Source: Candidatus Aldehydirespiratoraceae bacterium (GTDB lineage Bacteria; Actinomycetota; Acidimicrobiia; Acidimicrobiales; Aldehydirespiratoraceae). From it: a stretch of 64,000 bases of DNA. Below are positions 1 through 64,000 of the stretch, in pieces (positions within the stretch are counted from its first letter, which is position 1; every line of letters starts with the position of its first letter). The DNA is taken from NCBI GenBank assembly GCA_965204595.1, contig CBDBEW010000014.1, positions 656,107 to 720,106 on the forward strand, read 5' to 3'. Position numbers and translations under genes: made by a program. The notes beneath the pieces were generated by a model. It saw only the letters and a program-made list of their open reading frames with translations, did no database searches and was not told where the DNA came from.

Positions 1-1131
1 TGATTGCAAGTGTTGGAGCGCTTGGTTGTAGCCGGTCAGGTCAAACTCGCCGTAAACGGCTAGATTGTCGAGTATGTCATATCCCCAGATTTTCAAGGAT
101 GCTTCTGACTGAAAATGCTCAGACACAAGAACCGCAGCATCGCCATCAATGATCGAAAATGTCTCAGTCGCGCTCCACTCGTCTGACACAACACCATTGG
201 TGCCAAGTTGATACTTGACTGTCACGGTTTCTGAGTTGTCACCAACTCCAGTTGGAAGCATGCTATATGACAGTCCTATACGGAAGTCATCAACGTTTGT
301 GCCGGTCACGCATGCTGCCCAGATATAGGGTGTAAACTCACAACCATCTGGAAGCACATTGCCATAGTCATTTAGGTCAGCATCAATGGCATAAAGAAAG
401 GCACTGGCACCGTTGCGGTCATCGAGTTTGTGCTGGAATGTCTCATAAAGCCATCCATCTGGCCCATCGCTATATGCACTATCCCAGTTTGAACTCTCAT
501 CGTTACCCCCAAAACATTCAGCCCATGTTTTCGGTGTTGAGACTTGCTGAGTTCCACCCGTGCGTAGATCGTAGAGGTGGCTTTGGACTGTGCTCTCTGC
601 TAAAGCGAACCCGACGTTATCAATGCGTTCACTCTCGAGCTTAGATACAACTAATCCAACGACACTGCCGCATTCGTCCAAAACAGGGCCGCCGCTGTTG
701 CCGCTATTCACAGCGGCATCTGTAACGATTAGCTGACCTTGGGTTGAGTCATCTAGAAATCGCGACAAGACACCACGAGTTACCCATGGTTGTTCGGACA
801 CAAACAGCGGGAAACCAACGATCGTCAAGTTAGTTCCGGGTGTCAGGCCCGACGATGAACCAAATGACAGCGGATCAGGCGGCTCGCTTGAAGATGCGGA
901 CAGCAGTGCGATATCTACAGCATCATCACGACCTACCACGGTCGCTCGCAACGAAGTTCCCTGATTGTGAAGTGTCGCACTCGTTGTGCCTTCAACAACA
1001 TGTTCTGCTGTTAGCCATTCGTTATCGCCAATGTAGAAAGCGGTGCCTGTGCCTGTTCTGGTACGCACTTGGTACACAGAGTTGAGCACTCGACGGGCGT
1101 GGTCGGAGAAATCACAATATTCGACACCGGT
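1..1131 (-). CDS. Trypsin-like (S1/HtrA-type) serine peptidase domain plus an unknown C-terminal region. The 3' end lies outside the window, and there is no own ATG start or signal peptide.
   Basis: The minus-strand frame is open from the TGA at 1132-1134 to position 1; it is absent from the ATG-based ORF track. My translation gives GTAFYIGDNEWLTAEHVVEG (His box), DDAVDIALL (Asp box) and AAVNSGNSGGPVLDECGSVVGLV (Ser box, about 660-730). Confidence 0.7.
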
Positions 1132-1868
1132 TCAGCATCCGCGGTACCAGACGTGGTACCATATGCTTCGCAGACCGGTGACTCGCGTTCGAACTGCACT
1201 TGGGGTTCGCCTTTGTATCGCCACAGAAAGGTGAGCATCTGTGCACGGTTTAGTCTCTGATTAGGTGAGAACGTCTTAGCTGAGGTCCCGTTGGTGATGC
1301 CTTCTTGCAACGCCCACCCAACACTCTTCTGTTGCCAGTTCGCGGTGACATCATCAAAGGAGCGATCCGGTGCTGCGGGCTCGCCCTTGAGTCTCCACAG
1401 AAACGTGACAATGTGCGCTCGGGTTAAGAATCCATCTGGGTCGAAAGTGGTGTCGGTTGCGCCGGTGGTGAGGTTCGCATCGGTGAGCCAAGCGACAGCC
1501 TCCTGATGATCCTGATTCGTGATGTCAACGAAACTGTGAGGCGGTGCCGGTGGCCGGTCCTGCATCTTCCACAAATGCACAGCAGTTTCGCCGCGGGTCA
1601 TCTCGGTGTTGGGCGAGAAGCAGGCCCCTTCGATGTTGATGATCTGGTTGTTTCGCGCCCATTGCACAGGCTGTGCATAGTAGTCATCTGTGGCTACATC
1701 GCCGAAACCAGCGACCGCTGACACTGGTGCCGCCTGAAGAGATGTCGCCGTGAGTGTGATGCCAACCACAATCGTCAGCAGCACCTTGAACTTACTCACA
1801 AGAACATGTCGCGTGACTAGGGCATCGGGAGTGGCTAAGACTGCAAAACGTTGCCATGGGCAGCACAT
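1011..1868 (-). CDS. Secreted S-layer-homology (SLH) repeat protein. It is probably the N-terminal part of a frameshifted SLH-protease gene.
   Basis: N-terminal hydrophobic signal (LLTIVVGITLTATSLQAAP). Three SLH-like repeats: F.D....WA/AVAWL...TTG....F.P....TR..M/I.TFLWR..G.P. Confidence 0.75.
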   Translation of the reverse strand: MCCPWQRFAVLATPDALVTRHVLVSKFKVLLTIVVGITLTATSLQAAPVSAVAGFGDVATDDYYAQPVQWARNNQIINIEGACFSPNTEMTRGETAVHLWKMQDRPPAPPHSFVDITNQDHQEAVAWLTDANLTTGATDTTFDPDGFLTRAHIVTFLWRLKGEPAAPDRSFDDVTANWQQKSVGWALQEGITNGTSAKTFSPNQRLNRAQMLTFLWRYKGEPQVQFERESPVCEAYGTTSGTADAEPVSNIVISPTTPVECSTLCTKCVPEQAQAPLSTLAITNG

Positions 1869-2035
1869 GAATCACATCATACACTGCACAAACAGCATAC
1901 GGTACGGCTTCCTAGTGTCCTAAGTGAATCACAACGGACACCCGCTTCAGTCACCTAGACCTCGGTTGCAATGAGCTGAGAAACATGGATATTCAAACTT
2001 TTAGCTGTGTGGCTTCGTGTAAAAAGTGTCGACAA

Positions 2036-2659
2036 TTAATCTGGAAAAGGCAAATCACAATCGGGTTTAGAAACAAGTGATTTGTATATTTCATCACCAC
2101 CCGAAGCCTCAAATGCATCACCTACTACTTTGAATGGATCGTTTGATCGGTCTCCTTCGATCTGATCATTAAGCGATTCGAAAAAACTGGTTGCTAGTGG
2201 CACGAGTTCGGTTGGCAACTTGTCTGTTGTCAGTTTGGCGAACGACACATTCTTGTTCATTGCTTGATACACTTCTGGTGCCACCGCCAAATAATCTGGG
2301 CCTTTAAACGTCTGATTGGGATCCTTCGCTAGAGATTCCAACATCTTTGTCAATTGTGAATGTGCCTGAAGAATATTCTGTCTAAAGACTTCCCAAATCA
2401 ACCAACATAGCTCGCCTATTGGTGTGGATGGATCATTCAAGCTAGACTTCACGACGCTCCACTCTGGAACATCTAGCATAGACGAAAACTCGGGTATGTT
2501 GGCTAAAAATTCATCAGTAGTAGATAACGATGTTGTTGATGTAGCGGACGTGGTCACGGTAGGTGTAATCTCGGCTCCAACGACGGTTGTTGATTGGGGT
2601 GAAGAGCACGCGTTGCCCAACAAGACTAGAATTAGAAAAACGACTAATCTATCGCACAT
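2036..2659 (-). CDS. Hypothetical secreted protein or lipoprotein; possible immunity partner of the upstream PLA2-lectin.
   Basis: Signal with a Cys-containing lipobox-like end (VLLGNAC/SS) and a Thr/Ser-rich linker. The start overlaps the upstream stop by 11 nt. I recognise no catalytic motif. Confidence 0.5.
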   Translation of the reverse strand: MCDRLVVFLILVLLGNACSSPQSTTVVGAEITPTVTTSATSTTSLSTTDEFLANIPEFSSMLDVPEWSVVKSSLNDPSTPIGELCWLIWEVFRQNILQAHSQLTKMLESLAKDPNQTFKGPDYLAVAPEVYQAMNKNVSFAKLTTDKLPTELVPLATSFFESLNDQIEGDRSNDPFKVVGDAFEASGGDEIYKSLVSKPDCDLPFPD

Positions 2660-3725
2660 ATTCTATCTTCCATCTATACCGACTGTTTAGCGCGTTACAG
2701 GTTGAACTCCGCAAATCCGCACCGTCTGCATATTTAGGTGGAATAACCCAGCAATTGCGCGTCATTGCTCGGCTATGAATGGTGTATTCATCTTTACTTC
2801 CAACACCGTAGATTGCGATTTTTTGAGCGTTAGAATTATTGACGCATTCATCAATCCAAACGCTATTCACAGACGCGCTGCAACGGTTATTTGGATAGAG
2901 CGGCTTGACTTGAAAATAGCCTGGCGAACTTGGGGAAGGCCAGATTTTATATTTCTGCTGGCTGACGTTTTTGCAACTCCAAATTTGAAGCGGTGTTCGT
3001 AGCGCAAGACTAGGGCCTTCCACGTCCAAACATCGCTTTGAAGCAACATTAACAAAACGAACTAAACCAGGATTCGGGTTCGTCACCACCACAGGTTCCA
3101 TTACTGCTCTATACGCCCCGATTTTAACTGTATTACAAAAACCACGATGCATAGATGCTCGATGTTTGCAGTGGGCATCCATCAACCGATAGAATACATT
3201 GTCACAGTCTCTGTCGGTTACGGTCCCTGAAAATGATGCCTTACGCAAATCATAGCAATAGTCATGCGCTTTGCAAGGTATCTGAAAGTCGTAGGACAGT
3301 GCTGTGTCTGATAAAATTGTGCAAGCTCCAGACTGACGCACAAGGACTTTTCCGTACTCTCTCGCAACGTTAGTTTCGTACCCCCAAACAGGAAAATAAT
3401 TGTTCGGAGCCCGAAACATCTCCCTAATCGGGCACTTCGCTGAATCGCTCTTAGACAAGTTAAGATATTCACTAGCCGATAAATTGCCATAATAACCCGC
3501 ACAATTGACATTGGAGTAGCTAATCTTTTTCATAATGTTGGCGTAGCTACTAGTTTTCACACGTGTTGTTACGGCAACACCGTTGTTCGCTGACAAAGAA
3601 CCACTGCGCGCTTGACTCGTTGCCACCGCTGGCAACGCAAAGATTAACAAAAGCGACATAATCACTAGCACATGAACTGAACCGCTTGGCGATCGACGGT
3701 TCATTGACTTGCGACTAGGAGACAC
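2649..3725 (-). CDS. Secreted phospholipase-A2-like domain fused to a ricin-type beta-trefoil lectin.
   Basis: Signal peptide (LLLIFALPAVATSQA). CKAHDYCYD matches the sPLA2 CxxHDxCY catalytic motif, with several flanking Cys. The C-terminal part has KRCLDVEG...LQIWSC...QKYKIW...YRWKI, which are QxW-like trefoil repeats. Confidence 0.55.
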   Translation of the reverse strand: MSPSRKSMNRRSPSGSVHVLVIMSLLLIFALPAVATSQARSGSLSANNGVAVTTRVKTSSYANIMKKISYSNVNCAGYYGNLSASEYLNLSKSDSAKCPIREMFRAPNNYFPVWGYETNVAREYGKVLVRQSGACTILSDTALSYDFQIPCKAHDYCYDLRKASFSGTVTDRDCDNVFYRLMDAHCKHRASMHRGFCNTVKIGAYRAVMEPVVVTNPNPGLVRFVNVASKRCLDVEGPSLALRTPLQIWSCKNVSQQKYKIWPSPSSPGYFQVKPLYPNNRCSASVNSVWIDECVNNSNAQKIAIYGVGSKDEYTIHSRAMTRNCWVIPPKYADGADLRSSTCNALNSRYRWKIEYVR

Positions 3726-3730
3726 CCTTC

Positions 3731-3766
3731 CACAATAACATATAATCGCACAATAACATATAATCG
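3731..3766. repeat. Perfect 18-bp tandem duplication (cacaataacatataatcg x2). Each copy contains TATAAT.
   Basis: Read directly: copy 1 is 3731-3748 and copy 2 is 3749-3766. It lies in the divergent region between the PLA2-lectin start (3725) and the aquaporin. Confidence 0.9.
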
Positions 3767-4042
3767 CAGAAATGTAAATCGCGCTAACGCAATTTCTCGC
3801 GTGCGTGTGAAATAGGCGGAAATAGCGGTAATCACGGGTAGTTTTTCTGAGATGTCATTGCGCGCGCTTGCGAAGGGAGCACGAGCGCAATGGGTCCCCA
3901 GAATCGGCACCGAACGCAACCACCGAACACGAGAAATTCGACTCTGAGCCGCTCACTTACGGCGACAGGTGCCACGTGGTCGTTCAATACCGTTACTGGA
4001 CGGTTGAAGCCATACGCGAGCAAAAAACTTGGTTATATTCGT

Positions 4043-4726
4043 ATGCTGATTGCAGTGTGGATCCGTAAAGTGGTGCCTGAGGTCATAGGCACGGCGTTTT
4101 TGTTGATCGGGGTGGTTGGCTCGGGCATAATGGCGCAACGACTCTCCCCCAACGATGTCGGACTGCAACTACTCCAAAACGCCGCCGCTACTGCTGCGGT
4201 GCTGTTCGCGATTATCGTGGCGTTCGGCCCAGTATCGGGAGCGCATTTCAATCCAGTGGTCACAATCGCAGATTGGGCTTTAGGAGATTTCCCCAAACGC
4301 CACATCGCGCCATACATAGCCGCGCAACTCAGCGGGGCTCTGCTGGGCACGGTGCTAGCCAACTTGATGTTTGACCTCGCCGCCATCGAAGTGTCGACCA
4401 ACACTAGATCGGGAGCACACCTTTGGCTTGGTGAGTTGATCGCCACCGTTGGTTTGTTGACAGTGATCTTCTCGCTTGTGCATAGCCAGCGAAGCAACTT
4501 GATTGCGGGATCGGTGGCCGCTTACATCGGTGGTGCCTACTATTTCACATCATCCACAAGCTTCGCTAACCCGGCTGTGACTTTTGGGCGAATGTTCTCC
4601 GACACATTCGCAGGCATCAAACCAGACTCCGCACCGATGTTTATTGTCACCCAACTTATTGGACTGCTCATCGCGGTGGCACTAATACGTTTCCTCTACC
4701 CGGCAAGCAAGACATCATCCAACTGA
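4043..4726 (+). CDS. MIP-family channel (aquaporin/aquaglyceroporin).
   Basis: Two half-site motifs, SGAHFNPVVT and SFANPAVTFGR, and six hydrophobic segments. I prefer the in-frame ATG at 4043 over the track start at 3890, whose extension is not channel-like. Confidence 0.85.
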   Translation: MLIAVWIRKVVPEVIGTAFLLIGVVGSGIMAQRLSPNDVGLQLLQNAAATAAVLFAIIVAFGPVSGAHFNPVVTIADWALGDFPKRHIAPYIAAQLSGALLGTVLANLMFDLAAIEVSTNTRSGAHLWLGELIATVGLLTVIFSLVHSQRSNLIAGSVAAYIGGAYYFTSSTSFANPAVTFGRMFSDTFAGIKPDSAPMFIVTQLIGLLIAVALIRFLYPASKTSSN

Positions 4727-4790
4727 ACTACACGCAACAAACAAGGCGCAGGTTGGGCAAGCAACAGGTGCTGTCACACACGAGGTGCCG

Positions 4791-7598
4791 TCACACACGC
4801 TCCTGATCTCTGTTGGCTGGGGGAACGGGAGCGAGGTAGCCCACGATCAACAACAAAATCCCTACACCCAAGAACGAAACCACACGGGCGACAGCGGTGA
4901 GGTTACTCAAGTCAACAAGAAACAATTTGACGACCACAACAGCCATAAGAGACACGCCCGCCATCCAAACCAGCCGGTGGGCTAAACGGACACCGGCAAC
5001 CATTCCGCCGAGTCCCACAGCGGCCCAGATAAGAGAAAGTGAAGCTTGCAAAGTAGTGGAGGTTGCCAAAGCCTCAAGCTCCCATTCAACATCAAGCCAA
5101 TGATGAACCGTACGTGCCGCTTCCATCGTTACAGCAACGATACCGAACACCGCCAAAGCCGGAACCCACGACCCCTTAACCAAATCCTGGAACCAAAGTT
5201 TTTCTAAGGACACAGCCAGCCGTTTCCAACGCAGCGACACAGCAAGTAGTGTAGCCACCAACAAACTGAGAGGGTTAAGCACAGGCAGGTAAGGCACAGG
5301 TGACGGGTCCGCCGATGAGACGAAGAAGAGCACAGTAGCCCAAGTCGCCAACACCAGCAAGAGCACACCTACACAGTTGCCCGAATAGGTGCGTCTGTGT
5401 AACTTCAACGGCCAATCTAGGACACCCCCACCTGAGACAGGGTCAGTTCGCAGGGTTGCTGCGGTCAACAACACTCCACCTCCGAGAGCTGCAAAAGTCG
5501 GCCACACATCGTCAGCGAACTGGTCAACCTGCCAAAAAATCTCAAAGCCAAGCAAAGCCGCCAGCAAAAAGTAGCTTCCTGCGTGCAGGGCTGAACTGAA
5601 CTGTGTAAAAACTGCTTCACGGGTACAAAGGAACCCATAGTTGGCGGCCAAAGCAAGTGGCCAAGCCACCCAGCCATACTCATCTAGCGGGTGGGTTTGA
5701 TTGGAAACAGAAATTACAAACGCAACCAGCAAGGTCGGGGTGATCATCAACCCCAAGGTTGCGAGTTGAGGCCAGTTGAGGTAACTCGCTGCAATCACCG
5801 CAACTCCAAAAGTGCCAACCATAAAGCCTAGCGATGCCGACAACTGAGCCGAAGAAAGGTGCGAAGCAATCTCCCAGAGTCCCCCTGCCACCCAAAACAA
5901 TACTCCCCAAATTAGGGTTAACCACGGCAACTCCAACGCTGTTTCATCGCGTCTGCGTTCACGGTAGAGCCAGGCTGACATGAACCCAGCTACTGCTAAC
6001 GCCAGGAATCCGAGGGAGTAGACGTTGAAGATCGGCAGCGCGTCGTTCGGGTAAAGAGCCAAGCCAGCTTGATCTCCGCCTAGCAACTCCTCTGAGTCCA
6101 AAAAGACCAAGAAAGCGAGCGCAGCTAACACCTGTAGCAGCAAACCACCGTAACGGTAGATCATTTGTTGATGACGGCAACCGAACCAGACGAGCACCGC
6201 ACCCTGCAAAGCCCATGTGGTTGAGGTGAAGTTCGCATTCAATCCAAACGGCACCGCGATCGCCAAAAAAGTAACCGCTAGTGCAGCGTAAGCATTAGAC
6301 AATGGACGACTCTTGATCCCTGAGCTGCGCGTATACAACGCTAAACTTGCCAGCATTGCTGCCAACACAAGCGAACTTACAGCCAACCCATACTTGCTGT
6401 CGTTGAGCAGCAGATACTGAAGTCCTAACGCGGTGAAAGGAGTGCCAAAAACTAGTGGAGCAGTCCACGGATCCGTAATGTCAGGCACCTTCTTGAAAGC
6501 GAACAAGGGAGGAATTGCGATGTACAACAGAATCAACACGGCGATAAAGGGCTGCGTGGACAACCAATCGTCTGAGTCGTAATACGCATTGAGCCATTGC
6601 GCCGATATTGCGAAGGTCAACACCCAACCCAGCAGGTTAAGTTCTTGCCACACCTTAAACCAAGCAACCACCACAATCGCAGCACTCAACACGACATAGA
6701 AACCAAACAGCGCCACATTGTCTTCGGGTTGCCTATACACCAACACAGGTGCGAGAAAACCGCCGATGATGCCAAGCACTGCTAACGACCTTGCATCTTG
6801 AAGCACCGCTAGCACTCCCGCACCGACCGTGATCAACACCACCGCCAAACCGCCCGGTAGCGCGCCGATAACGTCATATACTGCGAACGCAGCGTAGGTG
6901 GTCAGATAGAGCACAGCCACCCCTCCGCCCTGCAAGCTGAGACCATAAATCCGATGCGTTTCCCGCAAACGCCAACCAATGGCAAGCATCACCAAACCAA
7001 ACAAAGCCACCGCGATTATGCCCATCTCAACTGTGAGTGTGATGAAGCCCCGCTCGTTCGCCTCTTGAATCAGTAGTCCTAACCCGATTAGTGAGACCAA
7101 TACGCCCACTGTCACTGGTAGGTTGCCTCTCGCAATCCACGCTTTGAAAACAGTGCTGGGTGCAGAGATATTGTCGCCACCCGTTGCATCTGTTGATTCG
7201 GTCGGCTTGCTTGCGGTAATTGTTGTGCTTACGTTAGCCGGCGTGCTTACGCTAGTCGGTGTGGTTGCATTAGTCGGCTTCTTGGAGGTGCGGTTCCACT
7301 TCGGGTAATACGGGGTCGGCGCAGAAAGGGGACTCACTGATCTCTGAGGCTGTATGGGTACACCAGATTTATGCATATCTTGTGCACTGCCCGGCGATGT
7401 TTGCGTTGGTGGCGGTAGCGCGCTCTCAACCCACCGCTGAGGTGTTTCAAGAGTTTCTATACGCTTTCGTAAGTCTATGTACAGACCCAGCAATAGCCCA
7501 AACCCCGCGCCGACAAATAAACCCGCCCAACCCCCAGCAGACGCGCCAAACATTACCCCGATCAATGTCAGCAATACAGTCAGCAAACGCATATGCAA
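4791..7598 (-). CDS. Large polytopic membrane protein, DUF2339-like.
   Basis: 935 aa with an N-terminal TM segment and a Pro/Thr/Ser-rich linker, followed by more than 20 hydrophobic helices. The architecture is typical of DUF2339. The assignment is by overall pattern only. Confidence 0.55.
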   Translation of the reverse strand: MHMRLLTVLLTLIGVMFGASAGGWAGLFVGAGFGLLLGLYIDLRKRIETLETPQRWVESALPPPTQTSPGSAQDMHKSGVPIQPQRSVSPLSAPTPYYPKWNRTSKKPTNATTPTSVSTPANVSTTITASKPTESTDATGGDNISAPSTVFKAWIARGNLPVTVGVLVSLIGLGLLIQEANERGFITLTVEMGIIAVALFGLVMLAIGWRLRETHRIYGLSLQGGGVAVLYLTTYAAFAVYDVIGALPGGLAVVLITVGAGVLAVLQDARSLAVLGIIGGFLAPVLVYRQPEDNVALFGFYVVLSAAIVVVAWFKVWQELNLLGWVLTFAISAQWLNAYYDSDDWLSTQPFIAVLILLYIAIPPLFAFKKVPDITDPWTAPLVFGTPFTALGLQYLLLNDSKYGLAVSSLVLAAMLASLALYTRSSGIKSRPLSNAYAALAVTFLAIAVPFGLNANFTSTTWALQGAVLVWFGCRHQQMIYRYGGLLLQVLAALAFLVFLDSEELLGGDQAGLALYPNDALPIFNVYSLGFLALAVAGFMSAWLYRERRRDETALELPWLTLIWGVLFWVAGGLWEIASHLSSAQLSASLGFMVGTFGVAVIAASYLNWPQLATLGLMITPTLLVAFVISVSNQTHPLDEYGWVAWPLALAANYGFLCTREAVFTQFSSALHAGSYFLLAALLGFEIFWQVDQFADDVWPTFAALGGGVLLTAATLRTDPVSGGGVLDWPLKLHRRTYSGNCVGVLLLVLATWATVLFFVSSADPSPVPYLPVLNPLSLLVATLLAVSLRWKRLAVSLEKLWFQDLVKGSWVPALAVFGIVAVTMEAARTVHHWLDVEWELEALATSTTLQASLSLIWAAVGLGGMVAGVRLAHRLVWMAGVSLMAVVVVKLFLVDLSNLTAVARVVSFLGVGILLLIVGYLAPVPPANRDQERV

Positions 7599-7607
7599 CT
7601 AGACACT

Positions 7608-8783
7608 TCAATCGATCCTTGCAAGTAACGCTAGGTAGCGTTGGCGCACCGCTGACCAACTAAAGTAACTCTTCACATAATGGTTGCCTGCTTGCGCTAA
7701 CTTGCTACGAAGATCACTATCATCACGCAAGCGATTCATCGCAACTTCAAACTCCGCATAATTGCTATACCATAGCCCGCCACCAGAACTCTGACAATGT
7801 TCTCGTGTGGGCCCACACCAACCGTTAACCAAAACAGCGGTTTTCACCAACCAAGCCTCAAGCATCACCAACGAAAAAGACTCCATCTGTGAAGGATTGA
7901 CGAGAGCATAGGACGCTGCCAACAAACCATATTTCTGCTGTTCCGATACCGGTCCGACACACACCACACCTTCGGTTTCGTCCATCACGTCCACTATCGG
8001 ACCAGCAAAAACCAACTTTCCATTACCTCGTCTACTACGCAGTGCTGCAAAGAACTTCAACAGTTCATTGGTGCCTTTACCTGTCACTACCCGTCCCAAG
8101 AAAAGAGCAAACGGTTCATCATCAAGGCCTAACTCAGCACAGGTCGTTTCAGGATCAATCGTAAAGTTAGGTTCTTCAACAGGTAAACCAACAATCGTTT
8201 GAGGAGTTCGGGCGGTGAGCGGGAAGCGGCTTAGCACCAAATTCTGTTCGGGTCGACTGTAGTGCGCTAGAGCCGATACCGCACCGAACATCTCATCAAA
8301 CACGGGAAGCCAAAGAGCTTGCTCAGGGTGAGCGGCGGCGTGAAGAACTGTAGGGACACGCGCTACCTCAACCCCCCGAACGGCTGGATGATATAGGTAC
8401 GGTGAAAGTGCCAAAACTCCGCTATCAACTTGCGCGATTGCATCCACTAAAGTTCTGCTGGTCGGACCTTGCTCGTCTAACCAACGGTTTGCGTCTTGCA
8501 AACTAGCTTGTTCAGGATTCGGCAAAAGACGTTCGCACGAAGCTTGAAACTTAGATGAACGTGGAAAATCAACACTAAAACGCGAAACATGAACACCGTC
8601 TTCAATCGCCGTACCCTCGCAATAGTGGTTTGCCCACGACACAAACGAGTATGCACGTGTGGTCAGCACCGCAACATTTAGTCCATCGGCACTGAGCCGT
8701 GTGGCAAAAGCTCGAACGCCTTGTTCAGCACCACCAAGCACTTTCTCGCCATAACGTGGTGTCACGAAGGTAATATCTGTCAT
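7608..8783 (-). CDS. Glycosyltransferase, GT-B fold (GT4-like).
   Basis: C-terminal GT1/GT4 pattern: FLGRVVTGKGTNELLKFF ... E.FSLVMLEAW. There is a 4-nt start/stop overlap with the upstream gene. Confidence 0.7.
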   Translation of the reverse strand: MTDITFVTPRYGEKVLGGAEQGVRAFATRLSADGLNVAVLTTRAYSFVSWANHYCEGTAIEDGVHVSRFSVDFPRSSKFQASCERLLPNPEQASLQDANRWLDEQGPTSRTLVDAIAQVDSGVLALSPYLYHPAVRGVEVARVPTVLHAAAHPEQALWLPVFDEMFGAVSALAHYSRPEQNLVLSRFPLTARTPQTIVGLPVEEPNFTIDPETTCAELGLDDEPFALFLGRVVTGKGTNELLKFFAALRSRRGNGKLVFAGPIVDVMDETEGVVCVGPVSEQQKYGLLAASYALVNPSQMESFSLVMLEAWLVKTAVLVNGWCGPTREHCQSSGGGLWYSNYAEFEVAMNRLRDDSDLRSKLAQAGNHYVKSYFSWSAVRQRYLALLARID

Positions 8784-9901
8784 CTCTGCTCCCTTTGATT
8801 ATCAAGCATCGGGGCAAGTATCTTCGTTAGTATCGCACGGGATGCATTAGGACCGACTTCTGCTGCTCTGATTAGTCCTTTTTTCACAATATCCCGGCGT
8901 AGTTTGGAACTCGCGAGGAGTTTCTCCACAGCAACGGCAACGGTTGCAGGCGATTTATCACGCAAGATCAAACCTGCCCCGTTCAAAGTTTCTGCAACAG
9001 CCGTCGCTTCATAAGCAATCACTGGCACACCCCAAGCCATTGCTTCCACCAAGGGAGCACAAAACCCTTCATGTTCTGATAGACAAACAAACAAGTCGGC
9101 TCGTTGATACCAAGCCACTAAGTCGGGTAGCGACATTGAACCAAGAAAGCGAACCGAGGCAGCAACATCTAACGTTTGTGCGAAGTCTTTTAGGGCAGCT
9201 TCGTAAGTATCAGCGGCTGAAACTCCAACCAACGCCAGTTCAACATTAGGTATAGAACGCCTGAGCAAAGCCAAGGTTGACAGTAACTCATGCTGGCATT
9301 TGTTGGGTGCTAGCCGGCCAACAAACAAGATCGTTGCCTTCGATTCATAACCCAAATTCTTTCGCCCGCGGTTCTCACGCTCAGCTACATCGGTCAATGT
9401 CAAAGCATCACCTGACGGCAACACGTTGTCATTGATCAAAACTGGCGCAACTTCCACAGAGCGCAACCCTAGTGAGCGCAATTCGCTGCGGTTAAACTCT
9501 GAGTCGGCAATCCCGATGCTTGCCTTAAGACAGAGTTGCGGGAGTTGCCTGCGACCAAGTTCTAATTCGGCAGCAAGCTCGGGGCGCCACCCACGATAAT
9601 AGCGAGATGGTGTCATGTTGTGATAGTTGACAATTATCGGTTCGGGACGGGTCAACAGATAGTCAACCACCGGGGTGCCAGTGGAGGATTGATAAATAAT
9701 TAGGTCAGGAGCCTCGTCGCTGGCGTGTTGATGATACGGCACCGCTTGATTGTGGTTTTCTGGGCTTATGTGGGCTGCATATATTTTGGTTTGGGCACCT
9801 AACTTTTGGAGCAGTGCGTCAAGGGCAAATGTGTGGTAGCCAACAGCATCTCGCCCGCTTAAAACCGCCGTGAATTGATGTACGATTGGCTGTTTTTTCA
9901 C
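8780..9901 (-). CDS. Glycosyltransferase family 4 (GT-B).
   Basis: FVGRLAPNKCQHELL ... SEHEGFCAPLVEAMAWGVPVIAY, which includes the EX7E-type motif. Confidence 0.8.
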   Translation of the reverse strand: MKKQPIVHQFTAVLSGRDAVGYHTFALDALLQKLGAQTKIYAAHISPENHNQAVPYHQHASDEAPDLIIYQSSTGTPVVDYLLTRPEPIIVNYHNMTPSRYYRGWRPELAAELELGRRQLPQLCLKASIGIADSEFNRSELRSLGLRSVEVAPVLINDNVLPSGDALTLTDVAERENRGRKNLGYESKATILFVGRLAPNKCQHELLSTLALLRRSIPNVELALVGVSAADTYEAALKDFAQTLDVAASVRFLGSMSLPDLVAWYQRADLFVCLSEHEGFCAPLVEAMAWGVPVIAYEATAVAETLNGAGLILRDKSPATVAVAVEKLLASSKLRRDIVKKGLIRAAEVGPNASRAILTKILAPMLDNQREQR

Positions 9902-10839
9902 GGTTTTCGTGCGAGCACCATCGTTGAGACCTTAGAAGTTTGCAGCGATACTTTCTCGGTGACATATCCACACTTCTCCAACAAATAAGCCCAAGTGTTG
10001 GGGGTTAACCCGCACCCCACAAACAATTCTGCCTCAGGGCCGCTGCGACTACCCGGGTCGGTAACCGCAACCACTATCCGCCCACGAGGTGAAACGCATC
10101 GTGCCACTTCGTTGAGGAGCATCAACAACTCTGCGACTGGTTGATGTTGCACTCCCTCAGTAATGACCACAGCACCAAGAGAACCGTCATCAAACACCTT
10201 GAGGTGTTCCAGAGCTTGACCTACCCGTAGGTCAAGCCCGCGGTTCGCAGGACTAGCGAATAATGTGATGCTTTCATCAACCCCGTGTGCTGCTAGCCCT
10301 ACCCGTTCCAGAGCCTCTACGATCTCGCCATTTCCACACGACAATACCATCACGTGCCCCTCAACATCAATCAGTTGCTGCGTGACGGCCTTAATCAGTT
10401 CGGCGTTGGCTTCTTTGGCATCCATCACAAAATCACCTAAAGCAAATTGCTTTTGGGTTTGTGCTTCTAGTCTTGATAATCGTTGATCCAAATCACTGAA
10501 CAATCGACTCTGCAATTGGTGTAATGCGTTTAGTTGGTTGACTACAAAATGTATATACCAACGGGTCAACTTGCGGATCAATCTCTTCAGGTGGCTCCTG
10601 CCAAACCTCGCACCTGTAGGGGCATTCGCATCGATCACAGCTAGCTGTTTGACTCGGTCAGATAACTTTGTTTGTCCTGATCCCCCGACCGCAGGTACTA
10701 GGTTCGCCCACACTCTTTCCATTTCTCGTTCGTGTAACACCAATTCGGGATCGTTTTGTCGGCGTTGCGCCGCTTCAGTTTCAATCTCTGCTTGCACACG
10801 TTTTATGTATGCGACATCGTTGTTTGTCTCTTCGGACAC
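9898..10839 (-). CDS. Class I SAM-dependent methyltransferase with an N-terminal coiled-coil region.
   Basis: VMVLSCGNGEIVEAL resembles motif I (GxGxG-like). It sits in an operon with two GT genes, linked by 4-nt overlaps. Confidence 0.55.
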   Translation of the reverse strand: MSEETNNDVAYIKRVQAEIETEAAQRRQNDPELVLHEREMERVWANLVPAVGGSGQTKLSDRVKQLAVIDANAPTGARFGRSHLKRLIRKLTRWYIHFVVNQLNALHQLQSRLFSDLDQRLSRLEAQTQKQFALGDFVMDAKEANAELIKAVTQQLIDVEGHVMVLSCGNGEIVEALERVGLAAHGVDESITLFASPANRGLDLRVGQALEHLKVFDDGSLGAVVITEGVQHQPVAELLMLLNEVARCVSPRGRIVVAVTDPGSRSGPEAELFVGCGLTPNTWAYLLEKCGYVTEKVSLQTSKVSTMVLARKP

Positions 10840-10873
10840 GCTTTGATTCTATACGCTATCGTCTTGGCTAAGA

Positions 10874-12343
10874 ATGAGTTCGCTACACATCGTTACAGAG
10901 TCTTCAGACACACCCTGCCGTAACCGTGGCCACGACGGTGCGATGATTTATCTTGACAAACATTCCCAGGTCACCCAGATATGCGAAAGCGCAATCAATA
11001 CGGCTCTCTCGAATCGGCAAGATGCCTGCGCGGTCTATGGCGACATAGAAATTTCTGGAACAGTTCACAGGCGGCCTGCGTGGTCGCCAACGAGATTGCT
11101 TAGCGAACCCGCTACTTGTCTCCCAATCGCAGTGCGTTGCACGACTCTCGCCGAGATTGATTGCACCATAAGTGATCCCAGTCTCGTGTTCCGCCTTGTT
11201 GAGAGTCGAGCAAAGGTTCTTCACTTACCTGCGGTTTTGAGTAGGCATTCACAGCCACCACAAGGTGGCGGTGCTCGCGAGATCAACAGCCACCTAGACA
11301 CGATAGGTCTCCCTGCTACCTCTGTTGAAGACAGCACAAGAGGTGGCTTTCTCCTGATACCGAAACGGTCACACCAACCGCCGTTGTCTGTAGTAGTCCC
11401 CACCGCTGGCACGACTTTAGACGGTACTCCCGATGCCGATTTCGTGGTAAACCAGTGCTTGAAGCGCATCGCTTTAGCTCGCACCAAAAACATCGAGGTA
11501 ATACTGGTAGTGGGAGATGAGTTCCACGGTGACCCAAGCACTATAAACACCTTTGGTATTGCGGTCAAAATACTTGAAAGGCCGCCCGGCCCTTTTAACT
11601 TTTCTCTAGCTTGCAACCAAGGCATCCTCGCTGCACAAAACGAACTCGTTTTACTACTCAACGACGATGTGGAGATCGATGCCGATGCCATTGATGCTAT
11701 GGCAGTTCACTTTGGCGATCCTTCAGTGGGTGTGGTTGGTGCGATGTTGCGCTACCCCGATGGGACTATTCAGCATGCTGGAATCATTTTGGACAACGGC
11801 CACCCACTGCATCCATTTTTGGGTTGGCAACCTGAGAAATCAAAACCGTACGGCGGAAATGTGGCTCGCGACGTGATTGCAGTGACTGGCGCATGTGTGA
11901 TGTCACGCAGAAGGTTACTGTTGTCGCTAGGTGGACTATCCACAGTGTTCCCGCTTTCATACAGTGACATAGACCTGTGCTTGAGAATTAGACGCAGTGG
12001 CTACCGCGTAATCATTGAGGCTGGGGCGACAGCAATGCACCACGAATCTTTAAGCCGAACCCCTCGCATTTACGATTGGGAATGGGAACGCTGGATAGAG
12101 CGGTGGGGTGACATCGTTGACCCTTGGTATCATCCCGACTACCATCGTCCTGATCAAGCGCAACAACTTAACCTCAATGCGGATCATTTGGAGCCACTAG
12201 CACACCGTGACCGCTTTACTGCTCGCGACACCAAAATAACACCCGCCAGTTACTACGGCCGTCCCCTGCACGCTCCAGCAAAAGAGCCTGAGTCGCAACC
12301 GATGCACGACCGCAGAGAAAACCTTGTACAGCAGTCACTTTGA
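10874..12343 (+). CDS. Glycosyltransferase family 2 (GT-A) with an uncharacterised N-terminal ~170 aa.
   Basis: LSVVVPTAG ... FNFSLACNQG ... LLLNDDVEIDADAI (DxD) ... VTGACVMSRR, a typical GT2 core. Confidence 0.75.
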   Translation: MSSLHIVTESSDTPCRNRGHDGAMIYLDKHSQVTQICESAINTALSNRQDACAVYGDIEISGTVHRRPAWSPTRLLSEPATCLPIAVRCTTLAEIDCTISDPSLVFRLVESRAKVLHLPAVLSRHSQPPQGGGAREINSHLDTIGLPATSVEDSTRGGFLLIPKRSHQPPLSVVVPTAGTTLDGTPDADFVVNQCLKRIALARTKNIEVILVVGDEFHGDPSTINTFGIAVKILERPPGPFNFSLACNQGILAAQNELVLLLNDDVEIDADAIDAMAVHFGDPSVGVVGAMLRYPDGTIQHAGIILDNGHPLHPFLGWQPEKSKPYGGNVARDVIAVTGACVMSRRRLLLSLGGLSTVFPLSYSDIDLCLRIRRSGYRVIIEAGATAMHHESLSRTPRIYDWEWERWIERWGDIVDPWYHPDYHRPDQAQQLNLNADHLEPLAHRDRFTARDTKITPASYYGRPLHAPAKEPESQPMHDRRENLVQQSL

Positions 12344-12369
12344 TAGCGATATTGAACCACCAGCCAAAG

Positions 12370-12533
12370 ATGTCACGAACCAAAATGCAGCAGAGTTGTT
12401 TTGCTATCCTTTCCCACCTGAATTTTGGATGTACGTTTGTATACACTAGCGAAGATGTGTTTCGCAACGCCTACCCCACCCACAGTTGCACGATGTGTGA
12501 AGTTGCTTTCTGTGGATCTGAGACAGTTCACCC
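12370..12533 (+). pseudogene. Putative 5' fragment of the IclR-family regulator gene that the GC-rich island splits.
   Basis: An open frame (MSRTKMQQSCFAILSHL...MCEVAFCGSETVHP) runs into GTTCACCC at 12526-12533. The same 8-mer occurs in the same codon phase at 25265-25272, where the IclR body resumes (STALRTLQVLE...). Confidence 0.35.
12526..12533. repeat. Left copy of the 8-bp direct repeat GTTCACCC at the island junction.
   Basis: Read directly. The right copy is at 25265-25272, and the rise in GC begins just after this copy. Confidence 0.5.
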
Positions 12534-12554
12534 CCGATTCCCTATGGTTCTGAC

Positions 12555-12983
12555 GTGAGCGCGACCGGGCGGTGCGCGTGCGGTGAGGTGTGGTTCAGTA
12601 TCGACGGGCCGTTGCGGCCGGTGGTCAACTGTCACTGTTTCCGCTGCCGTCGGTGGACGGGCCATTTCATGGCCGCGACGCAGGCCGCGGTGGACGACAT
12701 CACAATTGACAGGGGTGCCGAGGCAGTGAGCTGGTGGGTTCCCGAGGAGGAACCCGACGTCGCCTACGGCTTCTGCTCTCAGTGCGGTGCCAGCCTATTC
12801 TGGCGCAGTAGTTCCAACCCCGGCAGCTACTCGATCGCCGCCGGCACTCTCGACCAGCCGACGGCTCTCACCACCGTGCATGCTCTGTTCGTGGCCGAGG
12901 CCAGCGACTACCACCGCCTCGACGACAGACTCTCCCACGACCGCTACGATTCACCCGCCAGCGGTGCCGTCGTAACCGCATAA
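12555..12983 (+). CDS. GFA-family (glutathione-dependent formaldehyde-activating / CENP-V-like) zinc protein.
   Basis: Cys pattern CACGEV...NCHCFRCRRWTGH...FCSQCGASLFW. It has a GTG start and GC-rich codon usage like the rest of the island. Confidence 0.8.
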   Translation: MSATGRCACGEVWFSIDGPLRPVVNCHCFRCRRWTGHFMAATQAAVDDITIDRGAEAVSWWVPEEEPDVAYGFCSQCGASLFWRSSSNPGSYSIAAGTLDQPTALTTVHALFVAEASDYHRLDDRLSHDRYDSPASGAVVTA

Positions 12984-13000
12984 GACGGGGGATTACGGTT

Positions 13001-15942
13001 ATGCCTGACACAGAGTTCACCCCCCCCCCCCCCCCGCTGGACCACATCAGTCGGCCAGTACTGAATCGACCCCATGAGGAGCCGACGCGTCATTGGCAGT
13101 TAGCCGAGGACAACACCTCTACAGGTGAGGTGATCGAAGGAAGGCGACTGAGCCAAGCGCTTGTGGTCGTGCCGAAGGAGCGCGGTTCTCAGCAGCGGTT
13201 GGACGTTACCGAGGCGGAGCAGAACGATCTGGTCAACCGCATCCGCGACGCCGTTGCAGGATGGAGACAAGCCAATTATCCAGGCGCGACCGCGGCAACG
13301 AGGCAATTGTTGCAGCACTGGCGCAGCGAGACCAACGAACCCCGATTGTTCTTCGCCCAGGTTGAGGCAGCGGAGACGCTCATCTGGCTGACCGAGGCCA
13401 ACGCCGGCCATTATCCGGTGCTCAGAGAGGCTCGACGGGAACTAGAAGAAGCCAACCGGGACTACAACACCGGCATCGGCCGTCTGGCGGTGAGGATGGC
13501 CACCGGGTCGGGGAAGACGGCGGTTATGGGCATGGTGATCGCCTGGCACGCCGTGAACGCGGCCGTTTCGCAGCGCCGCGACGACCGCTACACCACCTGC
13601 TTCTTAGCCATCGCACCGGGGCACACCGTCCGGGAGCGGTTGGCGGTGCTGCATCCAGCGCATCCTGAGAACGTCTATAACGAGATGCGGCTTCTGCCGG
13701 AGAGCAAACGAGGCACGTTGGGAGCGGTCAAGGTCCAAGTGCTGAACTTCCAGGCGTTCCAGCGCCGTGACCGGCTGCAGGCTGCATCCAGCGACGCCAA
13801 GAAGCTGCTCCGATCCGGACGTAAGACGGCCGAGCTTGAATCAATGTCGGCGGTGCTCGATCGAGCACTGCGCGGCTTCCCCACAGGCCGGGATGCTCCA
13901 AAGGTGTGCGTGCTCAACGACGAGGCCCACCACTGCTACCTGCCCGAGGCTGGCCGGCGCACGTCGGAGGATGACGATTCCAAAGCGGCGGCTGTCTGGT
14001 TCGGGGCACTGGAGGGTTTGCGCGACACGGATCGACTCGGGCCGGTCTACGACTTCTCAGCGACCCCCATCTTCATCGAGGGGACAGAACGCAGGGAGCG
14101 CATGTTCCCGTGGGTTGTCTCGGATTTCCCACTGATGGACAGCATCGAGTCTGGGCTGGTCAAGATTCCGCAGGTGCCCGTGGACGACGACTCCGCTAGC
14201 GAGGAGGTTCGGTGGCGCAACCTCTATGCAAACACCACACCGAAGACGGTCAGACGGGATGACGTACCGCCGGAGTTGAAGCGGGCTCTCACAGCTCTGT
14301 ACCGAAGCTACGAGCAGAAGTTCAACCAGTGGATGCGCCCGGATGACCCGGATAAGAAGATGCCCACGCCTCCGGTGTTCATCGTGGTGGCCAACAACAT
14401 CGCCAACGCCACCGCCATCGCGGACCACATCTCCGGGTGGTCCGAGGATCGCTCCGACGGTTCGGTGGTCTACCACGAGGGCGCCTGTCCCCTGTTCACC
14501 AACTATCGCTCTGACGGCCCTACCGAGCGGGTCCACACCCTGCTGGTGCATTCGCAGCTCGAGGGCGAGGCCAACCTGAGCAGAGCGATCAAGTCACAGG
14601 CCGACCGGCTGAGGCTCCCGGACGACAGCCGCGACGACCGCGACATAGTCCGTGGCGCGTTGAACTCAGTCGGCAAACCTGGAGGACTCGGTGAGCACAT
14701 CCGCTGTGTGGTGTCGGTGCAGATGCTCACCGAGGGTTGGGATACCCGCACCGTCACCCACATTCTCGGCTACCGAGCCTTCTCCACTCAGTTGCTCTGT
14801 GAGCAGGTGACCGGACGAGCGCTCCGCCGCTCGAACTACGACAACTACGACGAGGAAGGCTTGCTCGTCGCTGAGTACGCCGAGGTGATCGGCGTGCCGT
14901 TCGCCTTCATGCCGGTGAAACGCCCCAGAGACAACCCCGAACCGCCGAAGCCTCGCTACGAGGTTCACAGCGTGCCCGGGCGCCGTGACCACGGCATCGA
15001 GTTCCCGAATGTTGAGCGTTATCTGACCGAGCCTGGAGCTGACGGGTTCCGCTTGGACCGGGAGCGTGTCAATAGATGGGTACCCAAGGGAGTCGGAGAG
15101 ACGGTGCTTGAGGGTTCGGTCGGAGGCACCAAGATCATCAGCGCAGAAACGAGGATGCGTGAGCAGCAGATGCTCACTCGCTTGGCCGCAGGTCTTGTAC
15201 GGCGCTGGGGCCAACGCATGGACGACAACGGCGAGGGCTGGCGAGCTCGAAGGCGGCTGTTGTTCTACGACGCCATCAGAATCGTGAAGGCTTGGTCGAT
15301 TGAGGCCGGGGTCACCGAAGTCCACTACGACAAGCTCGGATCGAGCAACCATGGATCAGGCGATCAAGGAGATAGATGACGCCTGCGAGACCACAGGCGG
15401 TTCTGTGGACAAACTCGTCGCCGCATTCGGGCATCCGATGCTGCTGAACACTTCGGGCATCAAGTTCGAGACCAGCCTGTCCGACCGCCACTCTGCCGAC
15501 GAAGTCGGAACTGAACATCGCTGCTTGCCACTCACAGTTAGAAGCGGACTGCGCCCGAGTGCTCGACAAGAATCCCGATGTCATCAGCTGGGCACGCAAC
15601 TTTCGACTCGGCTGGAGCGTGCCCTACCTCTGGGATGGTTCCTGGCACAGATACGAACCCGATTTCGTGGCTCGCTTGTTTGGAGACCGCGAGGACGAAG
15701 AAGCCGTTCATCTCATCATCGAGTGCAAAGGCGTGCCCGACGACCAGAGCGAGCGCAAGAAGCAATCCATCACGAAACGTTGGATTCCGGCGGTTCAGTC
15801 GTCGGCGCAGTTGCCGAAGTGGCTGCGCCAATGGTCTTTCGTGGAACTGGACCGCCCTGACGGCGTGGCCATTGACCTGAAGGTCGCTATCAGCGCGGCC
15901 CGAACCGAGCATCCAAAGTCCACCGAGCAAGGAGCGGCGTGA
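13001..15942 (+). pseudogene. res: Type III-like restriction subunit (Res: SF2 helicase plus C-terminal PD-(D/E)xK nuclease), interrupted by two frameshifts.
   Basis: Helicase motifs MATGSGKT and VLNDEAHHCY lie in the frame of 13001..15379. Homology-like sequence continues in a second frame (MDQAIKEIDDA...GIKFETS, about 15351-15480). It then moves to a third frame (PTKSELNIAACHSQLEADCARVLDKNPDVISWARN...YEPDFVARL...HLIIECKG), which ends at 15942. Confidence 0.8.
13020..13035 (+). repeat. Homopolymeric C16 tract inside codons 7-12 of res.
   Basis: Counted directly: c at 13020, then 13021-13035. It encodes the PPPPP run in MPDTEFTPPPPPLDH. Confidence 0.95.
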
Positions 15943-18497
15943 TGGCCAAACGAGCCAGCACCAAATCCACAGATCAGTACACACACCCGTCAGCGAAGCG
16001 GGTCAACCTGCCCACCGAGCAGACCAGCAAGACCATGAGTGACACCGACCGTCGCCCGATCATGCATGAGCCCCAGACAAGGGAGATCGACGACGAGCCC
16101 ATCCTCGCTTGGAACCGCCAACCCGCAAACCAGGACGGGCACGCCGCCCATCCGCTCTACGTACGGGAGAAGGTCCATCCCGCGGCGTTCGTCAAGCTGC
16201 TCCAGGGGGGTGGCGACCAACCACAACTGTTCTCGGACTTCAACGGGCTGCCCTCCCCCGACGCCGCCTACGAGTGGTACCAACACTCGGCCAATTGGTC
16301 CAACCGGCTCATACACGGTGAGAGCACCCGAGTCATGGCTTCGCTACTCGCTCGGGAGAACATGGCTGGCAAGGTCCAGATGATCTACTTCGACCCGCCG
16401 TACGGAGTCGGCTACAAGTCCAATTTCCAGGTGTCGGTCAACAATCGGGAAGTGCCTGAAGGAGCCAAAGGGCGACCCCACGACACGCGTACTATCCGGG
16501 CTTTCCGCGACACCTACGAACGCAACATCCACTCCTACCTTGACCTCACCCGCGAGAAACTAATCTTGATGCGTGAGTTGCTCGCCGACAGTGGTTCGCT
16601 GTTCATGCAGATCGGCGACGAGAACTTCCATCGCGCCGCGGTTTTGCTCGACGAGGTGTTCGGCGCTGAGAACCGCGTAGCAACGATTCCATTCGCCACA
16701 ACAAGCGGCTCATCCTCTCGTACCTTGCCCAGCGTCGCCGACTTCCTGTTGTGGTACGCGAAGGACAAAACTCATGTCAAGTATCACCAGCTGTACGAGT
16801 CACTTACGAGACCAGAGAAAGTCAAATACATGACTTGGCATGCGATGGTGGAGCTACGAGACGGAACTACCACTCGTGCTCTAACATCTGAGGAGCGTGA
16901 GGACCCAGACAAACACCTACCCGCGGGAGCTCGTCTCTATAGGCGCAGGGCACTTGATTCGCAGGGGCATCAAGAAGGCCGGTCCGATCCGTACCACTGG
17001 GACGGGCATGACTGGCCCTGCGCAGCCGGTCGCCACTGGAGCGTTTCTCACGAGGGCATGGATCGCCTTGCTGCGCTCGGTCGCCTAGACGGTGTTTCGA
17101 CATTAACTTGGAAGAGCTACGAGGATGAGATTCCGGGTCGTCGCATAAACAACATGTGGCACCAGCAGGCATATGCATCGGACAAACGCTACGTTGTGCA
17201 GACCGCCGAAAGTGTGATCGCACGATGCGTGCTGATGGCAACCGACCCAGGTGACCTCGTACTCGACCCTACCTGCGGCGGAGCCACCACGGCCGTCGCC
17301 GCCGAGAAGTGGGGACGACGATGGATAACCTGCGATACCTCCCCGGTCGCTGTCTCAATCGCTCGCCAACGACTCTCTACGGCGACCTTCCCCTACTGGA
17401 CCCTGGCCGATTCAGCAGACGGTGCGCTCCAGGAAGCAGAACTGTCAGGCAAACCGGAGGGTTCCCCACCTGAGGGAGGGTGGGGTAATGACCCAGCCGA
17501 GGGATTCGTTTACGAGCGCGTTCCCCAGGTCTCCGCCAGCGTCTTGGCCTACGACCTAGATCCCGACCCCATCATGTTGGTTGACCGGCCGCACAAGAAA
17601 CGAGGCGTGACCCGCGTAACGTCGCCGATGACCGTCGAGAGCGAACAGCCTTGGGCGACAGTCATCCCGCTCGAAGGCACCGACGACGAGTTGGTGGTCG
17701 CGCACGGCGATTTCTCCGAAGCGGTGGAGGCCGCGTTGCTGAACCACACGATCAAAGGTGGCCGCGACAACGCCGACATGACCATCCGCGCCTTGGAGCC
17801 GTGGCCCAGCAGTTCCCAACTGCTCGCTTGGAAGGCCACCTACACCATCAAAGCCGGCGCAGCTGAGCACGCCGCCGCCGTCATGGTCGCCGCCGAGGAT
17901 GTGACCGTGCCCGGCGAGATGGTTCGCGAAGCGGCCCGAGAGATCACCGACAGCGCGGAACGAGCCGACGTGTTGCTTGTGGTCGCGTACGCCTATGCCG
18001 CTGATGCACCAGCGGATGTAGGACGCATCAAGGTGGCTAGAGCACAAATGAACCGCGACCTGATGATTCGTGAACTGTCCACCGAGAAAGACCACGAGGC
18101 GTTCGTCATCATCGGCGAACCAGACATCCGCGTCCTCGACGACTGTCCCGGCGGCCAGATAGCCGTGGAGATCTGCGGTTACGACACCTTCGACCCGGCC
18201 ACGGGCAACGCGTCGGACGGAGGCCCCGACGACGTCGCCTGCTGGATGCTCGACACCGACCACGACGGAGAGAGCTTCTACGCCCGACGAATCCACTTCC
18301 CCGGAGCCGACAACGACCGCCAGATCAAGAAGCTCCTAAGGGAGCTGGGCAAGAACGCCGACGACGTGGAACAAGAAGCCCTCACCGCCATGCGCTCCGC
18401 CCCCTTCGACCCACCCGAACGAGGCCGAATCGCCGTAAAAATCGTCACCGCCACCGGCATGGAAATGACCACCACCCGCGAAACCCCAAAGGCGTGA
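15939..18497 (+). CDS. mod: Beta-class N6-adenine/N4-cytosine DNA methyltransferase (type III Mod-like); apparently intact.
   Basis: MIYFDPPYGVGY (motif IV) precedes VLDPTCGGATTAVAAEKWGRRWITCD (motif I). The ATG at 15942 overlaps the res stop (TGATG). The C-terminal ~300 aa are unassigned. Confidence 0.85.
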   Translation: MMAKRASTKSTDQYTHPSAKRVNLPTEQTSKTMSDTDRRPIMHEPQTREIDDEPILAWNRQPANQDGHAAHPLYVREKVHPAAFVKLLQGGGDQPQLFSDFNGLPSPDAAYEWYQHSANWSNRLIHGESTRVMASLLARENMAGKVQMIYFDPPYGVGYKSNFQVSVNNREVPEGAKGRPHDTRTIRAFRDTYERNIHSYLDLTREKLILMRELLADSGSLFMQIGDENFHRAAVLLDEVFGAENRVATIPFATTSGSSSRTLPSVADFLLWYAKDKTHVKYHQLYESLTRPEKVKYMTWHAMVELRDGTTTRALTSEEREDPDKHLPAGARLYRRRALDSQGHQEGRSDPYHWDGHDWPCAAGRHWSVSHEGMDRLAALGRLDGVSTLTWKSYEDEIPGRRINNMWHQQAYASDKRYVVQTAESVIARCVLMATDPGDLVLDPTCGGATTAVAAEKWGRRWITCDTSPVAVSIARQRLSTATFPYWTLADSADGALQEAELSGKPEGSPPEGGWGNDPAEGFVYERVPQVSASVLAYDLDPDPIMLVDRPHKKRGVTRVTSPMTVESEQPWATVIPLEGTDDELVVAHGDFSEAVEAALLNHTIKGGRDNADMTIRALEPWPSSSQLLAWKATYTIKAGAAEHAAAVMVAAEDVTVPGEMVREAAREITDSAERADVLLVVAYAYAADAPADVGRIKVARAQMNRDLMIRELSTEKDHEAFVIIGEPDIRVLDDCPGGQIAVEICGYDTFDPATGNASDGGPDDVACWMLDTDHDGESFYARRIHFPGADNDRQIKKLLRELGKNADDVEQEALTAMRSAPFDPPERGRIAVKIVTATGMEMTTTRETPKA

Positions 18498-18499
18498 GC

Positions 18500-18651
18500 A
18501 TGCGACTCGCATGGCTCGACCTCCGCCATTCCGCCGCTTCGAGAGCGCCCGCGTGAATCTCGACGCCTCCGTCATCGCCCTCGTCGGCCCCAACGAAGCC
18601 GGAAAGTCAACACTCCTAGATGTCGGTTCGCGTGAGGTTGTTGGCGCGTGA
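18500..18651 (+). pseudogene. Stump of an AAA/ABC-type (SMC/OLD-like N-terminus) ATPase gene, frameshifted and truncated after the Walker A motif.
   Basis: ATG at 18500 gives MRLAWLDLRH, then there is a 1-nt gap (cat-tcc where cat-ttc is expected). The next frame reads FRRFESARVNLDASVIALVGPNEAGKSTLLD and stops at 18649-18651. Confidence 0.55.
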
Positions 18652-18810
18652 TGCGGTGGGCTGCCAGGTGGAGATACCGCTGTCGGGGGCGATAGTCGCT
18701 CAACTCGCCGGTGCCCGGAGCGAGTACGACCACGTTCCGCGACACAAACAGGCGTTCCGCGATCGCCATGGCCGGATCCTCAGTCTCAAGATCGAGCGCG
18801 ACGGCTGCGA

Positions 18811-19437
18811 CTACGGCAGAGCCGTGTAGTCGGTGTCGTCCCGTGCCCGCTCGAAGTGCGTGTAGTCCAGTCTGTGATTCCACAACCGAAGCCCGGGGCG
18901 TATGATCCGACGACGCGGCTGCTCTGGACTCCACCACATCGCTGTCTCGACTCGCTTGCCGCTGTCACGCGCGACCTCGATCGCCGGGACGAGATCGCTG
19001 TCCGCTGACACCACCACAGCCACGTCGTATGCATCGTCTCGGGCGTCGAGCGCTATGTCGAGGGCGATCATCACATCGATGCCCTTCTCCTCGGCTCGCC
19101 ATGAGACGACTTCACCAGAGGACCATGCGATAGGTTGGTAGCGAACCGGCCGGGTCTTGACTGTCACCAGGGGTTGCGCCTCCCAACTGGCGAACTGGTG
19201 GGCAGACCCAGCCTGAGCTCTTGGCCCGGTCTTGGGGCCAATCCGACCTCGGTACACCTTCACCGCAGTCAGTGCACGAGCAGGATCGACCCTCTCACCG
19301 AGCTCGACGAGCAGTGTGCCGAGGCGCAGTGGATCTACGTGTCCGAACGTATAGGGATCACGTTGCGGATCGCCGAAGACCTCGCGAGCCCCGAAGCGCA
19401 AATTCTCATAATCGATGAACACCGACACCCGCGTCAT
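18811..19437 (-). CDS. NYN-domain (LabA/DUF88-like, PIN-fold) predicted ribonuclease.
   Basis: RVSVFIDYENL ... EKGIDVMIALDIALDARDDAYDVAVVVSADSDLVPAIEVARDSGKRVE. I prefer ATG 19437, which is preceded by GGAGG with a 6-nt spacer, over the track start at 19533. Confidence 0.8.
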   Translation of the reverse strand: MTRVSVFIDYENLRFGAREVFGDPQRDPYTFGHVDPLRLGTLLVELGERVDPARALTAVKVYRGRIGPKTGPRAQAGSAHQFASWEAQPLVTVKTRPVRYQPIAWSSGEVVSWRAEEKGIDVMIALDIALDARDDAYDVAVVVSADSDLVPAIEVARDSGKRVETAMWWSPEQPRRRIIRPGLRLWNHRLDYTHFERARDDTDYTALP

Positions 19438-19650
19438 GGCCCGCCTCCAAAACGAATAGTCCCCGCCATTCCCGGCGAACCGGCAAGACGGGGAAGAATA
19501 GGAACAACCTAAAGCACCCCAAGAGTTCTGCACACTATTTTCTGCAATGTTCTGTCATCGCTCGACGCGGGCACTCTGGCCCGGCCGGATCCTCTCCCGG
19601 CCGACACCTGGGTGCCAGGCCCGCCCGCGGCGGTCAGCTGGCTGCCTCGA

Positions 19651-28266: not shown

Positions 28267-29055
28267 ATGACCGAGCAAGCAACACACGCAATTGATTTGT
28301 CGGTAAAGGTTGTTGGCAACATTGAAACAGTTTGGCGTGCTGTGGCTAGCGGGCCAGGGATTTCTTCATGGTATGTGCCTCACGAAGTTGAAGAAAAGCA
28401 AGGTGGCAGAGCACAAGCCTCGTTTGGCCCTGAACCAGAAATGCAAATAGCCGGGCGAGTGGCTGTTTGGGAACCACCCAACCGAGTGGTTTTTGACGGT
28501 GGGGAAGAAGTGGTGGGCCTGAGCTTTGAATGGACCGTTCAAGCCCACGACAACAACACTTGCACCGTCCGCTTGCACAATGCTGGCTTCACCGAAAAGG
28601 ACGAACAATACGCGGCAATGGTTGAGGGCTGGAAATTGTTCATGTCAAACCTACAGCTTCATCTCAAACACTTTCCGAACCAAAACGCCACAGCGGCTTT
28701 GCCGATGGTAATGTGGCCAGTGACAGCCGAAGTGGGATGGCAAATACTAACGGAAGGTCTTGGCATCTATGAGCTTCCAAAAGAGGGGGACCAACTCACT
28801 ATCGCCACAGACCCCAACACAGATGTCACCGGCACGGTCATAGCAACAGGCCCACGCAAGATCGTTTTGCTTGTTGAACATCCAGCACCGGGCACCGCGT
28901 TTTTAACCTCAGAAGGAAGCGGAGGAATGGCGATGGTATCTATATGGATGTACCTATACGGCTCAAATCGAACGAGTCTTGCTAAACATTACGATGCTTG
29001 CTGGCGGGACTGGCTCGCAAAGGTAGCACCCCAACAAGCTAAAAAAGACTTATGA
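28267..29055 (+). CDS. SRPBCC-superfamily (AHSA1-like) protein.
   Basis: IDLSVKVVGNIETVWRAVASGPGISSWY...GRVAVWEPPNRVVF...CTVRLHNAGF...VEGWKLFMSNLQLHL. Confidence 0.6.
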   Translation: MTEQATHAIDLSVKVVGNIETVWRAVASGPGISSWYVPHEVEEKQGGRAQASFGPEPEMQIAGRVAVWEPPNRVVFDGGEEVVGLSFEWTVQAHDNNTCTVRLHNAGFTEKDEQYAAMVEGWKLFMSNLQLHLKHFPNQNATAALPMVMWPVTAEVGWQILTEGLGIYELPKEGDQLTIATDPNTDVTGTVIATGPRKIVLLVEHPAPGTAFLTSEGSGGMAMVSIWMYLYGSNRTSLAKHYDACWRDWLAKVAPQQAKKDL

Positions 29056-29837
29056 CACAAAGCAAAACTAGCTTCAAGGTTGGTGTTCAGATTCAACCCC
29101 AAGGGGTTACCGTGGCAGAGATGCGTGCCGTAGCAAGAGCCGCAGACGACATGGGTGCCGATTCGATTTGGATTTGGGACCACTTTTATCCCCTCTTCGG
29201 AGACCCAGATCAAACTCATTTTGAGGGCTGGACCGTGCTAGCTGCGATGGCTGCCGACACTAAACACGCCCGTCTTGGAACGCTCGTGAGCGGCAACAAC
29301 TACCGCAACCCAGAACTGCTTGCCGACATGGCACGTACCCTTGACCATGTGAGTAATGGGCGAATGTATCTAGGTGTTGGCGCCGGTTGGTTTGAAAGAG
29401 ACTACACCGAGTACGGCTATGAGTTCGGCACTGTGGGTAGCCGCCTACGTCAACTAGAAGCCGACCTGCCACGAATGAAAAGCAGGCTCGCCAAACTCAA
29501 CCCTGCCCCACTAGGCGAAATGCCGTTACTAATCGGCGGCAGTGGCGAGAAGGTAACACTGCGGTTAGTCGCCGAACATGCCGATGCCTGGAACGCGTTT
29601 GGCCCACCAGACAACTTCGCTCGCCTATCGGGAATTCTCAACAACTGGTGTGCCAAAGTAGGGCGCAACCCCGCTGAAATCGAACGCACCGTGGCCATCG
29701 CAGGCAACGATGTGGCCAATGTCGCGCGCTACACCAAAGTTGGTGCCGACCATATAATCGTGATGAGTAGCACCCCTTTTGACCTCACTCCCCTACAGAC
29801 CCTCATCGACCAACGAGACTCATCTAACCAAAAGTAG
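29052..29837 (+). CDS. LLM-class (luciferase-like) F420-dependent oxidoreductase.
   Basis: ADDMGADSIWIWDHFYPLFGDP...LGVGAGWFERDYTEYGYEFGT...RLRQLEADLPRMKSRL. There is a 4-nt overlap with the upstream gene. Confidence 0.8.
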   Translation: MTQSKTSFKVGVQIQPQGVTVAEMRAVARAADDMGADSIWIWDHFYPLFGDPDQTHFEGWTVLAAMAADTKHARLGTLVSGNNYRNPELLADMARTLDHVSNGRMYLGVGAGWFERDYTEYGYEFGTVGSRLRQLEADLPRMKSRLAKLNPAPLGEMPLLIGGSGEKVTLRLVAEHADAWNAFGPPDNFARLSGILNNWCAKVGRNPAEIERTVAIAGNDVANVARYTKVGADHIIVMSSTPFDLTPLQTLIDQRDSSNQK

Positions 29838-29861
29838 GAGTTCTGGCTGTAAAGTTGCTTT

Positions 29862-30347
29862 GTGGAAGCTACACAAGAGATTGAGCTTGACCCGTTGAAC
29901 GGCAGCAGCCGTCCGCTTTCAGACTGGCTCACAACTTTTCCATTGGCGTGTGTGGTGCTCAACCCATATACCCACGAAAGCGCGTGGATTCTAGAAACCT
30001 CAAAACGTATTTTGGAAAATTTTCGTGAGGCTGGTTGCCGAACTTGCTGGTTGCTCACTTGCTCACATGAAGATGCCAGGCGATTTTTGGGGCCGTACAC
30101 CGAGCTAATTCTGACCTTTGTAGACCCCGACGCACAGGTTGTTGCTGGTTTGGGTGTGCAGCACGCACCTGCGTTTTTGCTGGTTCGACAAGACGGCACC
30201 GTCATCGCTAAAGCAGAGGGTTGGAACCCAGATGGCTGGCGAAGCGTCGCTGACGCGATAGCTGATCTCACCCACTGGAACCGCCCCAACATCCCCACAC
30301 CAGGTGACCCCGCCCCCTACCCCGGCACCCCAACAAACGGCATTTAA
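29862..30347 (+). CDS. Thioredoxin-fold-like hypothetical protein (no CxxC).
   Basis: The pattern FPLACVVLNPYTHESAWILE...FLGPY...FVDPD...APAFLLVRQDGTV..AEGWNPDGW recalls actinobacterial TlpA-like proteins. The assignment is weak. Confidence 0.45.
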   Translation: MEATQEIELDPLNGSSRPLSDWLTTFPLACVVLNPYTHESAWILETSKRILENFREAGCRTCWLLTCSHEDARRFLGPYTELILTFVDPDAQVVAGLGVQHAPAFLLVRQDGTVIAKAEGWNPDGWRSVADAIADLTHWNRPNIPTPGDPAPYPGTPTNGI

Positions 30348-30623
30348 TTAGTCTAAGCAAGAACACCATTGCGCTACCGGTCACAGAAATTAACTAAGAG
30401 CGACCCCAAAGCGGCTTGCGATGCCGAGATCATCAATGTGGTGAGCAGTTGCCTAGCTTCGCTTTAACGTCTAAAACTGATCAACACCTTTGTCGCATTG
30501 ATGTGCATGTGCTCTGACGTTAGATGCCACTAGCACTGTTGCTAACCACGCTGTTGAAGTAGCGCATAATGTTGTTTTTGCCCATGGATAGTTGCGTCAC
30601 CAGTATTGAGAATGCGGTAATCT

Positions 30624-32282
30624 GTGGTGATGGTTGAATTTGTTTACTCTGATATGTTGCCGCTTGGTGTTGACAACACCGAGTATAGGTTGATATCCAC
30701 ACAAGGTGTGTCCACTTTCCAAGGCGGCGGTCGCACATTCCTTAAAGTTGATCCCGAAGCCATCCGCGCTCTCACGGGTGTGGCGATGCGTGACATTGCC
30801 CATTATCTGCGAACCGACCATCTCCAACAGTTAGCAAACATCTTTGACGACCCCGAAGCTTCAGCCAACGACCGCTTTGTGGCTAACGAATTGCTTCTCA
30901 ACGCAAATATCGCCGCCGCTGGAGTGCTGCCGATGTGTCAAGACACAGGCACCGCCATTATTATGGGCAAAAAAGGTGACCAGGTGGTCACCTTCGGAGA
31001 TGACAGCGAAGCGATTTCGGCAGGCGTGTTTGACACCTACACCGAAACGAACCTGCGTTATTCCCAGCTCGCACCGCTCACAATGTTTGAAGAACGAAAT
31101 ACTGGCAACAACCTGCCCGCACAAATAGAAATCTACAGCAAACCCGGCAACACCTACGAATTCTTGTTCATGGCTAAAGGCGGCGGGTCAGCCAACAAGT
31201 CGTTTCTGTTTCAAAAAACCAAAGCCTTGCTAAACGAAAGATCGCTGCTGGACTTCCTAGACGAAACACTACGAGCCGTGGGCACCTCCGCGTGTCCGCC
31301 TTATCACCTCGCTCTAGTAGTTGGCGGCACTTCGGCGGAGTTCAACCTCAAAACCGCCAAGCTAGCATCAGCCCACTACCTTGATAATCTGCCCACCAAC
31401 GGCGATGCCACTACAGGACACGGCTACCGAGACATCAAATGGGAAGCCAAAATTCTTGCCCAAACCCGTGACTTCGGTATCGGCGCACAATTCGGAGGCA
31501 AGTATTTCTGCCACGACGTGCGGGTAATTCGCTTACCCCGTCACGGTGCCTCAAACCCAGTTGGTATAGCTGTGAGTTGCTCAGCTGACCGCCAAGCAAA
31601 GGCCAAAATCACAAGCGAAGGGATATTTCTGGAACGCCTAGAAACCAACCCGGCACTTTTTTTGCCTGAAGTAAAACCAGACGAACTTTCCGATGAAGTA
31701 GTAAACATCGACCTCAATCAGCCAATGCAACAAATTCGTAACCAACTAGCTAAATGTAAGGTAAAAACACGCTTGTCTTTGAACGGCACCCTCATTGTGG
31801 CCCGCGACATCGCTCACGCCAAAATCGCTAACAGGCTCAACCAAGGCGAGCCGATGCCGAAATATCTTCAAGACCACGCAATCTACTACGCAGGGCCAGC
31901 CAAAACCCCCAAAGGCTACGCTTCGGGTTCCTTTGGTCCAACAACCGCCGGCCGGATGGATTCCTATGTGTCCCAATTGCAAGCCGCGGGGGGTTCAATG
32001 GTGATGCTAGCCAAAGGTAACCGTTCCCGCGCAGTTACAAAATCATGTGCCCGCTACGGCGGATTCTATCTTGGCTCTATCGGTGGTGCCGCTGCCCGTC
32101 TCGCAGCTGATTCAATCAAAAATGTGGAAATAGTTGAATACCCAGAACTAGGTATGGAAGCAATCTACAAGATCGAGGTGGAAAACTTTCCCGCCTTTAT
32201 CGTCATCGACGACAAAGGCAACGATTTCTATTCAGAAGTAACAACACCAATCCACCTCCGAAAAAACACCACCCAAGTATAG
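30624..32282 (+). CDS. fumA: Class I (Fe-S, FumA/FumB-type) fumarate hydratase.
   Basis: Near-colinear with E. coli FumA by recall: [97 protein letters not shown]. Confidence 0.9.
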
Positions 32283-32338
32283 CTTTGTCCTAGCCAGCAC
32301 TAGGGCAGACTTGCGTAAACGGGCTAGGACAAAGCGGA
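32258..32338 (+). repeat. Left copy of the ~80-bp direct duplication (fumA 3' end plus intergenic region plus tpx 3' end core).
   Basis: It aligns by eye with 34146-34223. The perfect 20-nt core ACGGGCTAGGACAAAGCGGA is at 32319-32338. Confidence 0.8.
32282..32335. terminator. 14-bp inverted repeat (gctttgtcctagcc / ggctaggacaaagc) between convergent genes; possible bidirectional terminator or recombination site.
   Basis: Read directly. The arms are at 32282-32295 and 32322-32335 with a 26-nt loop, and no clear U-tract follows. Confidence 0.35.
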
Positions 32339-32415
32339 GAGGGCGAACAAGGTCCTACGTCTCGATTTCGGGTTCCCAGCGTTCGTGCTTGCGGACTGTC
32401 AACGACAGACTATTG

Positions 32416-33960
32416 TCACTGCGACAAGTATTTCCTGATCATTTCGGTCAGTTCCGCCAATGAGATTCTGCCGGCTTGATAGTCCCGCATTGCGGCGCGG
32501 ATCATGGCCAAGGTTACTTGTTGTTCGCCCTCGCCGTCTTCGGCTGTTTCTGCACCTTGTTGGGTCTCAGGTTGCGATGTCACGTCCGTGTTCTGGGGTT
32601 GTGCATTGTCTGATGGGGGCGGAGTGCTGGGACGTGGAGCGCGACCCGGAGGGGGCGCGGTGTTGGTGTCTCCAGGTGGTTGAGGCGTCGTATCCCCGGT
32701 TACGTCGATTGAGGTGCCTGATATGCCTGTGGTGGTGATTTGTGGTGCTGCTACGGTTACTGAGATCGTGTTGACTGGCACACGGTCGTAACCTCCGCCT
32801 TGAGCTGTATGGGAGACGGCCGCTTCGCCTGCCTCGAGCGCGTTGATCACGACTGTCTGTGCTGTGTCCCAGTTCGCGGTTGTGAAGGTCAAGGTTCTCG
32901 GGCCAGGTCCGCCGCAATACAGGCAAACACTGGGATCGTAGCCGCGAAACGTCGTAGGACGAATGACGGCCACTCGAGGATTGTTCGTACTCGCTGCGAC
33001 TGTAACGGCGCCCGTTGGCCGAACCGCCAGGACGACTGTGTAGCGGACTGATGAATTGGGTGCAGTGCTCAGCGTCGATTCGCTTGTGGTGATCCCCCCG
33101 CCGATTGTGTCGTTGTCGTCGATGAGGACGGTAACGTTGTTGACGACTCGTTGGCCTGCGTTCGCGCCTACCACGATGCTCTCCGATGTCTCAATCAACT
33201 CGTCGTCGACTATCGCGATGTTGGCGCTCGCCGACAGCTGTCCATTCGCGATAGTGAAGGCTGCAGGCAGGGTATAGTCGGCGGTACTGGCCGTCGAGGC
33301 CGTCTGAGCATCGAGAGTGACTGCGACCCCGTTGGTCGGCGCCGGGGAATTCAACGTGGCAGTGACAGACACCGTACCCGCGGATTCGTTGACGCGGCCC
33401 CCTGCGGCACTGGTGCTCAAGGTCACGACTTGACCTCGGTAGATCGTTATGCTGTAGGTGTTGGTATTGGAGCTTGAGTCCGTCAAACGTACTTCAAAGG
33501 TGTTGCGCCCCGGTGCCAGTGGCATCGCAACTTGAGGCGGACTTGTCCCCGCCGGGTGGACGGTACGGCCTAGAAATGAGAAGCTGAAGGTGAAGTTCGG
33601 CTCTGTGCGGGGGACGACACGGAATTCGTGTCCTGGTGAGGTTCGCGCCACGACGGCGCTGTCTGCGGCGTCCGCAAGCGTGGGCCGAATCGTGATGTTG
33701 TCCACTCCTCGGGGCACTTCTGCCGTGTAGCTGGTCACGCCTGCTGCGAAAACTGGCGACAGGGTGACTCTGTGAGCGTTGTGAGTGCGCGGGTCGTTTC
33801 TGTACCGGCGGAACAGTTGCAGGTTGCTCAGGGTTGGGTCGCTGCTCTGGGCCTGGCCCGGAAGAGCCGGCGCCAACAGAGCCGACAACGCCGCGATCAC
33901 CACGAATGCGGCCAACCTTGCTCGCAGCCGACCCCGACTGTGTTCGTTGCGAAAGCTCAC
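32416..33960 (-). CDS. Secreted surface protein with a cadherin-like beta-sandwich and Calx-beta domains and a Pro-rich acidic tail.
   Basis: Signal RLRARLAAFVVIAALSALLAPALPGQA/QS follows GTG 33960. PTLSNLQL...VTLSPVFAAGVTSYTAEVP..VDNITIRPT is cadherin-like. SAGTVSVTATL...VAVTL...STADYTLP..FTIANGQLSASANIAIVDDELIETSESIVV is Calx-beta. The track start (TTG 34011) would read through the C20 tract. Confidence 0.7.
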   Translation of the reverse strand: MSFRNEHSRGRLRARLAAFVVIAALSALLAPALPGQAQSSDPTLSNLQLFRRYRNDPRTHNAHRVTLSPVFAAGVTSYTAEVPRGVDNITIRPTLADAADSAVVARTSPGHEFRVVPRTEPNFTFSFSFLGRTVHPAGTSPPQVAMPLAPGRNTFEVRLTDSSSNTNTYSITIYRGQVVTLSTSAAGGRVNESAGTVSVTATLNSPAPTNGVAVTLDAQTASTASTADYTLPAAFTIANGQLSASANIAIVDDELIETSESIVVGANAGQRVVNNVTVLIDDNDTIGGGITTSESTLSTAPNSSVRYTVVLAVRPTGAVTVAASTNNPRVAVIRPTTFRGYDPSVCLYCGGPGPRTLTFTTANWDTAQTVVINALEAGEAAVSHTAQGGGYDRVPVNTISVTVAAPQITTTGISGTSIDVTGDTTPQPPGDTNTAPPPGRAPRPSTPPPSDNAQPQNTDVTSQPETQQGAETAEDGEGEQQVTLAMIRAAMRDYQAGRISLAELTEMIRKYLSQ

Positions 33961-33977
33961 GGGGACTCTCAACCTTC

Positions 33978-33997
33978 GGGGGGGGGGGGGGGGGGGG
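33978..33997. repeat. Homopolymeric G20 tract (C20 on the coding strand), 18 nt upstream of the probable GTG start of the Calx-beta gene.
   Basis: Counted directly: 33978-33997. Confidence 0.95.
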
Positions 33998-34145
33998 AGA
34001 GGCGGCTGCAATTCTGTTGTAAATGGGCATGCCGTCGGAACTCCTTGCAGAATTGTGCGGTGTGGCTACCTGCCACTAATAATAAGATAGCATAACTGTC
34101 TTGTCGTTGGGACTCTTTTTGCAGAATTGTTCGCTGGCACGAGTT

Positions 34146-34223
34146 GCGACAAAACACTAGCCAAGTATAGCTTTTGTTCTTGCCAGTACTTAGGCAAACA
34201 GTCACGGGCTAGGACAAAGCGGA
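34146..34223 (+). repeat. Right copy of the ~80-bp direct duplication. It contains a degenerate fumA 3' end (cga caa aac act agc caa gta tag).
   Basis: The perfect 20-nt core is at 34204-34223 and overlaps the tpx stop. The left ~58 nt match 32258-32318 imperfectly. Confidence 0.8.
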
Positions 34224-34709
34224 AAGTGCGGCCTCGTAGTTGGGTTCGTTAGCTATTTCGTTCACCAATTCGGTGTGGGTTACCTTACCTGTCCCGTCAA
34301 TCACCACAACAGCACGAGCAGCAAGACCAGCGAGCAAACCATCAACAATACGCACACCATAATCTTCAAGCACCTCGGGATGGTTGAACGTTGAACCCGT
34401 TTTCACGTTGTCTATCCCCTCCGCACCGCAAAATCGCTTTGCTGCCGGGGGAAGGTCAGCAGATACACACAACACACTAACGTTGTCTGCACTTGCAACT
34501 CGCTCATTGAACTCACGAACACTTCTAGCACAAGTCGGAGTGTCGATTGAAGGAAAAATGTTCAACACCAACCTTTGTCCCGAAAAGTCCGCCAAAGAAA
34601 TCGAGCCAAAATCTGAGCCACTAAGCACAAAATCTGGTGCCGTGCTACCAACTGCAGGTAGTACACCGTTTGTATTTGTGGGATTGCCACCAAGTGTTAT
34701 TTCTGCCAT
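34209..34709 (-). CDS. tpx: Thiol peroxidase (atypical 2-Cys peroxiredoxin).
   Basis: APDFVLSGSDF..ISLADFSGQRLVLNIFPSIDTPTCARSVREFNER. Confidence 0.9.
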   Translation of the reverse strand: MAEITLGGNPTNTNGVLPAVGSTAPDFVLSGSDFGSISLADFSGQRLVLNIFPSIDTPTCARSVREFNERVASADNVSVLCVSADLPPAAKRFCGAEGIDNVKTGSTFNHPEVLEDYGVRIVDGLLAGLAARAVVVIDGTGKVTHTELVNEIANEPNYEAALSALS

Positions 34710-34727
34710 TTGCTCTGCTCCTCAATT

Positions 34728-36197
34728 TCAAAAGTTCAATGGATCAACAATATCACGAAACACTGCTAACAAACCAAAGAGTAGCAACACCACAACCACT
34801 CCATACACAAGCGGCAACACTTTAGCATAATCAACTTGATAGTTGCGGCCACCAATCGAACGAAGGCGTTCATATACCGCAACTGCCACATGCCCGCCAT
34901 CCAAAGGCGGTAACGGCAACAAATTAATTAAACCAATCGAGACATTTATCAAAGCGAAAAAACGCAACAAGCCCTCACCGCTCTCTCCAAATATTTGTGT
35001 GGCTAGGTCGGCAGCACCATAAATAGAAATAATGCGATTTTCGTCTGCCGTGGAACGAGTAGCAAGCCCACTACCTGCCTCTCCGCTAGTCACTCCTTGA
35101 GCAGAACTGCCGTAGTCGCCTGTGAGTGTATTTGCGACAAAATTTTGCAAACCCCCACCCGACACCAAGTCCACCATACCCACAACAAAAGCTCGAGTGA
35201 AAGCCACAAACTCACTTACAGCATCAACAGCACTTCCAAACAAACCCACCGATTCTCTATAAGGACGGGGGCCAACACCAAAAAATCCCCTGGTCGCAAC
35301 CTCGCTAGGAAGTAACTCGCTCACTATCGCCCCGTTAACCACAACCGCATCAGCCCCGTTCGGTGGGTCAACTGTGATAGCGAGCGGTACACCAACCCGA
35401 CCATCAAGTGCCTCGACAAACCCATCCCAACCAAACACCTCTTGCCCATCAACTGCAAGAATACGATCACCAGGGAACAACCCACTAATAGAGGTGGCAC
35501 CGGCAGTGCTAAGGCGCGAACCTAAGGTTACTTGTTCATTAACCACCACATCTCCGCGGCTAATCGCCACATCAACCACCTCTCCCCCACGAGCCGTAAC
35601 CAAATCGCCGAAGTGGCTAAAGCTGCGCACCTCCACCCCATCAATCGCCACGATCTCATCACCGAGTTCAACACCCGCAGCAGCCGCGGCACTGCTTTCA
35701 CTTACCGCAGCAACCGTCCAACGGCCATCATCTGTTGGAGCACCATAAAAAAAGACCACCGCAAACAACAACACGACCGCCATAAGGAAGTGCATTAGTG
35801 AACCCGCACTCACCACCAACAACTTGCGCGGAAAAGACTTAACTCGATACGAACGATGCTCGTCTTCGGGAGCAACGTAGTCCATATTGTTCATACCAAT
35901 AATGCGAACATAGGCACCAGCAGGTATGGCTTTGATGCCGTAGGTGGTCTCACCACGCCGAAAAGACCACAACCTCGGGCCAAAGCCAAGAAAAAACTCC
36001 ACAACTTTCATGCCAGTCCAACGAGCGGTAAGAAAATGACCCAGCTCGTGCATAAAAATCATGAAAAGGAAAAACAAAACCACCAACAACCAATGAACGC
36101 TGGCAAACAAACCCAGAGCAGCCAAGCCAGCCAACAATATCGCCAAACGCCAAGGCGAAGAAGAGGTATCCGCTAGCGCGGGTTCCAGATTAGACAT
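34728..36197 (-). CDS. rseP: Site-2 (M50) zinc metalloprotease, RseP/Rip1-like, with PDZ domains.
   Basis: HELGHFLTARWTGMKV (HExxH), internal PDZ-like segments, and a C-terminal LNLLPLPPLDGG motif. Confidence 0.85.
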   Translation of the reverse strand: MSNLEPALADTSSSPWRLAILLAGLAALGLFASVHWLLVVLFFLFMIFMHELGHFLTARWTGMKVVEFFLGFGPRLWSFRRGETTYGIKAIPAGAYVRIIGMNNMDYVAPEDEHRSYRVKSFPRKLLVVSAGSLMHFLMAVVLLFAVVFFYGAPTDDGRWTVAAVSESSAAAAAGVELGDEIVAIDGVEVRSFSHFGDLVTARGGEVVDVAISRGDVVVNEQVTLGSRLSTAGATSISGLFPGDRILAVDGQEVFGWDGFVEALDGRVGVPLAITVDPPNGADAVVVNGAIVSELLPSEVATRGFFGVGPRPYRESVGLFGSAVDAVSEFVAFTRAFVVGMVDLVSGGGLQNFVANTLTGDYGSSAQGVTSGEAGSGLATRSTADENRIISIYGAADLATQIFGESGEGLLRFFALINVSIGLINLLPLPPLDGGHVAVAVYERLRSIGGRNYQVDYAKVLPLVYGVVVVLLLFGLLAVFRDIVDPLNF

Positions 36198-36202
36198 CCC
36201 GG

Positions 36203-37387
36203 TTAAAGTCTAACCCTACCAACCACAACTTTAGCTAACTCACGCGCTTCGCGGTCAGCTTCAAGCACCACCTCAACGTCACTAGCTCGCTCACCCGTCC
36301 AACCTTGCATCACCTCATCCACAACAACAGCGATGCTGCACCAGGGAATGAGTCCGCCAAGAAACCCTTCAACCGCAACCTCGTTAGCTGCGCTCAACCA
36401 AGCAGGAGCGGTTCCGCCTGCCCGCCCCGCCTCATAAGCCAAACTCAAACAGCGAAAAGCAGCAAAGTCAACTGGGGTGAACTCTAAATCAATCGCCTCA
36501 CTCCAATCAATCGCCCCGAAACTAACCGAAGCGCGCCGCGGATACGTCAAAGCATACCCTATACACAAACGCATATCAGGCCGAGAGAGTTGCGCCATTG
36601 TGGAACCATCAGAGAAGCTGACCATTGAATGAACCATTGACTGGGGATGCACCACCACCCTAATCTGGCCGTAACTGACACCAAACAACTCGTGTGCCTC
36701 AATCACCTCAAGCCCCTTGTTCATTAAAGTGCTTGAATCGACAGTTATCTTGGGGCCCATCTGCCAAGTCGGATGAGCCAAAGCATCTGCAATCTTCACT
36801 TCGGCTAGTTGATCAGCAGAGTAACCACGAAACGGTCCGCCACTCGCTGTTAGCACCAACTCCGCCACCTCAGCTAACGACTGAGATGGTCTTTGGTTAC
36901 TCCACATATGACTAGTGCGAAGACACTGATGAAGAGCACAATGTTCGCTGTCTATCGGCAAAAGTTCAGCACCTTGCGTCAACCACGCTCGCTGCACCAA
37001 CGGCCCAGCAGCAATCAAAGACTCTTTGTTAGCCAAACCCAAACGTTTGCCAGCTTCAAGCGCAGCTAAAGTCACCGGCAAACCAGCAAAACCCACCACC
37101 CCATTGATCACAATATCAGCGCACTGCGAAGCCAACGCGAAAGCATCAGCACCACACAACAACTCTGTGTGGGAAGGCAAGTGCTCCTTGACCTCTGAAG
37201 CACTATCTGGGTTAGCTACAGCAACAACATCGGGTTGAAACTCAACAGCTTGCTCACACAACAAATCAACCGAGTTTGCCACCGCGAGCACTGCCACCCG
37301 GTAACGCTCAGGTTCGCTACGGATAACGTCAAGAGTTTGAGTGCCTATCGATCCGCTAGAACCTAAAACAGCAACAGAGGTAACCAC
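36203..37387 (-). CDS. dxr: 1-deoxy-D-xylulose-5-phosphate reductoisomerase.
   Basis: VAVLGSSGSIGTQTLDVI, LANKESL, IDSEH.AL.QC, HPTWQMGPKITVDSSTLMNKGLEVIEAH. Confidence 0.9.
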   Translation of the reverse strand: MVTSVAVLGSSGSIGTQTLDVIRSEPERYRVAVLAVANSVDLLCEQAVEFQPDVVAVANPDSASEVKEHLPSHTELLCGADAFALASQCADIVINGVVGFAGLPVTLAALEAGKRLGLANKESLIAAGPLVQRAWLTQGAELLPIDSEHCALHQCLRTSHMWSNQRPSQSLAEVAELVLTASGGPFRGYSADQLAEVKIADALAHPTWQMGPKITVDSSTLMNKGLEVIEAHELFGVSYGQIRVVVHPQSMVHSMVSFSDGSTMAQLSRPDMRLCIGYALTYPRRASVSFGAIDWSEAIDLEFTPVDFAAFRCLSLAYEAGRAGGTAPAWLSAANEVAVEGFLGGLIPWCSIAVVVDEVMQGWTGERASDVEVVLEADREARELAKVVVGRVRL

Positions 37388-37389
37388 GC

Positions 37390-38688
37390 CTAAGGGAGCA
37401 CAAACCGAGAGATATAAAAGGTGGTGGGCAGAACAAACAATAAGCTATCAAATCGGTCGAGAATGCCGCCATGTCCCGGCAACAAAGAACCCATATCTTT
37501 GATACCGAGATCACGTTTTAGTTGCGATTCAGCCAAATCGCCAAGAGGTGCCACAATCGCCGCGGCAATGCCGAGAATCATAATGTCACCTAGGCCACCA
37601 CCCACCGCGGTATCAGCAAGCGGCGCAGGTCTGCCCCAAAAACCCATCACAAAAGCTGCAACGATTGCCGACACCACACCACCAACTAAACCCTCAAGTG
37701 TCTTGTTGGGGCTAGCCGCTGAAAGCGGTGAACGACCCATTGAACGCCCCACAACAAACGCACCGGTATCATATGCAACAGTCACCACTATGGCTGCCGT
37801 TAGCAAGCCTGTGCCGTGTGTGGGCAGCGAAAGCATCAATGCCGCATAAGAACCCAACCAACCAATGTGCAGTATCCCCAGCAAGGTCGAACCGAGACCA
37901 CGAACCACCGAATCGCTTGGTGCGACCACCAAATACCAAACGCCCCCAAATGCAACCGACAAAACCAACACCAAACCTGCTGCCGTTTCGCCTCGCCAAT
38001 AAACCGCCAAAGGCATCGCCGCGACGCTAGTCAACCCAAGCAACACCGCAGGTTGAGCATTAGCTAACCGCACAGCATTGAAATACTCAGCCGCCGCTAC
38101 TGTTAGTGCCACCGTGGCGATCGCCACTGCGACCCACTCGCGATATGCCATAGCCGCCAAAATGAGTGCTGCTAACCCCAAACCCACAACCGTTGCGGTC
38201 AAGAGATTCCTATCCCCACCAGCGGATTGACCGTAGTGTGAGGTCATCGCTTGACCCTCTTGATGGTTCGATGGATCAACTTCATTATCGTTGTGGCCAA
38301 AAAACGCATCGGCTTCGGTGTCGGCTGGAATGTTTGACCCGCTAGGTGGGGCAACCCGCTGATCTGCGGCCCAAGCGGGTGCCACAGAGCCTGTATCCCA
38401 TGTTGGATAATCGTCTCCAATAACAACCTGAGAGCCTTGCGGTGAATGCGCTGGTGAGGCAGTTGGTGAACCTCCAGGTGATGTTGGGTTAAAAGTGATG
38501 CTCTCAGCAGGCGTGCCCACTTTAGGCACGGTGCCTGTTGAGGGAGCACTCCAATGTGGCACCGCGGCATCGTCATTTTCAAACGATAAATTGTCTTCTT
38601 CAAAAACCGACCTACCAGGTGCAACATCATCATCAACGGGATCGGTTCGCTTGATGTCTAACCGTGGTTTATCTTGTTCGTAGCTCAT
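37390..38688 (-). CDS. cdsA: Phosphatidate cytidylyltransferase with a long Pro-rich N-terminal extension.
   Basis: C-terminal signature [31 protein letters not shown], and multiple TM helices. Confidence 0.8.
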
Positions 38689-38715
38689 GATACTCTTTTC
38701 GTTAAACGACTGAGG

Positions 38716-39282
38716 TCAAACCTCCATCAACTCCTGCTGTTTTTTTTCTTGTGCGTCATCAATCATAGCTAACTGTCTGTTTTTGAGTGCGTCAAGCCGG
38801 GATTGGGCACGAGCGATCTCATCAGCAGACACCCCCCCATCACTATCTAAGGCATCAAGTTGCTTCCGAATCGCCCGACGCACGGCATTTATTCGCTGTT
38901 TGCCATCTTCGCTCATAGCACCCACAAGCCGCGAAAGTTCACCCCTTCGTTCAGTGGTTAACGGTGGGAACACCAACCGAATGACCCTACCGTCATTGCT
39001 AGGTGCAAGACCGAGATTAGCGTTGACAATAGCCTTTTCAATAGTGTTAACGTTGGCTGCATCGTGGGGAGCCACGACTAGCATTCGTGCTTCGGGCACT
39101 GAAAAGCTAGCTAACTCTTGTAGTCTCATCTCCACACCGTAGGCTTCCACAGCGAGTTGATCAATTAGGCTTGAGGTTGCCCGTCCAGTTCGCACCTTTG
39201 AGTATTCACGGCGCATTTGACTTACCGCGCTGTTCATCTGTTCAGCCGCGTCTTCAAGCAGCAAGTCAATCAAGTCATTCAT
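38716..39282 (-). CDS. frr: Ribosome recycling factor.
   Basis: [20 protein letters not shown]...[10 protein letters not shown]...[26 protein letters not shown] 39282 is preferred over 39327. Confidence 0.9.
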
Positions 39283-40057
39283 CTGTGTCCCCTTTAGAAG
39301 TGCCGCTATCAACGATGGTGCCCACACCTTTTCCTTCTAAAACAGAGCGCAAGTTGCCTTCACCCATCAAATCAAAAACCAGGATCGGAATGTTGTTATC
39401 CATGCACAAAGTAATCGCCGTTGCGTCCATCACCTTGAGCCCACGGTTAACAACATCTAAGTAAGTTATGTGATCTAGTTTGGTGGCTGAAGCATCAATT
39501 GTTGGATCACTGGTGTAAATTCCATCAATACCGCCATGTGTGCCTTTGAGCACAGCTTGAGCTTCAATTTCCACCGCCCGCAAACTAGCTGCCGTATCGG
39601 TAGTGAAACCTGGGTTGCCTGTGCCACTCGCCAAAATCACGATACGACCCTTCTCAAGATGACGAATAGCACGGCGCCTAATGTATGGTTCTGCAATTTG
39701 TGCCATATTCACAGCACTTTGTAGACGGGTATCTGCACCTAGTCGCTCTAAGGTGTCTTGTAGGGCAAGTCCGTTCATGACCGTTGACAGCATGCCCATG
39801 TAGTCGGCTTGTGCCAAGTCCATACCATCATCAACACCTTCAATACCTCGCCAAATATTGCCGCCACCCACGACTACTGCTATTTCAACGTCGAATTGGC
39901 GTTTTACGTGAACCAAATCTTGCGCGATGCGAGCCACGGTCTCAGCATCTATGCCATGTTCGAGAGACCCAGAAAATGCTTGCCCAGAGAGTTTCAAAAG
40001 AATCCTGTGGAATTTGGATTCTTGGGATCCACGCAAAGCTTGGGTGGTGTGGCTCAC
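39275..40057 (-). CDS. pyrH: UMP kinase.
   Basis: [11 protein letters not shown]...[10 protein letters not shown]...[33 protein letters not shown]. Confidence 0.9.
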
Positions 40058-40059
40058 GA

Positions 40060-40848
40060 CTAGCTTCCAACCACTACCTGCAGAAATCGAACAATGGAAC
40101 CGCCCTTGAGGCTGTCTTTCACAGTTGTTTTGTCGCCGTGCAAACCTTGCTCAAGCAATACTCGTTCTGCGTACCAAGCACGCATGCGACCATCAACGAT
40201 CTTTTCCCAAGCTGGGGGGGGTTTGCCTTCAGCTTTGGTGATCTCAAGAAGGGAGGCTCGTTCTTGATCAGCTTGGTCAACTGGCACCTCAGCGACCGAC
40301 AAAAAGGTTGGTTTAGCGAACGCAATATGTAGCGCGACCTGGTGCAGGACCTCTTTACTAATATTGGTTCCCTCAACCACAACCGCGTTCACGCCGCGAC
40401 CATCTTGGCGATGTAGGTAGGTATCGACTAGGTTACTTGCCCCTGCCTCTACACGTTTTACCGCGCCTAGCTCAATGTTTTCTTTTATCTTGACCCGTAA
40501 GTCTTCAATCGTTGCTGCATGTTGTTGGGCCGCGTCTAGCCCATTTACACACACATCGTTAGCGATCGTTTGAGCTAGATCGGTGACTTTGGAACTTTTC
40601 GCTGAGAAATCAGTCTCGGTTTTTATTTGCACTACTGCGGCAATGTTGCCGTTAGTGGCGACGGCGATTGTTCCTTCGTCGTTGTCTCGGTTGCCGCGCT
40701 CGGCTGCTTTTGCTAGCCCTTTCTCGCGGAGTAGCTGTGAGGCGGCGTGGTAATCTCCTCCACAGTCCACGAGAGCGCGTTTAGCGTCCATCATGCCTGC
40801 ACCAGTTGCGTCACGAAGTGACTTGACATCTTTAGCCGTGATTGACAT
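40060..40848 (-). CDS. tsf: Elongation factor Ts.
   Basis: [30 protein letters not shown] 40848 is preceded by GGAGAAATCAAA. The longer track ORF would overlap rpsB. Confidence 0.9.
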
Positions 40849-40867
40849 TTTGATTTCTCCGATGTTG

Positions 40868-41896
40868 CTATTGAGCAGCGTCAAGCGTCTCGTCAGGCAC
40901 GGTTGACGTTTGTATTTCGTCTGAAGTGTGAAGCGTTTCAGTTGGTGTTTCAGGCTCTGCGGCGATCTCGCTGCTGTGATCTGTTTGGTCAGCGTGGACT
41001 GATTCATCTGACGCGTCTGTGTGATCTGCGTGTTCTTCGTGGTTTGTAGATTCTAGGACCGCTGTGTCTGAGGTTTGTTGTGACGCTAGGCGAGCTTCAC
41101 GAACAATTGCTTCGCTCATTGCTTCATTGCGAGCTTGTTCTTGCTGTGCAGCCACTCTTGCTTCTTCAGCTTCGTCACGCTTAGGCGTTTCTTCAGCCAC
41201 GAGATGCTTTGATCGCATGTAGCGGCCTTCTTGAACCGCGTCAGAAATAACCCGACACATCAATTGTCCAGCCCGAATAGCGTCGTCATTGCCCGGAATG
41301 GCGTAATTGATCATGTCTGGATCACAGTTGGTGTCTACCACTGCCACAATCGGTACGCCAACTTTTTGCGCTTCAGTAACAGCAATATGTTCTTTTTTTG
41401 TGTCGAGAACAAAAATCGCATCAGGCAACTTCTCAAGGTCAGAGATGCCGACTAGGTTGCGCTCTAATTTAGTGAGTTCTCGAGATATTAAAAGTGCTTC
41501 TTTTTTCGGCATGGCTTCAAACTCACCTGATTTGCGCATTCGTTGATAATCCTTCATCTTGCTGACCCGCTTTGAGATGGTCTGAAAGTTGGTGAGCATT
41601 CCGCCAAGCCAACGCTCATTGATGTAAGGCATGTTGCAACGTTGTGCATAAGACTCAATGGGTTCTTGAGCTTGCTTTTTGGTTCCTATAAACAAGATAG
41701 TTCCACCATTTGCTACTAGGTCACGCACAAAGATATATGACTTTTCAAGATGCTCAAGTGTCTGATACAAATCAACTATGTGGATTCCCGAGCGTTCTCC
41801 ATAGATGAACCGCTTCATCTTGGGATTCCAACGACGAGTTTGATGCCCAAAGTGCAAACCCGCATCTAGCAACTGCTTCAGTGAAATTACTGCCAT
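40868..41896 (-). CDS. rpsB: 30S ribosomal protein S2 with an acidic C-terminal extension.
   Basis: LLDAGLHFGHQTRRWNPKMKRFIYGERSGIHIVDL...ILFIGTKKQAQ. Confidence 0.9.
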   Translation of the reverse strand: MAVISLKQLLDAGLHFGHQTRRWNPKMKRFIYGERSGIHIVDLYQTLEHLEKSYIFVRDLVANGGTILFIGTKKQAQEPIESYAQRCNMPYINERWLGGMLTNFQTISKRVSKMKDYQRMRKSGEFEAMPKKEALLISRELTKLERNLVGISDLEKLPDAIFVLDTKKEHIAVTEAQKVGVPIVAVVDTNCDPDMINYAIPGNDDAIRAGQLMCRVISDAVQEGRYMRSKHLVAEETPKRDEAEEARVAAQQEQARNEAMSEAIVREARLASQQTSDTAVLESTNHEEHADHTDASDESVHADQTDHSSEIAAEPETPTETLHTSDEIQTSTVPDETLDAAQ

Positions 41897-41914
41897 TTTT
41901 ATCCTTCTTCCCGG

Positions 41915-42604
41915 TTACAACCCACGTCTAACGCCGAAGCGACCGGGAATGACATAGGTAGATACATATTCGTCGACACCGATCTGATACCGTCCGAGGC
42001 TGGTATAGCCAGTCGCTAGTCTAACCCTGCTTCGCAAAAGAACATGCTTTTTTGTTAAGACCTGGGTAAAACTATTGAATTCTTGGCGATGCATTACTAG
42101 GCGCAAACGCTGGCTACGCACACCAAAAAGAGGTTGCGGGTCTAAATATTCGCCATGCAAGCGGACACCAAAATGAAACGGGCCACCAGCTAACGCAACT
42201 AAATCTCCAACCATCACAGCTTGGCCTTCACGCACGATAATATTTGCAACAAATCCATACGATGTCACCAAACCACTGCCGTGGCTTATCGACACGAAAA
42301 GTGAACCGGCTACCGGCCCCGCAAAAACGACTGTGCCACTTGCCGCAGCAAAAATTTTGTCGCTCAACTTAGTGTCGTATTCAATACCGCGATTCCCGGG
42401 CCCATATTGGCCATCTTCTAAGCGAAAAGGATCAAGCACTGGTGCTGACGTTGGTGGTGCCAAGATCACATCTTGAGCCACCGCTGTCGGTGCCACGAGC
42501 GTGACCACCAAAAAGGCTACCGTAAACTTTGCCAACAGGTGCCAATGCTTTTTCAGCAATGCGCGACTGCGTCGCAAATACCCAACCATGGGTTCTCCTT
42601 TCAA
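41915..42604 (-). CDS. M23-family (LytM-like) peptidase.
   Basis: NRGIEYDT...AAASGTVVFAGPVAG...VSISHGSGLVTSYGF...HFGVRLHGEYLDP. Confidence 0.8.
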   Translation of the reverse strand: MKGEPMVGYLRRSRALLKKHWHLLAKFTVAFLVVTLVAPTAVAQDVILAPPTSAPVLDPFRLEDGQYGPGNRGIEYDTKLSDKIFAAASGTVVFAGPVAGSLFVSISHGSGLVTSYGFVANIIVREGQAVMVGDLVALAGGPFHFGVRLHGEYLDPQPLFGVRSQRLRLVMHRQEFNSFTQVLTKKHVLLRSRVRLATGYTSLGRYQIGVDEYVSTYVIPGRFGVRRGL

Positions 42605-42646
42605 ATTTCTGAAAATGTTTTTGCTTATTTTGGGGAGGGCTTAGTC

Positions 42647-43615
42647 TTATGCTCGAGGGTGAGTTTTGCGGTGAACCTCGCGCAAACGTTCACGACTAAC
42701 CCGCGTGTAAATCTGAGTGGTAGTTAATTCAGCGTGACCTAAGAGTTCTTGCACGCTGCGTAAATCAGCACCACCATCTAGCAAATGAGTTGCAAATGTG
42801 TGACGCAAAGCATGTGGATGGGTAGGCGAAACGGCCCTGCGATCCAGTAAACGGCGGACATCTCTTGGGGTAAGTGCCTTACCACGTTGGTTTAAAAAAA
42901 TCTTATCATCAGGGCTAACTTCGCAAACCATCTTGGGACGACCATCTTTGAGCCACGCACTCAAAGCCGTCTTGGCGGGTTCAGAAACAGGTACCCGCCG
43001 TTGTTTAGAACCCTTGCCCCAAACCGTTATCACATCAGCAGAAATTAACAAGTCTTGGTAACGCAAACCACAAAGTTCGCTTACCCTCAAGCCACTGCCA
43101 TACAACAACTCAATCACCGCACGATCCCGCAATTCAATCTCTTGGTGATGCTTTGCAACCTCGGCTGATGTCGCCGAACCCTTAAATAAACCATCTAGTT
43201 CACTAGCTTTCAGAACCTTTGGTAATGCAGACTTACCGCGCGGCGCAGACAACGTCATAGCTGGATCTACCTTGAGGTGACCCTCTCGACACGCCCAGCG
43301 AAAGTAGCTACGCAACACAGAAGCCTTACGTGCGGTTGTTCGTGGCGCGTATTTCATGTGTAGCTCTGCCATGTAACTACGTAGATGCCGCCGGGTAACC
43401 AAATCAGGTGAGGATACAAATTGAGTTTGCAACCAATCTATAAACGCAACTATATCCCGGCTATAAACGGCTCTCGTTGAAGAGGCTTGACGGGTCAGCG
43501 AATCTAGCCAGCTTTGATGATGCCAAAGCTCCATGCCATCCACCATAGCAGTTGATGAACTCTGCCGACACAGGCGGGGTAGTAGCGAAGTGTTTTTCCT
43601 AAGCGCAGTTAACAT
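42647..43615 (-). CDS. xerC: Tyrosine recombinase XerC/XerD family.
   Basis: ELLYGSGLRVSELCGL, HALRHTFATHLLDGGADLRSVQELLGHAELTTTQIYT. Confidence 0.85.
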   Translation of the reverse strand: MLTALRKNTSLLPRLCRQSSSTAMVDGMELWHHQSWLDSLTRQASSTRAVYSRDIVAFIDWLQTQFVSSPDLVTRRHLRSYMAELHMKYAPRTTARKASVLRSYFRWACREGHLKVDPAMTLSAPRGKSALPKVLKASELDGLFKGSATSAEVAKHHQEIELRDRAVIELLYGSGLRVSELCGLRYQDLLISADVITVWGKGSKQRRVPVSEPAKTALSAWLKDGRPKMVCEVSPDDKIFLNQRGKALTPRDVRRLLDRRAVSPTHPHALRHTFATHLLDGGADLRSVQELLGHAELTTTQIYTRVSRERLREVHRKTHPRA

Positions 43616-44826
43616 TTGCGCCTCACCCTCGCTCCATCGTATTGAACCAAACCCGCTGAGATAAGTTCCTCTAGCAGAGCCGCAACCCGCACAACCGCAA
43701 AACCACTGCGCGTAACGATTTGATCGGTTGAAGTTGGTCCATCATCAATGGCCTCAAGCACACACGAAGCTTCCTTGCTAAGTTCCTTAGCCAACAAAGA
43801 ACTGTGGTTCTGCGACAAAGCAACCTTGTTGACCGGTTCAGCTACATTTCGGCGAGCATTTGCGGCAATCTCGCTCAAACCTAAAGCGACCAACACATCT
43901 TTCACATCGCGAACCGGAGCGCATCCATCCATAAGCAAGGCATTCGTGCCTTCGGCGGCGGGATTTCGCACAGAACCGGGCACAGCCATGACCTCAATAT
44001 CTCTGCGCTGTGCTTGTTCAACGGTTAGCAACGATCCCCCAACCGCTCGTGATTCGACCACCAAAAGTAAATCAACGAACGCGGCGATAAGGCGATTGCG
44101 CGCAGGGAAACGCCAAGGTTCTGGCTTGGCACCAAGCGGGGCTTCAGCCACCAAGGCTCCTCGTTCAACAATTTGATGCCACAGCGACATATTGCGCTGT
44201 GGGTAAACCACATCCACCCCACTACCCACCACCGCCAAAGGAGGCGCAGCATCAGCTGCTAAAGCTCCGCGGTGTGCTTCCCCATCAATACCCAAAGCTA
44301 GACCCGAAACCACCACTACACCCTTTTCGGCAAGCCCCGTGCCAAGTTCACGGGCAACCTCACGACCTATTGATGAAGCTCGGCGCGTACCAACAATCCC
44401 CACGTGCGGCAATTCGGGAGCAGGAATCGTACCTCGCCGAAACAAGATTGGTGCTGGGTCTATGTCGTGTTGAAGCTGGGGAGGGTGATCAGCATCACCG
44501 CAGGTGGTGACCTTCACATTACTTGCATCCAAACGAACCGCGATATCGCTCAAGTCGAACTTGTTAGCAGTCGCTCGCCATTCACAGAGAACCTCAGTAG
44601 GTGCCACATCACTAGCTAGTTCCCCCGACACAACCGCTGCAAAGGCCTCGCTCGGGGTTCTGTGTTTCAGCAATTTATGCAAACGACGAGCGGTGGCCCC
44701 ATTCAACGCAGCAAGAGCCGCAGCGTAAACATCTTCACGCGCCTTGCTATCAGGTTGTGGACATTCGATCTGTAGCGAACTTTCAGATTGAGCCGCACCT
44801 TGAACACCCAATAAACCTTCAGACAT
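43609..44826 (-). CDS. dprA: DNA-processing protein DprA.
   Basis: GIVGTRRASSIGREVA...VVVSGLALGIDGEAHRGAL...TLAVVGSGVDVVYP..N. Confidence 0.85.
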   Translation of the reverse strand: MSEGLLGVQGAAQSESSLQIECPQPDSKAREDVYAAALAALNGATARRLHKLLKHRTPSEAFAAVVSGELASDVAPTEVLCEWRATANKFDLSDIAVRLDASNVKVTTCGDADHPPQLQHDIDPAPILFRRGTIPAPELPHVGIVGTRRASSIGREVARELGTGLAEKGVVVVSGLALGIDGEAHRGALAADAAPPLAVVGSGVDVVYPQRNMSLWHQIVERGALVAEAPLGAKPEPWRFPARNRLIAAFVDLLLVVESRAVGGSLLTVEQAQRRDIEVMAVPGSVRNPAAEGTNALLMDGCAPVRDVKDVLVALGLSEIAANARRNVAEPVNKVALSQNHSSLLAKELSKEASCVLEAIDDGPTSTDQIVTRSGFAVVRVAALLEELISAGLVQYDGARVRRKC

Positions 44827-46327
44827 CGTATCCCCCCATTGGCGGGCGAACTCGCAACCCTATAGCCGCATACACGTCTTGGGCGCGCAGCACTGGGCCT
44901 GCGTCATCTAAATCTCTAATGGTGCGGGCAACAGCACGCACCCGCATCGCACCACGGGCACTTAAGCGACCAACTGTCAAAGCCTCGTGCAAAACTTCAG
45001 TAGCTTTCGCATCTAGAGGTGCTGCAACCTCCAACTGCTCACGACTTAGCGCAGCATTGGTTGCCGCACCACGCGCTTTAGCCAACTCACGCACACCTGC
45101 CACCCGCTCTGCGACCACACTAGATGGCTCACCGGGCTCACGATCTAACAAAGCTGTAGGCGAGGGACGATCCACCTGCACCATCACATCGAGACGATCA
45201 AGCACTGGCCCCGAAATCCTGCGCGAATAGCGTAAGCGAGCTGTGGGGCCACAACGGCAACCAACCGTGCCGCCCTCCCCACAAGGACAAGGGTTCATTG
45301 CCGCAACCAACAAAACATTCGCTGGATGTTCACGCATACCACCACTACGCGCCACACGAACAACTCCTTCCTCAAGTGGTTGCCGTAACCCATCAAGAAC
45401 GCTAGGTGCAAACTCGCCTAGCTCATCCAAGAAAAGCACCCCTTCAGTGGCCACACTAATCTCACCCGGCACGACCCGCCCTGAGCCACCACCTATCAAC
45501 GCTGCCATAGACGCGGAATGATGAGGCGCACGAAACGGCGGGCGTCTTATCAAACCAGAGCCGGGCAACCGAATGGCAGCAGCACTATGGACTCGCGTCA
45601 CTAAACGCGCCGCTTCAGGTGATAAATCGGGCAACAAACCTGGTAAACGCCGCGCCAACATTGTCTTGCCACCCCCAGGAGGACCAATAAGCAACAAATG
45701 ATGTCCGCCAGCTGCCGCTACCTCAAGACCGAGACGTGCGCTTTCTTGCCCTCGCACATCAGCTAGATCTGGATCATCTTGAGGGTCATCCACAAACTGC
45801 GGTGGATCGATATTTGGCCACGGCAAACCCTCGGCAAGTGCATCAACAATGTCTCTCAAGCGTTTCACCGCTCGAACTCGACTAGTTGCGCCAAGTGCTG
45901 CCACTCCCGCATCTGCGGCAGCCACGATCACCCTCTTGGTGTCTAACACATCCACCATCGGCAAAATACCCGGGACGGGTCGCAAGGAACCGTCAAGACC
46001 AAGTTCCCCCACAGCGGAAATATCATCAAGGGCTTGTAGGGGAATCTGCTCTGATGCAGCCAAAATGCCCAAACCGATGGGCACATCAAGACCTGCTCCT
46101 ACTTTACGGACGCAAGTTGGGGCTAAATTGACGGTGATGCGTTGCATCGGCCAAGTAAGGTCGCTGGACTCAATCGCCGCCCGCACACGATCTCGCGCCT
46201 CACGGCAGGAAGCATCAGGCAGACCCACAATCGTGAAAGCGGGTAAGCCATTGGTAACATGAACCTCCACATCAACAACCGCTCCATCGATTCCATCAAG
46301 TGTGGATGAACGAACAGTAGCAAGCAT
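44819..46327 (-). CDS. comM: YifB/ComM-family Mg-chelatase-like AAA+ ATPase.
   Basis: VEVHVTNGLPAFTIVGLPD, LLLIGPPGGGKTMLARRLPGLLP, GVLFLDELGEF, CPCG...C.C. Confidence 0.9.
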   Translation of the reverse strand: MLATVRSSTLDGIDGAVVDVEVHVTNGLPAFTIVGLPDASCREARDRVRAAIESSDLTWPMQRITVNLAPTCVRKVGAGLDVPIGLGILAASEQIPLQALDDISAVGELGLDGSLRPVPGILPMVDVLDTKRVIVAAADAGVAALGATSRVRAVKRLRDIVDALAEGLPWPNIDPPQFVDDPQDDPDLADVRGQESARLGLEVAAAGGHHLLLIGPPGGGKTMLARRLPGLLPDLSPEAARLVTRVHSAAAIRLPGSGLIRRPPFRAPHHSASMAALIGGGSGRVVPGEISVATEGVLFLDELGEFAPSVLDGLRQPLEEGVVRVARSGGMREHPANVLLVAAMNPCPCGEGGTVGCRCGPTARLRYSRRISGPVLDRLDVMVQVDRPSPTALLDREPGEPSSVVAERVAGVRELAKARGAATNAALSREQLEVAAPLDAKATEVLHEALTVGRLSARGAMRVRAVARTIRDLDDAGPVLRAQDVYAAIGLRVRPPMGGYDV

Positions 46328-46418
46328 AATAACAACCTTTCAGGTAGGTAAAATAAAAAGGCTGTCTTCCGCAAACAGCGAGCGTTTAAGAAATGCTAAG
46401 CCAAGTGTGTGACACCGC

Positions 46419-46784
46419 CTAATTCAACACTTCTCTGGTGTAGCGAGTTACCGCCTCAACCTCAGTTTGAGACAGTATCTGCGCGAATGATGGCATGCTA
46501 CCAGCACCATTTACGATAATCGCAACCTGCTCAGCAATATTTTCATAGTTTTTTATTAACTCGCCATCGTTTATTTGTGGCCCTATACCTCCACCACCAC
46601 CGCGACCGTGACACGACGCACAATGGCGCCCGTAAATATCTCTGCCTTCCAACAAGACCTGATCAACTTGCCCGTTTGGTCCTGCAGGCACCTGCGGAGG
46701 TTCACCCGAACAAGACCCAACTAGCAAGCAAAGAACAAACGACTTAATTAACAACAAACGCAAGCTGACTCCAGTTAATATCAA
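46419..46784 (-). CDS. Small class I c-type cytochrome, lipoprotein-type signal.
   Basis: CASCHG heme-binding motif, distal Met (GAGSMPSF), and signal ending LLVGSC. Confidence 0.75.
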   Translation of the reverse strand: MILTGVSLRLLLIKSFVLCLLVGSCSGEPPQVPAGPNGQVDQVLLEGRDIYGRHCASCHGRGGGGGIGPQINDGELIKNYENIAEQVAIIVNGAGSMPSFAQILSQTEVEAVTRYTREVLN

Positions 46785-46826
46785 ACATCAGCAAAGGCTG
46801 ACACATCAAGCAGTTAAGGACATGCT

Positions 46827-46937
46827 ATGGGCTTAGACCCCACCCGACCACACCGCCGAAGTTGGCATGATTATCTGTATGTGGGTGCCGGACTGCTAGT
46901 TGTTGTTCTACTTGTGCTCTGGGCACTGTTTTCGTAA
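46827..46937 (+). CDS. Possible 36-aa single-TM micro-protein.
   Basis: MGLDPTRPHRRSWHDYLYVGAGLLVVVLLVLWALFS. It is below the 60-aa track cut-off, and the only evidence is the ORF plus a TM-like segment. Confidence 0.25.
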   Translation: MGLDPTRPHRRSWHDYLYVGAGLLVVVLLVLWALFS

Positions 46938-46944
46938 GCCGTCC

Positions 46945-47286
46945 CTAAAATGCTGCAGGAATGACAGTAACGTTACCTTCCACCACAGAAGCGACATCAA
47001 ACCTTACTGCGCCACGGCTACTATGGCAATCAAGCCAAGAAGCAGCCGTGCGACGCAATATCTGCTGCTTGCGGTAACCAACCGCCTCCAACGCACTACC
47101 AAACCGGGCATTGCTTCGTGTTTTAACCTCACAAAACACTATTTCATGGCCACGGGTGAGCACCAGATCAAGTTCACCGCCTTTGATCTTCCAATTGCGA
47201 TCAACAACTTTATAACCATACTGTTGGTAATGATCTGCCACACGTTGCTCACCCCAACGCCCTAAAGCCACCCGAGATTTATCCAT
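46945..47286 (-). CDS. yraN: YraN-family (UPF0102) endonuclease-like protein.
   Basis: LGRWGEQRVADHYQQYGYKVVDRNWKIKGGELDLV...VFCEVKTR. Confidence 0.8.
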   Translation of the reverse strand: MDKSRVALGRWGEQRVADHYQQYGYKVVDRNWKIKGGELDLVLTRGHEIVFCEVKTRSNARFGSALEAVGYRKQQILRRTAASWLDCHSSRGAVRFDVASVVEGNVTVIPAAF

Positions 47287-47355
47287 CCCCGCATCTTATT
47301 CCAAGCCTGTGACACTGCTGCTACCACAACCCTTTTGTGACAACATCTAGAAGAA

Positions 47356-47703
47356 CTAATTGTAACGTTTCTCTTTGACCTTGGCCGCTTTTCCAATCCG
47401 CTCGCGCAGGTAATATAGTTTGGCACGACGCACATCGCCACGGCTCACCCGTTCTATTCGTTCCACTATCGGCGTATAGAGAGGAAAGGTGCGCTCTACG
47501 CCAACACCAAAACTTAATTTTCTAACGGTGTAGGTTTCACGAATACCACTACCTTGTCGGCGAATCACCACTCCTTCAAAGATCTGTGTGCGAGTGCGGT
47601 TACCTTCCAACACACGAACATGAACACGCAAAGTGTCACCTGGGGCAAACTCGCAAATATCAGGGTTCTCAATCAAATTGTCAACAACATCTGTGGGCTG
47701 CAT
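47356..47703 (-). CDS. rplS: 50S ribosomal protein L19.
   Basis: [45 protein letters not shown] 47703 is preceded by AAGGAG. Confidence 0.9.
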
Positions 47704-47792
47704 CGCATACTCCTTGGCGGTAAGAGTTAAAGGGCGGGCCCATAGAGCCGGACCAACAATTAAGGCTAGAGGATGCTTCGTAAACAACCACC

Positions 47793-48533
47793 CTAGCTAT
47801 GGTCAATTAATTCAAAATCTTTGAGCAGTTTCTTGTCGTTGCTGCTTAACCCACCCAGCTTTTCAATAAGATCTGGCCGTCTTTCAAGGGTGCGTTGCAA
47901 AGCTTGAGCGCGCCGCCAACGTTTGACATTACCGTGGTCGCCAGAACACAACACCTCAGGCACCTGCCAACCCCGAAAATCCGCTGGACGTGTGTAATGA
48001 GGGTACTCCAACAGGCCTTCGGCAAACGACTCTTCAGCAGTGCTATCAGAATTACCCATTACATTAGGCAATAAACGGCTCACTGTTTCCACCACCAACA
48101 AAGCCGCTACTTCACCACCGGCTAACACCACATCACCAACTGATAGTTCTCCATCCACTAAGTACTTGCGAACACGCTCATCAACCCCTTCATAGCGGCC
48201 ACACAATAACGAAAATCCTTCGCTCGCGGCTAAGCACTGCGCCATCTCCTGATTAAAACGTCTACCAGTTGGAGACAAATACAAAAGAGGCCTCGGTGGT
48301 TCAACAGCTTCCACAGCATCAAAGATCGGTGGTGCCGCCATTACCATGCCGGCACCACCCCCAAATGGAGCATCGTCAACAGATTTGTGGACACCCCTGC
48401 CATGCGCGCGTATGTTGTGTATGAGTAGATCAAGATGACCTGCACGCCGAGCTCGACCAATCAAAGACTCATTGGTGAAGTCATCTATGCATTGCGGAAA
48501 GATGGTGAAAACATCAATGCGCAAAACGCTCAC
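47793..48533 (-). CDS. trmD: tRNA (guanine37-N1)-methyltransferase.
   Basis: IDVFTIFP...[13 protein letters not shown]...[13 protein letters not shown]...[17 protein letters not shown]. Confidence 0.9.
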
Positions 48534-49048
48534 CGCCGTAGCTTAGCAGCATTGAGATGCCTCGTTTCGCGTGCCATTGAGGCATTGTCCAACTCAAATA
48601 AGCCCAGCGGCACATCTGCGCTAATGCGCTTAGTTGGCGATACGTCCACTATGAAGCGGGCTGGCACCAACGCGCCGTTGTCCAGTTCCAGAAGATCGCT
48701 AGCGGGATTCTCAATCATTCTAACCACAGTGCCACGTTCAATTCCTTGTTGGTCAACCAACATCGCACCAATCATCTCATGAGCCCACAAAACGCCGTTG
48801 TCTTCTAGTGGTTCAGCATGTAAGAGTGCACCACTCAATTGCTCGGCAAATTCACGGTCTGTGACATCGGCGAATGAGACAATCCATGCCGACTTATGCG
48901 GACGACTCTTGGTTACCAGCAGTCGGCGATCGGAGGTAAACAAAACCGAGCCGGCGTTAACGCGCTCGCGGCGATTGGTGGTCAACATAACCACAACCTC
49001 ACCGTCTAATCCATGGGCACGGGTGATGCGTCCTATTTCTAACAACAT
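48530..49048 (-). CDS. rimM: 16S rRNA processing protein RimM.
   Basis: LLEIGRITRAHGLDGEVVV, plus a PRC-barrel-like C-terminus. There is a 4-nt overlap with trmD. Confidence 0.85.
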   Translation of the reverse strand: MLLEIGRITRAHGLDGEVVVMLTTNRRERVNAGSVLFTSDRRLLVTKSRPHKSAWIVSFADVTDREFAEQLSGALLHAEPLEDNGVLWAHEMIGAMLVDQQGIERGTVVRMIENPASDLLELDNGALVPARFIVDVSPTKRISADVPLGLFELDNASMARETRHLNAAKLRR

Positions 49049-49123
49049 GGTAGGTTCGCCGAAGTTAGGTCACCCGTTGAGAGTTGACAATGCAAGGGCG
49101 TGGTTAGCGGCGAGCCTAAACCC

Positions 49124-49372
49124 CTACTGGTTGATGAACTCGATCTCAACTGAGGTGCCTTCTTGGTAGCCAGCGGCACGCACCACAGTTCTTATTGCCC
49201 CGGCAACACGGCCACGTCTGCCAATAACTCTACCCATATCACCCTCACCAACTGAAACATCAAGACGCAGAATTCCCGGCGATTTAGAAGCTACCACAGA
49301 AACGTCAGTTGGTTTTTCAACTAACTGCTGCACCAAATATTCACATATCGTGGTTGCTTTGTCTAATCCCAT
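49124..49372 (-). CDS. KH-domain RNA-binding protein (UPF0109).
   Basis: LVEKPTDVSV...VGEGDMGRVIGRRGRVAGAIRTVV. ATG 49372 abuts the rpsP stop. Confidence 0.8.
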   Translation of the reverse strand: MGLDKATTICEYLVQQLVEKPTDVSVVASKSPGILRLDVSVGEGDMGRVIGRRGRVAGAIRTVVRAAGYQEGTSVEIEFINQ

Positions 49373-49373
49373 C

Positions 49374-49658
49374 TCAATTGCTCTCTTCGCGATCGATTGG
49401 GGGTTCTTTAAACTGCTGCCACGCACCCGAAATCTTGAGAAGTTTTTCCACTCGGTCGGTTGGTTGAGCACCGTGACGCAACCAATGCAAAGCACGGTCG
49501 TTGTCGACCTTTACAACTGAAGGATTTTGACGTGGTTCATAGGTGCCAAGTATTTCCAAAAAACGTCCATTTCGGGGCGAACGTTCATCGGCGGCTACCA
49601 AACGGTAGGTAGGTTGTTTTTTCTTGCCCACCCGCATAAGGCGAAGTTTTACGGCCAT
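49374..49658 (-). CDS. rpsP: 30S ribosomal protein S16.
   Basis: MAVKLRLMRVGKKKQPTYRLVAADERSPRNGRFLEILGTYEP. Confidence 0.9.
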   Translation of the reverse strand: MAVKLRLMRVGKKKQPTYRLVAADERSPRNGRFLEILGTYEPRQNPSVVKVDNDRALHWLRHGAQPTDRVEKLLKISGAWQQFKEPPIDREESN

Positions 49659-49758
49659 TTGCTCTCTGTTTCTGTTAGATAACTTAGATATTGCGAATCC
49701 AATTCAACCCTCTTAGATTCCTTTTCCAACCCAACATGTTACATCAATGCCATTAACG

Positions 49759-51237
49759 CTACCGATCGCGAAGACGATCTTCAAGACCCGGCAATGCCAA
49801 GGGAAAGTCTGAGACACCAGTCGCTCCTGCGCCCTGAGGGACCTTAGCACCCCGTGACGTGGGTACTAACGAGCCTTTGGCAGTGACCCGTCCCCCTCCT
49901 TTTCTCTTTCCTTTTTTTCCCCGTTTGCGTGCTTTTGGATTGATCCTTTTGGAACCCAAACCCGACATTTGCATCATCACTTGACGCATCTGGGAGAACT
50001 GAGTGAGCAACTGTCTGACATCATTTGGCTTGACACCCGCGCCGTTAGCGATTCGTAAGCGACGAGAACCATCAATAATGTCTGGTTGCGTGCGCTCTGC
50101 TGGTGTCATCGCGAAAATCATCCCTTCAACCCGAGCAAGTTGCCTGTCATCTATCTCGGCATTGCGTGCCTCTTTAGGCAAGTTTGGCATCATTTGTAGC
50201 AAGTTCTGAAGTGGACCCATTTTTTTTATCTGTTGCATTTGTTCCAAGAAATCTTCAAGAGTGAACGTGCCTTCAAGCATGCGCTCGGCTGCTATTTCTG
50301 CTTGCTCTTTCTCAAAAGCTTCCTCAGCTTTTTCTATGAGAGTTTCAACATCCCCCATCCCAAGAATGCGGCTGGCCAACCGGTCTGGGTAGAAGGTATC
50401 AAAGTCTTCAACTTTCTCGCCGGTGGAAGCAAACGCGATAGGTTTACCGACCACTTCTTTAACTGACAATGCTGCGCCACCACGCGCATCGCCGTCAAGT
50501 TTGGTCAAGATCACGCCGTCTAACGAAAGTGTTTGGTCAAATGAGCGAGCCACGCTCAGGGCATCCTGACCCGTCATTGCGTCAACCACAAGAAACGTAT
50601 AGTCGGGAGAAATGGCCGAAGAAATAGCCGCTATCTCCTCCATGAGATTTCTGTCTATTGCTAAACGTCCAGCTGTATCAACTATCACAACATCACGCGC
50701 ATTGCGCGTGGCTTCTTTGAGTGCTTTCTTAGCCACTCTGGTTGGCCGACTTGTTTCAGAAAAAACTGGCACCTCTATTTGTTTGCCTAAGGTGCGGAGT
50801 TGTTCTACTGCTGCGGGTCTTTGCAGATCTGCGCCAACTAAAAGCGGATGGCGACCTTGTTTTTTGAACCATTGCGCCAACTTAGCTGCGTTGGTGGTTT
50901 TACCTGAACCTTGCAAACCTGCCATCAACACCACCGTCGGCGGTTTTGAGGCGTAGTTGAGCTTCATGGCCGCGCCACCCAAGCTCACAGTCAATTCGTC
51001 TAGCACAATCTTGATGACTTGTTGGCTGGGATTTAGTGCTTTGGAAAGCTCTTGACCTTGAGCTCGGTCGCGGATGCGCTGACCCATCGCGGTCACAACA
51101 TCAAGGTTGACATCAGCTTCAAGCAACGCCAAGCGAATCTCGGCGAGCGTGTTGTCGATATCGGCTGGGGATAATTTGCCTCGTCCTTGAATACCCCCAA
51201 AAATGCGTTCAAAGCGGCCAGAAAGAGTTTCAAACAT
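49759..51237 (-). CDS. ffh: Signal recognition particle protein Ffh (SRP54).
   Basis: MAGLQGSGKTT, DTAGRL, LTKLDGDARGGAALS, and a Met-rich M domain with a basic tail. Confidence 0.95.
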   Translation of the reverse strand: MFETLSGRFERIFGGIQGRGKLSPADIDNTLAEIRLALLEADVNLDVVTAMGQRIRDRAQGQELSKALNPSQQVIKIVLDELTVSLGGAAMKLNYASKPPTVVLMAGLQGSGKTTNAAKLAQWFKKQGRHPLLVGADLQRPAAVEQLRTLGKQIEVPVFSETSRPTRVAKKALKEATRNARDVVIVDTAGRLAIDRNLMEEIAAISSAISPDYTFLVVDAMTGQDALSVARSFDQTLSLDGVILTKLDGDARGGAALSVKEVVGKPIAFASTGEKVEDFDTFYPDRLASRILGMGDVETLIEKAEEAFEKEQAEIAAERMLEGTFTLEDFLEQMQQIKKMGPLQNLLQMMPNLPKEARNAEIDDRQLARVEGMIFAMTPAERTQPDIIDGSRRLRIANGAGVKPNDVRQLLTQFSQMRQVMMQMSGLGSKRINPKARKRGKKGKRKGGGRVTAKGSLVPTSRGAKVPQGAGATGVSDFPLALPGLEDRLRDR

Positions 51238-51283
51238 ACCCTGTTACCTTAGCCGACCTAGGCCGAGTACTGCGGTTGATCCC

Positions 51284-52360
51284 TCAACCAAAAAGGGCAT
51301 CAACGAACTCCTGAGGGTTGAATTCAACCAAATCAGCGGCACCTTCTCCGAGACCTACAAGCTTCACCGGCACACCAATCTCTGCTTGAATAGCGATCAC
51401 GATACCGCCTTTTGCAGAACCATCTAGTTTGGTTAGCACCACGCCGCTCACACCGACAGCTTCACTGAACTCCCTCGCTTGAGATAACGCGTTTTGGCCT
51501 GTTGTGGCATCGATCACCAACAATGTTTCAGTAACGGTTCCAGCACCTTTGTCGGCAACCCGGCGTACTTTGCGTAACTCTTCCATTAAGTTAGTTTTAG
51601 TTTGGAGGCGACCTGCGGTGTCTGCCATAACCAAAGGCACCGAACGGGCAGCTGCGTGTTCAATCGCGTCAAAAACAACCGATGATGGGTCAGCCCCATT
51701 AGCCCCTTTCACTATATCTACTCCGCTGCGTGCAGACCACAACGCAAGTTGTTCTGATGCTGCTGCTCTAAATGTGTCGCCTGCGGCGAGAACCACCGAG
51801 CGACCTGCAAGAGCTTCACGATGTGCTAGCTTGCCTATGGTTGTGGTCTTGCCCACCCCATTTACACCAACAAACAACCAGACTGAGGGTGAAGTTGATT
51901 CAGTATTGTTGTTGGTAGCAGATACTGTCTCATCTAGGGTGTTCAACGTGAGGTCATAGCCTTGTAGTCTTGCCACAATCTCAGTTTTTACTAGGTCAAC
52001 AATTTCGGTGGGTTCGATAACTTGATTTTCGTTGGCAACGTGGCGCACCGCCTCAATGATCTCTTGAGATGTGCTAACACCAACATCAGCTCGTATCAAA
52101 GCTTCTTGTAGCTTTTGCCAGGTTTCTTCGTTGACCTCACCGCTCCCAAAAACCGATCCTAAATAGCCAGTTAGTGTGGTTCGAGCCTTGTTGAGGCGGT
52201 CTTTGATTTTGGGTGAGGATGGTGTTGATGCATTGACAGCACCCGATTCAGTAGTCTGTTCTTTGTCTGCTTTATGGTGACGCAAGAGGAAATATACAGA
52301 TGCTGCGATGATGACCAATGCCGCAATCGCAATAATAATTGTGAATAACATAACCACCAA
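51284..52360 (-). CDS. ftsY: SRP receptor FtsY.
   Basis: FVGVNGVGKTTTIGKLA, ADTAGRLQ, LTKLDGSAKGG, and an N-terminal TM anchor. Confidence 0.9.
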   Translation of the reverse strand: MVVMLFTIIIAIAALVIIAASVYFLLRHHKADKEQTTESGAVNASTPSSPKIKDRLNKARTTLTGYLGSVFGSGEVNEETWQKLQEALIRADVGVSTSQEIIEAVRHVANENQVIEPTEIVDLVKTEIVARLQGYDLTLNTLDETVSATNNNTESTSPSVWLFVGVNGVGKTTTIGKLAHREALAGRSVVLAAGDTFRAAASEQLALWSARSGVDIVKGANGADPSSVVFDAIEHAAARSVPLVMADTAGRLQTKTNLMEELRKVRRVADKGAGTVTETLLVIDATTGQNALSQAREFSEAVGVSGVVLTKLDGSAKGGIVIAIQAEIGVPVKLVGLGEGAADLVEFNPQEFVDALFG

Positions 52361-52388
52361 ATGCTATCTAAGTTGCTTGAGGCTTTGC

Positions 52389-53759
52389 CTAAGCTGATGC
52401 TAGTATCGCTCTCAGCGTCAGCCTAGAACCATCACGCAAGACCAAAATGTCCACCGCTTCAGTTGGCCTAAACAACCTTATCTCAGCAGCCAAATCTACC
52501 ATTGAGAATATCTGTTTACCATTAACCGCTATGATTAAATCTCCACTAAGCAAACCGCTAGCATCAGCAGGCGATCCTTGCACTACTGATGTAACCAAAG
52601 TCCCCGGTGAGCCATCGGTTGGAGTTTCGCCTTGAATACCCAAGAAACCAATGGCAAGAGATTCGCTGTTGACGATGCGCTCTGCGATCAAAATAATTGT
52701 GTCTGAGGGGATAGCAAAACCCACGCCTACATTGCCATCTGAATATCCAGTCGTACGTATTTGCGTACGTATTTGCGTATTGATTCCAACCACTCGCCCT
52801 TGACGGTCTGCTAGTGCGCCACCAGAGTTGCCTGGATTAATAGGCGCATCGGTTTGAATCATTTCAACAGGGCTGGGGTTGGCTGGATCTGAACCACCTT
52901 GTAGTAGCACCCGATTAATTGCACTGACCACTCCCGCAGTTACACTTTGCCCTAAGCCAAATGGTCCCCCGATTGCAACTGCCAATTGTCCAACACGCAC
53001 CTCAGAGGTTGGCGCAAAAACAGCTTCAACTAAGGAGTTAACTTCTGAAGGGTCGACAGCAACCACAGCAATATCACGGCTAGCATCACTGCCTATAACG
53101 GTGCCAACCACACGTTGGCCGTCAGCGAATTCAACATCAACACTATTGCTTTGAGCAACCACATGGTCATTGGTCACGATGTAACCATTAGCAGCATCCC
53201 AGACCACACCAGAGCCTTGCCCATCGGTGGTAAGGATCACAACTATTGAAGGACCCAGAGCATCAGCAACATCGGCTACAGGCTCCAAAGAATTGCTTGG
53301 CACTAGCGGGGCGGTTTCGACTCCCAGAACAGAATTAACCGGGTTGGTTTCTTCATTAACGCTTACCGACGAATCATTGCCTAGCTCAGTTAGATTCGGA
53401 GCATCAGCCCCAGCAGTAGGGTTAGTGCCCGATGGCGATTCTGTAGATGACGATAATTGGCCTAAAGCAAACGCTCCGACAATTAGGGCTGCAACAGCGC
53501 AAACCCCTGCTAACACCCTTAGCCGCTGTGCAAAACGATTCTCTCCCGCTGGCGAAGGAACAGGAACGGGTGTGGCGAACGGTGCTGGCGGTGGCGGAAC
53601 AGGCGGCACTGGTGTAATCGTTTCAGAAGATGACTCTACTGCGTGGTTTGTCGAATAGCATGTAGGAGGATTAGGTAGCGGGGGTGGTGGCGGAGGTGAA
53701 GACAGGACCCAAGAATCCTTTGCTGTGTCCTCGCCATTATTGCCGAGGTTATTGTTCAT
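52389..53759 (-). CDS. HtrA/DegP-like S1C serine protease with a PDZ domain and a Pro-rich N-terminus.
   Basis: YIVTNDHVV (His), DIAVV (Asp), TDAPINPGNSGGAL (Ser), and a C-terminal PDZ (LLSGDLIIAVNGKQI). Confidence 0.85.
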   Translation of the reverse strand: MNNNLGNNGEDTAKDSWVLSSPPPPPPLPNPPTCYSTNHAVESSSETITPVPPVPPPPAPFATPVPVPSPAGENRFAQRLRVLAGVCAVAALIVGAFALGQLSSSTESPSGTNPTAGADAPNLTELGNDSSVSVNEETNPVNSVLGVETAPLVPSNSLEPVADVADALGPSIVVILTTDGQGSGVVWDAANGYIVTNDHVVAQSNSVDVEFADGQRVVGTVIGSDASRDIAVVAVDPSEVNSLVEAVFAPTSEVRVGQLAVAIGGPFGLGQSVTAGVVSAINRVLLQGGSDPANPSPVEMIQTDAPINPGNSGGALADRQGRVVGINTQIRTQIRTTGYSDGNVGVGFAIPSDTIILIAERIVNSESLAIGFLGIQGETPTDGSPGTLVTSVVQGSPADASGLLSGDLIIAVNGKQIFSMVDLAAEIRLFRPTEAVDILVLRDGSRLTLRAILASA

Positions 53760-53888
53760 ATTGTTAAGTCTAAAGTCTCAGCACGAAGAAAACGTACTCT
53801 GTACCTAAATTCGTTAATCCGCAAAACGTGGTTTGGCACCGAAAACTAGAGTAGCTTTCCGGTTGGCTTTGCTAGCGACCCAGCTGAG

Positions 53889-54521
53889 TTAACCTACTTG
53901 ATACTCTATGCTTTCTGTAGATATTTGAGTGGGCCAATCATCATTGAGAAACATTTTGGCGGTGTCTTCAAGTTCGCGGATACATTGATCGATTGAGAAC
54001 CAACCGTTTTTCCAACAAACAAGCTCAGACAACCAAACATGTTGTAGGGTCCGAATAATCTTATCCCTGCGTATCGGGTCAAAGTCTACGTCAAATGCAG
54101 TTTCTAGAATGGCTGCGAACGTTTCGTGTATTTCTCGATGGCAAGCAGCGACTAGTTCACCTTCTGCTAGCAATCCCCCAACAATGGCTGCGGTTATTTT
54201 TTGATTACTTTGAGTAGCGTAAGTCATGCGGCGAAGGATGTCAAGAACCCTTTCTAGGGTTGTATCGCCAACCGCTGGATTACGCGCCACACTAGCAGCA
54301 AGTTCTCTGGTCCAATCCACCAAGGTTGCCGCAAGAAGGTGATCTTTGGAATCAAAATAGTGATACACGGTACCGAGCGATACGTCGGCATGTATTGCCA
54401 CCTCACGCATTTGGACACCATGGTAGCCCCCTTGTGCTGCCAACTCTAAGGCGGCACGCAATATTCGCCTGCGGCGATTTGCCTGATTTACATGTAGGTT
54501 ATGTTCTGAGTGAACTACCAC
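53889..54521 (-). CDS. TetR-family transcriptional regulator.
   Basis: RRRILRAALELAAQGGYHGVQMREVAIHADVSLGTVYHYFDSKDHLL. Confidence 0.8.
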   Translation of the reverse strand: MVVHSEHNLHVNQANRRRRILRAALELAAQGGYHGVQMREVAIHADVSLGTVYHYFDSKDHLLAATLVDWTRELAASVARNPAVGDTTLERVLDILRRMTYATQSNQKITAAIVGGLLAEGELVAACHREIHETFAAILETAFDVDFDPIRRDKIIRTLQHVWLSELVCWKNGWFSIDQCIRELEDTAKMFLNDDWPTQISTESIEYQVG

Positions 54522-54524
54522 CGC

Positions 54525-55288
<764 letters not shown>

Positions 55289-55367
55289 TTAGTACCCACA
55301 AACATATAGACCGAATCTTAGCGTGGCTAACCTGCAAGCGCAAACGACCATCGCTCATTGGCGCGAC

Positions 55368-55393
55368 GGTGCCCGTTCAAAAGAACGGGCACC
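55368..55393. other. Perfect 11-bp stem / 4-nt loop hairpin (ggtgcccgttc aaaa gaacgggcacc) in a divergent intergenic region.
   Basis: Read directly. It is followed by gctttc on the plus strand. Confidence 0.6.
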
Positions 55394-55563
55394 GCTTTCA
55401 CACCCCTGGAGGGAGGCGTTTGGTAATTTAGAATCTTCATCAAACCAGTTAGTTGCAGCCTTAAAACATCTTTTTTAGGTAATTTTGCTGTTTTTTAGGG
55501 CTTAGGTTTGACCCAACGGCATTGTGAAGCAACAGTAACGAAACAGCGGTCTATTATGAGACC

Positions 55564-56682
55564 ATGAAGGCTCTCATTGTCGGCGCGCTATTGATATTAG
55601 CTGCGTGCGCTGGCCCCAATAGTAGCCAACCCAATGGAGACCCAAACACTACTAACCCCAATCCACTCGCTACCAGCACGACGGTTCAGTTGAACACCCA
55701 GGCATCCACAACTTCTGCTGTCATCCACCAGCCGACCACCACAAGCAGTGCAGGCACCACGAGCAACACAAGTACGAGCAGCACCACCGTCTTGAGATCT
55801 GACACTAGCACCACGACCGTCAACAGCACCACAAGCAGCAGCACCCTAATTACCACTACCACCACCAAACCCCTAGCACCGGAACCAGCTAAGGCTGAAC
55901 CAACCACCACCACAACTAAAACAACTGAACCACTAATTCCCGCCAACACGCCGTGGCCCCTAGACCCTCGAACAACCCATGATCGCACATGGACTGTCCA
56001 AATAATAGACCGCTGGCCACACAGCACCAATGCATTTACTCAAGGGCTTGAGACCCACGATGGCACCATGTATGAAAGCACCGGGCTTTATGGACAATCT
56101 CAACTACGAGCTCTAAACGACAGCACTGAACTACGCTCAGTGTCGCTTGAACCTTCCCTGTTCGGAGAAGGCCTGACCATTGTGGGTGATGAAATCATCC
56201 AACTCACTTGGCAATCAGGGCGCGCCTTGCGCTGGCAACGTGACACCTTCGAACCAATCGGAGAGTTTACCTACGAAGGAGAAGGCTGGGGTATTTGTTG
56301 GGACACCCTATCACAGCGACTAATTATGAGTGACGGCACGTCTACTCTAACCCACCGAGATAGTGGCAGTTTCGCAATACTAGCGACCGTAAAGGTGCGC
56401 CGAAACAATGACGATATTGAGCGCATCAACGAACTCGAATGCGTTGCTGGTTTGGTCGTCGCTAACATTTGGCAAACCAACGAACTCATCATCATTGAAC
56501 CCAACAATGGTGAGGTATTGGTGACCATAGACGCATCTTTGCTAGCTAAAGAAGCAAACATAGCTGCGGGTGAAACCCACGCCGTGCTCAATGGCATTGC
56601 TTACCAAGGCAACGGCAACTGGGTTCTCGGAGGCAAAAACTGGCCAACCCAATTCCTCGTCACGTTCACACTCGAAGGGTGA
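55564..56682 (+). CDS. Glutamine cyclotransferase (glutaminyl cyclase) beta-propeller with a lipoprotein signal and a Thr/Ser-rich linker.
   Basis: LILAACAG signal. Core: HSTNAFTQGLETHDGTMYESTGLYGQSQLR...LFGEGLTIVGDEIIQLTWQSG...GEGWGICWD...INELECV.G.V.ANIWQT. Confidence 0.75.
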   Translation: MKALIVGALLILAACAGPNSSQPNGDPNTTNPNPLATSTTVQLNTQASTTSAVIHQPTTTSSAGTTSNTSTSSTTVLRSDTSTTTVNSTTSSSTLITTTTTKPLAPEPAKAEPTTTTTKTTEPLIPANTPWPLDPRTTHDRTWTVQIIDRWPHSTNAFTQGLETHDGTMYESTGLYGQSQLRALNDSTELRSVSLEPSLFGEGLTIVGDEIIQLTWQSGRALRWQRDTFEPIGEFTYEGEGWGICWDTLSQRLIMSDGTSTLTHRDSGSFAILATVKVRRNNDDIERINELECVAGLVVANIWQTNELIIIEPNNGEVLVTIDASLLAKEANIAAGETHAVLNGIAYQGNGNWVLGGKNWPTQFLVTFTLEG

Positions 56683-56778
56683 CAACAGGACTCAATGTCA
56701 CACCCATGAGGGACACTTAGATTCCCTTGCGATCCGGGTTGGAACGCCATCAAAAACCGAAACTTATCGGAGATCAAG

Positions 56779-57540
56779 ATGGTTCAACCCATGTCAAATT
56801 TAACCCTCGGAAGGCGTGCTCTTGAATTGGAGTGCGCGATCGTTTTAATAGGCGATGAGATGATAGCACTAGCGACAAATACCACTAGCCCTTACGGGCC
56901 AATCGTGGGAGTTCGTTGCGGGTCAAATGTCCAAGCAGTGGCATACCCAATATCGGCAAGGCTAGTGCAAAGCGGTGTTCAAGAAACAACAATCGCTGTT
57001 GTGGTAACGAGGGAGAACCTAGCTCAAATAGTCAGCCTTTCCAAACCAACACCGCTCAACGTGGAGGCCGAATTGGGGCCAGCAATCGATGTGGGGAGAA
57101 GAGCTTTGGGTTTGGTAACCCCTGAAGAACTCACGTCAGCTACCGAAGTACTTGATATCTTTTGGCTTGACAGCATCATTAGTGTAACCCTGCGACTAGG
57201 AACTACCGAACCGCTCAACTGGGCATCCATCTCAATGCTGCACCCACTTGTTAATCAAGAAAGTTCACCGCAGCAAATACGAGAACGGCGCGAAACTGTC
57301 AAATTGAGTTGGAGAGATTTTCGCCATCGAGCCAGCAATCCTCGCTCACCGTGGCCGGGCATGGATCCCGCGATAGCTAGTTGGCTTGACGACGGCTCAT
57401 TTGCCCGTTGGTGCATTAGCGACCTACCTGAAAAAGAAACACTACTTGAAGACTTGCAAGACCTACTTGAGCCGCAACTAATGACTCAAATTAACGAAGC
57501 TTTGGATACTCCAGGTGATTGGATTAGACGTTGGCTATAA
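56779..57540 (+). CDS. Hypothetical protein.
   Basis: 253-aa ORF with host-like composition. I recognise no motif. Confidence 0.45.
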   Translation: MVQPMSNLTLGRRALELECAIVLIGDEMIALATNTTSPYGPIVGVRCGSNVQAVAYPISARLVQSGVQETTIAVVVTRENLAQIVSLSKPTPLNVEAELGPAIDVGRRALGLVTPEELTSATEVLDIFWLDSIISVTLRLGTTEPLNWASISMLHPLVNQESSPQQIRERRETVKLSWRDFRHRASNPRSPWPGMDPAIASWLDDGSFARWCISDLPEKETLLEDLQDLLEPQLMTQINEALDTPGDWIRRWL

Positions 57541-57631
57541 AAACCGACCATTAAACTGGGATAGCAAGTTTGAAAATCGGCGAAATCACGGCATCATAGA
57601 TGGTAGAGTTTCACCATCCGAAAGGACCTCT

Positions 57632-58111
57632 GTGAGTTACAAACCCGGTGACCGTGTGGTGTACCCGCACCACGGTGCCGCAGTGATAGAAAAGCAGGAG
57701 ACGCTCAGCGTGTCCGGGGAAGAAAAAGATTATCTGGTGTTGCGTATGACTCATGGAGATTTAATTTTGTCTGTGCCGGTAGACCAAGTTGAACAAGTTG
57801 GCATGCGCTGGCCGATCTCAAATGAGGATGTTGAAGACCTGATTGACGTGCTCGCGAGGCGAGATGTGCGTGAGCCGGCCAACTGGTCACGCAGGTTCAA
57901 AAACCATCAAGAAAAACTGAAGTCAGGCGATGTCTATCAAGTTGCTGAGGTAGTACGAAATCTAGCCCTGCGGTACAACAGCAAAGGACTATCCGCCGGC
58001 GAAAAATCGCTTTACAACAAAGCACGCACCGTGCTGATTTCAGAGTTGGCATTTGCGTTAGACGTGGACGAAGAAGTAGCCACCAACCGGGTAGACAAGG
58101 CACTCACTTAG
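57632..58111 (+). CDS. carD: CarD-family RNA-polymerase-binding transcription regulator.
   Basis: YKPGDRVVYPHHGAAVIEK...YLVLRMTHGDLILSVPVDQVEQVGMR...NWSRRFK.NQEKLKSGD. GTG 57632 is preceded by AAAGGA. Confidence 0.85.
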   Translation: MSYKPGDRVVYPHHGAAVIEKQETLSVSGEEKDYLVLRMTHGDLILSVPVDQVEQVGMRWPISNEDVEDLIDVLARRDVREPANWSRRFKNHQEKLKSGDVYQVAEVVRNLALRYNSKGLSAGEKSLYNKARTVLISELAFALDVDEEVATNRVDKALT

Positions 58112-59348
58112 TCAAGCAAATTCGCAGCATATCTAGAGCTGAGATGCTAGCAAGTTGGCGAACAAGACTGCGGTTATACGGCAGTTTGGTTGTGATTGCC
58201 CTATCCGCACCGCAAACGCTCACAGCTAGGCACACAACCCCAACTTCGGTGCCTTCGTGTGGGTCAGGGCCCGCAACACCAGAGGTGGCGATGCCCACAT
58301 CGGCATCAAAAATGCGACAAACTCCTTGTGCCATTTCAACAACGGCCTGCTCACTAACCACCTCCGTTGCAACAACCCCAAGTTGAGACCTTTTCAAATC
58401 CAAGTGATACGGCACTAGAGCACCACGAAAAACATCACTACAGCCAGCGACCGCCACGATGCGGCTAGCAATAAGTCCACCGGTGAAGGATTCCGCTAAC
58501 GCCAAAGTCAATTGTTTAGCATGCAACTGTGAGAGCACAACCGATTCCATAGTGTCGTCGTCTACACCAAAGACAACTTCACCAAGAATCGATCTGACCT
58601 GTGCCTCTTGATCATCAAGTATTGTCTGTGCGTCACTCTCGCTGTGCGCTTTGGCAGTGATCCTTACCTTCAAACCTTCAATACCGCTAGCAAGAAATGC
58701 AATCGTTGCAGTTGGGTTGTCGTTTAATTGTGTAATTTTTTTGTCTAACTTTTCAGCTAGTGCGGATTCAGAGATGCCCCAGGTTCGTAAAATGCGACTG
58801 CATATCACCCCTTCGATAGCAAACCGATCGCGTAAATCAGGCAACACACCCTTGAGCACCATTTCACGCATCTCCCAGGGAACGCCAGGTACTGCATAAA
58901 TAACTTTGGTGGCATCGCGTTTTTTCACGGGGCAGATCAAACCCGCTGCAGTACCGGGCATTACGGGGTTCAAATATGCTCCTTTGGGAACATCTGCTTG
59001 ACGTTTGTTGTTTGCGGGCATGGATCGGCCTCGGCTTAAAAACATCGCCTCGATAGTTCGTAGCACTTTCTGGTCACGCTGCAAGTCCACCTTCAAACAA
59101 GCCGCTATCGCCTCGCGCGTAATGTCGTCTTGGGTTGGCCCCAGACCCCCACAAACAATCACCACATCGCTTCGGCTTAGTGCCACATTTAGCACTTCAA
59201 CAATGCGCTCAAGATTGTCACCGACTTTAGTTTGATAGTGACTGTCTATACCCGCAAGTGCTAGTTGTTGTCCAATCCAAGCCGAGTTTGTGTCGGTGAT
59301 TTGACCCAGCAACAGCTCGCTGCCGACCGCCACCACCTCAGCTTTCAT
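58104..59348 (-). CDS. cinA: CinA-family protein (MoCF-binding domain plus nicotinamide-nucleotide amidase domain).
   Basis: MKAEVVAVGSELLLGQITDTNSAWI...VIVCGGLGPTQDDITREA, and a C-terminal ESFTGGL...ATSGVAGP. Confidence 0.85.
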   Translation of the reverse strand: MKAEVVAVGSELLLGQITDTNSAWIGQQLALAGIDSHYQTKVGDNLERIVEVLNVALSRSDVVIVCGGLGPTQDDITREAIAACLKVDLQRDQKVLRTIEAMFLSRGRSMPANNKRQADVPKGAYLNPVMPGTAAGLICPVKKRDATKVIYAVPGVPWEMREMVLKGVLPDLRDRFAIEGVICSRILRTWGISESALAEKLDKKITQLNDNPTATIAFLASGIEGLKVRITAKAHSESDAQTILDDQEAQVRSILGEVVFGVDDDTMESVVLSQLHAKQLTLALAESFTGGLIASRIVAVAGCSDVFRGALVPYHLDLKRSQLGVVATEVVSEQAVVEMAQGVCRIFDADVGIATSGVAGPDPHEGTEVGVVCLAVSVCGADRAITTKLPYNRSLVRQLASISALDMLRICLTK

Positions 59349-59370
59349 AAAATAACAGCCACAGCGTGGG

Positions 59371-59958
59371 TTAGTGGCTCATATCACCGGTGGTACTAAG
59401 CGCGTTTTGGCCATCAAGGAGATATTGAGCACCTGACCAATAGGTCCACGCCACAGCCACCCACAATGCGATTGCGATTAAGGTGTCTTGTGATTGTAAG
59501 GTCGGCATCAACGCTAACGCCAACGCTACACCTTGCACAAAAGTCTTGTATTTTGCTGACCGCCGAGCAGGTAAAGCTAAACCATGTCGTATCCAACGGG
59601 TCCGCCAGAATGTTATGCCCATCTCACGAACCGCTAACAAAGCAACGGGTAACCACCAGTACCGTTGCACCCACACTAAGCAAAGTGCCACCCCAATAAT
59701 CACAACCTTGTCTGCCAAAGGGTCTAAAAAAGCTCCACTGCGACTCACCACATTCGCCCGCCTCGCAACCTTGCCATCAAAAAAATCGGTACTCGCTAGA
59801 GCCAAACCAAAACCAAACGAAACCCAAGTGGCACCACGGGTGTCTTGAGCAGTCCACACCATCCAAAACAAAACTGGAGCCAAGAGCAGGCGCACCGCAG
59901 TCAACAAATTAGCTGGATGAGTGATACCAACTTTGCGCGGTGCCTCCACACTACTCAT
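59371..59958 (-). CDS. pgsA: CDP-diacylglycerol--glycerol-3-phosphate 3-phosphatidyltransferase.
   Basis: CDP-alcohol phosphatidyltransferase motif DFFDGKVARR....SRSGAFLDPLADK. Confidence 0.85.
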   Translation of the reverse strand: MSSVEAPRKVGITHPANLLTAVRLLLAPVLFWMVWTAQDTRGATWVSFGFGLALASTDFFDGKVARRANVVSRSGAFLDPLADKVVIIGVALCLVWVQRYWWLPVALLAVREMGITFWRTRWIRHGLALPARRSAKYKTFVQGVALALALMPTLQSQDTLIAIALWVAVAWTYWSGAQYLLDGQNALSTTGDMSH

Positions 59959-61289
59959 CGAGCCTCCAAATCCGCGCCGAGAGAAGCACTGACGGTCACT
60001 GTTGGCATCGTTCCAACTTGATGGGTTGACGGCAGCAATATTACTCCATCTATTTCTGGGGCTTCTCGAAAACTACGCCCCACACCAACTTCGTCCACGA
60101 GAACCTTGACTCGGGTACCCACGAGTTCGTCACGTTTGGTAGCGGTAATAGAATCCTGTAGTTCTGTTAATTCTGCCAACCGTTGCCAAAGTAACTCTGG
60201 CGGGGTTTTGACGGCAAGGTTAGATGCATAGGTGCCTACCTCTTCGCTGTAGGCAAAAAAACCGCACCAATCTAGTTGCGCCTGCTCAATGAAGTCCAAT
60301 AACTCGTTATGGTCATCTTCGGTTTCACCAGGGTAACCAACAATAAAATTAGAACGAAACACTGCTACCGGTTCCTTAGCACGAATCGCATTAATGCGCG
60401 CTAGGAATTTGTCACCGTTCCCCCAGCGGCGCATGCTACGCAAGAGTTTCGCCGAGACGTGTTGTAGCGATAAATCAAAATAAGGTACACCTGTATCACA
60501 GATACCATCAACTAGCTCATCGGTCAAGTCTGCTGGGTAAATGTACAGCAAGCGCACCCTCGCCACTTTGCTCGCAACGCTAGCCAAAAGTTCGGTAATA
60601 GTTGCGGTGCTAGCATTGTTGTAGTGTTTGTCGCGGCCGTATGCCGCTATGTCTTGAGCAACCAACACGATTTCTTTGGTGGCAAGGCTCTCAACCTCAG
60701 CAATGATTTGTTCCACCGTGCGACTGCGTTGCGGGCCTCTGAAACTGGGGATAGCACAAAAGCCGCAGGCGCGATCGCAACCTTCAGCTATCTTCACATA
60801 TGCCCAAGGTCGCTTAGCTTGAGGGCGTGGCAAGTTGAGTAAATCAAATTGCGGCACACGCGCCGTGACTTGCCCATTGCTTGCACTTTTCTTGGGCCCT
60901 AGTTGTATACGGGTTTGCTCTTTGTTGGCCTGTCCATGCACATTTCTTGTAGGGGAGGTGAAATCACTACCGAACCCAGCGACCTGATCAATTTCGGGCA
61001 GGGCATCAGCTAATTCGTCACCATAACGTTGTGCTAAACAACCTGTCACCACCAAACGTGCGTCGCTTCGGCGCTGCTGTGCCACATCAAGGATTGTCTC
61101 CACTGATTCTTGGCGTGCTTGTTCAACAAAAGCGCAAGTGTTCACAACTATTACATCAGCAGATGCAATATCTTTACTTTCAGCCATGCCGATGGCATCG
61201 AGCGTGCCCGCTAACTTGTCTGAATCAACTTGATTTTTAGGACAACCAAGGGTGACAAACACATACGATTCAGTTGACATCATCCACAT
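59955..61289 (-). CDS. rimO: Radical-SAM methylthiotransferase, RimO-like (ribosomal protein S12).
   Basis: N-terminal VTLGCPKNQVDSD, radical-SAM IAEGCDRACGFCAIP, and a C-terminal TRAM-like region. It sits in the position between ftsK and pgsA that is typical of actinobacteria. Confidence 0.75.
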   Translation of the reverse strand: MWMMSTESYVFVTLGCPKNQVDSDKLAGTLDAIGMAESKDIASADVIVVNTCAFVEQARQESVETILDVAQQRRSDARLVVTGCLAQRYGDELADALPEIDQVAGFGSDFTSPTRNVHGQANKEQTRIQLGPKKSASNGQVTARVPQFDLLNLPRPQAKRPWAYVKIAEGCDRACGFCAIPSFRGPQRSRTVEQIIAEVESLATKEIVLVAQDIAAYGRDKHYNNASTATITELLASVASKVARVRLLYIYPADLTDELVDGICDTGVPYFDLSLQHVSAKLLRSMRRWGNGDKFLARINAIRAKEPVAVFRSNFIVGYPGETEDDHNELLDFIEQAQLDWCGFFAYSEEVGTYASNLAVKTPPELLWQRLAELTELQDSITATKRDELVGTRVKVLVDEVGVGRSFREAPEIDGVILLPSTHQVGTMPTVTVSASLGADLEAR

Positions 61290-61298
61290 CCCAGACCG

Positions 61299-62243
61299 TT
61301 ACAAAGACCTTAACACAAACACACAGGTTACCCAAGCAAGCACCAAGACAAACCCTTCGATGCGCGCCACTCTACGTTTGGTTAACATTATTGTTGCGCT
61401 GAGCACAACCACAGTCACCATCATTGCCGAACCCCAGACAGTTAAGTCTCTATGGTCAGGTTGCCCAGGTCCGGCAAGACCAATAACCCCACCAACCGCG
61501 AGGCTGTTAAACATGTTGGAACCAAGAAGATTGCCTATCAATAGCTCGATTTCGTTGCGACGCGCGGCTGCGATTGCGGTAAACAACTCTGGAGCAGACG
61601 TGCCTATGGCCACCATCGTGAAACCAATAAACCCACCAGAAAGGTCAAGTTCTTCAGCGACTTGGGCCGCACCAAACACCACCAACCAAGCGGCTATAGC
61701 CACCACCACCAAACCCGCCACGGTTCGAAATGTTTCAATCAGTGCCGAGGTTTCACCAGTAAACTCATCGATCCTTTGACCAGTGTTACTGTTGTGAGAA
61801 CTCTGTGCCGAACGCAATGTTACGAAAATCATCGCTAGCAAAGTCGCTAATAATACTAGGGCCTCAAAACGATTGAACTCTCCTTGCACCAAAATCGCAA
61901 ACAACACCACTGCACAGACCGAAATGGGCAACTCACGAAGCAAGATGCTTCGCTGCACAGGCACTGCAGCCAGCACTGTGGCACACCCCAAAACCAATGA
62001 AACGTTAGCCACATTAGAACCAACCACATTGCCTATACCGATATCAAGGTTGTCGTTGGCTGCAGCTATACCCGACACCACCATTTCAGGGGCACTGGTG
62101 CCAAAGCCCACAATCACAGAACCAACGACCACAGGCGCAATGTGCATAAGCATCGCCAACCGCACCGCACCTTTAACAAACTGGTCAGACGCGAACCCCA
62201 ACATCACCAACCCGCCGAGAGCGAAAATCAGGCCTTCGATCAT
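61299..62243 (-). CDS. CaCA-family cation/calcium antiporter (YrbG-like).
   Basis: Two alpha-repeat motifs, GFGTSAPEMVVS and AIGTSAPELFTA, and about 10 TM helices. Confidence 0.8.
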   Translation of the reverse strand: MIEGLIFALGGLVMLGFASDQFVKGAVRLAMLMHIAPVVVGSVIVGFGTSAPEMVVSGIAAANDNLDIGIGNVVGSNVANVSLVLGCATVLAAVPVQRSILLRELPISVCAVVLFAILVQGEFNRFEALVLLATLLAMIFVTLRSAQSSHNSNTGQRIDEFTGETSALIETFRTVAGLVVVAIAAWLVVFGAAQVAEELDLSGGFIGFTMVAIGTSAPELFTAIAAARRNEIELLIGNLLGSNMFNSLAVGGVIGLAGPGQPDHRDLTVWGSAMMVTVVVLSATIMLTKRRVARIEGFVLVLAWVTCVFVLRSL

Positions 62244-62259
62244 TGCATCGTTAGCGAGA

Positions 62260-64000
62260 TTATTTTGCGGTTGTGGAACTAGAGGAAGTCCCTGTGGAAT
62301 CTTGTTCTGTCTTTCGTGCTTGGCTTTCCTGAGGACTTATCAACACTTCTCTAGCTTTTGATCCAGTAGATGGCCCTACCACACCTTGTTGTTCAAGCAA
62401 GTCCATGATGCGACCTGCGCGTGCAAAGCCGATGCGAAGTTTGCGTTGCAGCATTGATGTTGAGCCAAGTTGAGTTTGCACTACCAGTTCTTTGGCTGCA
62501 TTGAGGAGTTCGTCATCGTCTTCTTTGAGATTATTTGCAGCGAGATTACTTGAGTCGACTATAGGATCTAGGTTCGTGTTGGTGACTGCACTTGCTGTTG
62601 GTTCGCCTAAATCAACCGGCTCGCAACTGCCGCTCAAGCTTGTTTTTTCACCCGAACTCGTTTCTGGTAGCGCGGTGCTTTCCATAGCGGATTGGGACTT
62701 GACCCTTACTTTTTTGGTTTGTTGATGCCAATGTCTAACAATGGCACGAACCTCTGCTTCTTCCACCCAACAACCCTGAATGCGGTTCAGGGCTGAAGAG
62801 GTTGTGCCTAGCATCAACAAATCACCCCCTCCAACTAAACGTTCAGCACCTGGCTGATCCAAAATCACCCGAGAGTCGGTGAGGCTAGACACAGCAAACG
62901 CCCAGCGGCTAGGAATGTTAGCTTTGATTACTCCAGTAATCACATTAACTGAAGGACGCTGGGTAGCAATGACTAGGTGAATGCCCACAGCTCTAGCCAT
63001 CTGCGCGATGCGAGCTATTGATTCCTCCACATCACGGGCAGCCACCATCATCAAATCCGCAAGTTCGTCCACTACCACCAACACGAAAGGTAAACGGCTA
63101 TTGGTTAACTGCTCTTTAGTGCCCGACACGCCAAGTGGAGTTTGCAGTGTGTTGTCATCTACCGCTTGGTTATAACCAGTGATGTCTCGCACACCCACCT
63201 CAGCAAGTAGGTCATAACGTCTTTCCATCTCGCGCACAGCCCAAGCTAAAGCATTGGCTGCCTTGCGCGGGTCGGTGACTGGTGCGGTTAGCAGATGAGG
63301 TATGCGGGCATACTGCCCCATCTCCACTCGCTTAGGGTCTACCAAAATTAACCTCACCTGATCTGGCGTTGATCGCATGAGGATTGACGAAAGTAAAGAG
63401 TTAAGACAAGAAGATTTTCCTGAACCGGTGGCACCAGCGATGAGAACGTGGGGCATGGTGGCAATGTTGGCGATCACATTGCGTCCATTGATGTCGCGCC
63501 CAACGGCAACCTCAAGAGGATGACTTGCTTGTTGAGCTTCTGGCGATGCCAAAATATCGCCAATGGTCACGATTTCTCGCTGACTATTGGGCACCTCCAC
63601 GCCAATTGCGCGCCGTCCAGGTATTGGTGCCAAGATGCGCACATCAGGCGATGCCATCGCTAAAGCCATGTCTTTACGCAAACTCTCAAATTTGGTGACC
63701 TTCACGCCTTCGCCTAAAGTGAGCACATAACGAGTTACCGTTGGCCCCACAATAGGTTCAAGCATTTCTGTTTCAACACCGAACTGCGCTAACGTGGCTT
63801 GCAGACGTAAACCACGCTCAGTAATGTCGGCCATGTTAACCTCTTGGTGGCGACTGCGAGCAAGCAACACACCGTCTGGTAATGTCCAATGACCCACCTC
63901 TTGCGGTGAATGAACTTCTTTGGACTTGGTGGGGTTTTGAGTGTGAAGTGTGTTTTTGACTTGTGGATATTCTGGTGAGCTTTGTGGTGACTTTATTTGC
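62260..64000 (-). CDS. ftsK: DNA translocase FtsK/SpoIIIE; the 5' end lies outside the window.
   Basis: HVLIAGATGSGKSSCLNSLL (Walker A), VVVDELADLMM (Walker B), IATQRPSVNVITG, and a C-terminal gamma wHTH (STSMLQRKLRIGFARAGRIMDLLEQQGVVGP). The frame stays open upstream of GTG 63897 to the window edge. Confidence 0.9.
   Translation of the reverse strand, partial: QIKSPQSSPEYPQVKNTLHTQNPTKSKEVHSPQEVGHWTLPDGVLLARSRHQEVNMADITERGLRLQATLAQFGVETEMLEPIVGPTVTRYVLTLGEGVKVTKFESLRKDMALAMASPDVRILAPIPGRRAIGVEVPNSQREIVTIGDILASPEAQQASHPLEVAVGRDINGRNVIANIATMPHVLIAGATGSGKSSCLNSLLSSILMRSTPDQVRLILVDPKRVEMGQYARIPHLLTAPVTDPRKAANALAWAVREMERRYDLLAEVGVRDITGYNQAVDDNTLQTPLGVSGTKEQLTNSRLPFVLVVVDELADLMMVAARDVEESIARIAQMARAVGIHLVIATQRPSVNVITGVIKANIPSRWAFAVSSLTDSRVILDQPGAERLVGGGDLLMLGTTSSALNRIQGCWVEEAEVRAIVRHWHQQTKKVRVKSQSAMESTALPETSSGEKTSLSGSCEPVDLGEPTASAVTNTNLDPIVDSSNLAANNLKEDDDELLNAAKELVVQTQLGSTSMLQRKLRIGFARAGRIMDLLEQQGVVGPSTGSKAREVLISPQESQARKTEQDSTGTSSSSTTAK

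Follow-up and report, generated by a model that had tools for sequence, protein, structure and literature searches.

In a 64,000-nt window of a 3.2-Mb genome assembly (the window being the whole stretch of DNA analysed here, to which all coordinates refer), a foreign single-gene fragment was found between the convergent genes fumA and tpx, flanked by two imperfect direct copies of the junction of these genes. The interior is foreign, the repeats are images of the target, neither a recombinase nor transposon ends accompany the insert, and the arrangement recurs elsewhere in the genome. Since some 81-87 bp of the target would have been duplicated, we place the locus in the class known as insertion with long target duplication, and the capture of the fragment in the palindromic fumA/tpx terminator by such a recombinase-independent event is our preferred explanation, with a probability of roughly two in three.

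The repeat pair and the fumA-tpx junction

A previous sequence-only reading of this DNA had described a perfect 20-bp core within a longer, imperfect duplication, and both elements were recovered. The 20-mer ACGGGCTAGGACAAAGCGGA is located at 32319-32338 and at 34204-34223, with 20/20 bases the same at both junctions (0 matches in 100 shuffles), and these were its only two sites in the whole assembly when two mismatches were allowed. The 14-mer arms of the hairpin were also confined to the fumA/tpx locus in a genome search, and the 20-mer was not found in JGI metagenomes. Local alignment of the flanks with the core removed gave a score of 54, compared to 15.3 +/- 2.2 in 1000 shuffles (maximum 30), confirming that the similarity claimed to the left of the core is genuine. 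Overall, the copies (87 bp and 84 bp; Table 1) are ~78% identical, and no alignable sequence was detected by local alignment further to their left.

Both copies mirror an unbroken junction consisting of the fumA stop, ~40 bp and the tpx stop. The right copy spans the stop codon of tpx (34209-34211) and its last four codons, in agreement with the overlap that had been noted, and it keeps a degenerate fumA tail that was correctly recognized as such, reading RQNTSQV* versus RKNTTQV* in the true gene. The last six fumA codons (KNTTQV) are a lineage-specific extension, and because the fumA genes of congeners end at ...LR*, the tail in the right copy includes the lineage's own extension. The copies consequently bear lineage-specific marks of both neighbours, namely this extension and the SALS* end of tpx. 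The earlier proposal that the flanking repeat is a duplicated insertion site is borne out, in that each copy is an image of the fumA stop, the terminator and the tpx stop. As part of the preferred explanation, the insertion probably duplicated the target over about 81-87 bp, and we infer from the repeat itself that the target was originally present once.

The perfect 14-bp inverted repeat reported for the left copy was present, and the folding energy of the hairpin is -32.7 kcal/mol (z -4.8) on one strand and -35.4 kcal/mol (z -5.2) on the other, versus a right copy whose folding is no better than that of shuffles (z -0.35). The left hairpin is presumed to be a bidirectional terminator, now serving fumA on the left and the inserted gene on the right.

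Table 1. Coordinates of the features at the fumA-tpx locus
Feature	Position	Strand	Basis or content
fumA, class I fumarate hydratase, intact	30624-32282	+	Pfam Fumerase E=1e-78, Fumerase_C E=1e-84
Left copy of the putative target duplication	32259-32345		True fumA tail and stop, 41-bp spacer containing the intact palindromic terminator, copy of the tpx 3' end
Perfect 14-bp-stem hairpin	32282-32335		Arms 32282-32295 and 32322-32335
Foreign fragment, 1.72 kb	32339-34061	-	blastn homology to GC-rich relatives L057 and L058
Secreted beta-sandwich repeat protein gene, 514 aa	32416-33960	-	GTG start at 33960
G20 tract (C20 on the coding strand)	33978-33997		Sequence and alignment
P1, last 33 bp of the donor-homologous fragment	34030-34062		Recurs as P2
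Junction filler, 44% GC, without donor homology	34063-34146		39 bp AT-rich, P2, 10 bp
Right copy of the putative target duplication	34147-34230		Degenerate fumA tail and stop, decayed hairpin, core 34204-34223 (true tpx 3' end)
tpx, thiol peroxidase, intact	34209-34709	-	ORF; Redoxin E=1e-31

In relatives, 5-35 kb separate fumA from tpx and hold a conserved metabolic block, compared to 1.9 kb here. None of 40 related species genomes had fumA within 5 kb of tpx, and nothing like the inserted gene was present in the fumA-tpx interval of the relatives. The sequence-only reading would have had to yield if relatives carried the same gene at the same site with no duplication, and this was not the case, their gene being at another locus. 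No empty fumA-tpx site was found in any collection searched, none of which held a genome close enough: the best tpx homologue among 5.8 billion proteins was 77% identical, and the exact tpx protein had no record elsewhere.

The inserted gene, its probable donor and its junctions

The GTG start of the inserted gene aligns with the ATG of its homologue in L058, and the product has a signal peptide, a Cadherin-like domain, Calx-beta-like domains, a Pro/Thr-rich linker and a short C-terminal helical hairpin. It had been stated that the GC-rich interior encodes only a secreted cadherin-like/Calx-beta protein. The GC-rich composition, the single real gene between the copies (NCBIfam gave nothing else) and the Cadherin-like beta sandwich (PF12733, residues 65-175, E=1.3e-9, 38.8 bits against a cut-off of 24.2) all held, but the Calx-beta match (PF03160) reached 18.3 bits, under the curated cut-off of 27. 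Residues 170-420 resemble repeats in the giant Calx-beta-type proteins of this genome (37-47% identity). The structure model had a mean pLDDT of 35 and was confident only in the C-terminal helical hairpin. The most likely role of the product is that of a binding protein, either secreted or exposed at the cell surface. The gene is complete and under purifying selection, with a dN/dS of 0.34-0.36 against its homologues and a dS of 0.33, of which roughly 0.2 falls on the host branch.

The foreign fragment comprises a ~100-nt 5' region, the coding sequence and a 74-nt 3' region that stops in the loop of the donor terminator, of which half is kept. Its blastn blocks against L057 and L058, two GC-rich Acidimicrobiia metagenome contigs, were 83-91% identical and ended at 32342 and 34061; overall, it showed ~85% nucleotide identity to a chromosomal gene that adjoins mrp in these contigs and has no flanking repeats there. 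Two core genes of these contigs, mrp and selA, share only 69-76% nucleotide identity with their host counterparts (87% for the mrp protein), and the insert is therefore a horizontally acquired single-gene fragment. Its GC content is 60.4%, compared to ~50% for the host, and its dinucleotide signature distance was 89-99 to the relatives versus 121-136 to the host. The description of a foreign gene placed in the fumA/tpx terminator stands. The GC3 of the insert (0.66, against 0.64-0.67 in the homologues) and the symmetric substitutions reveal no shift, and amelioration dating is uninformative for that reason. The gene was not found in the 40 related species genomes, in the rest of this genome or at its own mrp locus; its close homologues were only two, both in ENA metagenome contigs, and searches of GTDB species genomes and JGI metagenomes returned domain-level matches only (25-44% identity). 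Again as part of the preferred explanation, the fragment probably arrived by horizontal transfer from a GC-rich bacterium that belongs to the same genus-level group of Acidimicrobiia.

At the right junction, the end of the fragment (P1) recurs within the filler as P2 (34102-34136, ~83% identical), with a similarity score of 29 compared to 12.8 +/- 2.0 in shuffles (0/1000). The minus strand of the filler holds a promoter-like -35/-10 pair (34107-34079) that faces into the inserted gene. In addition, the C20 tract ends 18 nt upstream of the start codon, where both homologous contigs have ~14-15 C. The tpx gene is upstream of the inserted gene, and both are on the minus strand. The new gene could be expressed through read-through from tpx, from the promoter-like AT-rich filler or from both, and the amount produced may change with C20 tract length.

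Routes of insertion and sister cassettes

The sequence-only reading took the repeats for att sites made by an integrase, in which case they would represent attL and attR, flanking what is left of an integrative element that had entered at the tpx 3' end and whose integrase and remaining genes have since been deleted. The core is indeed the same at both ends and overlaps a gene 3' end, and the same window contains a GC-rich defence island of 12.7 kb at a distance of 7 kb. We nevertheless regard this origin as improbable and did not retain the claim: neither the insert nor its immediate flanks contain a recombinase gene or a fragment of one, the core has no further copy in the genome, and the similarity past the core is to the fumA tail of the recipient, a sequence that would be missing from an attP arm. 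The genome has three tyrosine recombinases, one XerC-like, one XerD-like and one divergent (on another contig), and the closest to the insert is the XerC-like gene, 8.4 kb off. On both sides the insert stops where it ceases to match an ordinary chromosomal gene region of the relatives, and the other cassettes of this genome, described below, are flanked by unrelated repeats. The companion idea that the insert is the scar of a larger element likewise found no support, since the matching gene in the relatives is not part of a mobile element.

Several other routes were considered. A DNA transposon or insertion sequence was ruled out, since no terminal inverted repeats pair the insert ends and the duplication measures ~85 bp compared to <15 bp for transposons. 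The insert had no plasmid or phage similarity and matched no Rfam family (e.g. a group II intron). An integron cassette was rejected because the repeats hold the host genes' own ends and the integron integrase search remained below the cut-off. A Ku gene was sought in the genome and was absent, which ruled out Ku-dependent end joining as the capture route, and an mRNA retro-copy, suggested by an insert that spans the 5' region to the terminator, was set aside as the genome has no source copy.

At least six other small accessory cassettes of this genome lie between unique target duplications of 65-136 bp that are unrelated in sequence. The duplicated targets are gene ends, terminators or promoters, and the cargo includes an AAA_21+DUF4276 pair, phospholipase-A2-like proteins, Fic, an AAA_16 ATPase and a C5 methylase. 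Identity between flanking repeats ranges from 78% to 97% across the cassettes. Low-copy repeat pairs of like size and spacing were direct in 29 cases and inverted in 2. For the groEL sister cassette, a search of congeners for an empty site by gene order gave only one genome with groEL within 1.5 kb of guaA. The same architecture with unrelated repeats therefore points to a target duplication that does not depend on sequence. This series also bears on the concern that strain variants were mis-joined during assembly, which might be raised for a metagenome-assembled genome of 16 contigs with 3.75% estimated contamination and a mosaic composition. We consider such an artefact highly improbable, given that the copies differ by substitutions and indels, that the junctions lie within a 2.06-Mb contig, that the insert is a complete gene which is under purifying selection and has homologues in other genomes, and that the architecture recurs with different repeat identities.

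Under uniform divergence, a perfect 20-bp core within copies of ~78% identity has a chance of about 0.007. We attribute its perfection to selection, on tpx codons in the right copy and on the stem in the left copy, and recombination within the core, by crossover or gene conversion, is an equally good explanation. A crossover is the central step of a Campbell-type origin, which we judge unlikely, in which a small DNA circle carrying the gene and a diverged fumA/tpx junction recombined once with the empty site within the core. Such a circle could derive from the repeat-flanked cassette of a sister strain, and the right copy would then be imported sister-lineage DNA. A perfect core with ~71-78% identity to its left is the pattern of a crossover between diverged homologues, and the right copy is low in GC and carries the lineage-specific fumA tail and tpx end, features that trace it to this lineage or a near sister and not to the GC-rich donor. 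Repeat-flanked cassettes can also, in principle, excise and re-integrate, a cycle that has been proposed for restriction-modification units (PMC2853133). This origin, however, leaves the first repeat-flanked copy unexplained and calls on a sister lineage of which none is known, the best tpx homologue being so distant. The younger cassettes, with repeats of 94-97% identity around foreign cargo, fit local duplication followed by decay, and at the present locus the repeats have diverged by ~0.22-0.27 per site, comparable in magnitude to the synonymous distance between the insert and its nearest relatives, so that decay in place is sufficient.

The preferred explanation, insertion with long target duplication, would proceed in three steps. 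Loss of the 5-35-kb metabolic block would first have left fumA and tpx abutting on one hairpin. A break or stalled replication fork at this palindrome may then have been repaired by capture of the foreign fragment, with ~85 bp re-synthesised, either by fill-in of staggered ends or by a template switch back upstream, to give the duplication; the same re-synthesis could have produced the untidy right junction, which contains a nested repeat of 33 bp as well as the filler. Finally, the left copy would have been kept intact, presumably because it terminates fumA and now the new gene as well, and the right copy would have retained only the tpx coding part while its hairpin decayed.

It is possible, at somewhat less than even odds, that this lineage routinely gains foreign genes by a cargo- and recombinase-independent route that duplicates 65-136 bp of target. 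If so, duplicated gene ends with a terminator or promoter would let both neighbours keep their signals, and one genome would hold a dated series of events spanning the observed range of repeat identities, with adhesin-like, phospholipase-like, Fic, defence ATPase and methylase genes as cargo. Long target duplication would then be an outcome of host repair or replication and not a property of restriction-modification systems, and the series would supply junctions (microhomology, nested repeats and filler) for a mechanism unexplained since 2000. At the present locus, the duplication leaves fumA its intact terminator and tpx its own 3' end, with the new gene downstream of tpx and co-oriented; a symbiont-type actinobacterium can in this way gain a probable surface protein gene with two housekeeping genes undisturbed. 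For annotation, repeats of this kind should not be called att sites by default.

Comparison with known systems

This type of insertion has already been described and is rarely discussed (Nobusato, Uchiyama, Ohashi & Kobayashi 2000, Gene 259:99; Furuta, Abe & Kobayashi 2010, NAR 38:2428, PMC2853133), and the locus adds an example whose cargo is not a restriction-modification system. In line with the 2010 screen, the repeats are direct and longer than 30 bp (87/84 bp), the insert is shorter than 20 kb (1.8 kb) with no mobility gene in or adjoining it, and the repeat is not multi-copy in the genome. The screen differs from our case in its demand for restriction-modification genes, the cargo here being a secreted beta-sandwich protein; that demand was a screening and not a mechanistic criterion in the published work, whose authors suggested that DNA breakage by the restriction-modification unit itself drives insertion (PMC2853133). 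The repeat reaches over the 3' end of an adjacent gene, a feature shared with the H. influenzae examples of long target duplication (PMC2853133). Compared to the published cases, the copies are old and diverged (78%), and the right junction has a nested 33-bp repeat and filler. Long target duplication has so far been discussed almost only for restriction-modification systems, and the different cargo together with the sister cases argues that host repair or replication machinery, and not the cargo, makes the duplication.

Genomic islands that tyrosine or serine recombinases integrate at the 3' ends of genes or tRNAs likewise have a direct repeat whose identical core overlaps the target gene and restores its 3' end. 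In contrast to these islands, the present locus has no integrase, its arms match the recipient, its cargo is a bare chromosomal gene fragment, and the repeats of its sister cassettes are mutually unrelated. The minimal mobile elements of Neisseria, which Saunders and Snyder are said to have described in 2002, are reportedly swapped by homologous recombination in the flanking genes with no target duplication. They share with this locus variable content between the same conserved genes and a lack of mobility genes, but the flanks are duplicated here. Homology-facilitated illegitimate recombination in natural transformation, an account of which is credited to de Vries and Wackernagel and to Prudhomme et al., both in 2002, is said usually to delete recipient DNA. 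It resembles the present case in that no dedicated recombinase is needed to capture the foreign DNA and the junctions fall at homologies that are short or imperfect, and differs from it in that ~85 bp were duplicated here and no anchoring homology between donor and target was seen.

The duplicated fumA/tpx junction

The 20-mer ACGGGCTAGGACAAAGCGGA, which the sequence-only reading had placed on both sides of the insert, was confirmed at both positions, and a search of the source genome (G000; 3.2-Mb, 16-contig assembly) allowing two mismatches found no third site, both occurrences lying at the fumA/tpx locus. This core is embedded in a longer repeat whose left and right copies are ~78% identical. 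With the core removed, the flank alignment still gave a local score of 54, compared to 15.3 ± 2.2 in 1000 shuffles, upholding the imperfect similarity that had been described to the left of the core, and no alignment between the two sites was found beyond the left edge of the repeat. As had also been claimed, the right copy spans the stop and the last four codons of tpx and retains a degenerate fumA end (QNTSQV*, against the real KNTTQV*). Both copies run from a fumA tail, stop codon included, through about 40 bp to the tpx 3' end, and each is therefore an image of the uninterrupted fumA/tpx junction; since the junction is present in both, the abutting arrangement is older than the insertion. 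The predicted inverted repeat of the left copy was found to be a perfect hairpin with a 14-bp stem, whose stability is very high on either strand (z about -5), and the right copy folded no better than shuffled sequence.

The fumA gene of G000 is six codons longer than that of its congeners, which ends in ...LR*, and the extension is present in the right-hand pseudo-tail too; tpx ends in SALS*, compared to ...AALG* in congeners. Because both copies carry these lineage-specific ends and a low, host-like GC content (0.47-0.52), the duplicated segment is DNA of the recipient lineage and not DNA carried in by the GC-rich insert.

The convergent orientation of fumA and tpx is shared by 17 congeners and by three of five further genera in the family, but with 5-35 kb between the two genes. 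The seven congeneric intervals inspected were of normal composition and shared a common set of ordinary metabolic genes, annotated in the congener G006 as acyl-CoA thioesterase and dehydrogenase, luciferase-like oxidoreductases, CoA-transferase, phosphotransferase, and cystathionine gamma-lyase and beta-synthase types. Since G000 holds only distant paralogues of these genes (30-47% identity), the abutting junction with its palindrome is a derived state of a reduced, AT-shifted lineage. No close relative of this lineage was found in any database searched, and the closest tpx homologues carry the NCBI labels Acidimicrobiaceae and Acidimicrobiales. Separately, another congener carries a tandem segmental duplication of ~5.7 kb at its fumA locus (G005:C1:1641900-1674500; loci L076, L077), in which a second copy of fumA, 5'-truncated and covering residues 201-547, shows 99.7% identity over 1075 bp.

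Coordinates of the fumA/tpx insert, tyrosine recombinases and sister cassettes (bare numbers, window positions, the window being C14:656107-720106; C14 and C5, contigs of G000)
Feature	Position	Strand	Annotation
Left repeat copy	32259-32345
Right repeat copy	34147-34230
20-mer core	32319-32338 / 34204-34223
Insert	32339-34061
Inserted gene	32416-33960	minus
P1	34030-34062
P2	34102-34136
Promoter-like match	34107-34079	minus	sigma-70-like -35/-10
tpx	34209-34709	minus	Redoxin, E=1e-31
Tyrosine recombinase	about 42650-43741		XerC-like
Tyrosine recombinase	G000		XerD-like
Tyrosine recombinase	another contig of G000		divergent
Sister-cassette repeat pair	C14:1593881-1593974 / 1595973-1596066
Sister-cassette repeat pair	C14:1605805-1605939 / 1608120-1608255
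Sister-cassette repeat pair	C14:946312-946386 / 949469-949554
Sister-cassette repeat pair	C5:473816-473903 / 475213-475300
Sister-cassette repeat pair	C5:310943-311007 / 312238-312302
Sister-cassette repeat pair	C14:435637-435718 / 437512-437594

A gene fragment from a GC-rich relative

The insert has a GC content of 60.4%, compared to about 50% in the host, and is matched by two Acidimicrobiia metagenome contigs from ENA, L057 and L058 (64-66% GC), with nucleotide identities of 83-91% in individual blocks and 85% across the coding sequence. The homology extends from about 100 nt upstream of the start codon, where a poly-C tract is common to all three sequences (20 C here, about 14 and about 15 C in the two contigs), to 74 nt past the stop codon; this end lies in the loop of the donor terminator hairpin and abuts the left core. 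In L057 and L058 the gene is found at the margin of a variable region, upstream of mrp/apbC, fxsA and selAB; it is not flanked by repeats there, and no integrase lies within 10 kb. The mrp locus is present in G000, and no second copy of the inserted gene was found in this genome, that locus included. DNA divergence from the host counterparts is far greater for the core genes of these contigs (mrp, 87% protein and 76% DNA identity; selA, 69% DNA identity) than for the insert. In addition, GC3 is equal in the insert (0.66) and its homologues (0.64-0.67), the substitutions between them are compositionally symmetric (58 against 49), and the dinucleotide signature distance of the insert is 89-99 to GC-rich relatives versus 121-136 to the host, on a scale where 1.7-kb host pieces reach at most 86. 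The gene was not found in 40 related species genomes, and elsewhere there were domain-level matches only, chiefly in sponge-associated metagenome-assembled genomes. Taken together, homology, composition, the contrast with core genes and absence elsewhere lead to the conclusion that the insert is a single-gene fragment acquired horizontally from a GC-rich relative.

The inserted gene encodes a protein of 514 aa with a signal peptide, a Cadherin-like beta-sandwich domain above the Pfam cut-off, and, after a series of repeats, a Pro/Thr-rich linker and a short helical hairpin. The GC-rich interior with a single cadherin-like gene stood as described, but the Calx-beta-like repeats fell below the Pfam cut-off; they show 37-47% identity to repeats of the giant proteins of G000 itself. 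With a dN/dS of 0.34-0.36, the intact gene is under purifying selection. A 23-residue loop with two Cys, QTICPERTEADEECGVAVTQPTG, present in both homologues, is missing at residues ~110-111 in the first beta-sandwich domain, the frame being otherwise intact. The predicted structure was too poor in quality for use, and we read the product as a secreted or surface binding protein.

Two features of the wider genome were also noted. Directly upstream of mrp in G000, the position of the cadherin-like gene in L057 and L058, are two tandem small genes with a common 100-bp 5' region that is 91% identical (C14:2027795-2027894 / 2028602-2028701), adjoined by a giant repeat-protein gene of ~70% GC. G000 is a compositional mosaic, with 167 segments of at least 1 kb and GC of at least 58.5% summing to 812 kb (25%) on a ~50% GC background, and the 12.7-kb island of the window (12540-25265) has a signature distance of 30-33 to GC-rich relatives versus 170-182 to the host; this mosaic suggests that an AT-shifted lineage has taken up DNA from congeners on a large scale.

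Mode of insertion and expression signals

The sequence-only reading had proposed an att-like duplication, as produced by site-specific integration at a gene 3' end, or a remnant of a larger element that had lost its integrase. This att/integrase view is only partly supported: the duplication with an identical core at a gene 3' end stands, but no recombinase gene or remnant was found in or beside the insert, and the whole genome has three tyrosine recombinases. There were no terminal inverted repeats at the insert ends, no plasmid or phage similarity and no Rfam family in the insert. Under uniform decay, a perfect 20-base core beside ~22% substitution divergence has a probability of about 0.007. 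Selection can explain this perfection, as the core belongs to the tpx reading frame in one copy (right) and to the terminator stem in the other (left). The 20 bases would be accounted for equally well by a crossover or conversion tract within the core, as expected if the insert had entered by Campbell-type integration at the fumA/tpx junction; we consider this route unlikely, since the divergence between the repeat copies is comparable in magnitude to that of the insert from its nearest relatives at synonymous sites (dS 0.33, about 0.2 of this on the host branch), and decay in place since an old insertion is therefore sufficient.

The right junction is messy. The final 33 bp of the donor fragment (P1) recur as P2 with 83% identity (alignment score 29, compared to 12.8 ± 2.0 in shuffles), with 39 bp of AT-rich filler in between. 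These nested imperfect repeats and filler would fit template switching or break repair, and hint at insertion through repair or replication at the palindrome; Ku is absent from G000. At the left junction, the 16 nt at 32335-32350 (CGGAGAGGGCGAACAA) are complementary at 15/16 positions to 32521-32536, 170 nt away inside the inserted gene (expected number, about 0.03 per 2.1 kb), and the donor contigs have other bases than G000 close to the junction; the complementarity may reflect template switching, or it may be fortuitous.

After the insertion, fumA would retain the intact hairpin. Since the inserted gene is transcribed toward this hairpin and retains only half of its own terminator, it can use the hairpin from the other side. 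Directly upstream, in the same orientation, lies tpx, with the decayed hairpin between, and the promoter-like match of the filler region is directed into the inserted gene; read-through from tpx and this putative promoter are candidate sources of expression, and the C20 tract is a candidate expression switch. A genome-wide count for G000 gave 37 poly-G/C tracts of 13-23 nt, among them those at 33978-33997 and 13020-13035 of the window, and not one A/T tract reaching 14 nt; of the 37, 33 fall inside, or no more than 500 bp away from, GC-rich segments, which cover 30% of the genome (p = 1.5e-13).

Sister cassettes and insertion with long target duplication

Self-comparison of G000 revealed at least six further small accessory cassettes, each enclosed by a pair of unique direct repeats, 65-136 bp long, in which the target is duplicated. 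From cassette to cassette the repeats are unrelated; within pairs they are 84-97% identical, and they take in gene ends, terminators or promoters; none of the six cassettes contains a recombinase. One holds an AAA_21 and DUF4276 pair inside a duplication of part of the tsaD 3' end, and another a phospholipase-A2-like gene inside the duplicated last 35 nt of groEL and its terminator. The remaining cargo comprises a phospholipase-A2/ricin-lectin protein, a Fic protein, an AAA_16 ATPase and a C5 methylase; both phospholipase-A2-like proteins are secreted, one with the ricin lectin domain. Low-copy repeat pairs of similar size and spacing in this genome are direct in 29 cases versus inverted in 2.

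Insertions with a long target duplication, a class described for restriction-modification systems, involve units under 20 kb without mobility genes, flanked by unique repeats over 30 bp that represent the target and in some cases overlap the 3' end of a neighbouring gene (PMC2853133). The sister cassettes make G000 a useful case series for this process. The fumA/tpx insert is a new member of this known, poorly understood kind of insertion: it agrees with it in every structural feature that could be tested, and differs from the published screen only in its cargo, which contains no restriction-modification genes.
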